DNA of 64,000 bases from Bigelowiella natans CCMP2755 (lineage: Eukaryota > Protista > Cercozoa): contig ADNK01000342.1 in the NCBI GenBank assembly GCA_000320545.1, positions 1 to 64,000 on the forward strand, given 5' to 3'. Positions 1-64,000 of this stretch are shown here, one piece after another (the stretch's first letter is position 1; the number at the start of each line of letters is the position of its first letter). The notes under the pieces were generated by a model. The model did not search any database, had not been told where the DNA came from, and saw only the letters and a program-made list of their open reading frames with translations. A program made the position numbers and the translations under genes.

Positions 1-77
1 TTTGGTAAACAGTGGATGAGAGAAGGGACAAGGATTCAAGTGCTTCTTGTTTACACTCGCACACACACGCACACAAG

Positions 78-121
<44 letters not shown>

Positions 122-139
122 TACAGGCACATTGTTTCT

Positions 140-1874
140 CACCCCTGGATGTACTCGATGGCTATCGACTTATGATCAGTGATGAGAATCTTTTCAATTG
201 GATATGGAGCAATCACTCGTATTACTTTATGATGTGTGTTTGCATGTGGGGAGAAGGGGGGGGAGGGGGGGGGATGATGTCTGATACGGTCAATGTTAGG
301 TATAATCATGATATTTGGAGAAAGTATGCAGCAAAATCCACCTTGTCCACGCTTTGGAACGTGGTGACAAAGTTAAGGGGCACATCGGTAAGAAACCACA
401 CAGTCTGTTGGGGTTGTCATTATTATTGATAATAAGTGATTATGAAATAATAGCAAAAATAATAACAGTGTTATTATTATCAATTACTACTACCGCATGC
501 AAACCACATCTCTTGAAATCTCTCTCACAATTTATGCAGCACCAATAAACTGCGCGCTATTCATGAAGAAGGATGGGATAGAACTACAATACTGCTACTG
601 CTACTACTGCTATTACTACCACTACTATCTACTACTGCTGCTACTACTACCTGAATCCAGTTCATGGCAGTTAGAAAGTCCGATTGTGTCTCAAACGCCA
701 ACGTGAGAGGCAAAGTTATTGCCTGGTGAGATTCAATTAAAGGGGAGGAGCAACGAGTAACAATATAGGTCAACTTCGATGGAATGCGAGAATGAATGCG
801 GATTGATTACAGGGAATTGAAGAGTGATAGCTATTTTGGAGTGTTAGTTAGTGTTATCTATACTATGCGATGTCTTACCAGGATAATGAGCAGCACACAT
901 GTTATAGAGTCCCACAGCTTCCGGAAGAAACTATTATGGTGCACGATGATTCCCTGTTTTGAGTTCGCAATATTTGAGAGAGGGGTTAGAACAATAACGA
1001 TATTGACGAAGGGATAATAGGGAATCATGTCATCGGATCGAAATAGCAAGCGAGATTTATGAGATACAGACCTACTTCTAAGTATCAGTAGCTACAACGC
1101 TCGTCAACTACTGAGCACTACTGACCTTTCCTGCAATGGAATCATCCCGTTCTGGATCTAAGAGTAGAGCGATCATAAATTTCATTTCACAGAGCCTCAC
1201 ATATGTACAGTATGTTTTCACTTTTGGGTTGCATGCCTTCCAATAAACAAGGATTTGATATCGCTTCTCTGACCGTGTTGGCGATCTTTTTCCTTCACCC
1301 AGAATATCTTCACCAAGAAATTATCTTCTTCCATAAAATTGGCTTGGCGCTTCCACTCCTCCGAAAACGTTTTCAGAAAGGACTAATATATTGCAGGCGC
1401 ACATGAAGGGTCGGGTAAGATCTGAAGACAATTTAGTCATTTACCATGCTGCCTTTCCGTTGTACAGGGGGCGCTGTTTTCTTGTATGGGTTCAATGCCA
1501 TCGTTTCTACTATTCCGAGAGATCTTCCTGAAACGCCTGCACGTTGTTCTCCCCCAACCCCTCCCAGGTGGAAGAGACACACTGGGATCCGTATTCCTGT
1601 TAACTTATGACAAAAATCTGCGACATGAAAATGACTTTGTCGCAGTCCAAATATCCCCTGTAAGGATAAAATGATCATGCCGTTCTTTCGGAATGAAGGC
1701 TGATAGTAGAAAACGACAGAGCTAAAAGAAGAATAAGAAGCTAGAAGTGAAAATTATTACTTTGAGAAAATACCGGTAGATCTACGTTCCCGAAAGATTC
1801 CTACCACGATTTTTCCAGGATGTTGGGGGAACGAAACCGTCGCACACTTGCAACGGGAGGCATCCTCCAATCAT
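140..1874 (-). CDS. Cyclic-nucleotide-binding-domain family cation/K+ channel (EAG/HCN/CNG-like), 5' part; multi-exon, continues off the left edge
   Basis: Stitched minus-strand exons read GIIVHHNSFFRKLWDSITCVLLI (~880-960), QAITLPLTLAFETQSDF (~650-725), VWFLTDVPLNFVTTF (~345-405) and ILITDHKSIAIEYIQG (~143-190). These are the S1-S3 signatures (WD, P..LAF, F..D..LNF.T, D...IA..Y..G) of KCNH/HCN/CNG channels. Start ATG at 1874 is tentative. Confidence 0.8.
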
Positions 1875-2052
1875 CGAGAAAATATCTCGGGAGAAATGAC
1901 TCACAGAATCTTCGTATATTGGGAGATTGCCGCTTGTGTTTTTCTGTGCGACAACATGAATTATTTGTCGCAGGAATAATACTGCTCTACCCTGCGGAAG
2001 TTTTGGCTCCCAGCCTCCTCCCCCTTGTGCTCTCATCTCGTAGCTCATGCGC

Positions 2053-4287
2053 ATGGCATCGTTCACCCGCACCATTCCAAAACGATTTGCTCGCGCTATC
2101 TCCTCACCTGCTCTCCGAATAGGAGTCGGATTCGGCGTGACCGCTACCGCCGCATCGCTCGCAGGGAGTGCATTCGGATTTCCATCGTTTGCCCGTGGCG
2201 AGGAAACAAAGATTATCGTCGGGACTTACACACAAAAGCTAGGCCATGTCGACGGGAAAGGCCGAGGGCTTTACTCGTTTGATCTAGACCCGTATTCAGG
2301 TACTCGTCGCATCTTGTTTGGGGGATTATGAATTTGCGGTTGGAGATGGAAGTGTACGGCGGCGCTTTACATGTGAAAAGCAAGACATCAATGACAAAAC
2401 ACCCTTTCCTTTATCTTCTATCTCTCGCCTGCCTATCAGGAGCGCTTAATTTCGAGTCGACATTCAGTGACGCCGGTGAAAACCCCACATATCTTTGCCG
2501 AAACGGGGACATGCTCTACGTCGTCAATGAGCTGTATGAGGATGATGGCGATGTGACCGTTTATCGAATCGCTACGGACAAAGACTCAGGAAAGCTTACG
2601 CTGGAAAAGGGAAACTCCTGCTCAGCCCTCGGTGGTGGGACATGCCATGTCTCGACCACACCGAACCGGACGTTCGTCGCTGTCGCCAACTACGACGGTA
2701 GTTTCAAGTAAAGGGCGTCGTAGTTTCAAGTAAAGGGATGGGGCGAGATTGAGGAGGAATAACAATCACTACAAAATAGCACAAATGCATTTAAAACAAA
2801 CTGCCTCGACCCAAAAGATAAAGCGTTTTTGCACGATATTCTTATATGCCCCACGTTCACAGGAGGCGAGCGATCGGAGAAGAGAAGCGGCTCAAGCCTC
2901 GCTGTCTATCATCTTCATCCTGACGGAAGAATCGGTGACCTTGCTGCAGCTCTAACGCATAAGGGCAAAGGGACAAACGGAAATCCTGCTCGCCAGGGAG
3001 AACCACACGCTCACATGGCATACGTGGAAGCATGCGGGCCCGATCACAAGGACGGCTACGCGGTGCTCACGCCCGACCTCGGACTAGATCAGGTGTTGAT
3101 TAAGGGAAATCATGATGATGATGATGTGGTGATGATGATGACGCGTTGAAGTGTAATGTACATCGATACATTAACGTCTGTCCGTTCCCGCGTTGGCTCT
3201 CTCCTCCTCACCCCCCGAATTAATCAAGGTCAAGCAGTACTTTCTTTCTCCTAACGGGGTTCTGCTGCCACACCCTGGCCGCGAGTCTGTGTCGCATGCG
3301 GCGGGTTCTGGTCCGCGACACATGGTTATTCATCCGAGTGGAAAATTCGCATATGTTGCCGATGAGCTCACGAGCACCGTCTGTTTGCACAGGTTTGGTT
3401 TGTCCTTTCCCTACCCACCCTCTGTAAACACAGTCAATTAAAACTAACGTAACAGGGGAGAGCATACCATTCGTCATCCCACGCAACAGTTTCTATTCTC
3501 TCCTAATAAATACACGCGCGCGCGCGCGCGCACAAATTGCTTCAGCTACGATTCTGCCGTGGGGACCTTAGGGCCAATAGCGCAACGAATTTCCACCATC
3601 CCAGCTGGATTTGTAAGTCCACACCAATATATTATAAATATCTAATAATCTAGGAAGAAGAGGAAGAGAGGGGAGGGTATTATTAGGCAGTACACGTCAG
3701 CCATTATCTTTTAATGGCAAGCATTTCAGTGGCATCATGTGCATTAATGTCGTCCTTTATGGCTGGTTCTCCATTTGATCAGGTCGATGGCGAAGTGACA
3801 GACAAGGACACGAGCATTGCAGCAATCCGTGCTCACCCTTCGGTAGGTTGGCCTCAAGGATTTCAACAACCGTTTTTGAGGCCCTCTTCTTTGATTTGAC
3901 TGGCATGTGACATTTTCTTGCATCGAATAATGTGTTCACCATATTTATAACCCTTGCCCTATCAAGGGAAAATTCGTTTACGTCAGCAATCGCGTTGTGG
4001 GCGGTGAGGGAATCATCACGGTGTTCCGCGTGGAAGATGAGAGCGGAGAAGCATCCTCGCCATCTCACGGAGGCCGGCTTCAGGCTTCAAGTTACCACAA
4101 GACCGGCGGAGCTACTCCCCGCGATTTCACGCTACTTAAAGACAATGGTTCGCTGATGATTGTGGCCAACCAGGACTCTGATAACCTCGTCACGTTCAAG
4201 GTCAATGGAGAGACTGGCGCTCTGTTACCGACCGGTAAGGTCGCTCATTGCCCCTCGCCCGTCGCCATTGTATCTGTGCCGCAGTGA
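2053..4287 (+). CDS. pgl: 6-phosphogluconolactonase / cycloisomerase-2 family 7-bladed beta-propeller (YbhE/Pgl type), 7 exons, with N-terminal presequence
   Basis: Phase-consistent GT-AG exons 2053-2299, 2440-2697, 2863-3092, 3229-3392, 3546-3612, 3783-3842 and 3967-4287. Motifs include IVGTYT, NPTYL, VANYDGG, RQGEPHAH, PDLGLDQV, GSGPRHMVIHPSGKFAYVADEL, GKFVYVSNR, TPRDF and VANQDSDNL. Confidence 0.92.
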
Positions 4288-5154
4288 GACTGCAAAATCC
4301 ATTGGAACGTTTAGTAATGTGACCGCCAAGGAGCTGGTGCTCCCGCATCGCATGTGGCTCTCGCAATGTATGGAAGAGCACGCCGTGAAGGTGTATGCCG
4401 AGCGTGCACTTAGGATGCATGCAATGAGCACACACACGGCCATTTCCACAAAACGATGTAGTCTATCATTGCAGTGTGCAGGTGTGTAGACGACGTGCAA
4501 CTAGAAACGCGTGTGTGGTTAGCACAAGTGCACTGTGCATATCTAGATAATTTCACGCATGCCATTTAATAACTTATGCTAAAAACTTCACTGTGCACAG
4601 CGAACGTGCGTTATGATGCATATACGTACGCGCTAGCTATGCCGTCGATATGTAAAGGAGGATGTTCTCCGATGTACACGCTTATGTGCCAATCTACTTG
4701 CAATATCTTAATGAGACAGAACGCCAGCGAGTCGATCGAACTGCTGCCCTGGCTGGCTTGAAGCAAGTGGCTGTTATTTTGCTATTTTGCCAGTCACATG
4801 CGACGAGCGTTGCATGCAATTGTTCAGATTAATGCGTAGCAACGCACGATCGGCCGGGACGCGTCATTATTACGACTAGCATTCGATCGTATTGATTAGC
4901 ACGTAGGCGCTCTAGCTATTATTGTAGTTACGTTAGGCCAATCAACAAGCTGACTCTCTGTAACTAAAAGACGAGCTTTGGTCCACGGCCGATACGCAAA
5001 GAAACAATCGCAACATGTACTCTAGATATGGTAGCGCTTCGAGTACACAAATATGCCTTATTACGCGCTATGGTGCTGCGGTTTTACGTACAACAAATTG
5101 CCAATGACATATGTGTACATTGCGTTGGCTGGGGCTTCGAAATTATTACACTTA

Positions 5155-5236
5155 TCAAATGCCACGTAGTAATTCTTTTATCATTAAATTGCAGAGCTCT
5201 CTCCAAACATACGACTGCATCGTTTGATTGGGAGCG

Positions 5237-5298
<62 letters not shown>

Positions 5299-5457
5299 TG
5301 TATGCTGTTTATTTATTTCTCATTCTACGATATACGCTTATTGCTGCCTCTATATCAATCACTGCCTCGTTAGTATTGCTAGAAGTATCTATTTAAATAT
5401 TCCGTCAGTTAGCGTAGAAGAAGTGTACAACCTGTGCTTTCTATCGCTTAAGACGCG

Positions 5458-5514
<57 letters not shown>

Positions 5515-5914
5515 ATCCTGTCTCTCCCTCCCCCCTCCCCATCACTACTCATCATTTACGAGTTGCATCTTGCTGCCATTCATTTATCATGTGTCGGTTG
5601 TTGTTATGGTTGTCGGCTCATCCACCCTTTGGAAACTGAACTTATGCTCTGGCGACGGACAGAACGCCTTCATCGTATCGTCGCATTCATGCACCCCGGA
5701 GAAGCAACCACGAGGGAGAGAGTTAGAAATAACAAAGGGGGAAATCAGAGACAGGGAAGGGGGCAGGTATGGCTAAGTATTCACGTTGTGGTTCGAATGG
5801 AAGCTAATCCATAATACAAGGCTATATTCTCATAATCAAAAGTCTTTGAAAAGGAATACGCATGTTCTTGAGTCGAGCTGACCGTGCCATACAACAAAAT
5901 GTCCGGCCTTCGCT

Positions 5915-5984
<70 letters not shown>

Positions 5985-6164
5985 CATGTTCCGTGCTAGA
6001 TATTTCCTTTTGTTTTGGGGAAAATCGTCTTTAATCGATACCTTGACTTTGGCGTGCACGGCCTTCAGAAATTCCTCAAAAGGGAGTTTCTACGATGTCC
6101 ATGATGGTTTGTGTGCGTGTGCGTGTGCGTGTGCGTGTGCGTGTGCGTGTGCGTGTGCGTGTGC

Positions 6165-6201
<37 letters not shown>

Positions 6202-9200
6202 CGAGTGCGTGTGTCGCGAGGTAGAGAAAAATCATCGTGATGAGGCATGAGAGAGGGCTCTATGAAGTTTGATCGAACACATGAGTGAGCAACAAGATAC
6301 CTTAGCATTGTAAAGCGGGAGTGCATTAAGTCGTTTGTGAGTGTGTCCCGAGTTATCAAAACCTCGGTCCCTAGCCTCCACCCGTCCCCCCCCCCCCCCC
6401 CCCTCCCTTCGCCGACCTGTTTATTGATTAGAACAGTGGACTGTGGTGTTCGCAAGTCCTCAGGCCGTATCACCGTTGTAGCCACGCAACTGTGATGAGA
6501 TCTTACAACCTGAACCAAGAGCAGCAAGTGATAACAAATGAATGCCGATTGGCAAGAAGATGACAATGATGACGATGACGATGACGATGATGATGATGAT
6601 GATGATGACAAATTTGACCCACAAAGACAATATGTTATCGAGTGCGAAATATAATCTAGCAATAGCGACAGTGCGTTTGCTCTTCAACTTGGCAAATGCC
6701 ATCGGTGGTTTCTCTAATAATGAGAAGGGAAAGAACTACGAGCTTCTTCCTGATGTTTGTGCAGCTGCAATGTGATCATGTAGCTATCAACCGCGTAAGG
6801 TGCGTGCTGTTATTAGTCAATACCGGCTCATTTTCTGTAAGCGTCGTGTGTTCAAACTGCGAAGGGATTAGCGATATAGACCATAATGACGATGATGGTG
6901 ATGAGGATGGTGATAATGATGGTGATGATGATGATGATGATGGTGAGGGTGATGATGCAGAAATGGCAAATGAACATGACTATCCATGATGCGAGAATGC
7001 GGAGGAGGATAATGCTGCCCCAACACTGGTGGGTCAAGATAAGAAACACCCACACCCACACACACACACGCACACACACACGCACACCTCCTACCATAAT
7101 CATAATCCCTACTACTGCTGCTACTACTACTGCTGCTACCCAATCAAAGTGTTGTATTGCTATTTCTTTCTTCAAAATCCTCACAGCAACCGTCACCTAA
7201 GAGTTTTTGAGCAAATTAGTCAAATGCAAGAGCTGGCGAGGAATTATTATGATGATTAGTTTCGGTGTGGTTGATAACACTAATTTGCATTTTGCTCTAC
7301 TGCTCAGAGAGCGCCCAACTGACACGCACACGCACGCACACACACACACATGCACGCACACACACATACACATACACACACGCTCACAATCATAATCACA
7401 ATCACAAACATAATCACAATCACAATCACCTGGTTGGGATCAGTGGATATTCTTGGCCGAAGAAACGACTCTGGAGAAGAAGAAGATGCATTCCCGGTTG
7501 GCGTATTCTTCTTCTTCTTGTTCCCTGCCGATGCTGCTTTCTTGTTCAGATGTTTGCCTGATGCATTATAGCATTAGTCCCAACTCACACATTGCAGAAT
7601 GACAATAGCGTTCCGGCTAGTAACAGTCGTGATATATGCAAAACGTGTCCCCCCCCCTCTCTTTCTCTCGCCCTCTCTCTCTCATTAGCTGAGAGATGGT
7701 ATACACAAAAAATATGTTGGGTATTTGTGACTTACGTAGCATCTTATACGTAGTGCCGCTAATATTCGTCCTGTTGGAGCAGAGCGCAATGATCTAGAGG
7801 GCGACGAGGACAACGATGGTACGGATCAACTTCCACGACACAAGAAGACAAGTATCGTCGATTGTTCGAAATGCTGATTTAACGACTACGTCAAAACGTT
7901 TTTTTGTTTTGTTTTGGGGAAGTGTTGTGTTCTGCAGCGAATTATCACCATTTCCGCAAGCTCCGCTCCTGTGACAGTTGGCGTCGGCGTCTGAGGCTGT
8001 CGTTGGGACGATTCCTCGGTGTAGATCTTCTCGATAAATCCAACCCGACGAATGTGGTTCTCCAGGAGACTTCGGAGCAACGCTAAGGTACCATAATGCA
8101 ACCATAGGCTTCTTATCCTTCTTCTTCCAAACGAATTGGCATTTGCCATGAACGATGTGTTGTGTGCTATCTGTGGACGCTTGTGTGCAGTTTCATTAAT
8201 CTGTCTTGTGCTACTCACTACCGATGTTCGCATCGAGGCTGCCTTTTCCCTGATAGCAGCGGCAAGTGAGCAAACGGGTGGCATCTCATCTCGGATTAGC
8301 GATAAAAGGCGTGAAGAAGAAGAGGAAGAAGAAGCAGTAGTTTACAGCTATTCTGAGAGTACAGACCATTGTGCAAAGATGCTTCTCACGTACCGAAGGA
8401 CGACGGTACCTTTTGCCGTATGCAATAAACACAGTAGTAGCAGCAGCAGCAGGAGGAGGAGGAGGAGGAGGAGGAGGAGTAGCAAGTCTTTCGTCAATAA
8501 AAATGTGTCTCGAAAGAGCTGCAGTTACTCGTAGATTTGGAAGAATAACACGGGAGTATTATCCAATCAAAGAGAGAGGGAGGGAGAGAGAGAGAGAGAG
8601 AGAGAGAGATTTAGACATTAATACTGCTGATGATTATGTTTATGACTTACATTCCGTGCACACTACGTGAGCGACTCATTCTCACTGTGCTTGGTTCGGA
8701 TGATGACAAGGAAAATGATGGCTTTGATGGAGAAGAAGGCACATCCTGAGGTTCTGTCTTGATGCTGCTGCCCCTGCAATCGCCCCCCCCCCCCCCCCCC
8801 CCCCCCGACAATAAAAACCAAAGATGGAGAAACAACAAAAAGTAGCGCATGATCTTATCGTCTTTGCTTCAGATGTATCATGCGTATCTATCGACTGTGT
8901 GTCATTTGCAACTTATACATACACACCAGTGACGGAGATGATGGTGATAGTAACGATGATGATGACGATGATGATGATGGTGATGGTGATGGTGGTGGTA
9001 ATGATGATAGAATACCTGGAGGCGCTCGCATTGAAATGATGCAGGTCTTTCTGGTGCGGCTGCTGCCTTTTCACTCCTCTCGAAGAACAACGCAGTTGCG
9101 AGCAAGGAGGGCCTGAATGGTGTGTTTTAAGGTTTCCCATCATTTGCGATGACCACGAAGAGGAGGAGGAGAAAAGGGGGGAGGGGGGGAAGAGATCGTG

Positions 9201-9721
9201 GTGGTGGTGGTGAGAATGTGTTCATTAGAGGCATCACATCAAAATACTTACTTTTCACCCAATCTCAAATATTTGCTCAACCACGCACAATACATCAATA
9301 GCGCGTGGGTGTATGCGTACGTCACGTTGGTGATATATACCTGGGGATTTCGAGCCACGTGGAGACGCCGTAAATCCATTTATCGGTGTCTTTCTAAGTC
9401 GGCCTCTGCTTCTCAACGACGCTGCTGCTGCTGCTGATGATGATGATGATGACGACGATGAGGAGGAGGAAGGAGGAGAGGCAATAGCATCTTCGGAGCT
9501 TACAATCCTCCCTCCTCCCGTCGCCATTGTCGGCGTTTCTACTGGTGCGACTTGGGCTGTGGCCGACTCAAAGAAAGGCGGAGAGGAGTTGTTCGAATGC
9601 TATATATATGAAGGGAATGTGCATTCAAACGCAACACAATCATAGGCATGTGTCAATAAGAAGCCCAAAAGTAAGGAGTTGCAGTATTGTGTGTGTGTGT
9701 GTGTGCGTGTGTGTGTGTGTA

Positions 9722-9765
<44 letters not shown>

Positions 9766-10964
9766 GAAGGAACTCCTCGTTTAACGCACAAAACTACTAC
9801 TACTACTACTACTACTACTATGACTACTACTACTACTTAACAGCATGTGGAAGTGTATAGAATGGCAAATCTGCTCTGGAAAGCAAAACCAGCCCCCCTC
9901 CACATCGCCCCCCCCCCCCGAGATATCAACCTTCTCAACGTCGAAAGTATGTTCTTTGGTGGAAAAAGAGCGAGAGCTAACGAAGAAGTCCATCCCCTTC
10001 CTCTCCCTGCCTGGAGAGAGCGGATTTGTCGGCTTTGTGGATCCTGTTACGGCTGAGGGGGGCGGGGGGAGGGATAGGTGTGATAAGGAAGAAGAAGTTT
10101 AGTTGTAGTGCCAGTTCAACGGCAACGATCATCGTGTGATTATATACGCAGTGGAGAGAGTATTGCATACATTGTTTGATTTCCAATCCTACATCACCAG
10201 CGCATAGCTTCTTCGGACTCTTGTCAGCTTTATCGTGGTCATCTTCAATGTCATGTGACAGCAGACGGAAGGGGGGGGGCAGGTCTGGAGACACATCTCG
10301 TGATGATGATGACCTAGATGCCCTTGAATGACGCCGAACCCCATCAATTGCGCGCTGTGCACTTCTAGGTGGGGGGGGGGGCTCTTTTGTCCTTATCTTC
10401 CTCTCAGGGCTCTGCATACTATAAGCCGATCCACTAATCCTCTCAACTGACACCTTCACTTCCCCTCCCCCCTCCTGCTGCTGCTGCTGATGATGATGAA
10501 AATCCTTTCTCAATCGACCAAATGCCCCCCCCACTCTTCGTCTTCCTTTCATCGGTGTCATTGCCGCTCTTGATGAGGAGGGAATTGAGGGGGAGGCAAT
10601 GACAGCAGCATTAGCACCGTGGTGAAAGATGATCTCCACCACCTCCCTTCTAATATCTCTCATGCGCTGGCGTGGGGCAGAGAGCGGCACATGCCCGAGG
10701 AAAAGTGACCGAGGAAGAGGAGAGCCATCACCAATGGCTAAATGACGTGGCGAAAAGAAGAAAAAGAAAGCAATACGAAGGCAATGAGTAATGAGGATAT
10801 TGGGAGAATAAAAGTCAGATCTTTTGGTTGTTGGTTTTCCCGTTTCCCCCCACATACACTTCTCCCTGAATATGTGGATATTCATGGGGGGGGGGGGCAC
10901 CTTTGAGTCCGAGGCGCTTCATAGACTGGCGCATCGATCCTATTACGTCCTGTAACACACACAT

Positions 10965-11041
<77 letters not shown>

Positions 11042-12755
11042 CAGCAAATAAAATAGTAAATACAGAGTCTCATCACATCATTACATTTCATGATTCCTTA
11101 AATCGTTCCACATACTGCTGCTGCATCACTTAGAGATATAAAACCACAAGCGCTAACTACCTCGTAAAGGCTGATCTTATTTTCGAGGCTCCTCAAGTCC
11201 TTCTTCGTATCGTCCTTGAGAGAGAAAGGGGGGGAGAGAGAGCAAGAGAGAGAGAGATAGAGAGAGACGAGAGAGTAGGGAAGGGAAGGGACGGAAGAGC
11301 GGAACAATCATAAAGTAATCTACATCTCCATAGAGGCAATCAGCACAGCCCCGCCCCTCGGATTATCATGATTTGCCTAGCAGCGGGAAGACATACTACC
11401 AATCCATCAACAATCACCACCTCATCTTGCCCCTTCCCAAAGCTCACCTTGATTAGGTTGTTCTGATCCAGCATTTCTTGGTACTCTTTTACCTTCCGAA
11501 CCAAAGTCTTGCTGCGCTCCAAAGGGGTGGTAGCAGGAGGGGAGGGGGCTGGGAAGGAGGGGGAATTGCTCTCATCATCTAGTCTTTTGCAATTCTCCTC
11601 AGGGCTCTGCTATGGTAGAATAGGGAGGTGATGATGATGATGATGATGATGATGACGATGAACGATAATGATGTGGAGGAGGAGGCCTTCATTACTACAA
11701 CCTGTTCGTCGTAGTTTCCTCCCCTCAAGTCAATCGACTGTTTTCGTTCCATAAGCCGTAGAAACTTTTAATGAGTGGGTCGGAAGGTTTAAGATATGGA
11801 TCATACAAAAAGGCTGCTATCTATATCATAGCACATCATTGCATGATTCCACCTCCTCCATGATTAACTTCTCCTGCCGGCGGAACTCCTCAAGGGAAAC
11901 TGCGATCTAAGATATAGAGTTTTTGAAGGGACTGTTGAGGCACTTATTTGGGGGAGCAAGTTGGCCGAAACCACGATTCGAACAAGTTGCAAGTTTGGCA
12001 GGGAAGATGGAATGTAAAAACGGGCTTCAACCTGTTCTTTTTTGGACTTTAACTTGATTAGTTCAGACGTTACTGCTCCCACAGCATCGCCTTCAATGCG
12101 AAAACAAATCGAGGTTTGGCGGCGCGATACGATACAGAAAGCTACATCTGCAGAATGATGCTCAAACAACTACAAAAAATGGAGTCAAACCTGCCGTGAT
12201 GAATCTTCCTTCGATTATCCCCACCAATAAAGGATCGCGATGTATTCTTCTGTCATAGATAATCATGGCATCTGTTCGTTAATAAGTGGCCGTGTTAGGA
12301 GTTATCAATGCACGAAATTTGCTGCAATTAAACTTAAGATTTGACGGGAAGCAAACGCATACGAACGTTGGGCTGATGAGGTTTAGCGTGGAGGAGGAAT
12401 GTGCTGAATTTGATTAAAACACAGCCAATTTGAGCAACTACAATATCAGGCAATTTAAACAATAGTTTCCTTGCGATGATAATATGTAGAGTGTACACTT
12501 CGATGAAACATGATTACGCTTCTTCTCCCTCTCAATCGACATAAAAACCTTCTTGATTCACTAATAACCTCGAAGTAACTGAATACCTTCCTGCCCTGGG
12601 GAGCCACCACCGATCTCCAATAGCGCTACAGCGTGATATTACAGATATGGATATGAATTAGTTGATGTGGTCCTGGGAGAGCTTACACAACGCTTTCGTT
12701 CCGTAAGAACGAATACTTTCCGCCGTCATGTAGTCTTCTCACCTTTCGCCGGCAT
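5155..12755 (-). CDS. Hypothetical multi-exon protein (coiled-coil and low-complexity middle; C-terminus loosely DUF4378-like)
   Basis: A chain of minus-strand GT-AG bounded open exons runs from MPAK (12755) via ERSKTLVRKVKEYQEMLDQNNLIK, DDTKKDLRSLENKISLYE, LALLRSLLENHIRRVGFIEK, VTVAVRILKKEIAIQHFDW and KLPFEEFLKAVHAKVK to EAVIDIEAAIS-SYVWRELCNLMIKELLRGI*. Not all exon phases were verified, so it could be two genes. Confidence 0.55.
6111..6212. repeat. Intronic compound microsatellite (GTGTGC)n-(GT)n
   Basis: Directly visible; representative of dozens of intronic CA/GT, GA/TC, TA, CTA, GAT and poly-G/C tracts. Confidence 0.95.
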
Positions 12756-14055
12756 GTTTCTTAGATTATCCACACTGTTAATGATGTAAAATTTCCCCCC
12801 CTCATGAGCCTAGAATTAGTAAGTAATTCAGATCTTGCTCCCCCTTTTACAGAGTTGCTCTTCCCCTCACGCTCGTGTTGCCATTAATGCAACGAATGAA
12901 ATGCAGTGCATGTTATCATCCACACTCTGTGATCAATGATTAAGAAGACTTTTTCTCTCTCCCAGTAGATTAGATTGTGGCTCTTCATTATTTTATTTAA
13001 AACTCAGTCTTGTGGGTCCACGTGACTTTCTGCGCGCGTCGCTCAGTGCCTCCATCCTCATTTGACCATTATCGGCCATTGCGCGCTCATATGTTGTACT
13101 CGTTAGCCAACAATCTTAGCTCAAATGCAGATATTATATTAAAAACGAGCTTGAATTTCTTCTTACGACTGAATAATCTCCAACTAATCACAGCATATTA
13201 CGATCCATCCTGGACGCATTTGTCCCCTTGGTTAACACGAAAATTAATGTGCATACTAAATTTTCTTTTCCGGCATTGACGGCCAGATGGTCTGTAAAGG
13301 GCATGTATTTTTCATAAATTTGATGCACATCATCATGTTCAAATCTTCACATCTTTTCTGTCGGTGTTCGAACATTTTTGCGGAAGCGAATCATAATGAA
13401 ATCCAAAATACATGTTATTTTTAATTAACGTCTTCATCTTCAAACGGTTCTTGATGAAAAATATCGTCCCTTCAAATTCTCCCTCTTCAAATTTAAGTCT
13501 TGTGCTACGGGTTCTTTGGGTGGGTTAGCTGGTCTTTGCTCCTGAAATGCAGATTTCCTACGAAGTTTCCAGGATTTCCAGGTATTTCCAGGTTTTTCCC
13601 CGATTTTTCGTGCTGCGACAGAGCATCGACGACGATTGTTGTCGCACCTGTCCTTCGGCAGGGGGACGCGACGACGTAACAATGGGAGTGTTTTAGGCAA
13701 AATAATGATGAGCGAACATGCTGATGAAGTATAGTAACTTCTACGCTGTTGCCCCCTCAAAGTTCATTCGGTCTCCGCTTCAACTCCACGCCCCAGGTCA
13801 ACAGAAAAAGGAGAATCAAGAGGAAGGAGGAGGAGGAGGGGGAGGAGGAAGGAGAGTAGACGAAGATTGCAGAGGGCGAATAATGATTTTTTTCCCACTT
13901 CCTTCTTTTTCCCCCTCTTCATTTCTTCCAAGTCTCTTCGTTCTCGTGCGCCTTCGATTCTGCTCGAGATAAGAGAGCTTCTAGCACCTTCAGGACCTAA
14001 CTGACATGTTTTAGGTTCGTTCTCGGTGCTAATTGCTAAACCTGCATCAACTGGA

Positions 14056-14286
14056 ATGCCCGACTCTACCCGCTCCTTCCTTCTAGCCTTCGCAGGGTGC
14101 TCGCTATTCTGCAGACAAGCAAGTGCTGAACCTAGCTTCCCGTCCCTCCCCAACAGTGCCAGCATTGAATACGAGGTGTCCAATCTGGTCCAGAACTTCA
14201 GCTATGCAGCCAGGTAGTATAAAAAAATTTAACCTTGAAGTACACAGTATGGTGTTCCTCTAAATTATGGGGCTTTGTGAGTGTGC

Positions 14287-14322
<36 letters not shown>

Positions 14323-15107
14323 GCATGAACTTTTAGCTGCGCGAACGTTTGTCTCTTTTTGAATAGGTAAACGTATATTTACACATGATATAGCATTATA
14401 AATATTGATTGCCAATCTGAAACACGCTCCTACGGTAACTGAGGTGGTATATATATGCTTCATGAGACATCATAAGGATGTTGCTTGTGTTTCTTAGGGA
14501 CTACATCGATTTCGAGGGGAATCGCGAGCGCTACGACACGCAATACAACGGAACCCATGAAAGCTTTCTCTTTGTATGATACTTACTCTCAAAGAACACA
14601 TACGACACAACCGCGTCCTTGCGATCGATTCCATCTCCCGGAGCAGAACATCCATGAAGATTCTTTAATTTAAGCTCTGAGTGTTGTTTATCCTTTACTA
14701 CTATATATCTGTGATGCGATAGGACTATGACTATAACGTGACATTCCATTACTCGCAAGATTCCTGTGTGGTAGTAGCAGTAGTAGTACCGCCAGCAGCA
14801 GGCTTACGATTGCACGCACAAAGCACGCGCCATTCATCATCATAAGATAAAATCATAAACCATCACTAAATTCGGTAGCAATATTGGAGGATAAAGAGGA
14901 AAGGGGAATATCCTATCCCCAGAGAGGAACGATTTTCATTATCACCGTCGTTGTCGCCCTCAACCAAAGTCCTGTTGCTGATACAGCTGTTTTGAACATA
15001 ATAGATTTTGCCAGTTGATGTCACAAGTACGCTACCGAGCGGCCATATAAAGTCGATAAAAGACCTGTTATATATCAATACGTCATCGATCAGGTATTGT
15101 CATTGAA

Positions 15108-15160
<53 letters not shown>

Positions 15161-15415
15161 ATATATGTGAATTCTTCAACTTTTTGATTCTAAAGAGTTG
15201 TAGCCTCTTTGCAGTCTTTTCAGTTGTTATTTGTTCTCTATTTATCAATCAATGCTGACCCGCACGGCCTTCTCCCCCCTGATCAACACCATTGATTGCT
15301 GCAGATATATCGGGGAAGCGACGGTGAGAGGGATGGCTGCGGACGTTTGGAAAGAAACCAACTTCATCTCCTATTCATCCTGGTAATATTCATACAGATT
15401 CGGTGTGCAGTAGCA

Positions 15416-15447
<32 letters not shown>

Positions 15448-15969
15448 AAACACTCACATGCACAGACACATAAATGGCCCTGGGGAGAGGGGTGAAAGGG
15501 GATTGTTAGATATGCTAGAAAGAGGAATGCCCTGATGAATTGGTGATCGACTCACCGCCACTCGTTTGTAGGTCAAATGCCCAAACGTCGTACAACGTGT
15601 CCCTCCAGCTATACTTCCTGAAGTCGACCTGGACGACTAAACAGGGGGGGGCGGGTGCAGGGAGCTACGGAACCCTACTACGTGTTGTAGAGCAAGGAGT
15701 AGCCACCAGCTCTATTGGTAGTAAATAATAGCATTCAGAATACGACAAGAAACAACAATGTGATAGCTAAAAATAATAGAAGTAGTAGTAGCAGTAAGTA
15801 CGATAGCTACCTTTACAACAACGCCAGAAGTCCCAAAGCACCATGATAATTTATGATCTTCATAACATCCCAATGCTGAATTTCGCTATTTTTCAATAAA
15901 CTGCTGCGGTTGTTGCTACTACTACTCCTACTACTACTACTCCTACTACTACTACTACTACTACTACTC

Positions 15970-16005
<36 letters not shown>

Positions 16006-16160
16006 CTACTACTACTACTACTTCCGCTAGATTCTACCGTGACTCCCGTCCACAACAATTGGGAGTTCTTCAATTGGCGCTCTGGCAGACCTGAGCATGT
16101 ACGGAAGACTCAACAATAAATACGGCATAAAAACCAAACATAATTGTCTCCGAAATATAA

Positions 16161-16200
<40 letters not shown>

Positions 16201-16372
16201 TAGAGGGAGGGGGGTGGAGGAGGAGAGGATGGGGAGAGAAAGAGATTTACAGTTTTTTTGTTCTTAGTCTCTCATTGAATTTTTTTTGCATGTATCACTC
16301 CCGCGACACAGCATGTGTTCGGTCGCAGTCATCTCGCGGAACGCTACCAGGTTTTACTAAGAGGAGAGGCTT

Positions 16373-16417
<45 letters not shown>

Positions 16418-16601
16418 AGCACATAATAATATCATGAGCTGCTCTTTCTCTTCCTCTTCTTCATTTTGCTTGATATCACTTTCTAATGCATGGTGATCGT
16501 GAATAATCAGGCTATATGTCCGACGTGGGAGCATCCTCGCTTGCACATCAGTATCCCCCCGTAAGAAGAAAATATCGTTATTGTATTTAGTGTGCGTGTG
16601 G

Positions 16602-16644
<43 letters not shown>

Positions 16645-16676
16645 AAGTGTTAAATACCTCACGACCTTAATGTGTG

Positions 16677-16718
<42 letters not shown>

Positions 16719-17011
16719 TTGTATGGGATTCAAGACTTCCTGACACGTTTTCGTCGAGGATAGAAGGTGTGCAGACGTTGTACATGCATAAATCTTCGCA
16801 ATGGTGTAATCTACGATGCAGCAGTAGCAGCATAGCGTGTTGTTTGCGGAGATGCAAGGAAATACGGATTATGAGTGTTGGCGGCACGATACGACTCAGT
16901 ATATGGGGGCATGATTGACAAATCATTTCTGTTGTTTCAATGTGTTAAGAAGAAGAATGATTACTTTTCCATAAGTACCTAGTGTAACCATGTATCTCAC
17001 AAATGGCGGTA

Positions 17012-17052
<41 letters not shown>

Positions 17053-17725
17053 AAATCCCCAATATTGGCGTCATCATTGGCATGCCGTCAAGCAGCATCC
17101 TGTCCGATTCATTGACTCATTCTCTTTTATTCAGCCAATATTGGGCAAAATAACTACTCTTTAGAAAGGTCGGTAGAGTGTGTGGGGTGGGTGCTGAGCA
17201 TCTCTGTGTGTGTTTTCGCTTCTCTGTCTCTTTTGTGTGCTTTGGGTGATGATTTTAATCGATCAATACAGTCGGGATATTGACATCATCTGCGTTCCGA
17301 ACTATACGTGCGATTCGATGATCGCTAGTAAAGATTATGTACCTCATCAAGTGGAAGTGTGAATATACATATGCGTGCGTGCGTGCGTGTATGTGTGTGT
17401 GTGTTTGTCTCATATAGGAGAGATATCTTCGACTCCACGAAGAACCGTATCGGCCATATCACGCATCTTCCCCAAGGGTACGACTTGTGTAAATCATGGG
17501 TTCCATCGTCTCTCTGAATAGAAGCGATAACTACAAAGAAAGAGAAGAAGAAACATCAAGAATAATCCCTCCGCAACCAGCATCGTTCTCTTTCTTTCCG
17601 TCTCATGCACATGCTGTACTATGTTCTCCTCGACTTACATCCCTAACTAGCAATCCACTATTCGTGTGTATATGCTTCTACTTGGTTGCGCACGCACACG
17701 CACACATGTAGTACGTACACGTTTG

Positions 17726-17758
<33 letters not shown>

Positions 17759-18023
17759 TATATTATATAAATCAGCGGATTCGTGAAGAGGATAACTTAT
17801 TTCAACCCTACCACTCTCTCGCTTGATGATACGGTGGGAAGCAAATCATATAACACCGAGCGGCAGCACCTCCGCCATCGCTAGATCAGCATCATTCTCT
17901 TATTCATCACCATTTCTTGATGATGCTACCCTATCATCCTACAGACTTACACAGTCAAGGACGATGGGACGTGCACAACGCTATTCGAGACGGTGATGAG
18001 TGCGTGAGTCGTGGTGGGGAGGA

Positions 18024-18067
<44 letters not shown>

Positions 18068-19934
18068 GATTAGAGAATGTGTATGAGGTGCGGGCCATGC
18101 GAATGTCATTTCAGTGGGTGAGAGCTAGGATGATGACGACGAAATCAGTTGACTCGAGATCATCCCCTTTGGCCGTGTCGTTCAGAATATCAATCATTTA
18201 GCATTTATTCAATCATTATTGGAACAGCGCTAATCCCTCATTTGACCTTTCTGCCTGGCTCCCCCCCCTCCCCTATAGTCTGCCGCAAACTCTTTCAATC
18301 GCGCATTTGACCTCAAGAGGCGGAGAATGAAGCACACCGCGGTAGTAGTAAATGAACAGTAGTAGTAGTAGTAGTAGTAGTAATAGTATACCATGTCCTA
18401 TCCCAGTACACAGCCGCACAAAGGAATATACCTACGTGTGTGTGTGTGAGTGTGTGTGTGTGTGTGTGTTTATTATCTTCTTTAAAAAAACAGGTAATCT
18501 TCGGTGAGACGTCTGGCAACTTCTCCCATGAAGGCAGGACGCACATACGCGGCATCAAGGCGCATCACTGGATGAAGAGGGTCAAATCGCATCGGCTGTT
18601 CTTCCGACCCGCCAACCTCTCGTAAGAAGGGTTTTCTTCACTTCAGTCATTATATATAACAACGACCTCCTCTCTCTAGAGAGCCTCTCATCCCCCCCCC
18701 CCCCCCCCCCTTTGCATCATTCATCGTATTTTTCCTGGCTTGGCGCTTAGGTATACCGTCTCATATTACTTCGCCGCTGAGCCTCCGTGGAGCGTGCGGA
18801 CGTTTTTCCGAACAGCAGAGTCCAATCGAAACAACCCTAGCAGCCCTGCCACAACCTCATGGCTGCCTTTGAGGGTCAAAATCAAGGGGTAAGAACAAGC
18901 GCGACCCTATGCACCATACCTCTTCGTGTACGTCTATGTGTTGTGTGTGTGTGTGTGTGCGCCTCTTTCCTCTCTCATCTTCTTATTCTTCTTCTCTCAT
19001 CCCACGCATCGTCGGCGGTGGGTGTGATGATTTAGGCATGAGACGAATGGAACATTTACCAAGCTTTTCCACCATTCATACGAGTTCGTCGATTTCGTGG
19101 CAGCAGCGCCTCCAGACGCCGAGTTTGGCCCCCCAGTTGAGTGCTCGCAGGAGGCGAGTACAGAAGGATTCTCATACAGTGAAAGTTTCAAAATTGGAGT
19201 CTCAGTTGTCATAACTCTCATTATTGCTTTACCGATCGGAGGTCAATTTAAGACAGTAGGGGGGGGGGGGGGGGAGGGGTTGATGAGTCGAGAGTTGGTA
19301 AGGATTTAAAAGGGGCATAGGTTATCATCACCATCATCATCATCATCATCGTCATCGTCATCGCCAGAGCATGCAGATGTACAGTGCAGAGTCTTGATGT
19401 GAATGTGATACGAGCTCCTCCTCACCGAACTCAGGGCTCATAGGCTACCAGCATCATAAGGCCAAAGCAGAACTTCAGCAGAATGATGCGCCTTTTCTCG
19501 AGGGAGGTGAGGGAGAGCGAAGAAGAGAGAAACAGGAGGAGGGGGAGAAGGATGAGAAGTGGCAGAAACAAATAGTCCTTCGATATAATTATATAATCAC
19601 CGCACCGCACAAAAATCCCATGGAAATGTTGGATTTTCGTAAACGTACACATAATTATCAGGAGGACCACGGAAGCGAGGAGGTTCGGATGTGGAACACG
19701 AGATGCATGAAATCGGAAGGAGTGTTGCCGCACAGAATAGCTCGGTATTGTCAATCAAAGGCAGCAGCAGATTGCTTTTCTTTTCGGATGACAATTCTTG
19801 AAACCGACCGCCACAAAAACACCGACAAGTGTAGAATCTGTTTCTTGAAGTTTAATATGTATATTTCCCATTATCTATATTAGGTGATCGGCGAAGATGG
19901 CCCGCAAATAGATGACAATAAAGGAATGCTTTAA
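14056..19934 (+). CDS. Type I membrane protein with signal peptide, two tandem ependymin-related/LolA-fold-like domains, a TM helix and a cytosolic tail
   Basis: Signal-like N-terminus MPDSTRSFLLAFAGCSLFCRQASA. Repeated domain motifs LPNSASIEYE / LPDTFSSRIE and YIGEATVRGMAADVW (~15305) / HEGRTHIRGIKAHHW (~18525). TM segment IGVSVVITLIIALPIGGLIGY (~19193-19447). Ends ...DNKGML* at 19934. The family assignment rests on motif recall. Confidence 0.7.
15917..16021. repeat. Intronic (CTA)n microsatellite with CTC interruptions
   Basis: Directly visible; the source of the poly-Leu and poly-Ser pseudo-ORFs. Confidence 0.95.
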
Positions 19935-20829
19935 GTGCGAACGAAGAGATAGTGATAATAGATTATTATGGCGACATGCAATATCACTGCTTCAGTGCTT
20001 TTGCGTATCAGTTTGCATCATTTCTCACGTACCGATCATGCGAAACGAAATAATTCAGAGACTTTATGACATAATTTGCACTGAACAGACATTCGTCGAT
20101 ACTGCCGATTAATGTTGCGTTTTTACATGCTAGCATGCTGCATGATGAACCACAGTGCAGTTTGTGAATAATGGACGTGCTTAGCTAGTTAGGCAATAAT
20201 AGTATTTTCGATCATGTAGCTACGTGTACAAGACGGATGTAGCGAAACGATAATTACATTGTTTCAATTGAATCAATAGTCATTCCAATGCAATGTAGAG
20301 GCATTATCTAGACACACTGTCTTTGTTCATGCAGCGCTCATTGTTCTAACACCACTCTTTAGCTCTCTCCTCTCATTATTGTTATCGTGTTCGCCTGCAT
20401 GTGCAATGAAATTTCGGGCATTGCTCGTCATCCGGCAGGCCACACTTCTCTATTATCATTGCTTGCTTAGCGTTGTCACCACATTTGTCTAGTTTGTAGC
20501 CTTCGTAGAGTTTATTATGCATGTTTTCTGATGCGTTCATGTAGCACATGCCGACCACTAGACCAGGCAGTTTGCACATGCTTGTCTAAAGATCTCCGCT
20601 CATGCAATGAAGATTGTGTTGTAATCAGTAGTACTAGTCCTTTATAGTACAACAACTGATGCCCATTCAAAAAAATGATTCTATTCACAGCACAGCAACA
20701 ACAGGAAGAATCCATGGGTGGCAATCCTTCTGACCGACGCAAGAGCTTGCATATTGCAGCAGATTATATGTGTACAAAAGCAGGCACATCGATTATTGTG
20801 ACTCTACGAAACACCACGCACCATGCAAA

Positions 20830-21185
20830 CTACTCTGAGCATGGTGTGCATAGGCTGCTTCCTGCCGATAGCACCAGCTCTTGCTCAATCAGCTCAACCC
20901 AAATGGAAACCCCTATTGCAAGGCATCGCTCATCGATATCGAACACGGACTTGTGGTGGGGCCGAATTTCCTTCATATCGATAGCCGAACCCAGGAAGTA
21001 GAAGCAACCGGGGACCTTTGTAAGGCAGCAGCAATAGACATCCGCGACTTACATAGTACATATAATGCTACATATCACATTTGCGTAGTTGGTAAAGTGG
21101 GAAAATCTAGCAGCACAGGCAAGAAGACTGGGGAAATGTCGGAGAATACCGAGACAGGAGCGTAGGAGGAAGAGGGAAGGAGATA

Positions 21186-21235
<50 letters not shown>

Positions 21236-21382
21236 AAGAGAGAGAGAGAAAGAGAGAGAGAGAAAGAAAGAGAGAGAAAGAAAGAGAGACCTTGTTGAGA
21301 AAATAACTCATATCTTCCGCGCACATTACTTGCCTCGGCTCTATGATGCGATCTTCCTCCACAACAGCTTTGGCAGCTTTGA

Positions 21383-21421
<39 letters not shown>

Positions 21422-22496
21422 GAAATAAGTTGCTGATCTCTCTAACAGGCCCAGCAAACTACTACGACTACTATAACTACTACTTCCACTACCAAGGATA
21501 TCAAGATGAGGCTTAGACGTGTTCTTTGTTGCGGGGTACCTGATAGTACACCAAAGGAAAAGTAACAATGAGACTTCTTTACCGTATATAGATTCATCCT
21601 CATCAGCATCATCATCACCAAACACCACCACAATACAATCTTCACAAAAAAAAGGCTACTTGCTACCCCTTTCGATAGTCCAAAGATGCTTTGACATCAT
21701 AGGCAGTCCCTAACCCCTTGCAGAGCTGAGGAGGAGGAACAAGGGCGGGGGAAGAGGGGGGGGGGGGGAGGGGAGTGTCAAAGAGGACAATATCGGATGA
21801 TGGTTCTCTTAAACACAACACCAACGAATGCTGCCTACTTTCTTTGAAAGATACTTGAAAAGAAGATTCCGAGTAGTACTAGTTGGCAGTTGGCATGCAG
21901 TATACACCGTATTGCTCTACGAAAGTCCCCCCGATCCAAATAACATTGATTGTTAACCCTCTCCGTGGTATTAGAAGCCCTGGCCTCGCTGATGCTGGTA
22001 CTGCGCCATTACCATCATCATCATCATCATCAACATCATCATTACTACTACTACTACTACTACTACTACTACAATTTCTACAACCTGACACATTCGTGTG
22101 ATGATCGTATCCTGAACCTCGCTTTCGAACGTGCGAACCTACGATGGGCAGGGCCTCATCAATTCCACCAGCATGCATGCCTGCATGCATGCTGCTACAC
22201 ACGCGAAATTCACTCGAAAACACACAAGCACTTATTACGAATGAAAGCAGAGATATGAGTACTATAGAACACCTACCGTGCCGCTTATGTCCACTTTATC
22301 AGCGATGACATTGCTCGCGTATCCTCCATTTACGGTGCCCACTAACCAGGCGAAGGAACAGGTAGAGAGAGGGAGAGAGGGGGGGGGGGGGGAGTTATGA
22401 TGAAATTGCTCGATTATCGAAAAATATTGCAAACGTGAGAATTGTGGTTGCTCATCGTATTATATTTAAACATGACACGAAATAACATGTGCAAAG

Positions 22497-22531
<35 letters not shown>

Positions 22532-22747
22532 CTCTGTAATATACCGGTCAGCACTGCTGGATCTAAGGGGCTAATAGTAGTGTATGTCACCACATTAATA
22601 ACAACAGTAATCAGCTTTCATGCTTTCAAGCGTAGTTCTTAGGCGCTGATCCATCATGAAGCATCGATTGGATGAGAGGAATGATGTGCTGACGAGCAGG
22701 GGAAGTAATAAATATGTCGTAGTACCTTCCTCTGTGCTACAACTACA

Positions 22748-22779
<32 letters not shown>

Positions 22780-23185
22780 CTGATATTGCGTGGGACTATA
22801 GTGTGCAGCCCAGATATCAACTGAGCGCTGCGGCAAGAACGCGAGGTCAAACAATGGTGATTGATTGATGACGGCGATGAGGTTGGTTGATGACGCTCAA
22901 ATGAGAATGACGAGGGAGAAGTAAAGGAGGCGAAAACTAATGCGTTGGGGAGTGGGTGAGATGTCAATGCAGTGGAGTGGTAGATGGTAGGGAAAAGAGG
23001 AGGGCGTATATTATTTGAGGTGATGATCTAATAAAACCAACCTTGCGACAATTGCATCGGCGGTGCCTACAGCAGAGCGTTCAGAATGATGATGATGATG
23101 ATGATGACGATGGTGATAGAAAGGACAGAGATGATAATCATGTGTTATATTATGAGTAATACACACACATACACACACGCACACG

Positions 23186-23239
<54 letters not shown>

Positions 23240-23605
23240 GTTATATCACCGTCAGGAACTGCTCCGTGTCCTCCACGCCCTATCCCCCCCCCCCCCACAC
23301 ACACACAGGCCACATCGTATCATCAAATATTGTATGACAACCAAAACAGTTAAGGATGTGATGCAGCATTTCATAAATATGAGATGTAAAAGTGGGGGCG
23401 GGGATGATGAAGGGGGGGAAATTATTATTATTATTATTATTGTTGTTGTTGTTGTTATTAGCTTTTTTGGTTGGGTAGTTTACACCTCTTACTTCCACAT
23501 TAAATCGATCCGAGGCAGCCATAATCGGCCCTATCCGTGCTCCTACCGTGCCAACCTCTAAGAAGAAGATGATGATGGCGTTAATGATGATGATGGTGAT
23601 GTTGG

Positions 23606-23636
<31 letters not shown>

Positions 23637-24005
23637 AATGATGATGATCCAAGTACAACAGCACTACACGCTGTTCGGGGCTAAACGGGGAAGGGAATCC
23701 TCTAATCTAAAACATGCATGGTGTGCGTGTATTGAGAGAGGGGGGGGGGGGGGATACCTTGGTAATTCCAAAGATGGAGACCGTAGATCTCATCAACCTG
23801 AAGAGAATTGATGATGATGATGATGATGATGATGATGCTTTTCATATCGATCGAAAGAGGAACTAACACAATTTGTCGGAGTAAAGTTGATGCTACGAGC
23901 AATGGAAAGGAGGGCTCGGCGTAAGTAGTCACGCATCTATCACACACTAACATACACGCACACGCAGTCTCAAATAAAAATAACGGATTAATCATGATGT
24001 AAAAT

Positions 24006-24054
<49 letters not shown>

Positions 24055-26070
24055 ATAGATAATAAAGATGTTACTGATGCTAAAGGATGATAGCGATGAT
24101 GCTTATCCCTACCTTAGGGGCTGATGTGAGGACGCCATCATCTATCATCGATTTCGCCCTGATGATGACAATTGTACCAGGTCACCGTGAATAATCACAC
24201 CAGGTTATAGGATTGCTAGTTAAACTGTGAGATCTAAAGCCGTAATTATTTGATTATTTTCTATAATACTAAAAAAGAGAATGTTTTTTTTTGTTCAAAG
24301 AGTTGATATTCATTGCTGGGTGGATGATGAGAAAGCACAACCCGCCAAATCCCTCTTCTGCAGGCTGAAAGATGAACTTTATGTTCCCTACAACAAGTAG
24401 TTGTTTCAAATGGCTTGTCAGGAGGAGGAATTGTGGCGCGGAGAGGGGAGGAGGAGGAGGAGGAGGAGGAGGAGGAGGAAGAAGAAGAAGAACAGGAAGA
24501 AGAAGAAGAAAAAGGAATGTGCGCGATGTATTATTGCGGCTTCAATCAATATATCTAACGAGATGTTGTAAGTTATTTCCCGTGCTTGATTTAAGAGATC
24601 AAACACCTTTTATTTTCTTTTTCCAAGGAGCTACAACTTGCACCGCGCCAAGGAGGATTGCCATCTATCGATCATTCACACAACATTATTAGGCAGTAGA
24701 ACAGAGAGAGCGGGAGAGACAGACAGAGAGAGAGAGAGAGAGAGAGAGAGCCGTGTTTTTTTACTTACATGGCCGTCGTGTCCACAGGCATGCATTACTC
24801 CGTTATTCTTACTTTTATAGCTGATAGAAGGGGGGGGCATGGAGCAGCGTATGAGGTTAACAACAACGACAACAACATTTGCTAATGTACAAAGTATCTC
24901 GTGTGCACGGTGGTTTTATATTGCACGTAATGCACGCTTACAACTGCCTACATGCACACAAACATATGCTCTAACAGACGATTCATCATTCTCGTAATGT
25001 GATGCGTTGTTGCATGTATTAAATTCTCTGCTGTTGTATCACTTACTCAGCTTCGACTTGCTCCTGTATTGGGAGACCGTCTATTATCCACCACCATTAT
25101 CAATAGATAATCGTCATCATCATCGTGTGCGATTCATATGTAAAGGGTGGGGTTGGGAAACAATAAAGCACACACAGTGGTAGGGGTGGGGCTATAGGCG
25201 ATTGATTGATGAAAATTAGAGTATTCCATAAGAAAGCAGAATGAATGCAAAACGACAACGAAGGTCTTTGTTTTAACCTCGGCAAAGGATTCAATTTGCA
25301 AGCGACTATAAACAAATTATGGTAGCGGTGTGCAGCATGATATCCGTGTTCTTCTGGTAATACGTCAACCATCACTTTCTTTTTTTTACTTTTTACTTCT
25401 TGTACGTCTCTACTCTACACTACCCATATCAGCTCTGATCGCGATTGTCCTCGCTCCTCCTTTTACCCCGCCGCGCAACACTCCGACGACACCGTGGCCA
25501 CCGACGTTTGTGGTGACCTCCAATCCGAAGTCCTGTAAACAACGATAATTATGGCAAGAGGGGGCGTGTCAGTGTAAAGAATGGTAGGCGAACCAATGAG
25601 TGAGTGGATTCATTCCGTAAACCTTGAGCTTTTCCGCGATGTATTGCGCGGTCTTTTGCTCCTTGAGAGACAACTCGGGGTACCTGTAGGTCGATAGAGG
25701 CGATCGATGATGACGGCGATGTGTGAGTGTACGTGTTGATGCTAGAGTGACTAATACCGTACAGACATGCTTTTAACACAAAGAAGAGGAAAGTCAGCTG
25801 CGAGACATGCGAGCCTTTGACGAAATCGTGGTGGTAGGGTACATGTGGAAGTGGCGTCGCATTGCGATTACGTCTTTCTCAATTGCCACAACCTGTAATA
25901 TTCGCATGCACCATGTTTGTGACCTCTGATCATGCGACGATATCAGAACATGAAGTAGATTTCCTTTAGAAGCGGGATGAAATGTGGGAGAGATAACATC
26001 AATCCTAACCAACACGTACAAGTACCTCTTTACGAAGCTTGATGCCCTTTAATTCCTCATGGGCGGCCAT
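20830..26070 (-). CDS. M20D family amidohydrolase (IAA-amino acid hydrolase / hippuricase-like), about 18 exons
   Basis: Exons give RRHFHMYPELSLKE, GHGVVGVLRG, IAIRADMDGLPIQE, GVMHACGHDGH, KFIFQPAEEGFGG, IYGLHLW, GPIMAASDRF, GRGGHGAVP, GGYASNVIAD, MCAEDMSYF, VPGCFYFLG and HHKSVFDIDERCLAIG. This is the complete M20D motif set. Confidence 0.93.
21181..21288. repeat. Intronic (GA)n/(GAGAAA)n microsatellite
   Basis: Directly visible. Confidence 0.95.
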
Positions 26071-26628
26071 TGTGGTTTTCGTGACTCTCTTTTTTCCTGA
26101 ATTTATGGTAATTCTCTATCGGATAAACTTCCTACACTGCTATGCAGAAATCTATTGGGGTTTTGTCTCAAGTTTTGTTGTTGCGGCAACCAAAAGGCTA
26201 TGTCGCAGGGGCATTTCCACCATTTTTTGGTGTCGCTGCGCAAAACTGGAAACGGTTTCCAGGAAGGAACGGACGGAAGAGCTATTTTCGCGGAAAAACA
26301 GATACTTTGATGTCGCATACTAGTGAATATATGGCATTTTTGTTGAAATTGCCGAACACTGTCTTCTCAATTCAGTTGCCACCTCCTCGAAGAAGATTAT
26401 ATCAGGCACACACACTAGAAGGGGGAGCGGCTAGGAAAGAGCCCTAGTCCGCAGGGAGAGAAAAGGCTGCCTTGTATCAAAGACCGAAGGTATATGAAGT
26501 AAATTCTATGATTTGATACTTATGCAGTAGAACCCCGAGGTAGGGATAGAGATGGACTTAAAAACTTTTCCCCTGTTGACTTTTCTCTGCTTGTAGGTGC
26601 TACCAGTTCTCGAGCTACATCAGTGACA

Positions 26629-27847
26629 ATGAGCGCGGAGGAGCTTGATAATTTGGACAATATGCTGGCGGCGATCGATTCTTCCTTGGAAGGGAAACAA
26701 GAGGGTGCATACATGTTCGCTATTTCATCATGAGTCGATATGAGAATGGAACATCATTCCTCGCTCCCCCTCCCCAACACGAACCTCCTTTTTGCTTAGG
26801 ATCATCAATCGGTGGATCAGTAGTTTCGGGTTTAGATGATTTAAGCGGAATCTTGGAAGATGGGAACATTGATGAGGAGGACCTAGATATCGATGGTATT
26901 CTGGATGATATTGCAGACGATGACTTACAGGGAGTAGGAGAAGTAGATGTTGGGGTGGGAAATGGTAAAAACGCGGAAACAGATAGCCCTGTAGATGAGG
27001 GCCAATTACAAAATAATGCGGAAGTGAAGGATGCGGAGATATCCCAGCAAGACCTAGGCTCTAATACCATCTCAGCGGAAGGACGGCAGGATGATATACA
27101 TGATGACCATGACATCAAAGGAGAGGTGAAAATCGTATGTATAAGACTCATGAGATCGTCTAAAAATACAATCGTTGTATACGTATATGTTGAAATTTGT
27201 CGCAGTGTTTGCGAGTGTACTGAGTCTGCGTCTTTCCTCCTCAAAACAGGAGACGATCGATTCAATGGAGTACGACGATAACATTGATGAGATCGATGGT
27301 GACGAAATAGATGAAATCGTTGGCGACGAGGTAGATGAGATCGTTGACGACGATGTAGATGAGATATTGGAGCACTACGATGAGGAGGAAGAAGAAAAAG
27401 GAGACAGGCCAGATGGCGAAGACGATACAGCCGATCTACAGCTCGAGAGCACAATCAGAAACCAAGAGCAGTTTACCGTAAGTAGCAGTAGGAAGGAGCG
27501 AGATGTAGAAGAGGAGGAGGGAGAGGATCCTTGGCTGGATTCTGAGAGCGTTGCAGATACAGTTACATCTGCAGATTCGATGTCGGCGGCCATGCATCAG
27601 CAACTAATGCGGAAGAAGCTGAGAATAAAGCTATCAGGAAAGGACAGTGTCGCCTCTTCCGACTCACGCTTTGAAAGAACTCCTTCGCATCTGCGCAGCG
27701 CGTAAGGAAGAGAAGAATGAGAAAATAAGAACCAACGAAAGCTTTACTAAATAAAACGCAAACACCAAAAAGCGACGACGATGATAATAGTACGAATCTC
27801 CATGTGCATGTATACATCAGTCCTATCGTCATCATAGTTTTCTTTAC

Positions 27848-27922
<75 letters not shown>

Positions 27923-28344
27923 TCCATTCCTCCCTCTACCTCTCGTTACGTGTGTATCATCATTTTCAATTTACTCCCCTCTGTCTCAGATACCGCCGAC
28001 AAAAATCAATAGCTAGGATAAAGAAAGAAAGATCGATTAAAGAGACTTTCAAACCTAAAACGACCGTATACAATTTCCGATCAAAACGGAATGACTTCAT
28101 GACTGAAATGGAAATAGACCAACGCCGTCGAAAGGTCGTGGTGTGCGTATGTGTTTGTCGGTGGTGGTGGTGGTGGTGGTGGTGGTGGTGGTGGTTGTGC
28201 TAGCTCCTAGTTTGGGCTTCTCAACGATCTAAAGAGAGTGGTGATCGTAGTATGGAAAGGAGAACAATATGTCACTAATAAACACTATGATAGAAATAGA
28301 CGGTTGTGGCATAACTGTTGAGGGGCACACACACACACACACAC

Positions 28345-28386
<42 letters not shown>

Positions 28387-30864
28387 TGTTTTCAAGAAGT
28401 TAACATTCGTACATCCAATTCCCAACTTCATTCCTAAACGTCAATAAATTTGCTGAAAGGTGCGCAACGAGAAGCTATTGCGCGAGCGCGATCGCGAGAT
28501 GGAGAATCTATTCCAACCGAAGATCTGCAAGACGTCGGCCAAGTATGCCATCAAGGCAAGGGTGGGAAAAGATGTAGTCCATGATCGTTTATACAATGCA
28601 GCACAGGGCAAACGAGATGCACTGATACGCCTTTCAAGGGAGCGAAATTCTAGGAGGGACCTCCTCGGAGTTGCACCACTTGTGCCTGCGACGATCTCCC
28701 CAAAAGTAAAGCGAATAGCCAATAAGCTTCACCACGAAGAAGTGCAATTGAGGAATCTAAAGAGAGAATTGCGGGACCAAAAGCTTCGGAGTGACGACGA
28801 GTTCGCACGCACTGCCATCAAAATGAGAAATCAAAGCATGAAATACCTCATTAGGAAGATATCCCGTGACCTTCGGTAGTACGAACATTCATACAGCTGT
28901 TGATATTAGTAGAAACACGATATCGATGATTAGATTGCCAGTATCCAGCCAAATACCCACAAAACACTTTATTTCTATCAGCTACGCTGCTGAGGAGGTT
29001 TGCCACGAATTCGATCGTTCCTGGGATACGCAAAAGGCTCCAAACATGTCATTTGACTATGAGCAGGTATCAGTTCGTAAAATACGGAGCCGACATTCAT
29101 ACTTACACTAATCTGAATATATGCACAACTGTACCCTGAGAATGTTACAACAAAATATTGTTCTAATTACCTGTAATCTTGTATATTAACGTCGGTTCAA
29201 GATCAACATCGTAATGATTCTCTGACTTAATTGTATGTTTCATCTACACAGGTGGCTCATATCCTCGCGAAATTGGGGTTTCTGGCGACATGGAGAGGAG
29301 AAATGTCCGTAGACCAGGAGAACTGCGCGCGGAGAGTCATTGAATTCATTGACCACAACCAAAGGGGAGATATTTTCCTCAAAGATCTTCGTAAATTCAT
29401 TGCGCAGTTCGTTGTTCACTATAGGTAGGTCTGCTTCAGCAGCATTACATTATGACCGTCATGCTCACCACAGCCATCCCTAGTGTCATTATCATCATTA
29501 TCCAAACGCTGCTGTGCACACAATGTCATTGCCACAATACAACTCTCATCATCACCGTCATCATCCCTCCCCATTATCTTCAGCCTGATGCGGAAACTAG
29601 AAAAATCCGGTCAGTTATCTAACAAGAAGTCAAAGCTAATGAATGAGCTTGCTCCAATAAAAAAAGAGCTGCGGTTCCTTATGGCAAATTACATGTCGAA
29701 TGCGCGTCTAACACGTTGGGCAAAGGCCCAGGAGAAGCGCAACAAAAGAATTGGAAAGAAAGATCTTCCGAAGCCGACCTCTCGCAAGGCGCCAATGAAG
29801 ACAATTATGCAGCACGTGGATCAATTACACAAGAAGAGAATGGGCGTAGAGTTGCGGATATCTGCCTTAGCAAAAGACGTCCAAGCCAAGCAGCTTGCTC
29901 AGTGTACGTTCCAGCCTAAAATCTGCAAAAAGGCAGGATCGCCTGATGTGAGGAAAGTTCACGATCGGTATTGCGTGTGCGTGGGTGGATGCGTCCGTCT
30001 GTTTGAATACGGAGGGGAAGTTGTATGCCTTGTTATTTGTGAGCTGCAATAAAAATCCGCAACAACATATTATCCTAATATTATCTCATAAGTTTGCTCC
30101 TCAACAGATTGCATAAGGACCATAAGGAGAGGCAAGGTCGCTATGATGCTCAGGTCGATCGCCACGTCTCTTCCCGCGAGGAGCAATTCGAAAAACAATG
30201 CACGTTCTCACCCGAGATCCGCAAGGTACCAGAGTCGAGCCAGCAAGGTGCCGTCAAATACGACTCCCATATGGAGAAGACCATCGAGCGCATGCGCAAG
30301 GTTAACATCGAGGGGGGTAAACTCCCAACCAAAAAGTACTTCTCCATCACTCCGAAGAACCACAAGACCTATTCTGGCCTTCCTATCGTACCTAAGGACA
30401 CCAAGCGAGTACACGGTACTACACCGGGGGGTGGAATATCCCGCAAAAAAACAAGCAATGGAATCGCTAGGAAGGATAAGAGTCGTAAAATCTCCTCTCC
30501 CAAGAAAGCAACCGTTAGCAAAAATAGCCCCCTAAACGAAGGCATAAGGTCTTCGAATGAAGAAGTTCTTCTATACCTGGACGTCCAGCTCGCGCCGGAT
30601 ATGAGCGATAGGATTTGCATCCACAAAGGAGACAGTATTGAAGCCATAGCGAAGGACTTTGCCACGAAGCACAATCTAGCTCCAGAGTACCTAGCACTAT
30701 TGCAGAAAACACTCATCGATCAATTAAACGCCTTAGTAGTAGCCAAACAGCAGCACAATGGCAACCATGCCCTTCTTGAGGACACTCCGTTGGGCTCAGG
30801 TGGCGACTTCTATGACGATGATGACATGTCGTCTCTCGTTCCTCGCAGTGGAATTGGGCTGTAG
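26629..30864 (+). CDS. Hypothetical protein: acidic N-terminus, repeated (C)TFxPxI / VHDRL motifs, C-terminal LYLDV..RI....GD....A..F..KH.L domain
   Basis: ORF pieces 26730-27705, 28460-28879, 29483-30052 and 30094-30864 join through GT-AG introns. Motifs are ETFKPKT, NLFQPKI..VHDRLY, CTFQPKI..VHDRLH and CTFSPEI. An 8-aa acidic tandem repeat (DEIxxDE) lies at ~27285-27370. Confidence 0.75.
27851..27917. repeat. Intronic (TC)n microsatellite
   Basis: Directly visible. Confidence 0.95.
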
Positions 30865-30939
30865 ACACGAGAAAACTGTCGTCATTGAGGAGGGGGCGGG
30901 AAAAACAGGGGGTTCATTTGTCCCAATGCACCAAATTGA

Positions 30940-32400
30940 ATTACTTCCAAAATGTTCATCATCATGTCATTTGACAATCGCGTCATGCAATTGCATCATG
31001 CTGGCATGGACGCGCACGCGTGGGTTTCCACAATGGACACAGCAACATGACATGTGCATGCATCACACACATGGTACATTGCATGTCCATCATGAGTGGG
31101 ACACTTGTGATGAACACATGTAGCAATGTGATGTGCATGTTGCGTGCATGACACGTTGCATGTCCATCATCCATGTGCTCATTTGCACAGCTGTGGTCAC
31201 AGCTCTCACACATGATTTGAACGACATGCTGCGCGTGGACAAAGTTCAATCGCAACATGCAATCATTTTCCAGTCAAATCTTCAGCGCATGCTAGCATGG
31301 CCAATTTGAAGTTCATTTCTGGGTTTGCAAGTTGTTGTCACCATCTGTCTAGCTCTGGAGCTACACGTGATGCGTGGCGCTGAGCCATGCGTGCACAGTG
31401 TTTCTTGTTGCAGCTCTGCTTCATTTCGATAACAACAAACCAACAATTGCATGAGTGACCAGGACCAGAGGACGACAGCGTTTTTTCCTTTTGGCAGTTG
31501 GAACTCATGGATTTTGTCAGATTTCCCAGCTCTCGGCCATTGTTTCACAGTGCTTCAACCAAAGACCTCCCACTTCCTGCAGCGCATGCTTCACACCAGC
31601 TGACCCGTGTCAGCCTCCGCCGGATCCGGAGTTCACTTGCATCGCGGTCTTGCTGCGCTTGTGCTGCACGCACCCTGCTGGCCTGCTGAACCCCGCACAC
31701 CAAAAGCAACGATCCAAAAAATCCAAGGCTCGAGATCTGAAACCTGATGAAGACTTTGGAAATGTACGACATTGGCAGTGATGCGGACTCAGACGGGCCA
31801 GCGTGGTCGCCCTCCAGCCCTCCCCCCAGCCGACTGAACTTGGTCTGGACAATGAACAATGAACAATGATGAAAAATCACACTTTCAAAGTGCTGTGAGA
31901 AACTCGCAGTGCACGAAACGCAGTGCTTCGAAGCAACAATGGACATGCAATGTCAGCTTTGGTGAGGACTGACTGGCAAACTGGCGCAGGGTTCGTGCAA
32001 ATTGGCACGATCTAGCGATCTGAGCACTGAGAAACAACACAACTGGCAGCAATGTGGCGACGACGCAAGGCATCCACCCTGAGCAGGAACTTCCTGATGG
32101 CTGTGTTCACACGAAGATCAGCGTTCGGATCATCAGAGGGATCATAGGGGCACCAAACAAAACTCTGGTTTTGGTGGAGTCAGGAGCATCAAAGAACGAA
32201 GAGCATGCAGGCAGGAGAAGCAGGGCCCAGAGCTGCTCTGATGCTCGAGAACGTTTTGTTTCTCACAGCGTTCAAGTGAGCACAATGATGGATCAGGTGG
32301 TTGACATTTTGAACAACTTCTGCATCGCAAAGAGGGCAGATCGAGGAGGAGGGGAACAAGATGGATCACCTTGAATCCTGTCAGGGCTAGAGGGCTCTAG
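30940..32400 (-). mobile_element. Degenerate non-LTR retrotransposon (LINE) 3' relic plus mutated flank; TpA-depleted
   Basis: Minus strand 32260-32345 reads SICPLCDAEVVQNVNHLIHHCAHLNAVR, the CCHC knuckle typical of LINE ORF2 C-termini. After frameshifts it continues RVLFGAP and VNTAIRKFLLRVDALR. Only about 11 TA dinucleotides in 30961-32400. Confidence 0.7.
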
Positions 32401-32568
32401 GGCTGATGGTTGTCGCTGTGCAAAAACGCAAACCATTGAGGATTCGACATCGAAAAGGACGTACGGCTCGAAATTACCAAATTATGGTGCGTTTGTTGTC
32501 ATTGGGGATTCGTTAGCGCGACACATTGACAAGTGTACGAAAGTAATAAATTGTCTTGATTTATCGAG

Positions 32569-35500
32569 ATGTCCATGTTAAATCTGAACTAGTGAGTAGC
32601 GAATTGGATCTGATTTGTTGATCGCAAGCCCTTTCTAGCGGAAATATCAGTCGCAACCCCACCATCCCTCTCAGAGATCGATAAGGACTGATTACAAAGA
32701 TAAGCAAGAGTACACTGCTGAGTCCACAAATTCAATATTAACTGTTCGGAGACCCGCTGTGTTTGACATCAATTCTGATTCCAAAATAAGGGGGCGGAAA
32801 GGAATTAAAAACATTATCTCCTCGATAAGCGAAAATTGAGAGCTAGAAGATATATTCACGAGCAATCAGAAAGAAAAATGGGAAACAAGTCTTCGTCGAA
32901 GTTGGTATGTAATTCCAAAAAATCCGATGAAAACCTATTCAGAGCTCTCGATAATGTTTAGAGTAAAGAAATCTTTCAAATGTTGGATGAGGACGGTTCT
33001 CAGGTAGATATCTTGCTAGTGTCGGCACATGATATGTTTCATTAGAATGAATAGTCTAGCTAGCTTCTACAAGTAATTATACAAATGTTAATTTATATTA
33101 CTTAGACCATCAATTGGGGAGAGCTTCAAAAATTAACTCTGTGCACTCCACTTGCCCGGTAATCATCGAATTGAAAGAACAATTCATGTGAATTCATATT
33201 AACTTGCATTCCTCCAGACGACTGGAAAAGTTATCTCTGAAGCAGAAGATTAAAATAGAATGGTGACGTTATGACTCTTGTGCAGGAAATCCAATTTTTT
33301 AATTATTCTTTCTTCAGGGATCGTGAAAAACTCATCCGATTCGTTACGCACGAGCTGAAGGTAAACGATACAAGTTACTTATTAATCAATATTTGATTCT
33401 AATATTAATGTTAGGTTAATGAGAAGGAGCTAGAAATGGTGCACGTTATTCTCAAGCTCAAGGGATTGCCGAGTCGCATCTTCCAAATTCTGGATAAGGT
33501 TGATCTTTTGAACACATGTTGCGTGAAAATAATCAGATTACTTGTGTGTTGATTCATGCTGTAACATGTAAGAATGGGAATGGAGTTGTGTATGGAGAAG
33601 AATTCCGAGCATATTTGGAGAGTGCTAAGACGGACCTTCCATGGATTCAGCAAAAGGTATTCCGAAGTATCTTCAAGAATCTTGCCATTCGTTCTTAAGC
33701 TCTGTCGTACCATCATGTGCAGATCGATCAAACACTGGCTGCAATAATTCAGTTTGCTGAAGGACGAGAAGGGGTGAAGAGAAAATAAAAATATATTTGT
33801 TGCTGTCTCCCTTATATCTCCAGTTGATTTATGGTTATCTGCAGAATTTGCTTACAGCCCCTGGCTTAGCTAAATGCCTCATAACGGGAGGATTTGATAA
33901 GAATCAAATGCAAGCACTATGCGACCACCTCAAGGTCCAAAAATTGATCGAAACCGAGTACAGAATTTACCAATTTTGGTTGTGAATGCAGGAGAATATG
34001 GGAACTAAGGATCTCGAAGCCCCGAAAATAAAGGATCACGGTAAGAATCTATGATCTTTCCATTTTCCGAAGTTAACTTGAGTGAAATAGTCTGTGATTG
34101 TTTGAAATGAGTTTTCGTCACACGCTGTGGGTTATTGCAGGGTTAAAATCGGAAGATCTATGTGTGGACTTCAATTGTGATATCAGAGATATTGTAAGAA
34201 TATTGATTCCAGTAAAACACCTTGTTCTCTGATTGTTTGGATATTGAATACTCAAGATGGGCCAGTGGTGTACTGGCACAATCATCGAGAAGAAAAAATC
34301 CAGAGTCAAGGTAAGGAACACTTTTTTTTTAAATTCTCTCGTGCACTTAAGTAGAAGCTGTGTGTTCTGAAGGTGGCTTACGATGGATTCAGCGATAAAT
34401 TCAATGAGGTAAATCATTTACAATAATGAGCCTTTCAACCATCGCCTTGAAAGCATTGTATAAAGCTATTCCATCTTTGCTAACTTTATTACAGTGGATC
34501 GATTCGAAGAAAGATTTCCTACGTTTTGCTCCAATGTTCAAGTACGTGTTTAATTTTTACTGGATTTTTGTAAAAAGGGCTAATTATTCATCCACATAGA
34601 TACACATCTCAAGGGAGTGGTTTCGTCTTGGATTACCACAGGGGTCAGAAAGTCATGGTAAATTTTGCGAGAAGATTTGGGTGGAATTCAACACATTACA
34701 AAGTTGGATAATTTGCGGTACAATCTGTACATTTTCCAGGCATGGTTGCCAAGCCCCCCTCCGAAGAGATGGAGACGAGCTGAGATAGCCGGGTTTCAGG
34801 ATAACCAAGTAGCCATACAGCCCACTATTTTCTGAAGAACTCAAGTCTAAGATTTATCTTTGTGAAATAGATATGTCTCCATTACAAAGTTATGGGCACC
34901 AAATACCAATACTGGGTTCATGGATCCTTGCCAGAGTTAAAGGTTATTCATGTTTAAATTCTAGATGGATCATAAACGAATTTGCAAAATATTTGTTGAC
35001 TCCACAACACTGAGTGTATACCTATTTTGCGGTAGGCATCAAAAAAGAAAATAGAAGGAGAAGCCATGGTAGCTAAATTATTTTCTAATGTTGCGAAGAT
35101 ATATCACTACCTAACTAACATGCCATGCTTCATTCAGAGTCGCACAAAAGATGGAAAGTGGTTCGTTGGGCAAATCGTCGAGGTAAAGGATCTTTTTACA
35201 ACTTTTTCCTTCAACAAGCTCTCATGAAGCACAAATACAATCAGGTTCTAGACACTGTTGGCAAATGGGAACCCGCAGAAGTATGGAGCTGAATGACAAA
35301 ATGAGACTATTTCTATTATGAATTTTAATATTTAACTTACCTGGAATAAAGGTTCTGCGAATCCAAGGACGATCCATTTACGTTCACTATGTCAACTGGT
35401 CGAGCAGGGTAACTAACAACAAAACTAATATGTCTTAAACACTAAATATTTTTAATTGCATATGTTGTAGTGGGACGAATGGCTGAATATCGACGCCAAT

Positions 35501-38500
35501 CTGCACCGTCTCCGATCTCTTGGGGCTGCAATTATGGGTGTTCCGACTTATTACTGCAAAATTGTTTAAGCCTTACACTCTGAACCCCCCCACAAATTAG
35601 AGTCTCAGGAGGAACGCTTAAGTCGAGAGCAAAGAGAGGAGTTTTATAAGGGACTTAGGAAAAACTACGGATACGAGGTTTCTAAGTTCTCAATTACCTA
35701 ATCATTCGTACTTTTTTGAGTTGTCCTACTCATGCATTGTATGTCGTCCCAGGTGTTGGAAATTCCTGGAGACGGAAATTGTCTGTTCCGAACTTTCGCC
35801 CATCAGATATATAATGACCAAGAAAAGTAATAGACTCTTCTTTGCTTAGGATGTAAGTAACAAGTTTTTTTCCTTCTTGCAGGCACATGGATGTTCGTAA
35901 GGAGTGCTGCGATTATCTGGAGAAGGAACAATCCACGTAAGTCCTCTACTACTGTTGCCAATGAGCGATATCATCCCAATATTTGTACAACTACAGATTC
36001 GCTGTCTTCATTCCCGAGGACTTAAAAACATATGTTGGGAAAATGCGGACCAAAAACCAGGTACTACAACGGGTTTGATGGTTGTTTAGTCTTCGATGTG
36101 ATCGTTTGGTATTCGTAGTGGGGTGGCCATGTGGAAATAGCTGTGATGCGAGAGCTCTACAATGTCAATGTGGAAATATATGAGAAGGAAAACATCCTAG
36201 AACCTAGACCCATTGGCGCAGCAGCGGTACGTACATAGCCAATTCATTCCAATCGTCGCCATACTCCTTCAACTAAACTATTGTTTTGTAACTTGGAAAT
36301 GTTTTGCTCGGTCTGAATCTTGTAATTGTCTGATTGGTCGCTAACACTTTGCTTTGCACCGATAAATTAGTCGAACGTAATAATCTAAATTGAGATGAAT
36401 GACTTATACCAAGCTCTGCTCAAGAATAGTACTTTTCTCTGATTTAAATTGTTGTTCCGTATACAGGCTAAGCTTCCCGTTGTGAAACTTGCTTACGAAG
36501 GGAAAAGGCATTACAACTCAATTGTAGATCCTAAAAGAGATTTTCCATTTGGAAACGGCAAAGATAGGGAGGTAAGACCGCAACAAGTAGATATGTTCCT
36601 TCGACTATATTTCATAGTTACTGCCCCCAGCTTTACGAAACGAAAATCCAGCGAATAATATTCAACATACAACAAAATCGATAATTAGGTGAATCTTCGT
36701 AAACTCCGTTTGTCAAGAGAAGGCAAGGAAACCAAAGTGAAGGTAATGCTTACTGTTTAAATTTGGAATTAGGGTAATATCGGTAAGGGTAGCATCGGAG
36801 TGAGCTATCATGGAACATAATTTTTCAGGAGCCGGCACCTAAGCCTATCGTGCGAAAATACTCGGTAATTGCCACAAATTCATCAATTTGTATCGCTTCT
36901 TCACGCTGACATTCCAGTATTTTCAACAGAAGGATACTCTCATGATGAAGAAAGGTCTGCAACGCCAAAACTTGCTCATATCAACATTGAAAACTTTCGC
37001 TTAGACCTTTTCTGACACACAAATCTAATATATTTTGGATGCGAGAAGAAAATACTTAAACTATTGAATAATCTGTAAAAACAGATGACCCTGCCTCAAA
37101 CCTCAATGAATATGACATGCAACGAGCAATTCAAGATTTCATGGATATGGTGAGACTGATGACGATTCGTTGCAGCTGGCCAAGATGACAAAATCAGCTG
37201 ATATAATGTTGTAATTCTACAATATTCTTCAGACGACTTTCGCCGTACCACTGGAAAAGGTAGCGCCGATGGTGAAGTCTATTCTAGAGAAGCTGTTCTT
37301 GAAGAAGGTTAGTTAATACTTTGCCATATTATCTTTGTCAGTTGTTATCGTGTCCACTACTAAGTATTCTTGATTTGCTTATTTGAACTGGATCTCTCAA
37401 ATAGAAAGCAGCCTACAAAGAGCATGAAGAATCTTTAGAGAAGTTGAAGTCAGACATGTTTTTCTCAAATACAATCAAAGAATTTGTTGACGCGCTAACG
37501 CGCTCAAACGAAATTAAGGACGGAGGGTGCGTAGTCCAGATTGCGTCATTTCATACACGACATTCTGATACTTATTTCTATAGGATTCAAGGCCATGGTT
37601 TGATTCAACAATTCCAGGAGAATTTGCTGCCAACTGTCATGTATGCAGCACCTTACGGTTTCAGACTGCAATTTGCTTCAATTGGTCTCAAATATATATA
37701 TATTTGTTGTACAGGTGGAGAATTCGCCAGTGTGTCAATAATATCTCTCCAGGAAAGGTACAAAGACTTGGCATCTGTTTTTCACTTTGTTGATTGATTC
37801 GCACCAATCGCTAGGACGATGGTAAGGAAGGCGGGAAAGGAAACAGTAAGGTGGAAAATAATACCAAAAGATTTTAAGTCCTAAATCCATTGTTTTCTAT
37901 ATCTTATGCTCGACGACATAACACAACGTTTTACACCTTCCAGAGACCAGAGGCGAAGGCTGTTCCCTCTTCGGCGGAGTCTGGAAACTCAGAACCCCCT
38001 GCGAAGGATAAGGTTCAGTTATCAGAATAAGGATAATAATGTTGCAGTCCCTAACATAAAACCACTCTTAAATTTAGAAAAGTGATAACTCAGAAACCCC
38101 TGCGAAAGATAAGGTTCGGTTATCAAAATAACGACAATGTTGCAGTCCTTAACATAAAACCACTCTTAAACTTAGAAAAGTGATACTCCGCCAGTCCAGG
38201 AATCCTTGGAATCATTAACTCCAAAGCAGGTTAATACCTTTTTGGTCCAGAAAGGGCTCGAAAAGGAACTTGCAGATAAGATGGAGGAGATGGAAATTGA
38301 TGGCAAAATTCTTAAAGAGCTCTGCTTGAAAGACCTACTGGACACTGGGATGACACTTGGTCGGGCAAAGACGATAATGAGGACAGTTGATTCTCTCAAA
38401 AATAATTCAGGTACTTATCAAATTTTGGATTATGAGAACCTACGTGCATCTTGGTCTCCTAATACTTAATTACAATCGCCAGAAAATAACAACGCATCTC

Positions 38501-38583
38501 TAAATCCGAACGATACAGACTTGCTATCTCCTAACGCTAATCCAGCAGAAAGTAGCGAAGTCGTTTCAAGCGAAAAGAATTAA
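32569..38583 (+). CDS. OTU-family deubiquitinase with 2 EF-hands, about 3 Tudor/chromo-barrel-like domains and a C-terminal SAM domain; more than 30 short exons
   Basis: EF-hands FQMLDEDGSQ|TINWGEL and FQILDK|NGNGVVYGEEF. Royal-family repeats VAYDGFSDKFNE|WID and YVHYVNWSSR|WDEW. OTU catalytic motifs GDGNCLFR (35768-), WGGHVEI and HYNS (~36508). SAM domain LTPKQVNTFL..EIDGKIL..LLDTGMTLGRAKTI. Stop at 38581-38583. The start is uncertain. Confidence 0.88.
37986..38184 (+). repeat. Tandem ~100-bp duplication covering an exon end plus a whole intron
   Basis: Two near-identical units (aactcaga..cctgcgaa.gataag|gttc.gttatca...taacataaaaccactcttaaa.ttag|aaaagtgata). The introns are 38013-38077 and 38114-38175. 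Confidence 0.9.
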
Positions 38584-38983
38584 GAAAGGCCTACTAGCGA
38601 AAACGATGTAGCAGTAGCGCGACCTGAACCTTAATCCCCAGATTCAATAAAACTCCTTGTGGACTCCATAATTAGTCTGCTACACTGCTGCGGGAAAAAT
38701 TCTGTCATAGCTAGATGGGCAAATTGTGTCTTTTTGAACATGCACTGAATTCATGGCATCATCCGTTAAATTGCACAAAAAAGGGCAGGCCAGTTCATTG
38801 GTGAACGCATGCATGAACTGCACATGCAACTCCTTCAGCACTGCATAAATGAACATGCCATGCAATGTATTTAACAGAGACCCAGACGTGTTGTGTAATT
38901 GCAGGTCAAGCAACTAGCTAGCTAGCTAGAGATGCCAATGACACGCGACTGGCTCCAAAGCTCTGGAGCCACTAGCTAGCTAG

Positions 38984-40140
38984 ACATGATAGACATGCAA
39001 TACACAATATATATAATATATGACAAACGCTGCAGCCGCAGCTTTGCAGCTTTATTGCCACATGTTGGGTAGACACCACGTAATACTACATACATTTACA
39101 TGAGACAGATGCAATGAAATGTTTAAATTTTTTCAATGGTCATCCTGATGTAGCTGTGCAAAGCAGCGGCTACAGCGCTCAAATTGAATCTGTTTGTTTC
39201 CTTGGTCACATGTTGCATGCATGAAAATGCATTGTGATCATGTGATTTGGTCTAGCATGTCGTGCTTTGCGCGCAGCTTTGCGAGTCAATTTTTCTGCGG
39301 TTGTGAGACGCGTAGTTTCATCGTTGCGATCCATGATCGCCGTCAGTTGTTTGTTGATTCTGAGTCTCTGTGGTCCGCATTTCCTGCATTGCAGAATGTG
39401 GTCCATGTCTTGCAATGTGTTGCATGTGTCGCACATTGCTTCCAATTCGATTCTGTGCGTTGTCCTCTGGACAGCAAGAAAGTTCCAAGTGAGGTTGCCA
39501 ACACCACAGATGGCGCGCATCCATGATGTGGCAACACTTGGCAGCTTCAATGTGATTCCTGTTGTGCGAGAGCCAGGCATGAAACCAAGTTTCTTCAAAT
39601 GCATGGCCTTTGTTCCCTCTTGGCACCAGTTCATTTTGAAGTTAGGTGCAGCGGTCTGCATGATCATTTTGCTGTGCATGTTCAATTTCTTTTTCAGTGT
39701 CTTGCTTGTGGCACGTGTTGTGGGGTGTTCCGCTCCAAGCCATTTGGTTGTGATGTGTGCACATGTACACACATGTGAGACGGATGTGATGAAATGTTCA
39801 AATTGTTTCAATGGTCATCCTAATGTAGCTGTGCAATGCAGCGGCTACAGCGCTTAAATTGCATCCATTTGTTTCCTTGGTCACATGGCGCATGCATGAA
39901 AATGCATCCTGTTTTGGTCTAGCATGGCGCGCTTAGCGCGCCATGCTTCCCGACTTGTTTGCTCTGCGATTGTGAGACGCGTGGTCTCATCATTGCGATC
40001 CATGATCGCTGTCAGTTGTTTGTTGATTCTGAGTCGCTGTGGTCCGTATTTCCTGCAATGTGAGACGCGTGGTCTCATCATTGCGATCCATGATCGCTGT
40101 CAGTTGTTTGTTGATTCTGAGTCGCTGTGGTCCGTATTTC

Positions 40141-40187
<47 letters not shown>

Positions 40188-40354
40188 GTATAGCTCCATT
40201 GCACAGCTACATTACCATGACCATTGACAAAAATTGAATATTTCATTACATCCGGCTTCATGTCTATAGTCTATTATACTACATGATCAACCACATTTTC
40301 ATGTCTGCCGCTGGAACATGATAGACATGCAATACACTATATATATATTATGAC
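38984..40354 (-). mobile_element. Composite of 5'-truncated LINE 3' fragments (tandem and inverted copies) bounded by a ~40-bp imperfect direct repeat
   Basis: ORF 39206-39811(-) contains the CCHC knuckle CDTCNTLQDMDHILQCRK(C/Y)GPQR. Copy A spans ~39100-39760 and copy B ~39776-40055. An exact 85-bp duplicate lies at 40059-40143 and an inverted copy at 40185-40262. The direct repeat acatgatagacatgcaatacac.atatatat..(t)atgac occurs at 38984-39024 and 40316-40354. Confidence 0.8.
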
Positions 40355-40588
40355 CCTTTATTTAGGTGAGCGAGAGCTTACAGTGCAGTGGCAAAAATAT
40401 CAGCTTCACATTGCTCTAGTCTAGTGGTGCTAGAGCTACACATCGCTTTATCAGTCGGGATGCACATTAAGGCATATGATTTAATTCGATTTCTACATGT
40501 TCATAATTGACAAAGAACTTAAAATACATCACACGCACAGCAATTGTGTACAAACGCTTATCGATTCAACAAAGCCATGCTTGAGAAT

Positions 40589-41314
40589 CTATAATGTTGA
40601 TGAGGATTTAGCATCCTGCTCAATGGCCTTCAAACATTCTTTTGCGCACATATCTTCGTCCGTTGTGTCAATCTGTGCGATTGCACCCAATCCTCGATCA
40701 CGATATCGCAAATCGTACCTACATTGAGGGGCGAGCATCGTCGGACAAAGTCAAATATGTCTCAGATTAAAAGCCCCCATCCATATTGGAAAAACCAAAC
40801 CATTACCACTGTTCGATGAGGAGTCTTGTGAGCTCTCTTTCCCTCCCTACCAAACGATATTTTTAGAATACTTAGAATACTTCATTATAACGGATATTCC
40901 CCTCACATGAGGTGCTTAGCAGTTGGGACACTTGTTGGCGTCTCTACTACCTTGACGAAGCATGTTTACGAACGCATCTTTATTGCTGCCTCTCATCACG
41001 CGCTCTAGATGCGGAAGGGCCTTTTCCAACTGCCTCACACAAAACAAATAATGGAATTCGGAATAGGCAATAGAACAGCTGCTTCTTTCATATGGCAAAA
41101 TGATAGCGTGGCTGGAGTTGGGAGAGGCTACGCATACCTCCTGGCGATGGATATCATCTCTAAGATACTCCTCGCAAAGTCGAGTCACGCGCACCTGATC
41201 GGAAGGTGTGAATGACTGTCAGGATGATGATAGCGTCGGCATCTAGAATGAAAAACAACACAAATGTTCACGGGACAAACCACGCACATACTACCGCGCG
41301 TACAATATAACGTG

Positions 41315-41355
<41 letters not shown>

Positions 41356-42407
41356 TCATGTGTGTGTTATTTATGTGTATTGCTACTATTACTACTACTA
41401 CTTCTACCACCTCCATCGGAGCTACAAGATCTATACGTGTTGCATTTATCAGGTTCTCCCAAACCTACGCAGGAGGAGGACTTGTGAACGTCAATACGAT
41501 AGAAAGCCATTACAACTTTCCCGACACAGAAATACTTTTAGGGAAACAGGCCGGCGAAAGGATTCAGAGACAGTGGAGACGGACTACAGGCAGAAGGGAT
41601 AGCGGTTGCACAATGCTCAGTATGGTTGCTACTACCGCAGGAGGAATGATGCTGTTCCCGACTTTACGACTTTCGCTCTCCACAACAGCATAGCCTGCAT
41701 TATCATCACATCATCATCATTATCATCATCAATTTATCATGAGAAGGATCGTCCATGAGACGGAAACGCGTAAATATGATTGAGCTGCTATGAATCGAGA
41801 GGGGACACAAAAGCTGGTTGATGGCAGCGCACACGATGCGGTGTCAGAATTCGGCAAATACCGTTAGGAAAGCCGTTATGAAGGCGGCACAACAGTTCTG
41901 ACTCAAATGCCTTCTGGCTTGTAGGCTGCAGTCTGAGAGCAACAAAGCAGCGTTAGAAATGCACAGCAGCGGTCCACTAGGCATGCAATTATGACGTAGC
42001 CTATTGTTAACTGCAAGCACTGCTACCCAACGTGGCCGAGAAGAGAGCTTCTGTGGCCAGCAATGCCCTCAAGATCGATCTTATGGATGGAGTACGATCA
42101 TATGGGGGGTGATAGGATGCAGAGGAAAACAGAGCAGCTCTGTCAGAAAGAAGAACAAACAGTGATGGGGGCCGAACGATGCTCTCTGAAGGATTAGGCT
42201 AGCAGAGGACGTATACCGTGGAATCGCCTTGCATGGCTTCGATCCGATTCAGAATTCTGCCAAACAGTAGACGATTATTAGTCAAAACAGCATATAAATG
42301 CTCTTCGTGTCGGGCACTTGTAATAGACTAGCGGCTGTTTGCGTCTTTCTTGCTTAAGGGTGATACGTGGTGACTATGGAGGGTAGACCACATGGGATCG
42401 TGTTTTG

Positions 42408-42457
<50 letters not shown>

Positions 42458-45384
42458 CTCTCTGGTGATCTTGTATCAGTACCTTGTTTTCCCAACTCCG
42501 GTCATTCCACTTAACACGTAGACCCGCGATGGCAGCAAACTAATGATTGTTTTCGTGAAAAGTTTCATCAGTGTTTGTTTCTTTTACCTTCCGTTAAAGA
42601 GTAGGAAATGGCAAAAGACAGGAAGAAGGCTACACCGTGCTATGCTCTCATTGGAAGCCAAGGTATCTCGTACCGACCTGCAAAAAGGGAGGGGGGGGGA
42701 GAAGGAGTGTGTCTTCAAACCGATGGTTGTCACATCTGTGTAAAGACGAATTCCCTGCTACAGCTTGCTGCTCATGTAATACAATTACTACAACTGCTAA
42801 CAACAATAACAATAACTATAATTAAAATAAATACTTTCTGATGGCTTTATAGCCCCCTTTGATGACCCAGATGCGTTCCCAGCCCAATCGACGCAGTAGA
42901 GCGCCAACCGACTGAGCAAAGCACCATTCGAAGGAAGGAGGGGGGGAGGGAGGAGCTTACGTAGTGCTCACAGTTTATGGTGTGAACTAACAACTCACCT
43001 GACTGCGCTTTCCTCCTCTCGCGCAGTATAGTATCAAATCACCTGCCTTTTGTATCGGAACGGCAGGGAAAAACACGGGTCCATTACAAACAGGGTTGTT
43101 TGCGCACATGCATTTGGCCGTATTTGTGGGGGGGGGGGGGGGGAATATATGACGCAAAGCTTTCCTTTCCTCTGCTATGATACCATCGTATAGTGTAATT
43201 TTAAATCGCGTGCTGGTATTACTCTACGACACCGATACCTTGGGAATGCTGTCGTTTTCCTGGACTTCCAGCCGCACCGAGTGCAGCTGGCGGGGAAGGG
43301 CAACGGCGAACGATATAAAAGAATTGACGGATATAAAGAATTAGCGGGTGGACGTGACGACGGAGAAGGAGAGGAAACGGGGAGTTGTGAAAAGAGCAGT
43401 AGTGGTAGCAGTAGTAGTAGTAGTACCTGTGTCGCGACTTCAGAGAATACTGATGACAAGGTTTGTTCGCCTACGATGGTGGATTCTAACATTACCCAAG
43501 ACCGTGATAATAGCTCCCAATGGCGGCAGGCAGCAAAGGCAGCAGCTATGTTGATACCCTCTGCTATTATATACGTTTGGTGGTGTGTGTGTGTGTGCGG
43601 AGATATCATCAGGTGCGGTTTTACCAGTCGATGGGGAACGGTCAGCAACCCCACGAATAGACTCGACGAGTTCCTGTGAGGAAGGAGACCGTGAGAGGGG
43701 GGGAAGGTGATGAGGAGGAGAAGGTTAAAGAATAATAGCATAGCATAGATCAAACCACAAGGTTGGATGAAACCAAGCGGTTTATTACCGATATTCGTTT
43801 TTCTACAAATTCGAGTCCCTTCTCCAGAGCATCTGTGGTATGTGCGGTGGTTGGGGAAGAATTAAACGACATTTGAATGATACGAAGTGACTATATACGT
43901 ATCCGTGCATATGTATAAGACCGTCTGGAGAAATTTGTTTGTACAGCGTCCCCACGATAGCTCTTTCGTCGTTGTCCAACAGAGGGACATTTATGGCTCC
44001 TGGGAGATGATCCTATTTATGGTGTGAGGTGCAATAAACGATTATGAGGAAGAAGGGGAACATGAGGAGAGAGGTCAAAAAGCGAAGACTTACTATCATC
44101 AACCACGGATATCAAAATTATTGATTACATATTGATTCTTTCAATAATACAGCTTCCCCTTTTTATAATGGTTTACCCTGTACCCTCTCCCCCCCCTGCA
44201 ACAGTGGCAAATACGACGACAAGTAGTACCTCTTCATATTCCACGGGAGATCTAAGATCAATCTGTCATTTGTGTTATGGAGACGAATAGTATCAACTTA
44301 ACAATTGGTTGTGGTAATGATATTGGCGTTTAATGAACAGTGCCTGACCACTTTTGCTCCATTGGAAGAGACGAAATCGATGTTTTCAGCTAAGCATCCA
44401 GGAATCACGGACCAAGATTCTGTACGAAATTGTGATGACGAAGGCGATTCTTGGGCGCTACTCTTGAGAGATGAGGCGGTCTCAACAGCATAACATCTAT
44501 GGTGTGCCTTCTTCCGATGTATTTTTCCTATCTCATATCTGCGTTTTGCTGATGATGACGATGATGTCGAATAGGAGGAAAATACTGGCTGAGGTAAGAT
44601 GCGAGCGCGGCGAAACTGCGCTCGTCTTACTGCTCCAAATCTCGCACCTGTGGAGGGAAAGTTCTTTATATGTGGGGTCTTCGAGAAGTAACTAAACGAG
44701 AAAATAAACGTAAAATGCTAGTGCATCTTTGGAAAAGTAGGGTACTCTTCTCTACGTTTCTGGGGAGCTGAAGTCACACTTTCATCTCTTAAACATGCCC
44801 ATACTCTCCGCTTCCATTTTATTTCAGTCAGCCATCTCTCTTTCCGCACATATATCCACTAAAACAACTCTCAATCCTTGTTTATTCCGCATCAACACCC
44901 TCCATCGTAAGTCTACCTGCTCGTAATGCCGCAAAACTCGGCGTGGCAGCTGCAATAATGGATGCTGCAAACATAATCCAATGCATACGAGGGACCCTTT
45001 TAGATTATTCCCTGAGAATAATTGGGCCCGGGGGGAAGGAGGAAGGGGAGAAGGGGGGGGGGGGGAGGTGGGAAGGTCGCGGATCGGATATCGATTGTTG
45101 TATTTTGAGGATTATGGGCGAAGTGATTCCAAATGAAAATCCCCTCTGTTTGTGCCCTTCAATCAACAAATCCCCTCTGTTTGTGTCCTACGACAATCAA
45201 CAAATCTTGCCGGACGACAGAACCACATCCTGCATCTATGGGGGTTCGCTTCCGTCGGTAGTCTTGCCGTTCAGGATGGCTCAGCGGCTGAGAGGTTTGA
45301 GACGGCATCATACACATCGATGAGTCAGTTCAGTGCTGAATGATTTTGCCTAGTAGGTTCATGTGGGGGAAGAGGAAGCGAGTG

Positions 45385-45426
<42 letters not shown>

Positions 45427-45727
45427 TGAGGAAAACAGAGAGCACAAGAAGATGCAATGAATTCCGAAGTTTTGTGATAACTCATTTGCAGACGGTGAAG
45501 AGTCTGTCAGCAAAATGAGAAAGCGATTGCAGGTGCGACACGCTTCTGTAACTGATTTTGCTGCCGCTGACATTAATACTTCCATGTATCCAGCCAACGC
45601 CTAAGGGTGAACGCGGAAGCTCTTCCCCTCCACAAATCTCACGAGGTGTATCTGCCCCGGTGCCTAGTACAGCAACATCTACAATGGAAGATTCTAAGAT
45701 AAGATCTGGACTAGTCAAGTATGTCAT
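40589..45727 (-). CDS. selU: tRNA 2-selenouridine/geranyl-2-thiouridine synthase (rhodanese domain plus P-loop), spliced, with N-terminal extension; 5' end uncertain (about 45000-45727)
   Basis: Ordered exons: IDLRSPVEYEE|GHLPGAINVPLLDNDERAIVGTLYKQ (~43920-44262), ILYCARGGKRS (43002-43034), WVIKGGYKAIR, VYVLSGMTGVGKTR (~42483-42525), IDLEGIAGHRSSLLG, QPTSQKAFESEL, VVESESRKVG..IP, RVTRLCEEY and LLIEQW|YDLRY. All match MnmH/YbbB motifs. Stop at 40589-40591. Confidence 0.92.
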
Positions 45728-45802
45728 TTAAACTGATAACCTAATATGATTCTAAGTAAAGATAAAATGAGGTCACCTCATATATTGACTGTATTGGGAA
45801 GG

Positions 45803-48034
45803 ATGAAAAAAGCAGACATTAAGATGTTCCAGCGTTGGATCCGCTGCTTTTGCATTGTTGATTTTGATCTCGATCTTGGCCAAAAGGTATTAAACGACGA
45901 TATGTGCAAAATATATACGAGTGATCGGGGATTGGTCAAACGACTCGAACGCAAAACATTTAACTAAATGATAACACTAGATGAGGAGCATATTTCCTTC
46001 CAACCCGGCAAGACATAAGTTGTCCCGCGAAGAGATCGCTGCCATTACAAGCCTTTCGTTCCCAGATTCAAATTGTACAAAACTTGGAGACCAGGTTGCG
46101 CTTCTTGTCGGTGTTTCTCAGCGTCTTACGACCTAATCTTAGTGACTTAAAATCGTGTTAAGGTGTACTGTTTCCGCTTCCAATCCCGTAAGCATTCTAC
46201 ACGCAAAGGGGGGAAAACGTCCATTCCCCCGAAACGCCCCCCTTCTTCGCCCCCCCCGACTGAGCAACTTCCGGAGACGGCTCCGAGAGAAACAGGGGGT
46301 GGTAAAGATGCCGTCTCGGGGACGACTCAAAGCATGACGGAAAGCAAAACACAGAGTCCAGAAGATGCTAAGAATGATAGTAGTAGTAATGATAGCAATC
46401 ATAAAGAGCAGGCACTTCTTTCAAAAGTCAATAAGGTCAGAACAATTGGTACGCAAGTACATGTGTGTGTGTGTGTGCACATCCACACTCTTCAACTCTC
46501 AAAACCTGAGTTTCCTCTCCCCTTTCCCCCCCCTCCAAATTCAGCGAAATTCATTGATGAATATCCCAACAATGATGTTTGGATACGTCTTCTTCCGGCA
46601 AAGAGCGGACTCATCGATTCGTAGGGGGTTAGGATCAAAAAATTGTCAAATTAGAAGAAACTTCAAAAGAATACTCTGACATTCGTAAATGATTGCCTTT
46701 TTGCGAACGCACTCTAGTTGTGTCATTGTGTGTTCCATGTTGTCAATATTTCCCCAAAACCAAACTATTTTTTAGAAGTTTTGAAGGCAAACTCTATGCC
46801 AGCTTCTGCGACTCTCGAACGATAGTTAGTGACCTCCTACTAATAGCAGCTCTCAACTCTCAGGTTTTTGCAGAAAAGCGTCGTGGTGATAAGTCCGTAT
46901 GCCTTCACAGACCTTTTCCAAAAGGTGTATTGCATTGAAAGGAGCAAGAGAGAGAGAGAGAGTGAGAGAGAACTATGATGATGATGAGAAATAGTAGGAA
47001 GTGAAGGATAGTAACTGGAGAAAGATACGGAAAAAGAAAAAAGTCTCTTTTTTAACTCTGTCATTTACTTTTCTTCCTCCGTTTAAACACGATTCAGATC
47101 ATCAGCATCGTTGGGAGCATGTACTTTTCCGTGGGCAACGCTTGCATAGAGGTGCCGAGCACACGAAGAACAAAAATAATGCTCAGGCCGTCGTCGGATG
47201 CCTCATCTATCAAATTCCAAGGAGAATGATGCATCTTGTACCTAGTCGTTCTGTCTTTTCATTCAGCCGTTGATGATGATGAAAAACCGATGATCATGAT
47301 TGCCACCACTGCTACTTCTACCAGGCTGCATGCCAGAATATATCTCAGTGGCCTCGATTGCGCTCCGGGGTCGAAGTTCAGCTTCCATTGCTAGGGAGTG
47401 TTATCAATTTCTCTGCACCGAGGCTACCGAGGTAAATACCGAATTATTCACTCAAACACAAGCGAAAATCTTTCTTCTTTTCTCTGAATTCTATTTTGAG
47501 TTGGCATCAACCGCGTGTGCACACACACACAAAGTTCCCGAAGATGGGTTAATTCTGTTCCCTGTGCTCCAAAGAGACTAGCACGATGATGATGATGCTT
47601 CATCAAGAACATGCAGTGTTTCATAACATGTTCTTCCGATTATTACCATCATCGTCAATTTATTTCGGCCAACTATCGTAAGCGTTTGGGTTTTCTGGAA
47701 ATGTTTGCACATTCCATGCTGCTCACGCTTAAGCATATTTCCTCTGCACTACCAAAAAAGATCGGATGCCTTATTCTTCCGTATGATGGTGGGAGTTAGG
47801 TAACACACAAACACTGCCGATTTTGAGATATTTCGACGGAAAAGTCGATACACGATTTCAATACTACAAATTAGCACTGAAGGATGAGAACAAATCCAGA
47901 ACCAAAATACAATTTCCAAAAACAACCGCCCTGGACTAGAAACTAGCATTTATTTCTTGTCTGTTTGTCTGATATCACTATGATGATGATTAAAGGGAGA
48001 AAGGAAGCACCGTCTCTACCGCTCTTTCTTCGAG

Positions 48035-48067
<33 letters not shown>

Positions 48068-48971
48068 TAGAAGTAGCATTAGTAATAGCTTCATATTATA
48101 TGATCGATGATATATCTGGTACTACTTCTTAGGCAACTTCTTAGTAACCCTTCCAGTTTGATGGGATGGTTTGTCCAAAAAGACCTGTAAGTTATTATAA
48201 CGAATCCAACAACATCAATGCACCTCAATCACTCTCCTAATTTTGATTTCCCCTCTCATCATCTTCTTTTTTTTCTCTTTCTTCTCCTCCTCTCCCTCCC
48301 CCTCTCTCTCTTGGTCGATCGCTCTACTTTCTTATCCGAGAGAAATGACGAAGAAGATGAAGAAGGAGAAGAAAAAATAGAAAGAGAAATCTCTCATAAC
48401 AGCGTGGCAGTGTTTTTGATTGTTAATATTGCTGTTGGTAGATACTCGAGCTTGTTCTTCGTCATCCATCATCTATGGCATTTCTGGGAAATCATCATAA
48501 CAGGGAAACCGCTATTGGTTGGTGCTGCTCTTTGCTTATTTTCACCTCTGCTGTGCCCTCTAAGTGTTACTGCTACGATCGCATCATAATTCATCATCGT
48601 TGTTCAAACATGTATGTGTTTGTACACATGACTGACTGACTGCATCATGTACTTTCTTCACTTCTGCGAAGGAAATGCGATCGATCGATCGTGATATCTT
48701 CATTCCAACTTCACAGCTGTTGTCAGTGCGGTTATTTCTATCTCTTCTGCTCTCACCGATTTTGAACGTATCTTCTTCGGTAGGTATTTGGCAGCTCGCC
48801 ATCGCGTGTGAGCAAAGTCGTTCTATCCATTGTTTCACTCATCTCGCCGCTGACGTACATGGGGGATTTCCGGCCATACTTCTCAATCTATGATAACTCT
48901 CTGCCGCACTTCCAGGCGTTGCATGATGTACGCGTGCACAACATTTATAAACATATAAGTATATTTTGTGC

Positions 48972-49002
<31 letters not shown>

Positions 49003-50337
49003 TGTGTGTGTATTATATGTATAGTTGTGTCTTTGTGAATTTTGGTCGTCGTCATCTTCGTCCTTGGTGCGATGTATGGCTGCTGAGGCACTCAAAAATA
49101 AAGCAGAGGCTTGTTTCCTTCACCCTTTGAATAGTATACGTGCATCGTCAATGCCGTATCTTCCTGCGTAGTTTATATGTGTTGTTTATGTTGCCTATGT
49201 GTTTAGGCCAAGCCAGAAGTTTTACCTGCGTTAGTCCTCGGCGTGACCAATCCATTCCTGCTTAAAACCTTCCAAAACTTTCCAAATGTTCTCTCTCTCG
49301 GTCGGGCACACGCACACACACACACATACACACACACACACACAACACAATTAGAGTAACAAGAATGAGGAGCAGTAGTATGATGTGATTTGTGCGTTTT
49401 CTTTGCTTTCCTTCGGTTTAGGCGAAGAACTCATAGTGAGGACGAGCAAACCTCCACTTCCTCATGGCAACAACACCCAAATAGCCCGAAACATGAGCAA
49501 TCATAGCCATGATGGAAAGCAACACGGAAATGCGCCAGCAGGAGGGTCAACGATGGCGAATGGCGCATCATCTGTCCTTAGGAAGCCCCACCCCATATAC
49601 TCCTCTCAACATCAAAACGCAGAAGGAGGAGGAGGAGGAGGAAAGAATACGTGGGGGGGGGGGGGGGGAGAACAGAGAGCAGCAAGCAAAAGGGCCTCTC
49701 GCCATCTTCATCATCATCTTCTTCCTCTTCTTCTTCTTGGTTATTCGTGAATCAATCGACGAAAGCTGTTCCTTCCAAGTTGAAGGTGTTTCCGTCTCTC
49801 AAAGCAGCTAAAATAGACATGGTAGAGCCCTCCACAGGCCCCACCACCTTTGTTAGGTACTACTACTGCAACTTCCCTTCCTCGCCTCTCTCATCGGCAC
49901 ATCCCGCATGTATGCCTGCATGCATTTATTATCTTAGCGCTCATCGCCGGCTCCTCCTCCTCCTCCTCCTCCTCCTCCTCCTCCTCCTCCTACTACTACT
50001 ACTACTACTACGACGACGATGACGTCAACGAATACTACTGACAATAATTTTAACCGCATGATCCCGTTTTAAGCTTCTCCCTCGATACGAATCTTTCATG
50101 CTGATGGTGCCTTTGCTGCTGCCATTCTATGTTGCCGTTTGTTGTCGCAGCAACGTCTCGCCCACGTTCTGTGCGGACAAAGCGACTCTACAAAGGCTGC
50201 TCAGTCCCAGTGCTAGTGGGGGGGGGGGGAAGGATATGAAGGACGTAGATGATCCTGTATGTGTTTACGATGATAGAATGAGTAGTATATAGTAGTAGTC
50301 GCAGTAGTAGTAGTAGTAGTAGTTGTTGTTGTTGTTC

Positions 50338-50374
<37 letters not shown>

Positions 50375-51513
50375 GTTCAAACCTCCATTGCACGCTGTGC
50401 TGCCTCTATCCATATCGCACACAAACATCTACTACCACAAATTTATCCAGGAGGAAGCCCGACTGCAGATCAACGCAATGGTCTTGCGCAAGCACTTTTA
50501 CCAGCTGACACAGCTCTTCCTCATGCCCTTCGATCAGTACTTTGAATTTGAAACCGAGGGAAATCTCCACCTCGGGCCTGAATGGAATCCGTACTTCGCT
50601 CTGCCATACCTGCCACCGTTCAAGGAGCAAGCGTTTCTCAAGGGCGTTCGAAAGCACGTAGATCACTTTCCGATGAAAGGCCTACTGAAGATGCAACGGA
50701 GGGCGCGTATCGTGCAGCTATATCGACGCTTTCTTAAGTCTCCCAACTTTATTCCCTGGTTCAACAATCAGAGGGATATAGGAAAGGTAATGGCAACGAT
50801 GAAAAAATCAAGACAACGACGATGATGATGATGATGATGATGGTGATGATGACGATGAAGGGAAGGTATTAGTTAGGAGCACAAAAAGAGAACGGGCAGG
50901 TGTATACCACCCATGAAACAGCTTCCTTATCATTATTGCTGGCAACAAGGCGTACATAGTGCTGCTGGTTTAGTATGGCCCCCTCGACGATGTCTTGTTC
51001 CTCAGTGTAGGATGGATGGATGGATGATGATGATGATGATGATGATGCTTTTTTTAGGTAAGATTACGGCAGCACATGCGGTCTCGATTGGTCGGACTGC
51101 GTGGGGAGCTGTTCCTACGCCTTGTGTGTCACGTGTCTATAAGAAGTACCAAGATGATCCGAACACGAGCGCAGAGATTCCTTGGTCAAGCGATTTAAAG
51201 GAAGAGGAGGGGAGGGGAGGAGGAGGGGGGGGGGGGGGGATTGTGAACGGGAGAAGTAGGGAGGGAAGGCTCAACTGGGTAGAAATCTTTCCTGTGATAT
51301 AAGCATTTTCAGACGTTTTTGCCTTCGTTGTATTCGTCTTATATTTCTATTCAACTCGCTCATTAATAATACAACAATTATGCAGATACGGTGGTGGCAA
51401 GACCGACCCTAGATGTCGAGCTAAAGGAAGCTATTGAAGATCACCTGAGGACGTTGGATTCCCTGCTACCACCTCCAAAGAAGGCTCCCCACCCACCCAA
51501 AAACCAGAGCTAA
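45803..51513 (+). CDS. DENND6: DENN domain protein DENND6/FAM116-like (Rab GEF)
   Basis: FQRWIRCFCIVDFDLDLGQK, LSFPDSNCTKLGDQ|VYCFRF, FGYVFFRQRADSSIRRG, LWHFWEIIITGKPLLV, LGVTNPF, LRKHFYQLTQLFLMPF and LYRRFLKSPNFIPWF. Stop at 51511-51513. Confidence 0.9.
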
Positions 51514-52524
51514 CAACTCGTACGATGATCGAGCTGCTATTGTTTACTTACAGTTGCAGCTATTAACCTCGAGATTAAGGTGTATGCCGCGAACGGAGTA
51601 GATTGAGTGGCTAGCTGTTGCTTTCTGACAATGCTGCGCAATGTACAAATAATGTGCAATGCGACACAATGCATCAATCGTATGACGCTATTATTACCTA
51701 TCGATTTTAAAAATGTATTGCATTCTCATATCGGCACATGAACTGCTACTTCTCGATCCAGAATAGAAGTAATTGTAGCTAGCTCTCTCCTACGAGCGTA
51801 GTATTTCCGTAGTATGAACTTGAAATTGCGATATTGCTTTGACAATTGCGGCTTCAATTGCGCTGACCACGCTCAGTCTAAGCCGTACATAAAATATAAA
51901 AATGTCTAGATGTGCGTTGCATGTAGAACGCACATGTACATGGCATCCATTGAGCGTGGCGTGCAAATGGAAATCCATTGTGATCATGGACAATTTTAAA
52001 TGCCGAACGTGTCATTTTAGCATTGTTTGCACGCGGGTGGAGTGGCTGCGCTATGCATACGCCGCCATGGCATGCTAGATGCAGTGTAGCCAATGCATTT
52101 CTGTACGTAGTCTCTATGACTCCCATACTACTGAACTACTGACACATCGTAACACCTTCACGAAAAACACAGCTAGCTACACACTTAAAACATGAGGATA
52201 TGGTGTGTGGGAACATCCAACACATGCAAGGCGCGTACGTCTCTATGACTAGCTATACGCACAATTATTATTTATCACACATCTCCAACACGAATAAACA
52301 CGCATGCACACAAACACACATAAACATGATTACATGTGTACGTGTACACGCCATTGGGAATGACATTTAAAAGCACGTGTCAATTCATTACATCCGTTAC
52401 ATGCATGTATGTGTGTATATATATAATTACTGCAATAATGCCATTAGGCACTGTGTCTATTAAGAAATCATTTTGCTTGTTCGGAGCCGCCTTCGCTTGA
52501 GCAGCATTTCTAGAGAGTTTGTCA

Positions 52525-52765
52525 TCATCGAGGTTTGACATACTTACCCTGTAGCATAACTCTATGCATAAGCTTTCGTTGTTTGCGATTCGTTCGAAGC
52601 ATACGTATGACCTTTAGCAATAACCCATTTTTCCGGCGGTGTGCACATGAATGTATTTTTACATTGATATATGTATTCTCTCTCTCTCTTTCTCTCTGTT
52701 TTATTCTTTTTTACACACACACACATGCGCGCGCGCGCGCGCGCACACACACACACACACACACA

Positions 52766-52803
<38 letters not shown>

Positions 52804-52920
52804 CAATTGTATTTATTTTCGCTTGTGTGAATGTGTGCATTTAGGCAAGTTCCGACATATTCCATTCGCCTCCTGCTACCTTTACGACTACTACTACCAC
52901 CACCACCACTACTACCACTA

Positions 52921-52960
<40 letters not shown>

Positions 52961-55369
52961 CTTGTTTTGCACCTCCTCAAAGCCATGACCTACCATAAGG
53001 CACCTTAAGCTTTCCTGGTTCAAAAAGTAAGCTCGTGTCCTGAGAGGAAATAGAATATAACATCTCATATATCCGTACCAATAGCTGCCACTATTATTGC
53101 ATCAAGGAGCATGATGTAAGAAGAGACGCCCTTCACTCCACACAACGCACTTCTATCGTTTTACGACAGCACCAACTATTACCCATCTCCACGGATGTAT
53201 AGGTTCTGATCGAGGCAGCGATCAGGCTGAGCAATAACAATGATAACCATGGCAATGATGACGATACGGTTGGCTACGACTGAGACGCTGCTTAAAAATG
53301 CAGGATGGGAGGAAAGTACTCGCAAATCACTGGAAGAATAAATCCTATCGTCAATTCATCATCCCTTATACCTTGAAACGAAACTGGGTCAGATCGCCTT
53401 CAGCATAGTCGCGCAACAATACCATTCCTTGGTGAGAAGAAAGCACAAAAAGGCAGCAGCAGCAGCAGCAGCAGCAGCAGTTGCGGGGCAGAGGTTGTGT
53501 TGCAATAAAAGGAAGATACGAGCAAACGTTTGGGGGTTGGCTATTGAGAAGATTGGAGATGATGATAACGAGGATGATGCTGCTGATAATTACAGAAAAG
53601 CATTGCGCAAAAACGTATATATTAATATTGCAGATAATACCCCCAGGCCGTAGAAGACGATACGCATTTGCTATGGCAGCATTGATTTCGTCATATCCCA
53701 TTGCGGATAAAACGAAGATCCTACAAACGGAAGAAGGGAAATCTTAGCAGAGATAATACAAATCGATTGAGCAGCAACACTAATAAGGTAGTAATTCAAT
53801 GTTTCTCTTCTCTTTTTCTTTATCGTGGCCATTAGGATTGCTGCTCGCCCCTTCCCCTCGCTACCAGGTACACGCAACTTCTGTAATATTCTCCGTGAAG
53901 CAAGATAAAAAACGATTTGCGAGGTCGGAGTGAGCAAATCTTATTTTAATTTATACTGTTCGGAACAACTGTACATTATCACGATGTCGACTCCCTCGCT
54001 GAAAGGAACAACATCTATTGTAATGATAGCAGCATTCATAGCACAATCAGTGAAATAACAGTTTATGTAGGAGTGGCAATGAAAGCAGCGATTGTAGTAA
54101 TGATAGTAGCAGCAGCAGCAGCAGTAGTAGTAATAGTAGAAGTAGCAATGATTGTGCAGCATACCTGGAGATGAGACGTTGTGGACAAACACTTTGACTC
54201 TGTCTTCCTCGCCTGTTTTTTCACCATTCAAACAGGATTACGAATCAAGGGGAAGAACTGGCAGAATGATACACGTTTCAAGTGTGTACGACAGTTGGAG
54301 AGAACATCTAAGGATATCGTTGTCCTCTCCAGTGAAAGAATGTGGGGATTTTTGTGCTTTTATCATCCCCTTTTTTTAAGGGTAGAGGGAAGGATTGCAA
54401 TGCGTGTTGTATTCAGCCATTGTGGTAATTGTAAATCCTAGAGAGAGAAAGGGAGAAAGGGGGGTGGAATCGAAGGGGAGAAAAATTTATTACCTATTTC
54501 TGTGACTCTTCTTTGAACGCTAGCAACTTTATTTCCAATTTCGTGTGGAAAATTCAATAAGAGATCGCCGATGGAGGAAAGAGAAAGACATATATAAATA
54601 GAGAGGGGGGGGGGGAGAGGGGAGGAAATAGATCATCATGATTACTATTATAACATATTCCCTCAGGGCCTCTTAATAATCATATTTTTTGTGACAATCG
54701 CCCAGGTATTGAATCGAAGAAAACACGAGCGAGTTCTCGCATGCAGTCATTGTTATATTGCAGAAACAATAGAGTCATAGCAACAATCTGCCTTATTTCA
54801 ATCTGTAATTTAAGACATAGCACTAGGACATCGATTCGTAGAGAACACATCCATCGACGACTATGTGGATTTGAGAGGCATCTATCACCTGCTGCTTCTG
54901 AGAGATCACACCCGTAGTATCGTAGCTTTTCAGATCTAAGTTTGGAGAATTTGTGAGGAGGAATACGCCAGATAATACGACGGCATGATTTGTTAATTGC
55001 TTTTTGACAAATCAAGATGTCATATTTGATTTACGATATCACTATGTGGGAAAATTGCATGTCTCTATATGTGCTCAGCTAAGCATGAGCTCTACTGCAT
55101 TTCCCAATCACAGCTTTATGATAATCATCACTACCGCTACTATCATTGCAAACGATATTATCATTGTCGTTGTATCATCAATATTGAACAAGAGCATCAA
55201 CAACCAATGACCTTATGCCCTTGAGAATAGGAATCAGAGTGCTGCCTGCCTACAAAGAGACGATTATACACAACAATAACAACAACAACAACAACAACAT
55301 GGATGATAAGGTCTTGGTGGTGATAGCTGCTGAGGGTCAAATACCAGAAACTTGATTTATTTTTCGTCC

Positions 55370-55440
<71 letters not shown>

Positions 55441-56429
55441 TGCGTGTCGTACATCAGGCACCAACAGTTTTAAAGGGAAATCAGTACCCCGCACCCCATT
55501 TCGAAAATACGATGCAAATCAGAGTAGTCTCCTTCATCGCCATCATCCTCCTTTTCCCTTTCACCGCCGGTATCCACTCGATCTTCCCCTTCCAGATTCA
55601 TCAGATGTCTTCCTCCTCTTCTGGCTCTTGACGCTGATTCGATAACGACGATGATATTGGTGATGATGATAGTGGTGGTGGTAGTGCTACATACAATATA
55701 CTACGCTCATAGTCACAACAACTTTGAGCTATCGATAATAGTCTAGCACCTCTAAATACTTGAGGGTCAATCTCAGGAAAGTCTTTGAGAATCCATTTTC
55801 GATCCTTAAAAAAGCGCTCTTCACTCTGCCTGCCAACATCATGTTCAACACCCGTGGCCATTAGTCACGTAGCAGCAGCAGCAAGCAGCTCAAAATTGAG
55901 GAAAGAGGGAACGATGGCACATTAAAGACTACAAGAATGAGATAAAATAGTGTTGGCGGAAGAAGAGAGAACAACCTGTAAAAACGGTTCCAGTGCTGAC
56001 TGGACAACTTGCGTGCTTCCTCTCTAAAACATATCACCCAAAAGTGGATAAGGCCTCATATGGTAAAGAACAGCAACAAGGTTATAATTCAAATGAGATA
56101 CAAGGCGACGATAGCGCACAAAAGATGTTGAAGTTAATCATTCAATGAGATTTGTCTGGGTGCTGTGCATCATACGTTCGGAGTTGTCTTTGATCCTCAG
56201 GGAAACCGTTTAAATACGACAGGTCATTTGCAACCTGCGGCAGGTAACACCGATAAGTGACGGCAGAGGAGATGGTAAGTGGCAATAGAATCAGAAGAGC
56301 TTTTGGGGGAGGGGGTTGATCAAACTTTTTTCGAAAAATTTCTTTGATATTCCTCTGGGAGCGGCACATCGTCCCAGCCATTGAACTGCCATACATCGTC
56401 GTCGGAATTTAAGTACCTGAAACAAAGCG

Positions 56430-56476
<47 letters not shown>

Positions 56477-57055
56477 TTTCAAGTAATTAGAAGTAAACAG
56501 GCGTTCTAGTCGGTACTCACCTCTGGAGTTTGGAAGAAAGAACAAAGTCATCTTCAAGGTCTTATACCCTATCACATTTATATTCTTCTTCTTCTTCTTC
56601 CTTCTCCTCGCAATTAATTTTTTCGTCTTCCTCTTCCTTACTGAAGGGAGAAAATACCTGGTTCCCCAAGGTCCACTGTTGTTCTTCGCGCTTTCGCTGC
56701 GGTCGGTACCTGTAAATGGTGCTTCTTCTCCCTTCGCATCCTCCTCACCCCTCCCCCCTCCGACGCATCTCGGAACGAATTTATAGCGCCTTAGGCTCCG
56801 CGATCCAAACGGTTTGAAGCTAGGATGGCGAATAGAATCGTAGCAGGTTGACCATCCATGCTCTAGTGCAACATTGACACATCGTTGTTGATTCTCCTCA
56901 GCTGATTTTCCTGTTCCTAGAGCTATGATGATGACTGCTGAACCCAGCAAGCATTTATGAAGGGGGTGGCAATGGAAACGATTGTGTGTTGAGGACTTCA
57001 CACCACAACCACGATGATGTGTGCAGTGGGGGGAAGGGGAGGCGCTGCTCGGCAT
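52525..57055 (-). CDS. METTL2: tRNA N3-methylcytidine (m3C32) methyltransferase, METTL2/METTL6/Trm140 family; start uncertain
   Basis: GPWGTR|YLNSDDDVWQFNGWDDV, FFKDRKWILKDFPEI, IFEMGCG|AGSTLIPIL, YYGCDLS, IFVLSAM, LLRPG|GMVLLRDYAEGDLTQFRF, NLYIRGDG|TRAYF and NRKQRKLMHRVMLQGKYVKPR*. Confidence 0.9.
52886..52960. repeat. Intronic (CTA/CCA)n microsatellite
   Basis: Directly visible. Confidence 0.95.
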
Positions 57056-57114
57056 TTGGGCACTCGCAGAAAAAACAGAGGGGATTCATCGGTGAAGACC
57101 TGGTAAAATACTTG

Positions 57115-57940
57115 TCGAATGTGATCAAACCCATCTCACCATCACGTTCAATTTTCATGTCAGAAACATCTGCCACTAGTAGAGATTTCGCAAAGAACTT
57201 TCATCACCAAGACATTGGTGAGACCTTCATTGGAGCATGCAGAGGCAGTGTGGAGTGGAGTCCTTGAGTCCTTTTCTTTCCAATTGATGCATGATGGACG
57301 TCTTCGTCTGGAAGGGGTGCGACAGCTAGTGTGCCGACTTCAAAATCTTGCTGGTCTTCACCAGTCAGTCCTCACTAGAGCTAGTTCGAGGCACTGCCTT
57401 TCGTGCATTGTGCGACTTTGTCTTGAAACACTTTGGAAACGTTGTTTTTCATCATTGTCTTTGTCTTTGCGAGTTCAACCGCAGGGTCCGTGCTCCCACC
57501 AATGCCAACTTGCTTCGCAGCTCGCACACGTCCATCAAACCCGACATCCTCACTACCTTGACACCAGTGTGACCCGTCGCGGCATGATTGTGTGCATGCG
57601 ATGACTGCGCGTGATCAATGCGCATTCGTTGGAAGTCAATCCACATCGTTTTTTGTGCTCAACAATGAGCTTCTTTGTCTTGTTGGACACACATGCACCA
57701 TTCCAATTGAACGTGTTTTTTCAATGGCACGCCTGCTGTGATCAGTGTTGTGTTGGGGTTCATTTAGCTGTCGTTTGTGCGTGCATGTCCATGTGTGTTT
57801 GTGTGCATGTGCGACACGCAGAGTGCACTTGAAATGTGGCCACATGAAATTTCCATTTGCTTTTGTGAGTGTCAAGTTGCGTCATTTGACATGCATGTGT
57901 CTCTTGCGATGGGGATGTGCTAGAACTTGAAGTAGCTAGT
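57115..57940 (+). mobile_element. Degenerate LINE reverse-transcriptase C-terminal relic plus mutated flank; TpA-depleted
   Basis: 57206-57260 reads TKTLVRPSLEHAEAVWSG. This is the conserved LINE ORF2 motif (Y)KTLVRPxLEYAxxVWS with Tyr replaced by His (CAT at 57236-57238). Confidence 0.78.
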
Positions 57941-58014
57941 TTTGTGGGGAGCGAATTCTAAAATGACGATGATGTGATGATGAGTCTTTGTCATTTGTTC
58001 TCATGGAGGATTTC

Positions 58015-58390
58015 TCAGGTCGCCACCGATCCATATGATTTTCTAGAACTTCTATCCAACATCAGCGAATTTTTCACCATGAAGCCTTTCCCACCCTATT
58101 TGTGTTTAACATCAGCTATGCACAAATTTAATACAATATGGCTACAGCTGCTGCTCAATTAGATAGAAGGATACGAGGTGTATATGGCTTTGAAAATAAC
58201 CTTCTTGTTCATGTAGTATGGTGTAAGAAGCTAAGCATAACTCACCTTGGATCCATAGTTCTTACTTCCTTTTCTACTAAAGGGGTTTTTATGCTCTACA
58301 ACACATTTCTCTTCCTCTTTGTTGTCGTGCGCGCTGATTTCATCTAAGCCGTTCGGTTTGGTGGAGCTTATTCGCTGAGATACGCGCGCG

Positions 58391-58462
<72 letters not shown>

Positions 58463-58962
58463 TAAATAATGATGAAGATAGTGGCAAAGACGTATCTTGC
58501 TCTGGAAGTTACTTTAGGTGATAACTTCGTGTCCATTTCCGAGAAACTTACACTCGCCATTCATCTACTGTTTACTCTCTCATCTTCAAATGCATCTCTA
58601 TTTGTGGTATGAAAACCCATTTCCCTGTCTAGCTAACGCGAACAGAAACCCCCTTATCACGAAATATAGTATGATAATCAGCAGCAGCAGCAGCTGCAGC
58701 AGCACCACCACCACCACCAACAACAACATTAAATCACCTTAAAATCGATTTGTATGTCTTTGGGATAAAACACGGGAGCCGGTAACGTTTTGGAGAGGGC
58801 ACCGTAGTCAAACGTGCTGCAAGGTTGATCGACGAGCAAGATGTAGCATGTAGAAGAAGCAATCAACAAGAAAACCATCAAGCGTGCGGATATACATTGA
58901 GAACAGTATTAAAAATATCAGTTGTAATTTTTTTTTATATGCTTGTATCCATCTTATCCTTG

Positions 58963-58999
<37 letters not shown>

Positions 59000-59483
59000 G
59001 GCGTCGCCGTGGCACCATTGATAAAGTTAAGATAAGGTTATGCATATGATGTTGTCATTTGTTGGTCCGTCTCTCTGATGAGTATGATTTGTTGCTAGAA
59101 CGATGAACTTACGTGAGGTTGATATCTTCAAAATACTTAACCTAATTCATTTATTGATACTATCGTTATTTTTAATATCTTTTCAAAATGTTTGCTGTTA
59201 CTTCCCTCTCCTATGTGTGGTATCAGAAAAACGCTTCATGCGGCAGAACTCACTCATATAATCCCATTCGTCATCATAGAAGCAGCATATTGATTCTTCT
59301 ATCACCTGATCCATAAACTTATACCCGTACTCGATATCCTCCGCGAAGTAACCGGTAGTTTTGACAAGCTACGTTTGTATTGCAACAAAGGGATGCGTTA
59401 TTGATGATCATCGTAGTAGAAAAAAGAAGGAAAGCGGTCAAGTGACACATCTGACGTAAATCAGGATGTGTGTGCGTTTTATT

Positions 59484-59516
<33 letters not shown>

Positions 59517-62500
59517 CAACTAGGCCTTTTGAGAAGCTCATTTGGTACATTGAGCCGATAAATACACGTGCTCATTGTTGCTGCTGTTCCGACCTGTTCC
59601 TCCGTAATAGCGTCGACTCCCATCACCGTGACGTAAATCATGCTTTTAACCTAAATCATTCCTTGGATGTTATCTTTTGTTCGTCAATGGACGATGTGTA
59701 GTCGTAAAGAAACATTATGCTTCGTATAAGCACTCCCCCTCCCTTTCTGGTAAGGTGTAGAAGAGGGTAATATTGGAAGAAAACAGGAAGGATGACCAGC
59801 CTTTAAAGGCTTTCTTTATGCTTCAACAAATCAATATACAAACTAATGCAAATGGTTACTCTTAAAAATGCTAGCACTGCAACATGCATGATTTACAACC
59901 TCTTTGATCTCGTCGTAGGTTTGGTAAAATAAGGGACTGTCGGGGTCGATTCGGTGCTAGAAAATGAATAGGAGGAAGGATGAAATGGTTGTTCACAAAT
60001 AAAGACTGGTAGATCAAGCGAAAGAAACTGTAAGTGAGCATGTAAGAAGAAGGCTACAACCACTGATTGAATCTGCATTCTTGCAAATCAGTGTGAAGTT
60101 ACACTGCTATTATTGTGATGGTGCTATAAATGGCTTTTCTCGCCTCATCGGCTAGATGATTCACTGTGATCTCAGAAGTTATCTTAGTGTCATCGTCGTA
60201 GCCATCTTCTATCTTTACTTATTTTCTACCTGAATAGTCCAGACATCTCTTAACTCGAACCTAGAGTCAATAACCTATGTGTTGAGATGAGGAGAGAAGA
60301 AGCATGGAAATCAAGCACTATCCCGACAATAAGAAAAACATACAATGGAATGCATTTGTAGAAGTTTAGCAGTTTTAGATTCTACACATTACTAAATCAA
60401 GCTGATGCACAGCTCGGAACATCTTCCCTTGGTCATCCAGTTCCCTACGAACACCGACACACAGGTATAGCGAAACATGAAATATTAATGGGAGCAAATA
60501 CTTTACAGAACCACCACACAGCTTAGCTAGAAAGGGATATGGGATGGCTCATATGCTTCATTTTTCTCTCTAGCTTTTTTTTTCCCTTCTTCTCTTTTTT
60601 TTCTTCTTATACTATCTTCCTCATTATTACGTCCGCTTTAAGAACATCGTCGCGGTGACACTGTGCATGTTATTGAATTCCCCGTCGATATTGCCTGTAT
60701 GTAGAAGCTTGTGTTTCATATCTATTATGATATACGCTTTCAGTGACTACACAATGTTCAACTCACCAAAACGGACACAAAGAGTAGGAACATCTCGCAC
60801 GTTATAAACCTGGATCAAAGGTATCGTGTATCGTGATGATGCAACTACTACAACAACAACAAAACTACTACTACTACTACAACTACTGCTACAACTTCTA
60901 CTTATCCTACCACGATGACGTCCGAAAAGGCAAACTTCCACCTTGGTTTAATAAACTTCGTGAACACGACACCTATGTTGAATATGAAATTGTCGATAGA
61001 ATGTCAGTCGAACATCGTCCAGAACCAAGAAAAGACCATCACACAAACTAGTTTACCGGCAAAAATGGTGGTGATGATCAAGTTATGGATCCCTAATAAA
61101 GAATATCCATAATCAAAATAAAATAAAATTTGATATTAAATATGCTTAATAGGTCATGATAATTCCAGTCAAAGCTGACAGAATCCAGAAAAATCATATG
61201 TTAGTAGATTTTCTCATATTTGTATCCCTCTACCCTCCCCGTCTCCCCATCCAGATTATCCGGATCGTGAAGTTTTTGGGTTTTCTTGTCAATATTGTGC
61301 AAATAAGACTCAAGTAATAATAATCATCACCACGGCCACTTAGCCTACCTTGAAAAAAATTGATGATGTTCGCTGCTGTGCCGTGGGGATATAATTCTCC
61401 ATAGCTGATATTAAAACAAACAAAAGGAAGCAACGGCATCCCGACATCAACAATTGGCATTGAATGAAGGTTGTTCTCATATTTGATCATACTATTTTTA
61501 ACCTATGTTCTCATTTGGCTTCCCCTACCCCCCCTCCTCTACGTTCTTTAGTGTAAACAATATCAAGACGTGACAACCCTGTTGTGGTGAAAGTCTGGAA
61601 TGAAAAATTGAAGTTATCCCAAAAGTTGTTTGTCTCGTCGCAACAGCCTCCGACCAAGGTGAAGATCCTGAAGAATGACCAGAATGCCAATATTGGATGG
61701 AATAAAAATAAAGGAAAGTGAAAGTGATTATCATATGCTGTATAGTGCTAGGAAATGTGATTCATAAAGTAGAGCAACTAATCGGCTAGCCTGGCTCCTC
61801 TCCCCCTCCGTTTCCTTCATCATTCTTCATCTTCTTTTTCATCTTCCCTCACTTACAGGGCGAAGACAACGTTGACGATGAAAATATAAAGTGTCATCTC
61901 GAAGAGGACTACGCCAAGATGGCCCTGGTGAAGAGGTAAAGGAGGAAAAGAAAGACGATACCGACGAAGACGAAAGTCGAGCAAATTATTGGCAGGAAGG
62001 CACCAATGCAAGATCGAAAAATCACATTTACGGATGGGAAGTTTGTGAGGAAGAATAAATAGAAGAAAAATAGAGAAGAAATACCATGAGAATGTGCTTA
62101 AATATTCTTCCAGTCAATCCAGAGTCCTATGGGTTATACATTTGTGTTATAAATCGAGAGAGGATCGTTCGAGTAAGCCGTAAAACTATCACCTTAACAT
62201 TTAAGTTCTTGCTATCCCAATTTAAACGTTTTTCTCTGCTAGATGTCGTTCGCGTATTGACACCTACAAACAAGGAGAATATGGTCACCACCCATGGCAA
62301 TTATTCTAAAAAATCATTTGTATGGATTAAAAGAAACTCTTTTGTCTTTCGTAAATTGAAGAGTGCAGATTTTGCAGGGTAAGGTCAGTTTGTTGCTGTC
62401 ATCAGAAAAATAATGACAGAACCTTGAACGAGATAGAGTGTTTTTCCATTGCAATCGTAGGTTTTCTTCACGTCCTTGACCCTCCCTCTTTTCCTGTGTA

Positions 62501-62757
62501 ATGTAATTGATTTGTTTGCCGGATTACTGTATGCATGTGAATGTGGACTGCTCACTCTTTGTAGATGCGTTCTTTCGTAGAGAATGAAGACTGGCGTTGT
62601 AGGTTCTTAGATTTACGATGCTGAACAAAGTGGCGGCGATTGATATCACTAGCCACAGCCCCGCTGGATGTCGCTGCCCTGATAATCGAATGACTACATC
62701 AATACAGGCTTAAAACAAGTAATGAATACACGTGTCTGATTCTTACACATGCGACAT
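58015..62757 (-). CDS. Inward-rectifier-type potassium channel (Kir family), multi-exon; both ends approximate
   Basis: TM1 VLFEMTLYIFIVNVVFAL, pore NFWDNFNFSFQTFTTTG|YGELYP (~61400-61635), GVVFTKFIKPR, VYNVRDVPTLCVRF, IYVTVMGVDAITEEQ|LVKTTGYFAEDIEYG and FDYGALSKT. These are the Kir pore and cytoplasmic-domain motifs in the expected order. Confidence 0.85.
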
Positions 62758-63407
62758 CGCAATGGTTCGATAAGATTGATGCCCGCTTCCGGCGTTTTCT
62801 CGTTTTCTTCGTTTTAGAAACTTAATCGAGGATTCCCCTGTCCCCACGTTGGGGGGGAAGAGCACCAAATTGGATTTGGGTTTGAACTTGAAAACTTATG
62901 AACTTAAAACGCTACGATCAAGTCGCTCGAGGTAAACGCAAGGGCGCTCGTACAGATGTGCTCTTTAGTGAGTCGTAGGATAAAATTGGCCATGAATATG
63001 AACTTGAGACATGGTCAACGGTGGCGACGTGGTGGATACGGTACAGCCGTACCGGAATTTAGGAAATCTACCCCTACAGTTGAAGGCCTCTTTTGGTCAT
63101 TTTCAGTTAAAAATACACGTCGCAGTAGAGATACCGTCTGCGTTGCTAGTGTTGAGCCGCACCGCGTGGAGATATTACAACTGAAGAATCAGAGGTTGGG
63201 GTTTGGGTACCAGCCTGTGATGCGGCGAAGAGAATGATGATGATGATGATGACAATGATGATGATGAAGAGTGTGAAAACTTACCAAGTGTTACATGTAA
63301 AAATTCAGTGTAATACTTGAATGTTAGTTCACTGTTTTCATCGAATTTCCATATGGATCATCTTATGAAATGTGATTTGCCATGTGTTACTCACTCTTGC
63401 AGAAGAT

Positions 63408-64000
63408 ATGTTCGCTCGCACTTTCCGCGTCCCCGCCTCCAAAATCAAGCAGTTTGCTAAGAAGAACTCCAAGTTCCTTAGCATGGTATAAACGATGGAA
63501 GTGATTTACACTGTCTATCATGTTTTGCAAAACAGTTCCCCAATAACTTCGCTACATTTGTTTAAAAGGGAGCTGTTGCTGGAGGCGTTGGATTAGCTGT
63601 TCTGGCTAACTGCACAGAAGTAGCTCGGGCAGACGAGAAGCCAATGTTCGTTATCAACGGTAATAAGCGTTGGTATTTCAACTTGAGCCGTTCATACGAG
63701 AATACACAGTGATGATAATGATGTAGATTATTCGTTTTCACATATCGGTCTAAACATATCCCAATAAATTCGTTAGGGTTCTACATGCAAATGCGCGAAG
63801 CTTACACTGCTCCAGGAAAATCTATCCACTTTATGACTGTGGAATGGCCTGAGTCTGCCCTTGCTTGGGAAGGTGCTGCTCCCGTGGGATTATGATCCTC
63901 TGCAATGTTGTTTCAACTGAGCATACCAATGCTGACTTTCTTGCCTTACTGAGGGCGTGGTTTGGAAGGCATCGTTTTATTTTCCGTTGTCCCTAGAACT
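63408..64000 (+). CDS. Nucleoside-diphosphate-kinase-like protein (algal/protist type) with mitochondrial-type presequence; partial
   Basis: Exons MFARTFRVPASKIKQFAKKNSKFLSM|GAVAGGVGLAVLANCTEVARADEKPMFVING|FYMQMREAYTAPGKSIHFMTVEWPESALAWE. The FVINGFYM.MR..IH...VEW motif is recalled from protist NDK-like proteins. The catalytic region lies outside the window. Confidence 0.6.

What the first reader, a model, noticed from the sequence alone, without database searches (positions are those of the whole stretch)
39100..40262. Candidate repeat-targeted TpA->TpG/CpA hypermutation ('reverse RIP'): sibling LINE copies mutate the same TA in opposite directions
Seen: three copies of one LINE 3' segment differ mostly by transitions at TA sites. 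The inverted copy reads gatgTAatgaaaTAtt (reverse complement of ~40236-40252), copy A reads gatgCAatgaaaTGtt (~39108) and copy B reads gatgTGatgaaaTGtt (~39783). Other pairs are ccTGatg/ccTAatg, gctCAaa/gctTAaa and ccgCAtt/ccgTAtt (knuckle CRKC vs CRKY). Only about 4 TAs occur in 39181-39780, and the 201-aa ORF has no Tyr and excess Met/His/Cys (TAY->CAY/TGY, ATA->ATG). Known: RIP and 5mC deamination create TA or remove CG; they do not erase TA. Inference: a genome-defence process drives A->G (equivalently T->C) at TpA on both strands of repeats, for example through DNA adenine deamination or a thymine/adenine base modification. I do not know of a described system of this type.
Basis: partly seen in the sequence, partly recalled or inferred. 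Interest (0 to 1): 0.92.

Follow-up and report, generated by a model that had tools for sequence, protein, structure and literature searches.

The report
Known TpA-erasing hypermutation in LINE relics
These are three broken tail pieces of a LINE jumping gene in the alga Bigelowiella natans that carry the scars of a real process turning TA into TG or CA, but a 2026 preprint already reported that process in this species, and most of the TA loss in this piece was inherited from its already eroded parent element.

Summary
Window 39181-39780 has 4 TA where 38.7 are expected, and the flanks are normal. The quoted sequences are exact.

The element is an endonuclease plus reverse-transcriptase LINE with (TA)n tails. 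The genome is Bigelowiella natans.

- One copy (L032) differs from near-identical siblings at 69 positions, and 66 of these are TA>TG or TA>CA.
- Old copies have lost 245 of 250 TA sites outside CTA/TAG contexts.
- Of 41 Tyr codons in an intact relative, 38 are His or Cys in a dead copy.
At the fifth (39120) TG is ancestral.

Three corrections:
1. The process is already published (bioRxiv 10.64898/2026.01.13.699255), and this scan found it before on other DNA of this genome.
2. Intact copies are themselves TA-poor in this 3' segment (about 10 TA in 660 nt). Copy A newly lost only about 5 sites and copy B about 4.
3. Only 11 of 34 differences between A and B are of the TA type, and "repeat-targeted" is unproven.

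Details not in the preprint: CTA/TAG sites resist on both strands, there are no strand runs, the edges coincide with the element's ends, and the 3' ends are hit first.

The parts
39100..39754 (-). LINE copy A. It is a 5'-truncated 3' piece whose sense strand is the minus strand, with its 3' end (…CATCTGTCTCA) at 39100. It has 6 TA where 44 are expected.
   Evidence: At the 11 family sites where TA occurs in >=25% of copies it reads TA 5, CA 3, TG 2, AA 1. The surviving TAs are mostly TAG/CTA.
39206..39811 (-). A 201-codon open frame. It is the relic C-terminal end of LINE ORF2 running on into copy B's tail. It stays open because the TA-dependent stop codons are missing. It is not a gene.
   Evidence: 53% aa identity to the last ~165 aa of the intact 1179-aa ORF2; 81% to P0001.
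39755..39775 (-). Tail of copy B. It is a former (TA)n run now scrambled into 11 in-register CA/TG/TA units.
   Evidence: Pooled over 86 tails, the in-register units are TA 217, CA 105, TG 101 and CG 3.
39776..40145 (-). LINE copy B. It is 5'-truncated, carries an internal 88-nt tandem duplication (39938-40060 / 40026-40148), and has 8 TA where 22.6 are expected.
   Evidence: At the family TA sites it reads TA 6, TG 2, CA 2. It is 94% identical to the intact environmental copy.
40146..40188 (.). A pure (TA)22 microsatellite between the 5' ends of copy B and the inverted copy. It is unmutated.
40193..40257 (+). Inverted 65-nt LINE 3' fragment (copy C). Its TA content is normal (4 observed, 6 expected).
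   Evidence: (inverted repeats I1, I2).
38984..39025 (+). Left copy of a ~40-nt direct repeat (its partner is at 40316-40356) that brackets the whole LINE cluster. It is TA-rich and unmutated.
   Evidence: (family D3, 94%).
40316..40356 (+). Right copy of the bracketing direct repeat.

Best explanation
The region is a cluster of three dead, 5'-truncated 3' pieces of an endonuclease plus reverse-transcriptase LINE of Bigelowiella natans. The LINE ends in (TA)n tails. The cluster lies between two convergent genes.

The TA/CA/TG pattern is the footprint of the TpA-specific A:T>G:C hypermutation of foreign DNA already reported for this alga. At a TpA step, either the A on the top strand or the A on the bottom strand is changed. 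This gives TG or CA, after which the site is no longer a target.

Shown here:
- The direction of change and its restriction to TpA.
- Near-complete saturation in old copies.
- Resistance of CTA/TAG contexts, on both strands.
- Independence of neighbouring hits.
- Confinement of the damage to the element.

For this particular 655-nt piece, most of the TA deficit was inherited. The LINE lineage itself, including intact copies, has a TA-poor last 600-740 nt. Copy A lost about 5 further sites, copy B about 4 and copy C none.

Inferred, not shown:
- The chemistry. The preprint proposes adenine deamination by an ADAT-type enzyme. A thymine modification fits the data equally well.
- How the element is recognised.
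For: Identity of the genome and the element:
- JGI Bigna1 model 68657 is encoded at 100% identity in this genome.
- Pfam finds Exo_endo_phos_2 and RVT_1.
- Copies are 5'-truncated at variable points. The flanks of 30 copies are unrelated to each other.

Polarity of the change:
- L032 has 69 private differences from siblings that are 99.7-100% alike. 41 are TA>TG, 25 are TA>CA and 3 are other.
- Old copies have lost 86-92% of all TA sites against a background divergence of 3-11%. Outside CTA/TAG contexts they have lost 245 of 250.
- The 40 Tyr of the intact ORF become 18 His and 13 Cys in L034, and 15 His and 22 Cys in L035. Against P0001, 41 Tyr become 21 His and 17 Cys.
- Intact Tara metagenome copies of the same family read TA at 39112, 39146, 39180 and 39378, where copy A reads CA, TG, CA and CA.
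- Scrambled (TA)n tails contain almost no CG (3 of 426 units).

Other properties:
- Runs tests show no strand coordination (z from -1.5 to +1.4).
- Of the surviving TAs in this window's TA-poor islands, 28 of 39 are in TAG/CTA contexts. CTAG accounts for 13 of 39, against 134 of 3898 elsewhere in the window.
- Pooled over 30 loci, TA observed/expected steps from 0.9-1.26 outside the 3' end to 0.05-0.22 inside.

Published measurement: all 231 de novo changes but one in the hypermutable regions were A>G or T>C at TpA.
Against: - In this 3' segment the polarised excess is modest. Transitions run at 14-23% at TpA positions against 5-9% at other classes, and this rests on only 9 sites.
- No de novo or strain variant at a TA site was seen in this window in the contigs of two DNA runs, so ongoing activity at this locus is not shown.
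- Some TA>CA states are shared by subsets of copies at unrelated loci. These arose in source elements, not in place.
- A pure (TA)22 sits untouched between the copies.
Confidence: 0.85

Rival explanations
1. Editing happens before integration. An ADAR/ADAT-like enzyme edits LINE RNA or first-strand cDNA during retrotransposition, so each copy is born mutated and nothing happens afterwards in the chromosome.
For: - The damage ends exactly at the element's 3' end.
- Sporadic hits in young copies all lie in the last ~1 kb: 16 of 180 sites against 0 of 1618 further 5'. This is what priming from the 3' end could give.
- Some hits are inherited from source elements.
Against: - Both strands are hit about equally, with no strand runs.
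- L032 has two separate mutated patches (ref 110-641 and 2770-4156) with 108 untouched TA sites between them. That is not a single 3'-anchored gradient.
- TA loss rises with copy age to 98%.
- The preprint saw the same signature arise in resident, non-retrotransposing viral inserts during culture.
Confidence: 0.08
2. TA is the derived state. Either ordinary CpG decay (CG>TG/CA) or a RIP-like C>T change at CpA/TpG produced the TA/CA/TG mixture.
For: - CpG-type polymorphism also exists in the family: 35 sites show CG together with TG and/or CA.
- At 39120 and 39313 the TA state is indeed derived.
Against: - None of the 16 three-state sites contains CG, and true CGs are conserved.
- The private changes of L032 run from TA to CA/TG against 5 identical siblings.
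- Tyr is lost, not gained.
- TA is depleted, not enriched.
Confidence: 0.02
3. There is no special mutation process. The TA poverty reflects codon usage or selection in the LINE's C-terminal region, inherited by all copies.
For: Intact copies are TA-poor in exactly this segment. Selection on source elements could filter which hits survive.
Against: - Dead full-length copies are TA-free over 3.5 kb (rho 0.04), while intact ones have rho 0.4-1.0 over the same stretch.
- Non-coding (TA)n tails are scrambled in the same way.
- Other TA-free islands occur in the same window.
Confidence: 0.03

Closest known systems
TpA hypermutation of integrated viral DNA in Bigelowiella natans (Mettrop et al., bioRxiv 10.64898/2026.01.13.699255, 2026)
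   Same: - Same species.
- Same signature: only TpA>TpG/CpA, on both strands.
- Same long-term footprint: low rho_TpA with high rho_CpA+TpG.
- The preprint already lists RT and endonuclease-RT domains among TpA-depleted coding sequences.
   Different: - The preprint measured de novo events in one NCLDV insert and one virophage insert. Here the target is a LINE family, and the evidence comes from comparing copies.
- A text search of the preprint finds no mention of retrotransposons, trinucleotide context or CTAG.
- The CTA/TAG resistance, the lack of strand runs, the edges coinciding with the element's ends and the TA-free 3' ends of intact LINEs were all found here.
Repeat-induced point mutation (RIP) of fungi
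   Same: A mutational genome defence that destroys mobile DNA through dinucleotide-specific transitions on both strands, roughly confined to the element.
   Different: - The direction is opposite. RIP makes TpA from CpA/TpG, whereas here TpA is erased.
- RIP needs duplicated DNA and a sexual cycle. Here a single-copy viral insert is hit in clonal culture.
ADAR / ADAT (TadA-type) adenosine deamination
   Same: An A>G outcome with a T/U preferred 5' of the edited base. The preprint proposes ADAT2/ADAT3 homologues as candidates.
   Different: - Those enzymes act on RNA (ADAR on dsRNA) and give strand-coordinated clusters. Here both DNA strands are hit independently.
- A flanking C/G lowers both outcomes at a site, which suggests recognition of the duplex TpA step. 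No enzyme was tested.
APOBEC3 editing of retroelements
   Same: A host deaminase inactivating retroelements by hypermutation.
   Different: APOBEC3 causes C>U on minus-strand cDNA, giving G>A on one strand only. That is a different base, strand pattern and context.

Membership tests
B. natans TpA>TpG/CpA hypermutation (Mettrop et al. 2026) | The host is Bigelowiella natans | tested here: met
   EukProt/JGI Bigna1 protein 68657 (P0006) is encoded at 100% identity over 173 aa at G000:C3316. The genome is 91.4 Mb.
B. natans TpA>TpG/CpA hypermutation (Mettrop et al. 2026) | The changes are almost only A>G / T>C, and they fall on TpA | tested here: met
   66 of L032's 69 private changes fit. Old copies have lost 245 of 250 non-CTA/TAG TA sites.
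B. natans TpA>TpG/CpA hypermutation (Mettrop et al. 2026) | Footprint: rho_TpA <= 0.43 together with rho_CpA+TpG >= 1.52 | tested here: met
   Window 39251-39750 has rho_TA 0.10 and rho_CA+TG 1.74.
B. natans TpA>TpG/CpA hypermutation (Mettrop et al. 2026) | Changes arise de novo in resident DNA at this locus | tested here: inconclusive
   Contigs of two DNA runs match the flanks exactly and show no TA-site variant. The repeat itself is fragmented in those contigs and mixed with other copies.
Non-LTR retrotransposon (LINE, APE type) | An AP-endonuclease domain and a reverse transcriptase domain in one ORF | tested here: met
   Exo_endo_phos_2 (E = 9e-18) and RVT_1 (E = 7e-18) in the 1179-aa ORF of L031. 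Window copy A aligns to that ORF's last ~165 aa.
Non-LTR retrotransposon (LINE, APE type) | Variable 5' truncation, a common 3' end with a simple-repeat tail, and dispersed copies | tested here: met
   5' ends fall at many different reference positions. The shared 3' end is followed by (TA)n-type tails. The flanks of different copies are unrelated.
Fungal RIP | C>T at CpA (G>A at TpG), which enriches TpA | tested here: not met
   The direction is the reverse, and TpA is depleted.
5mC / CpG deamination decay | The ancestral state is CG and CpG is depleted | tested here: not met
   There is no CG at the 16 three-state sites. Intact relatives read TA there. rho_CG is 0.66-0.72.
ADAR-type RNA hyperediting copied back into DNA | Strand-coordinated clusters of A>G on one strand | tested here: not met
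   Runs of TG versus CA outcomes match random expectation in six copies.

The most novel reading that the evidence does not exclude
The LINE data point to properties of the B. natans system that the preprint does not describe.
- It recognises the double-stranded TpA step. A flanking C:G pair (CTA/TAG, and most strongly CTAG) protects both strands.
- It hits sites independently of each other.
- It is delimited by the mobile element's own sequence rather than spreading through chromatin.
- It starts at LINE 3' ends.

Under this reading, LINE lineages that are still intact survive because their last 600-740 nt have already become TA-free. That would indicate homology-guided or small-RNA-guided DNA editing, with an arms race written into the transposon's composition.
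Probability: 0.35. Interest if true: 0.65.

Novelty: already known. Interest (0 to 1): 0.35.

Why it matters
A dinucleotide-specific A:T>G:C hypermutation of foreign DNA is unusual among eukaryotic genome defences. Its discovery belongs to the 2026 preprint, not to this finding.

This locus and its family add independent comparative evidence that transposons are major targets. They also give constraints for any candidate enzyme. It must act on both strands of DNA at TpA, be inhibited by a flanking C/G, leave CA and TG alone, and respect the element's boundaries.

The family also offers natural dosimeters: (TA)n tails, and near-identical sibling copies such as L032.

There is a practical warning for annotators. 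Dead elements keep very long open frames because TAA and most TAG codons are erased. Such frames, like the 201-aa one here, are not genes.

Tried and rejected
- Pfam on the 201-aa ORF gave only a sub-threshold DUF6581 hit. The full-length relatives had to be used to classify the element.
- A rare-variant spectrum on the 31-copy alignment was uninformative, because the hypervariable TA sites fail a rarity filter.
- Using the majority state of the family as ancestor is unsafe, because the copies found are biased towards mutated ones. It was replaced by near-identical siblings and by intact metagenome copies.
- Read laying gave no TA-site variants in this window. RNA reads over the relic come from other copies, so it is not possible to say whether this copy is transcribed.
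- Copy number as the trigger was tested. The 5' and middle 550-nt segments both have 16 matches, yet only the 5' one is mutated in L032. This does not support a simple copy-number rule.
- No segmental duplicate pairs usable for an in-place test were found among 30 loci.
- Tet_JBP (PF12851) gave no six-frame hit. This is a weak negative, because introns were ignored and no control genome gave a hit.
The 3'-first claim therefore rests on one partly mutated full-length copy plus sporadic hits, and those hits may be partly inherited and filtered by selection.

Full report
**What is there.** The window holds a cluster of three pieces of one repeat.
- Copy A is 39100-39754.
- Copy B is 39776-40148 and contains an internal 88-nt tandem duplication.
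- A 65-nt inverted piece lies at 40193-40257.
- A pure (TA)22 lies between B and the inverted piece.
- A ~40-nt direct repeat (38984-39025 and 40316-40356) brackets the whole cluster.

RNA contigs show spliced genes on both sides, ending near 38787 (+ strand) and starting near 40485 (- strand). The cluster therefore lies between two convergent genes.

**Check of the observation.**
- 39181-39780 contains exactly 4 TA where 38.7 are expected (P = 1.6e-12).
- Copy A has 6 TA where 43.9 are expected, with CA+TG at 149 against 83.4.
- The 700-nt flanks are normal.
- The window has two further TA-poor islands, at about 30.9-32.5 kb and 57.0-58.0 kb.
- 'Mostly TA transitions' is overstated for the A/B pair. 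11 of 34 differences are of that type.

**Identity.**
- The genome is 91.4 Mb and holds at least 59 scored matches to copy A, out of 1300 candidates.
- Copy A's frame aligns to the C-terminal ~165 aa of 1179-aa ORFs that carry Exo_endo_phos_2 and RVT_1.
- Copies are 5'-truncated at many different points. They sit in unrelated flanks. They end in a shared motif followed by (TA)n-type tails. This is an APE-type LINE.
- A cluster mate of a homologue is JGI Bigna1 protein 68657 of Bigelowiella natans. It is encoded at 100% identity in this genome.

**Direction of change.** Four independent polarisations agree.
1. *Near-identical siblings.* A young family has full-length copies that are 99.7-100% alike. 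One sibling, L032 (G000:C1193), carries 69 private differences: 41 TA>TG, 25 TA>CA and 3 other.
2. *Old copies of the same family.* They have lost 86-92% of TA sites at 3-11% background divergence. Outside CTA/TAG contexts the loss is 245 of 250.
3. *Tyr codons.* The 40 Tyr of the intact ORF read His or Cys in dead copies. Against P0001, an intact 1158-aa ORF of the window's own family, 41 Tyr become 21 His and 17 Cys, with 3 kept, in L034.
4. *Intact metagenome copies.* Full-length copies of that family from Tara Oceans metagenomes (L059-L061) carry ORF1 plus ORF2. They read TA at 39112, 39146, 39180 and 39378, where copy A reads CA, TG, CA and CA and copy B reads TG, TA, TA and TA.

The CRKY>CRKC reading is also correct. 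At 39120 TG is ancestral, so the TA there is the derived state.

**What is inherited and what is new in this piece.**
- Intact copies are themselves TA-poor at their 3' ends. The young family has 2 TA in its last ~740 nt of body. The metagenome copies have about 10 TA in their last 660 nt.
- Further 5' both have rho_TA of 0.4-1.05, while dead copies have 0.04 throughout.
- Most of copy A's deficit was therefore inherited from an already eroded source lineage. At the 11 family sites where TA is still common, copy A keeps 5 and copy B keeps 6 of 10.
- Some CA states are shared by copies at unrelated loci, so partly mutated sources kept transposing.
- The polarised excess within this segment is only 2-4 fold, on 9 sites.

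**Properties that bear on the mechanism.**
- *No second hits.* The (TA)n tails are scrambled into in-register TA/CA/TG units with almost no CG (217/105/101/3). A site is not hit again once it has changed.
- *No strand runs.* TG and CA outcomes alternate as expected by chance in six copies.
- *Context.* Survivors are concentrated in CTA/TAG contexts. In saturated copies 36 of 41 survivors are in such contexts. In this window's islands 28 of 39 are, and CTAG accounts for 13 of 39, against 134 of 3898 elsewhere. Both outcomes are reduced at such sites, which suggests recognition of the duplex step. This last point is inference.
- *Edges.* Pooled over 30 loci, TA observed/expected is 0.9-1.26 just outside the 3' end and 0.05-0.22 inside. 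The bracketing direct repeats and the (TA)22 are untouched.
- *Position.* Sporadic hits in near-identical full-length copies all lie at reference positions 3871 or beyond (16 of 180 sites against 0 of 1618). L032 is mutated at ref 110-641 and 2770-4156 and untouched between them. The sporadic hits may be partly inherited and filtered by selection, so '3' end first' is provisional.
- *Copy number.* Matches number 16, 16, 61+ and about 1300 candidates from 5' to 3'. Copy number does not explain L032's mutated 5' patch.

**Comparison with what is known.** Mettrop et al. (bioRxiv 10.64898/2026.01.13.699255) ran mutation-accumulation lines of B. natans.
- They found 231 of 302 nuclear point mutations in one NCLDV insert and one virophage insert.
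- All but one of those were A>G or T>C, and all of these fell on TpA.
- They found TpA-depleted coding sequences enriched for RT, endonuclease-RT and DDE domains.
- They proposed ADAT2/3-type deamination.

The process is therefore already described. Their text has no retrotransposon-level analysis and no mention of CTAG or of wider sequence context.

Earlier follow-ups of this scan reached the same verdict on other pieces of this genome. I used them as a lead to the species and the paper, and checked both myself.

RIP, CpG decay and ADAR-type or APOBEC-type editing fail defining tests (see the membership table). A literature search found no other description of a TpA-erasing system.

**Limits.**
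- Ongoing mutation at this locus is not shown.
- The chemistry and the targeting are not shown.
- One ADAT1/ADAR-family locus exists, and no Tet_JBP hit was found. Both are only leads.
Majority states were used only inside scripts, to count substitutions.

Noticed in passing
L032 = G000:C1193:59400-65400: This is a full-length LINE copy with a still-open 1179-aa frame, caught part-way through hypermutation. 66 TA sites are changed in two patches (ref 110-641 and 2770-4156), and 108 TA sites between the patches are untouched. It could serve as a natural substrate for mapping what guides the process.
   Followed up: partly
L059-L061 (Tara Oceans metagenome contigs, 5.0-5.2 kb): These are intact copies of the window's LINE family, with a 483-aa ORF1 and an 1158-aa ORF2 containing 38-41 Tyr. 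They assemble as stand-alone contigs from marine metagenomes. The best full-length copy of this family that I scored in the genome itself (L034) is fully hypermutated (3 Tyr).
   Followed up: partly
window 38984-39025 and 40316-40356: A ~40-nt, TA-rich direct repeat (94% identical) brackets the whole LINE cluster. It may be a long target-site duplication of a composite insertion. Its TAs are intact.
   Followed up: no
window 37500-38787 (+ strand): An expressed gene with many very short GT..AG introns (57-94 nt). It contains ~100-nt tandem units (37986-38185), so exon-intron modules are repeated.
   Followed up: no
window 30750-32500 and 57000-58000: Two further TA-poor islands (rho_TA 0.04-0.23). 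Their surviving TAs are mostly CTAG or TAG.
   Followed up: partly
G000:C2414:14438-15741 (+): The only six-frame match to Pfam A_deamin (ADAR/ADAT1-type adenosine deaminase) in the genome. The preprint discusses only ADAT2/3 candidates.
   Followed up: no
LINE tails in L001-L058 (for example L047, L055, and window 39755-39775): The LINE ends in (TA)n. Some tails are pure, with 18 or more TA units in the 36 nt read. Others are scrambled into CA/TG/TA units in register. Copies often sit head-to-tail or inverted next to (TA)n, which suggests insertion into TA microsatellites.
   Followed up: partly

What the first reader, a model, noticed from the sequence alone, without database searches (positions are those of the whole stretch)
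40589..45727. Intron-containing eukaryotic tRNA 2-selenouridine synthase (SelU/MnmH)
Seen: all MnmH motifs in order across about 16 or more exons, including the rhodanese loop YCARGGKRS and Walker A GMTGVGKT. Known: SelU geranylates wobble 2-thiouridine and converts it to 2-selenouridine using selenophosphate, and is characterised from bacteria and some archaea. Spliceosomal introns rule out bacterial contamination. Inference: this eukaryote may make geranylated or selenated tRNA, possibly in an organelle, after HGT or endosymbiotic transfer.
Basis: partly seen in the sequence, partly recalled or inferred. Interest (0 to 1): 0.78.

Follow-up and report, generated by a model that had tools for sequence, protein, structure and literature searches.

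The report
Planctomycete-derived selenouridine synthase in an alga
A marine alga has an intact, spliced and expressed nuclear gene for the enzyme bacteria use to put selenium or a geranyl group on tRNA; it likely came from a planctomycete bacterium and its product is predicted to enter the plastid or mitochondrion, which would make selenium-modified organelle tRNA directly testable.

Summary
Real, with corrected limits. The minus strand holds a 21-exon gene (20 GT-AG introns), CDS 44986-40589, 494 aa. The spliced length equals a 1643-nt transcript contig exactly. The locus matches a Bigelowiella natans JGI model that skips the catalytic-Cys exon and the leader. The E. coli/Salmonella residues C97, G67, A63, R129 and K155 are kept; orthologues pass the TIGR03167 cut-off. 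Orthologues occur in Amorphochlora, Norrisiella and one MMETSP record. They group with planctomycete MnmH (100/98) and share a ~35-residue insert; an alphaproteobacterial origin is rejected (AU p=0.0007). No named cyanobacterial or green-algal row was in the tree. The leader is hydrophobic then Arg-rich, so plastid import is likeliest; mitochondrial or dual import stays open. Activity, location and an organellar selenophosphate supply are untested. Eukaryotic SelU-like genes are already in databases, and this scan noted them four times on other DNA; I found no paper on them. New here: the corrected model and a separate planctomycete origin.

The parts
40589..44986 (-). CDS of MnmH/SelU, 494 aa, 21 exons
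   Evidence: open frame ATG to TAG, no internal stop
44917..45053 (-). exon 1: 5' UTR and aa 1-23, the hydrophobic signal-peptide-like stretch (ATG 44986, second ATG 44974); one contig extends to 45072
   Evidence: contig pieces in X1 and X5; 21 uncharged residues, best 11-residue hydropathy 2.4
44349..44647 (-). exon 2: aa 24-123, Arg/Ser-rich transit-like peptide and start of the folded domain
   Evidence: contig pieces; aa 21-60 hold 10 R/K and 0 D/E
44230..44262 (-). exon 3: rhodanese first strand
   Evidence: inferred from contig coordinates and GT-AG sites; same residues in the JGI model
43922..44012 (-). exon 4: rhodanese and SelU-specific insertion
   Evidence: contig piece in X5
43789..43832 (-). 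exon 5: helix with A166 and G170 (A63, G67 of E. coli)
   Evidence: borders inferred
43625..43673 (-). exon 6: start of the clade-specific extra segment
   Evidence: 3' joint listed
43427..43470 (-). exon 7: clade-specific extra segment
   Evidence: 5' joint listed; 3' border inferred
43239..43286 (-). exon 8: end of the clade-specific extra segment
   Evidence: 3' joint listed
42999..43046 (-). exon 9: catalytic loop, Cys234 = E. coli Cys97 (motif 43028-43002); skipped by the JGI model
   Evidence: both joints listed in X1 and X5
42835..42911 (-). exon 10: end of rhodanese domain, R267 = R129
   Evidence: both joints listed
42636..42677 (-). exon 11: linker
   Evidence: both joints listed
42483..42539 (-). 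exon 12: Walker A (42508-42485), K299 = K155
   Evidence: both joints listed
42217..42256 (-). exon 13
   Evidence: both joints listed
42027..42079 (-). exon 14: conserved P-loop-domain motif
   Evidence: both joints listed
41862..41932 (-). exon 15
   Evidence: 5' joint listed; 3' border from a loose end in three runs
41636..41694 (-). exon 16: conserved ESR motif
   Evidence: contig pieces and 3' joint
41411..41464 (-). exon 17
   Evidence: 5' joint listed; 3' border from contig coordinates
41138..41194 (-). exon 18
   Evidence: contig pieces and 3' joint
40951..41029 (-). exon 19
   Evidence: both joints listed in X1, X5, X14
40807..40846 (-). exon 20
   Evidence: both joints listed in X1, X5, X14
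40498..40718 (-). exon 21: C-terminus, stop at 40591-40589, 3' UTR (one contig runs past 40400)
45482..45727 (+).
   Evidence: plus-strand GT..AG joints 45292-45490, 45529-45591, 45718-45802

Best explanation
This is an intact, spliced and expressed nuclear gene for a two-domain tRNA 2-selenouridine synthase (MnmH/SelU), likely acquired from a planctomycete bacterium by an ancestor of chlorarachniophyte algae, whose product is predicted to be imported into an organelle (plastid most likely) and would there modify wobble 2-thiouridine of tRNA-Lys, -Glu and -Gln. Shown: the gene structure, the transcript, the conserved catalytic residues, the leader's composition and the tree position. Inferred step 1: the hydrophobic N-terminus plus Arg-rich peptide routes the protein; my odds are plastid 0.45, mitochondrion 0.25, both 0.2, elsewhere 0.1. 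Inferred step 2, by analogy with Salmonella/E. coli: the P-loop domain (K299) and rhodanese domain transfer geranyl from geranyl diphosphate to the 2-thio group. Inferred step 3: Cys234 then allows exchange of the geranylthio group for selenium from selenophosphate. Step 3 needs selenophosphate in that compartment, which I could not check.
For: Transcript contigs match the 21-exon model to the base. C97, G67, A63, R129, K155 and the Walker A glycines are kept in the model and in P0002, P0121 and P0010; PMC4830565 passages make C97 essential for selenation and K155 for geranylation. TIGR03167 cut-off 219.75 is passed by P0001 (234.7), P0002 (274.3), P0121 (263.1), P0010 (239). The predicted structure of orthologue P0002 is confident from about residue 81 on (mean pLDDT 86.2) and matches a SelU-like rhodanese domain (3g5j) and P-loop kinases. 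Orthologues at 59-68% identity in Amorphochlora, Norrisiella and one MMETSP record show long retention. Tree: 4 chlorarachniophyte rows 99/96, plus P0010 100/99, plus 11 planctomycete rows 100/98; still 96 with the insert columns dropped. Motif-to-Cys spacing is 74-79 in the four eukaryotic rows scored, 73-86 in 70 of 71 scored genome loci (80 examined) and 40-46 in 48 of 54 scored other rows (70 examined). 20 of 20 planctomycete genomes tested carry SelD. B. natans has 23 selenoprotein genes (PMC7539508 passage). Plastid leaders of this group are a signal peptide plus a positively charged transit peptide (PMC3542566, PMC8132391 passages).
Against: No targeting predictor was available. The hydrophobic stretch is short in two orthologues (11 and 10 residues) and absent in the sister protein P0010, whose leader looks mitochondrial. 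No selenophosphate synthetase lies in the window and no genome was held to look for an organelle-targeted one. No named cyanobacterial or green-algal SelU was in the tree, and the organism behind P0010 is unknown, so passage through the green endosymbiont is not excluded. Rejection of planctomycete monophyly without the eukaryotes is modest (p=0.026) and the groups were named after I saw the tree. The planctomycete sample was fetched with a query built from that clade. The gene did not turn up in one B. natans expression table, which was cut when stored.
Confidence: 0.5

Rival explanations
1. Geranyl-only enzyme: the protein is imported into an organelle that has geranyl diphosphate but no selenophosphate, so S-geranyl-2-thiouridine would be the end product.
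For: Geranylation does not need C97 and is a separate activity (PMC4830565). No organellar selenophosphate synthetase was found or could be sought. The clade's extra ~35 residues sit next to the segment where Salmonella mutations raise geranylation.
Against: The catalytic Cys is kept in the model and in the three full-length eukaryotic relatives aligned. The bacterial relatives with the same insert carry SelD in 20 of 20 genomes. The alga is selenoprotein-rich.
Confidence: 0.2
2. Repurposed enzyme: after transfer the protein took another organellar job, such as sulfur or selenium transfer, or RNA binding without modification.
For: Only 32% identity to E. coli SelU over 287 aligned residues, a long stem branch of 0.55 and no characterised member of the planctomycete-type subfamily in my searches.
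Against: Both domains and every tested functional residue are kept; family cut-offs are passed; no domain was lost or added apart from the leader.
Confidence: 0.12
3. The enzyme acts on eukaryotic-type tRNA in the periplastid compartment or the cytosol rather than on organelle-encoded tRNA.
For: Periplastid proteins also use bipartite leaders and are hard to tell from plastid ones (PMC3542566). Bacterial MnmH also geranylates s2U lacking the C5 side chain (PMC4830565 table).
Against: aa 21-60 hold no acidic residue, which fits the positively charged plastid type; a cytosolic enzyme would need no 100-residue leader.
Confidence: 0.08
4. Origin rival (compatible with the same function): the planctomycete-type gene entered a green alga first and reached the host nucleus with the plastid endosymbiont.
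For: A sister eukaryote-like protein, P0010, of unknown organism branches with the chlorarachniophytes; green algae hold SelU-like proteins.
Against: No named green-algal protein appeared among the 120 best hits, and the best-scoring rows of the profile search that I could name were chlorarachniophyte or planctomycete (20 ids looked up, most unnamed).
Confidence: 0.25
5. Artefact: bacterial contamination or a pseudogene.
For: The public gene model lacks the catalytic Cys.
Against: That exon is present in DNA and spliced in at both ends; 20 GT-AG introns, an open 494-codon frame and orthologues in other genera.
Confidence: 0.01

Closest known systems
tRNA 2-selenouridine(34) synthase MnmH/SelU/YbbB of E. 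coli and Salmonella (TIGR03167, NF008750)
   Same: Rhodanese plus P-loop architecture; C97, A63, G67, R129 and K155 equivalents kept; 32% identity over 287 residues.
   Different: Nuclear, 20 introns, about 100-residue N-terminal leader, ~35 extra residues before the catalytic Cys; activity untested.
MnmH of a Planctomycetota clade that includes Rohdeia mirabilis Pla163 and Saltatorellus ferox Poly30 (L051, L053)
   Same: Nearest bacterial relatives, 39-45% identity for the ten best loci; same extra segment; sister group in the tree.
   Different: No leader, no introns; SelD is in the same genome (20 of 20) but not within the flanks (up to 4 kb) of any of 80 loci. I found no experimental study of them.
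Other eukaryotic SelU-like proteins (ESM Atlas cluster, 66 members, 92% Eukaryota, commonest Chlorophyta; leader-bearing P0282)
   Same: Same two Pfam domains; P0282 also has an organelle-type leader.
   Different: P0282 lacks the extra segment and groups with Ruegeria-type proteins; one clade with the chlorarachniophyte proteins is rejected (p=2e-5). Atlas cluster sequences could not be retrieved.
Archaeal bipartite SelU (TIGR04568/TIGR04569)
   Same: Weak matches to both halves (44.6 and 44.7 bits).
   Different: Far below the cut-offs of 200 and 180; here one fused chain.
Dual-targeted HisRS and GlyRS of chlorarachniophytes
   Same: Nuclear tRNA-handling enzymes serving plastid and mitochondrion (PMC4494062 passages): a precedent for the import step.
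   Different: Those use alternative starts; here the second ATG is only 4 codons downstream and the orthologues P0002 and P0121 have no second Met in the leader.

Membership tests
MnmH/SelU | N-terminal rhodanese domain with catalytic Cys (C97-x-x-G) | tested here: met
   Cys234 in an RNA-confirmed exon; PF00581 above cut-off in P0001, P0002, P0121, P0010
MnmH/SelU | SelU-specific 33-36 residue insertion in the rhodanese domain with conserved A63 and G67 | tested here: met
   A166 and G170 align; feature defined in PMC4830565
MnmH/SelU | C-terminal P-loop domain with Walker A Lys (K155) | tested here: met
   K299; P-loop kinase fold matches for the orthologue model
MnmH/SelU | Score above the curated TIGR03167 cut-off (219.75) | tested here: met
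   P0001, the truncated model of this locus, 234.7; orthologues 274.3 and 263.1. The corrected 494-aa model itself was not scanned. P0001 misses the NF008750 cut-off (236.6 against 241); P0002 and P0121 pass it
MnmH/SelU | Selenophosphate synthetase in the same genome | tested here: inconclusive
   None in the window; no genome held; implied by 23 selenoprotein genes
MnmH/SelU | Selenophosphate and 2-thiouridine tRNA substrate in the same compartment | not testable with these tools
   Organelle genomes and proteome were not available; substrate presence rests on recalled knowledge of organelle tRNA
MnmH/SelU | Geranylation and selenation of s2U34 tRNA | not testable with these tools
   Needs an assay
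Chlorarachniophyte bipartite plastid leader | N-terminal hydrophobic signal peptide | tested here: inconclusive
   21 uncharged residues, hydropathy 2.4 here; 11 and 10 residues in orthologues; absent in P0010; no predictor available
Chlorarachniophyte bipartite plastid leader | Positively charged transit-like peptide | tested here: met
   10 R/K and 0 D/E in aa 21-60; the same make-up also fits a mitochondrial presequence
Eukaryotic selenoprotein U (SELENOU, also abbreviated SelU) | In-frame UGA selenocysteine codon in a non-rhodanese protein | tested here: not met
   No internal stop in the CDS; domains are rhodanese and P-loop. A clash of names only

The most novel reading that the evidence does not exclude
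Chlorarachniophytes run a selenium- or geranyl-uridine pathway inside their secondary plastid and/or mitochondrion with an enzyme taken from marine planctomycetes, independently of other algae that took SelU from other bacteria. Eukaryotes would then have recruited this 'prokaryotic' tRNA modification several times, tying organelle translation (and plastid tRNA-Glu, the tetrapyrrole precursor) to selenium supply and naming an enzyme for the old, unexplained reports of selenium in algal tRNA.
Probability: 0.35. Interest if true: 0.75.

Novelty: new variant of a known kind. Interest (0 to 1): 0.52.

Why it matters
The comparative papers I read treat the selenouridine trait as prokaryotic (PMC4561486, PMC2398784, PMC1273633 passages), yet selenium-containing tRNA was reported long ago in Chlamydomonas, plants and mammalian cells without the site being located (PMC7216251 passage). 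An intact, expressed, leader-bearing SelU in a cultured alga, with an orthologue in the transformable Amorphochlora amoebiformis, turns that into a direct test. The public model of this gene lacks the catalytic Cys and the leader, so surveys would read it as dead or untargeted. The planctomycete origin, separate from at least one other leader-bearing SelU, suggests repeated recruitment. The enzyme family itself is well known and eukaryotic copies are not rare, which caps the surprise.

Tried and rejected
The JGI model's structure (exon 9 skipped, longer exons 7, 11 and 12, other start): contradicted by listed joints. Whole-genome search for SelD, MnmA, MnmE/G: no genome held. No run was on record as RNA among the indexed holders; spliced contigs were used instead, and the one raw-read RNA run X21 gave 100 laid reads, mostly at the 3' end, with one read each over introns 19 and 20, so it says little on strand or level. 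Finding the organism of P0010: one metagenome scan found nothing, a second gave 7 unnamed loci that I did not annotate, cluster look-ups gave no name, the Atlas gave only family clusters. A search for long eukaryotic SelU used the profile length, so only proteins of 721 aa or more were searched; it returned 2 frameshifted-looking proteins. An R-x-Y/F motif resembling a mitochondrial processing site (recalled) is present in all 4 leaders, but arises in 16-34% of shuffles of each and the leaders are related, so I give it little weight. A recalled SelD motif scan found 0 of 80 loci; repeated with tblastn and 6 positive controls, again 0 of 80. Clustering of neighbours of planctomycete mnmH timed out and was not repeated. 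The 103-row tree finished only as a quick tree; the careful tree used 49 of those 103 rows, chosen by me, and the 103 came from 319 candidates thinned by identity plus 21 fixed rows. Supplements of PMC3542566, PMC7883536 and PMC7539508 could not be read; they may list this gene, its predicted location or the alga's selenophosphate synthetase. No complex prediction was run.
Full report
OBSERVATION. Six-frame reading of the minus strand shows MnmH-like fragments in order between about 45000 and 40589. Laying four public runs on 40000-46600 gave spliced contigs in X1 and X5 (kind 'RNA?', a guess by the tool; the joints themselves show spliced RNA). One search listed 15 joints, 9 of them CT..AC (minus-strand introns) and 6 GT..AG; 8 more were not displayed. 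One search listed 4 joints in X1, X5 and X14, 3 of them new. So 12 of 20 introns are listed directly. I placed the other 8 from contig piece coordinates, a loose end and GT-AG sites. The 21 exons then sum to 1643 nt, the length of the X5 contig; 12 of 17 anchors map exactly and 5 lie in splice overhangs. The frame is open for 494 codons from ATG 44986 to TAG ending at 40589, with an in-frame stop upstream. Run X20 covers introns unspliced at depth about 3, as DNA would.

CORRECTIONS. Searching with exon 2 retrieved one protein, P0001, labelled by its sources as Bigelowiella natans JGI model 128083. It is this locus, but it starts elsewhere, skips exon 9 (the catalytic Cys) and lengthens three exons; the listed joints contradict it.

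IDENTITY. Even truncated, P0001 passes the TIGR03167 cut-off (234.7 against 219.75) and narrowly misses NF008750; full-length orthologues pass both. Against E. coli SelU (fetched) the model is 32% identical over 287 residues and keeps C97 (C234), A63, G67, R129, K155 (K299) and the DLE, HR and ESR motifs; L66, R79 and A82 differ, as they do among the bacterial rows. PMC4830565 (passages) makes C97 essential for selenation and K155 for geranylation. An AlphaFold model of orthologue P0002 from a 90-row alignment is confident from about residue 81 on and of low confidence before about residue 66. Its best solved matches are the rhodanese domain 3g5j and P-loop nucleotide kinases; no full-length relative is solved.

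DISTRIBUTION AND ORIGIN. The closest hits are an MMETSP protein (P0002, 63% to the model), Amorphochlora amoebiformis (P0121, 59%), Norrisiella sphaerica (P0145, partial, 68%) and an unnamed leader-bearing cluster (P0010, 44%), then bacterial proteins up to 45%. A genome scan with an alignment of this neighbourhood kept 80 of 359 loci; 74 record titles name Planctomycetota or a subgroup, 4 an unnamed bacterium, 2 other taxa (the query was biased to this clade). The careful tree of 49 rows gives chlorarachniophytes 99/96, with P0010 100/99, with 11 planctomycete rows 100/98, inside further planctomycete rows 97/92. The 103-row quick tree agrees, and dropping the insert columns leaves support at 96. 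Independently, the distance from a conserved Gly to the catalytic Cys is 74-79 in the eukaryotic clade, 73-86 in 70 of 71 scored loci and 40-46 in 48 of 54 scored other rows; five of the six exceptions fall inside the planctomycete-containing clade and one (P0221, 103) does not. AU tests reject a clade with the other leader-bearing protein P0282 (p=2.2e-5), a clade with the Ruegeria-type group (p=0.00067) and, weakly, planctomycete monophyly without the eukaryotes (p=0.026); the groups were named after seeing the tree. No named cyanobacterial or green-algal sequence was available, so plastid-linked routes are tested only indirectly. 20 of 20 planctomycete genomes checked have SelD over the cut-off, each with one in-frame TGA, none within the 80 mnmH loci.

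TARGETING. Residues 1-21 are uncharged (best 11-residue hydropathy 2.4), aa 21-60 hold 10 R/K and no D/E, and intron 1 falls after residue 23. P0002 and P0121 have the same plan with shorter hydrophobic runs (11, 10); P0010 has only the Arg-rich part. Chlorarachniophyte plastid proteins carry a signal peptide plus a positively charged transit peptide, and mitochondrial ones need no signal peptide (PMC3542566, PMC8132391, PMC6523293 passages); HisRS and GlyRS are dual-targeted (PMC4494062 passages). I read this as plastid 0.45, mitochondrion 0.25, both 0.2, other 0.1. This is a judgement from composition, not a predictor result.

MECHANISM. Shown: gene, transcript, residues, leader make-up, tree position. 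Inferred from the bacterial enzyme (PMC4830565, PMC7694415 passages): import, binding of 2-thiouridine tRNA-Lys/Glu/Gln, geranylation, then selenation. That organelle tRNAs here carry 2-thiouridine and that plastids make geranyl diphosphate is recalled knowledge. B. natans has 23 selenoprotein genes (PMC7539508 passage), so it makes selenophosphate, but its compartment is unknown; a geranyl-only end point is the main rival.

LITERATURE AND NOVELTY. Six searches bore on prior description (25 of 38, 1 of 1, 2 of 2, 2 of 3, 20 of 17,716 and 20 of 42 listed). I saw listings for all and passages of PMC4561486 (plus supplement hits, 2 files not searched), PMC2398784, PMC1273633, PMC7694415, PMC7216251, PMC7539508 and PMC13578239; none described a nuclear eukaryotic SelU gene. 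Against full novelty: PMC7694415 assigns mnm5se2U to eukaryotes too, and PMC7216251 says YbbB orthologues were identified in mammals, citing a paper whose title concerns an activity in bovine liver, which I did not read. The library lacks most subscription journals. Eukaryotic SelU-like proteins are in databases (66-member cluster, 92% Eukaryota), and this scan noted such genes in four other genomes (unchecked notes). A look-up by this sequence found no look-alike earlier finding.

VERDICT. A genuine member of MnmH/SelU on every sequence feature tested, in a eukaryotic, intron-rich, leader-bearing form of probable planctomycete origin: a new variant of a known kind. Interest 0.52: the family is known and eukaryotic copies are not rare, but the function in eukaryotes appears undescribed, the public model hides the active site, and the test is simple.

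Noticed in passing
window 45216-50825, + strand: Head-to-head neighbour, spliced in X1 and X5, probable ATG at 45276. Its motifs resemble DENND6/FAM116 Rab exchange factors (recalled); Pfam on three fragments did not confirm this, and the 3' extent is my guess.
   Followed up: partly
window 41030-41137 (intron 18): The only intron that is both a multiple of 3 and stop-free in frame. X1 holds an unspliced contig across it at depth 17.8 beside the spliced form at 46.4: possible retention adding 36 residues; not seen in X5 or X14.
   Followed up: partly
P0010 / P0142-P0144 (unnamed, contigs up to 105 kb): Sister to the chlorarachniophyte proteins, with an Arg-rich leader and no hydrophobic stretch; its organism would date the transfer and point to the original organelle.
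   Followed up: partly
P0282 (JGI, unnamed): A second SelU with a mitochondrial-looking leader that groups with Ruegeria-type proteins: a probable independent eukaryotic acquisition.
   Followed up: partly
P0277 (Logan, 717 aa): MnmH fused to a C-terminal domain that looks like Sua5/TsaC threonylcarbamoyl-AMP synthase (recalled motif, not scanned).
   Followed up: no
window 38975-40351: Repeat element just downstream of the gene: direct repeats about 670 bases apart (85-90% alike) and 65-nt inverted arms; part of it matches abundant contigs. Possibly a small transposon remnant.
   Followed up: partly
window 2283-4287, + strand: Intron-split lactonase (PF10282 above cut-off in two ORFs).
   Followed up: partly
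window 38176-38469, + strand: Weak SAM domain match (PF00536, 20.1 bits, below cut-off).
   Followed up: no
window 40719 and 40848: A few X21 reads continue across these exon junctions with letters that resemble but differ from the next exon: a diverged strain, relative or paralogue may be in that run.
   Followed up: no
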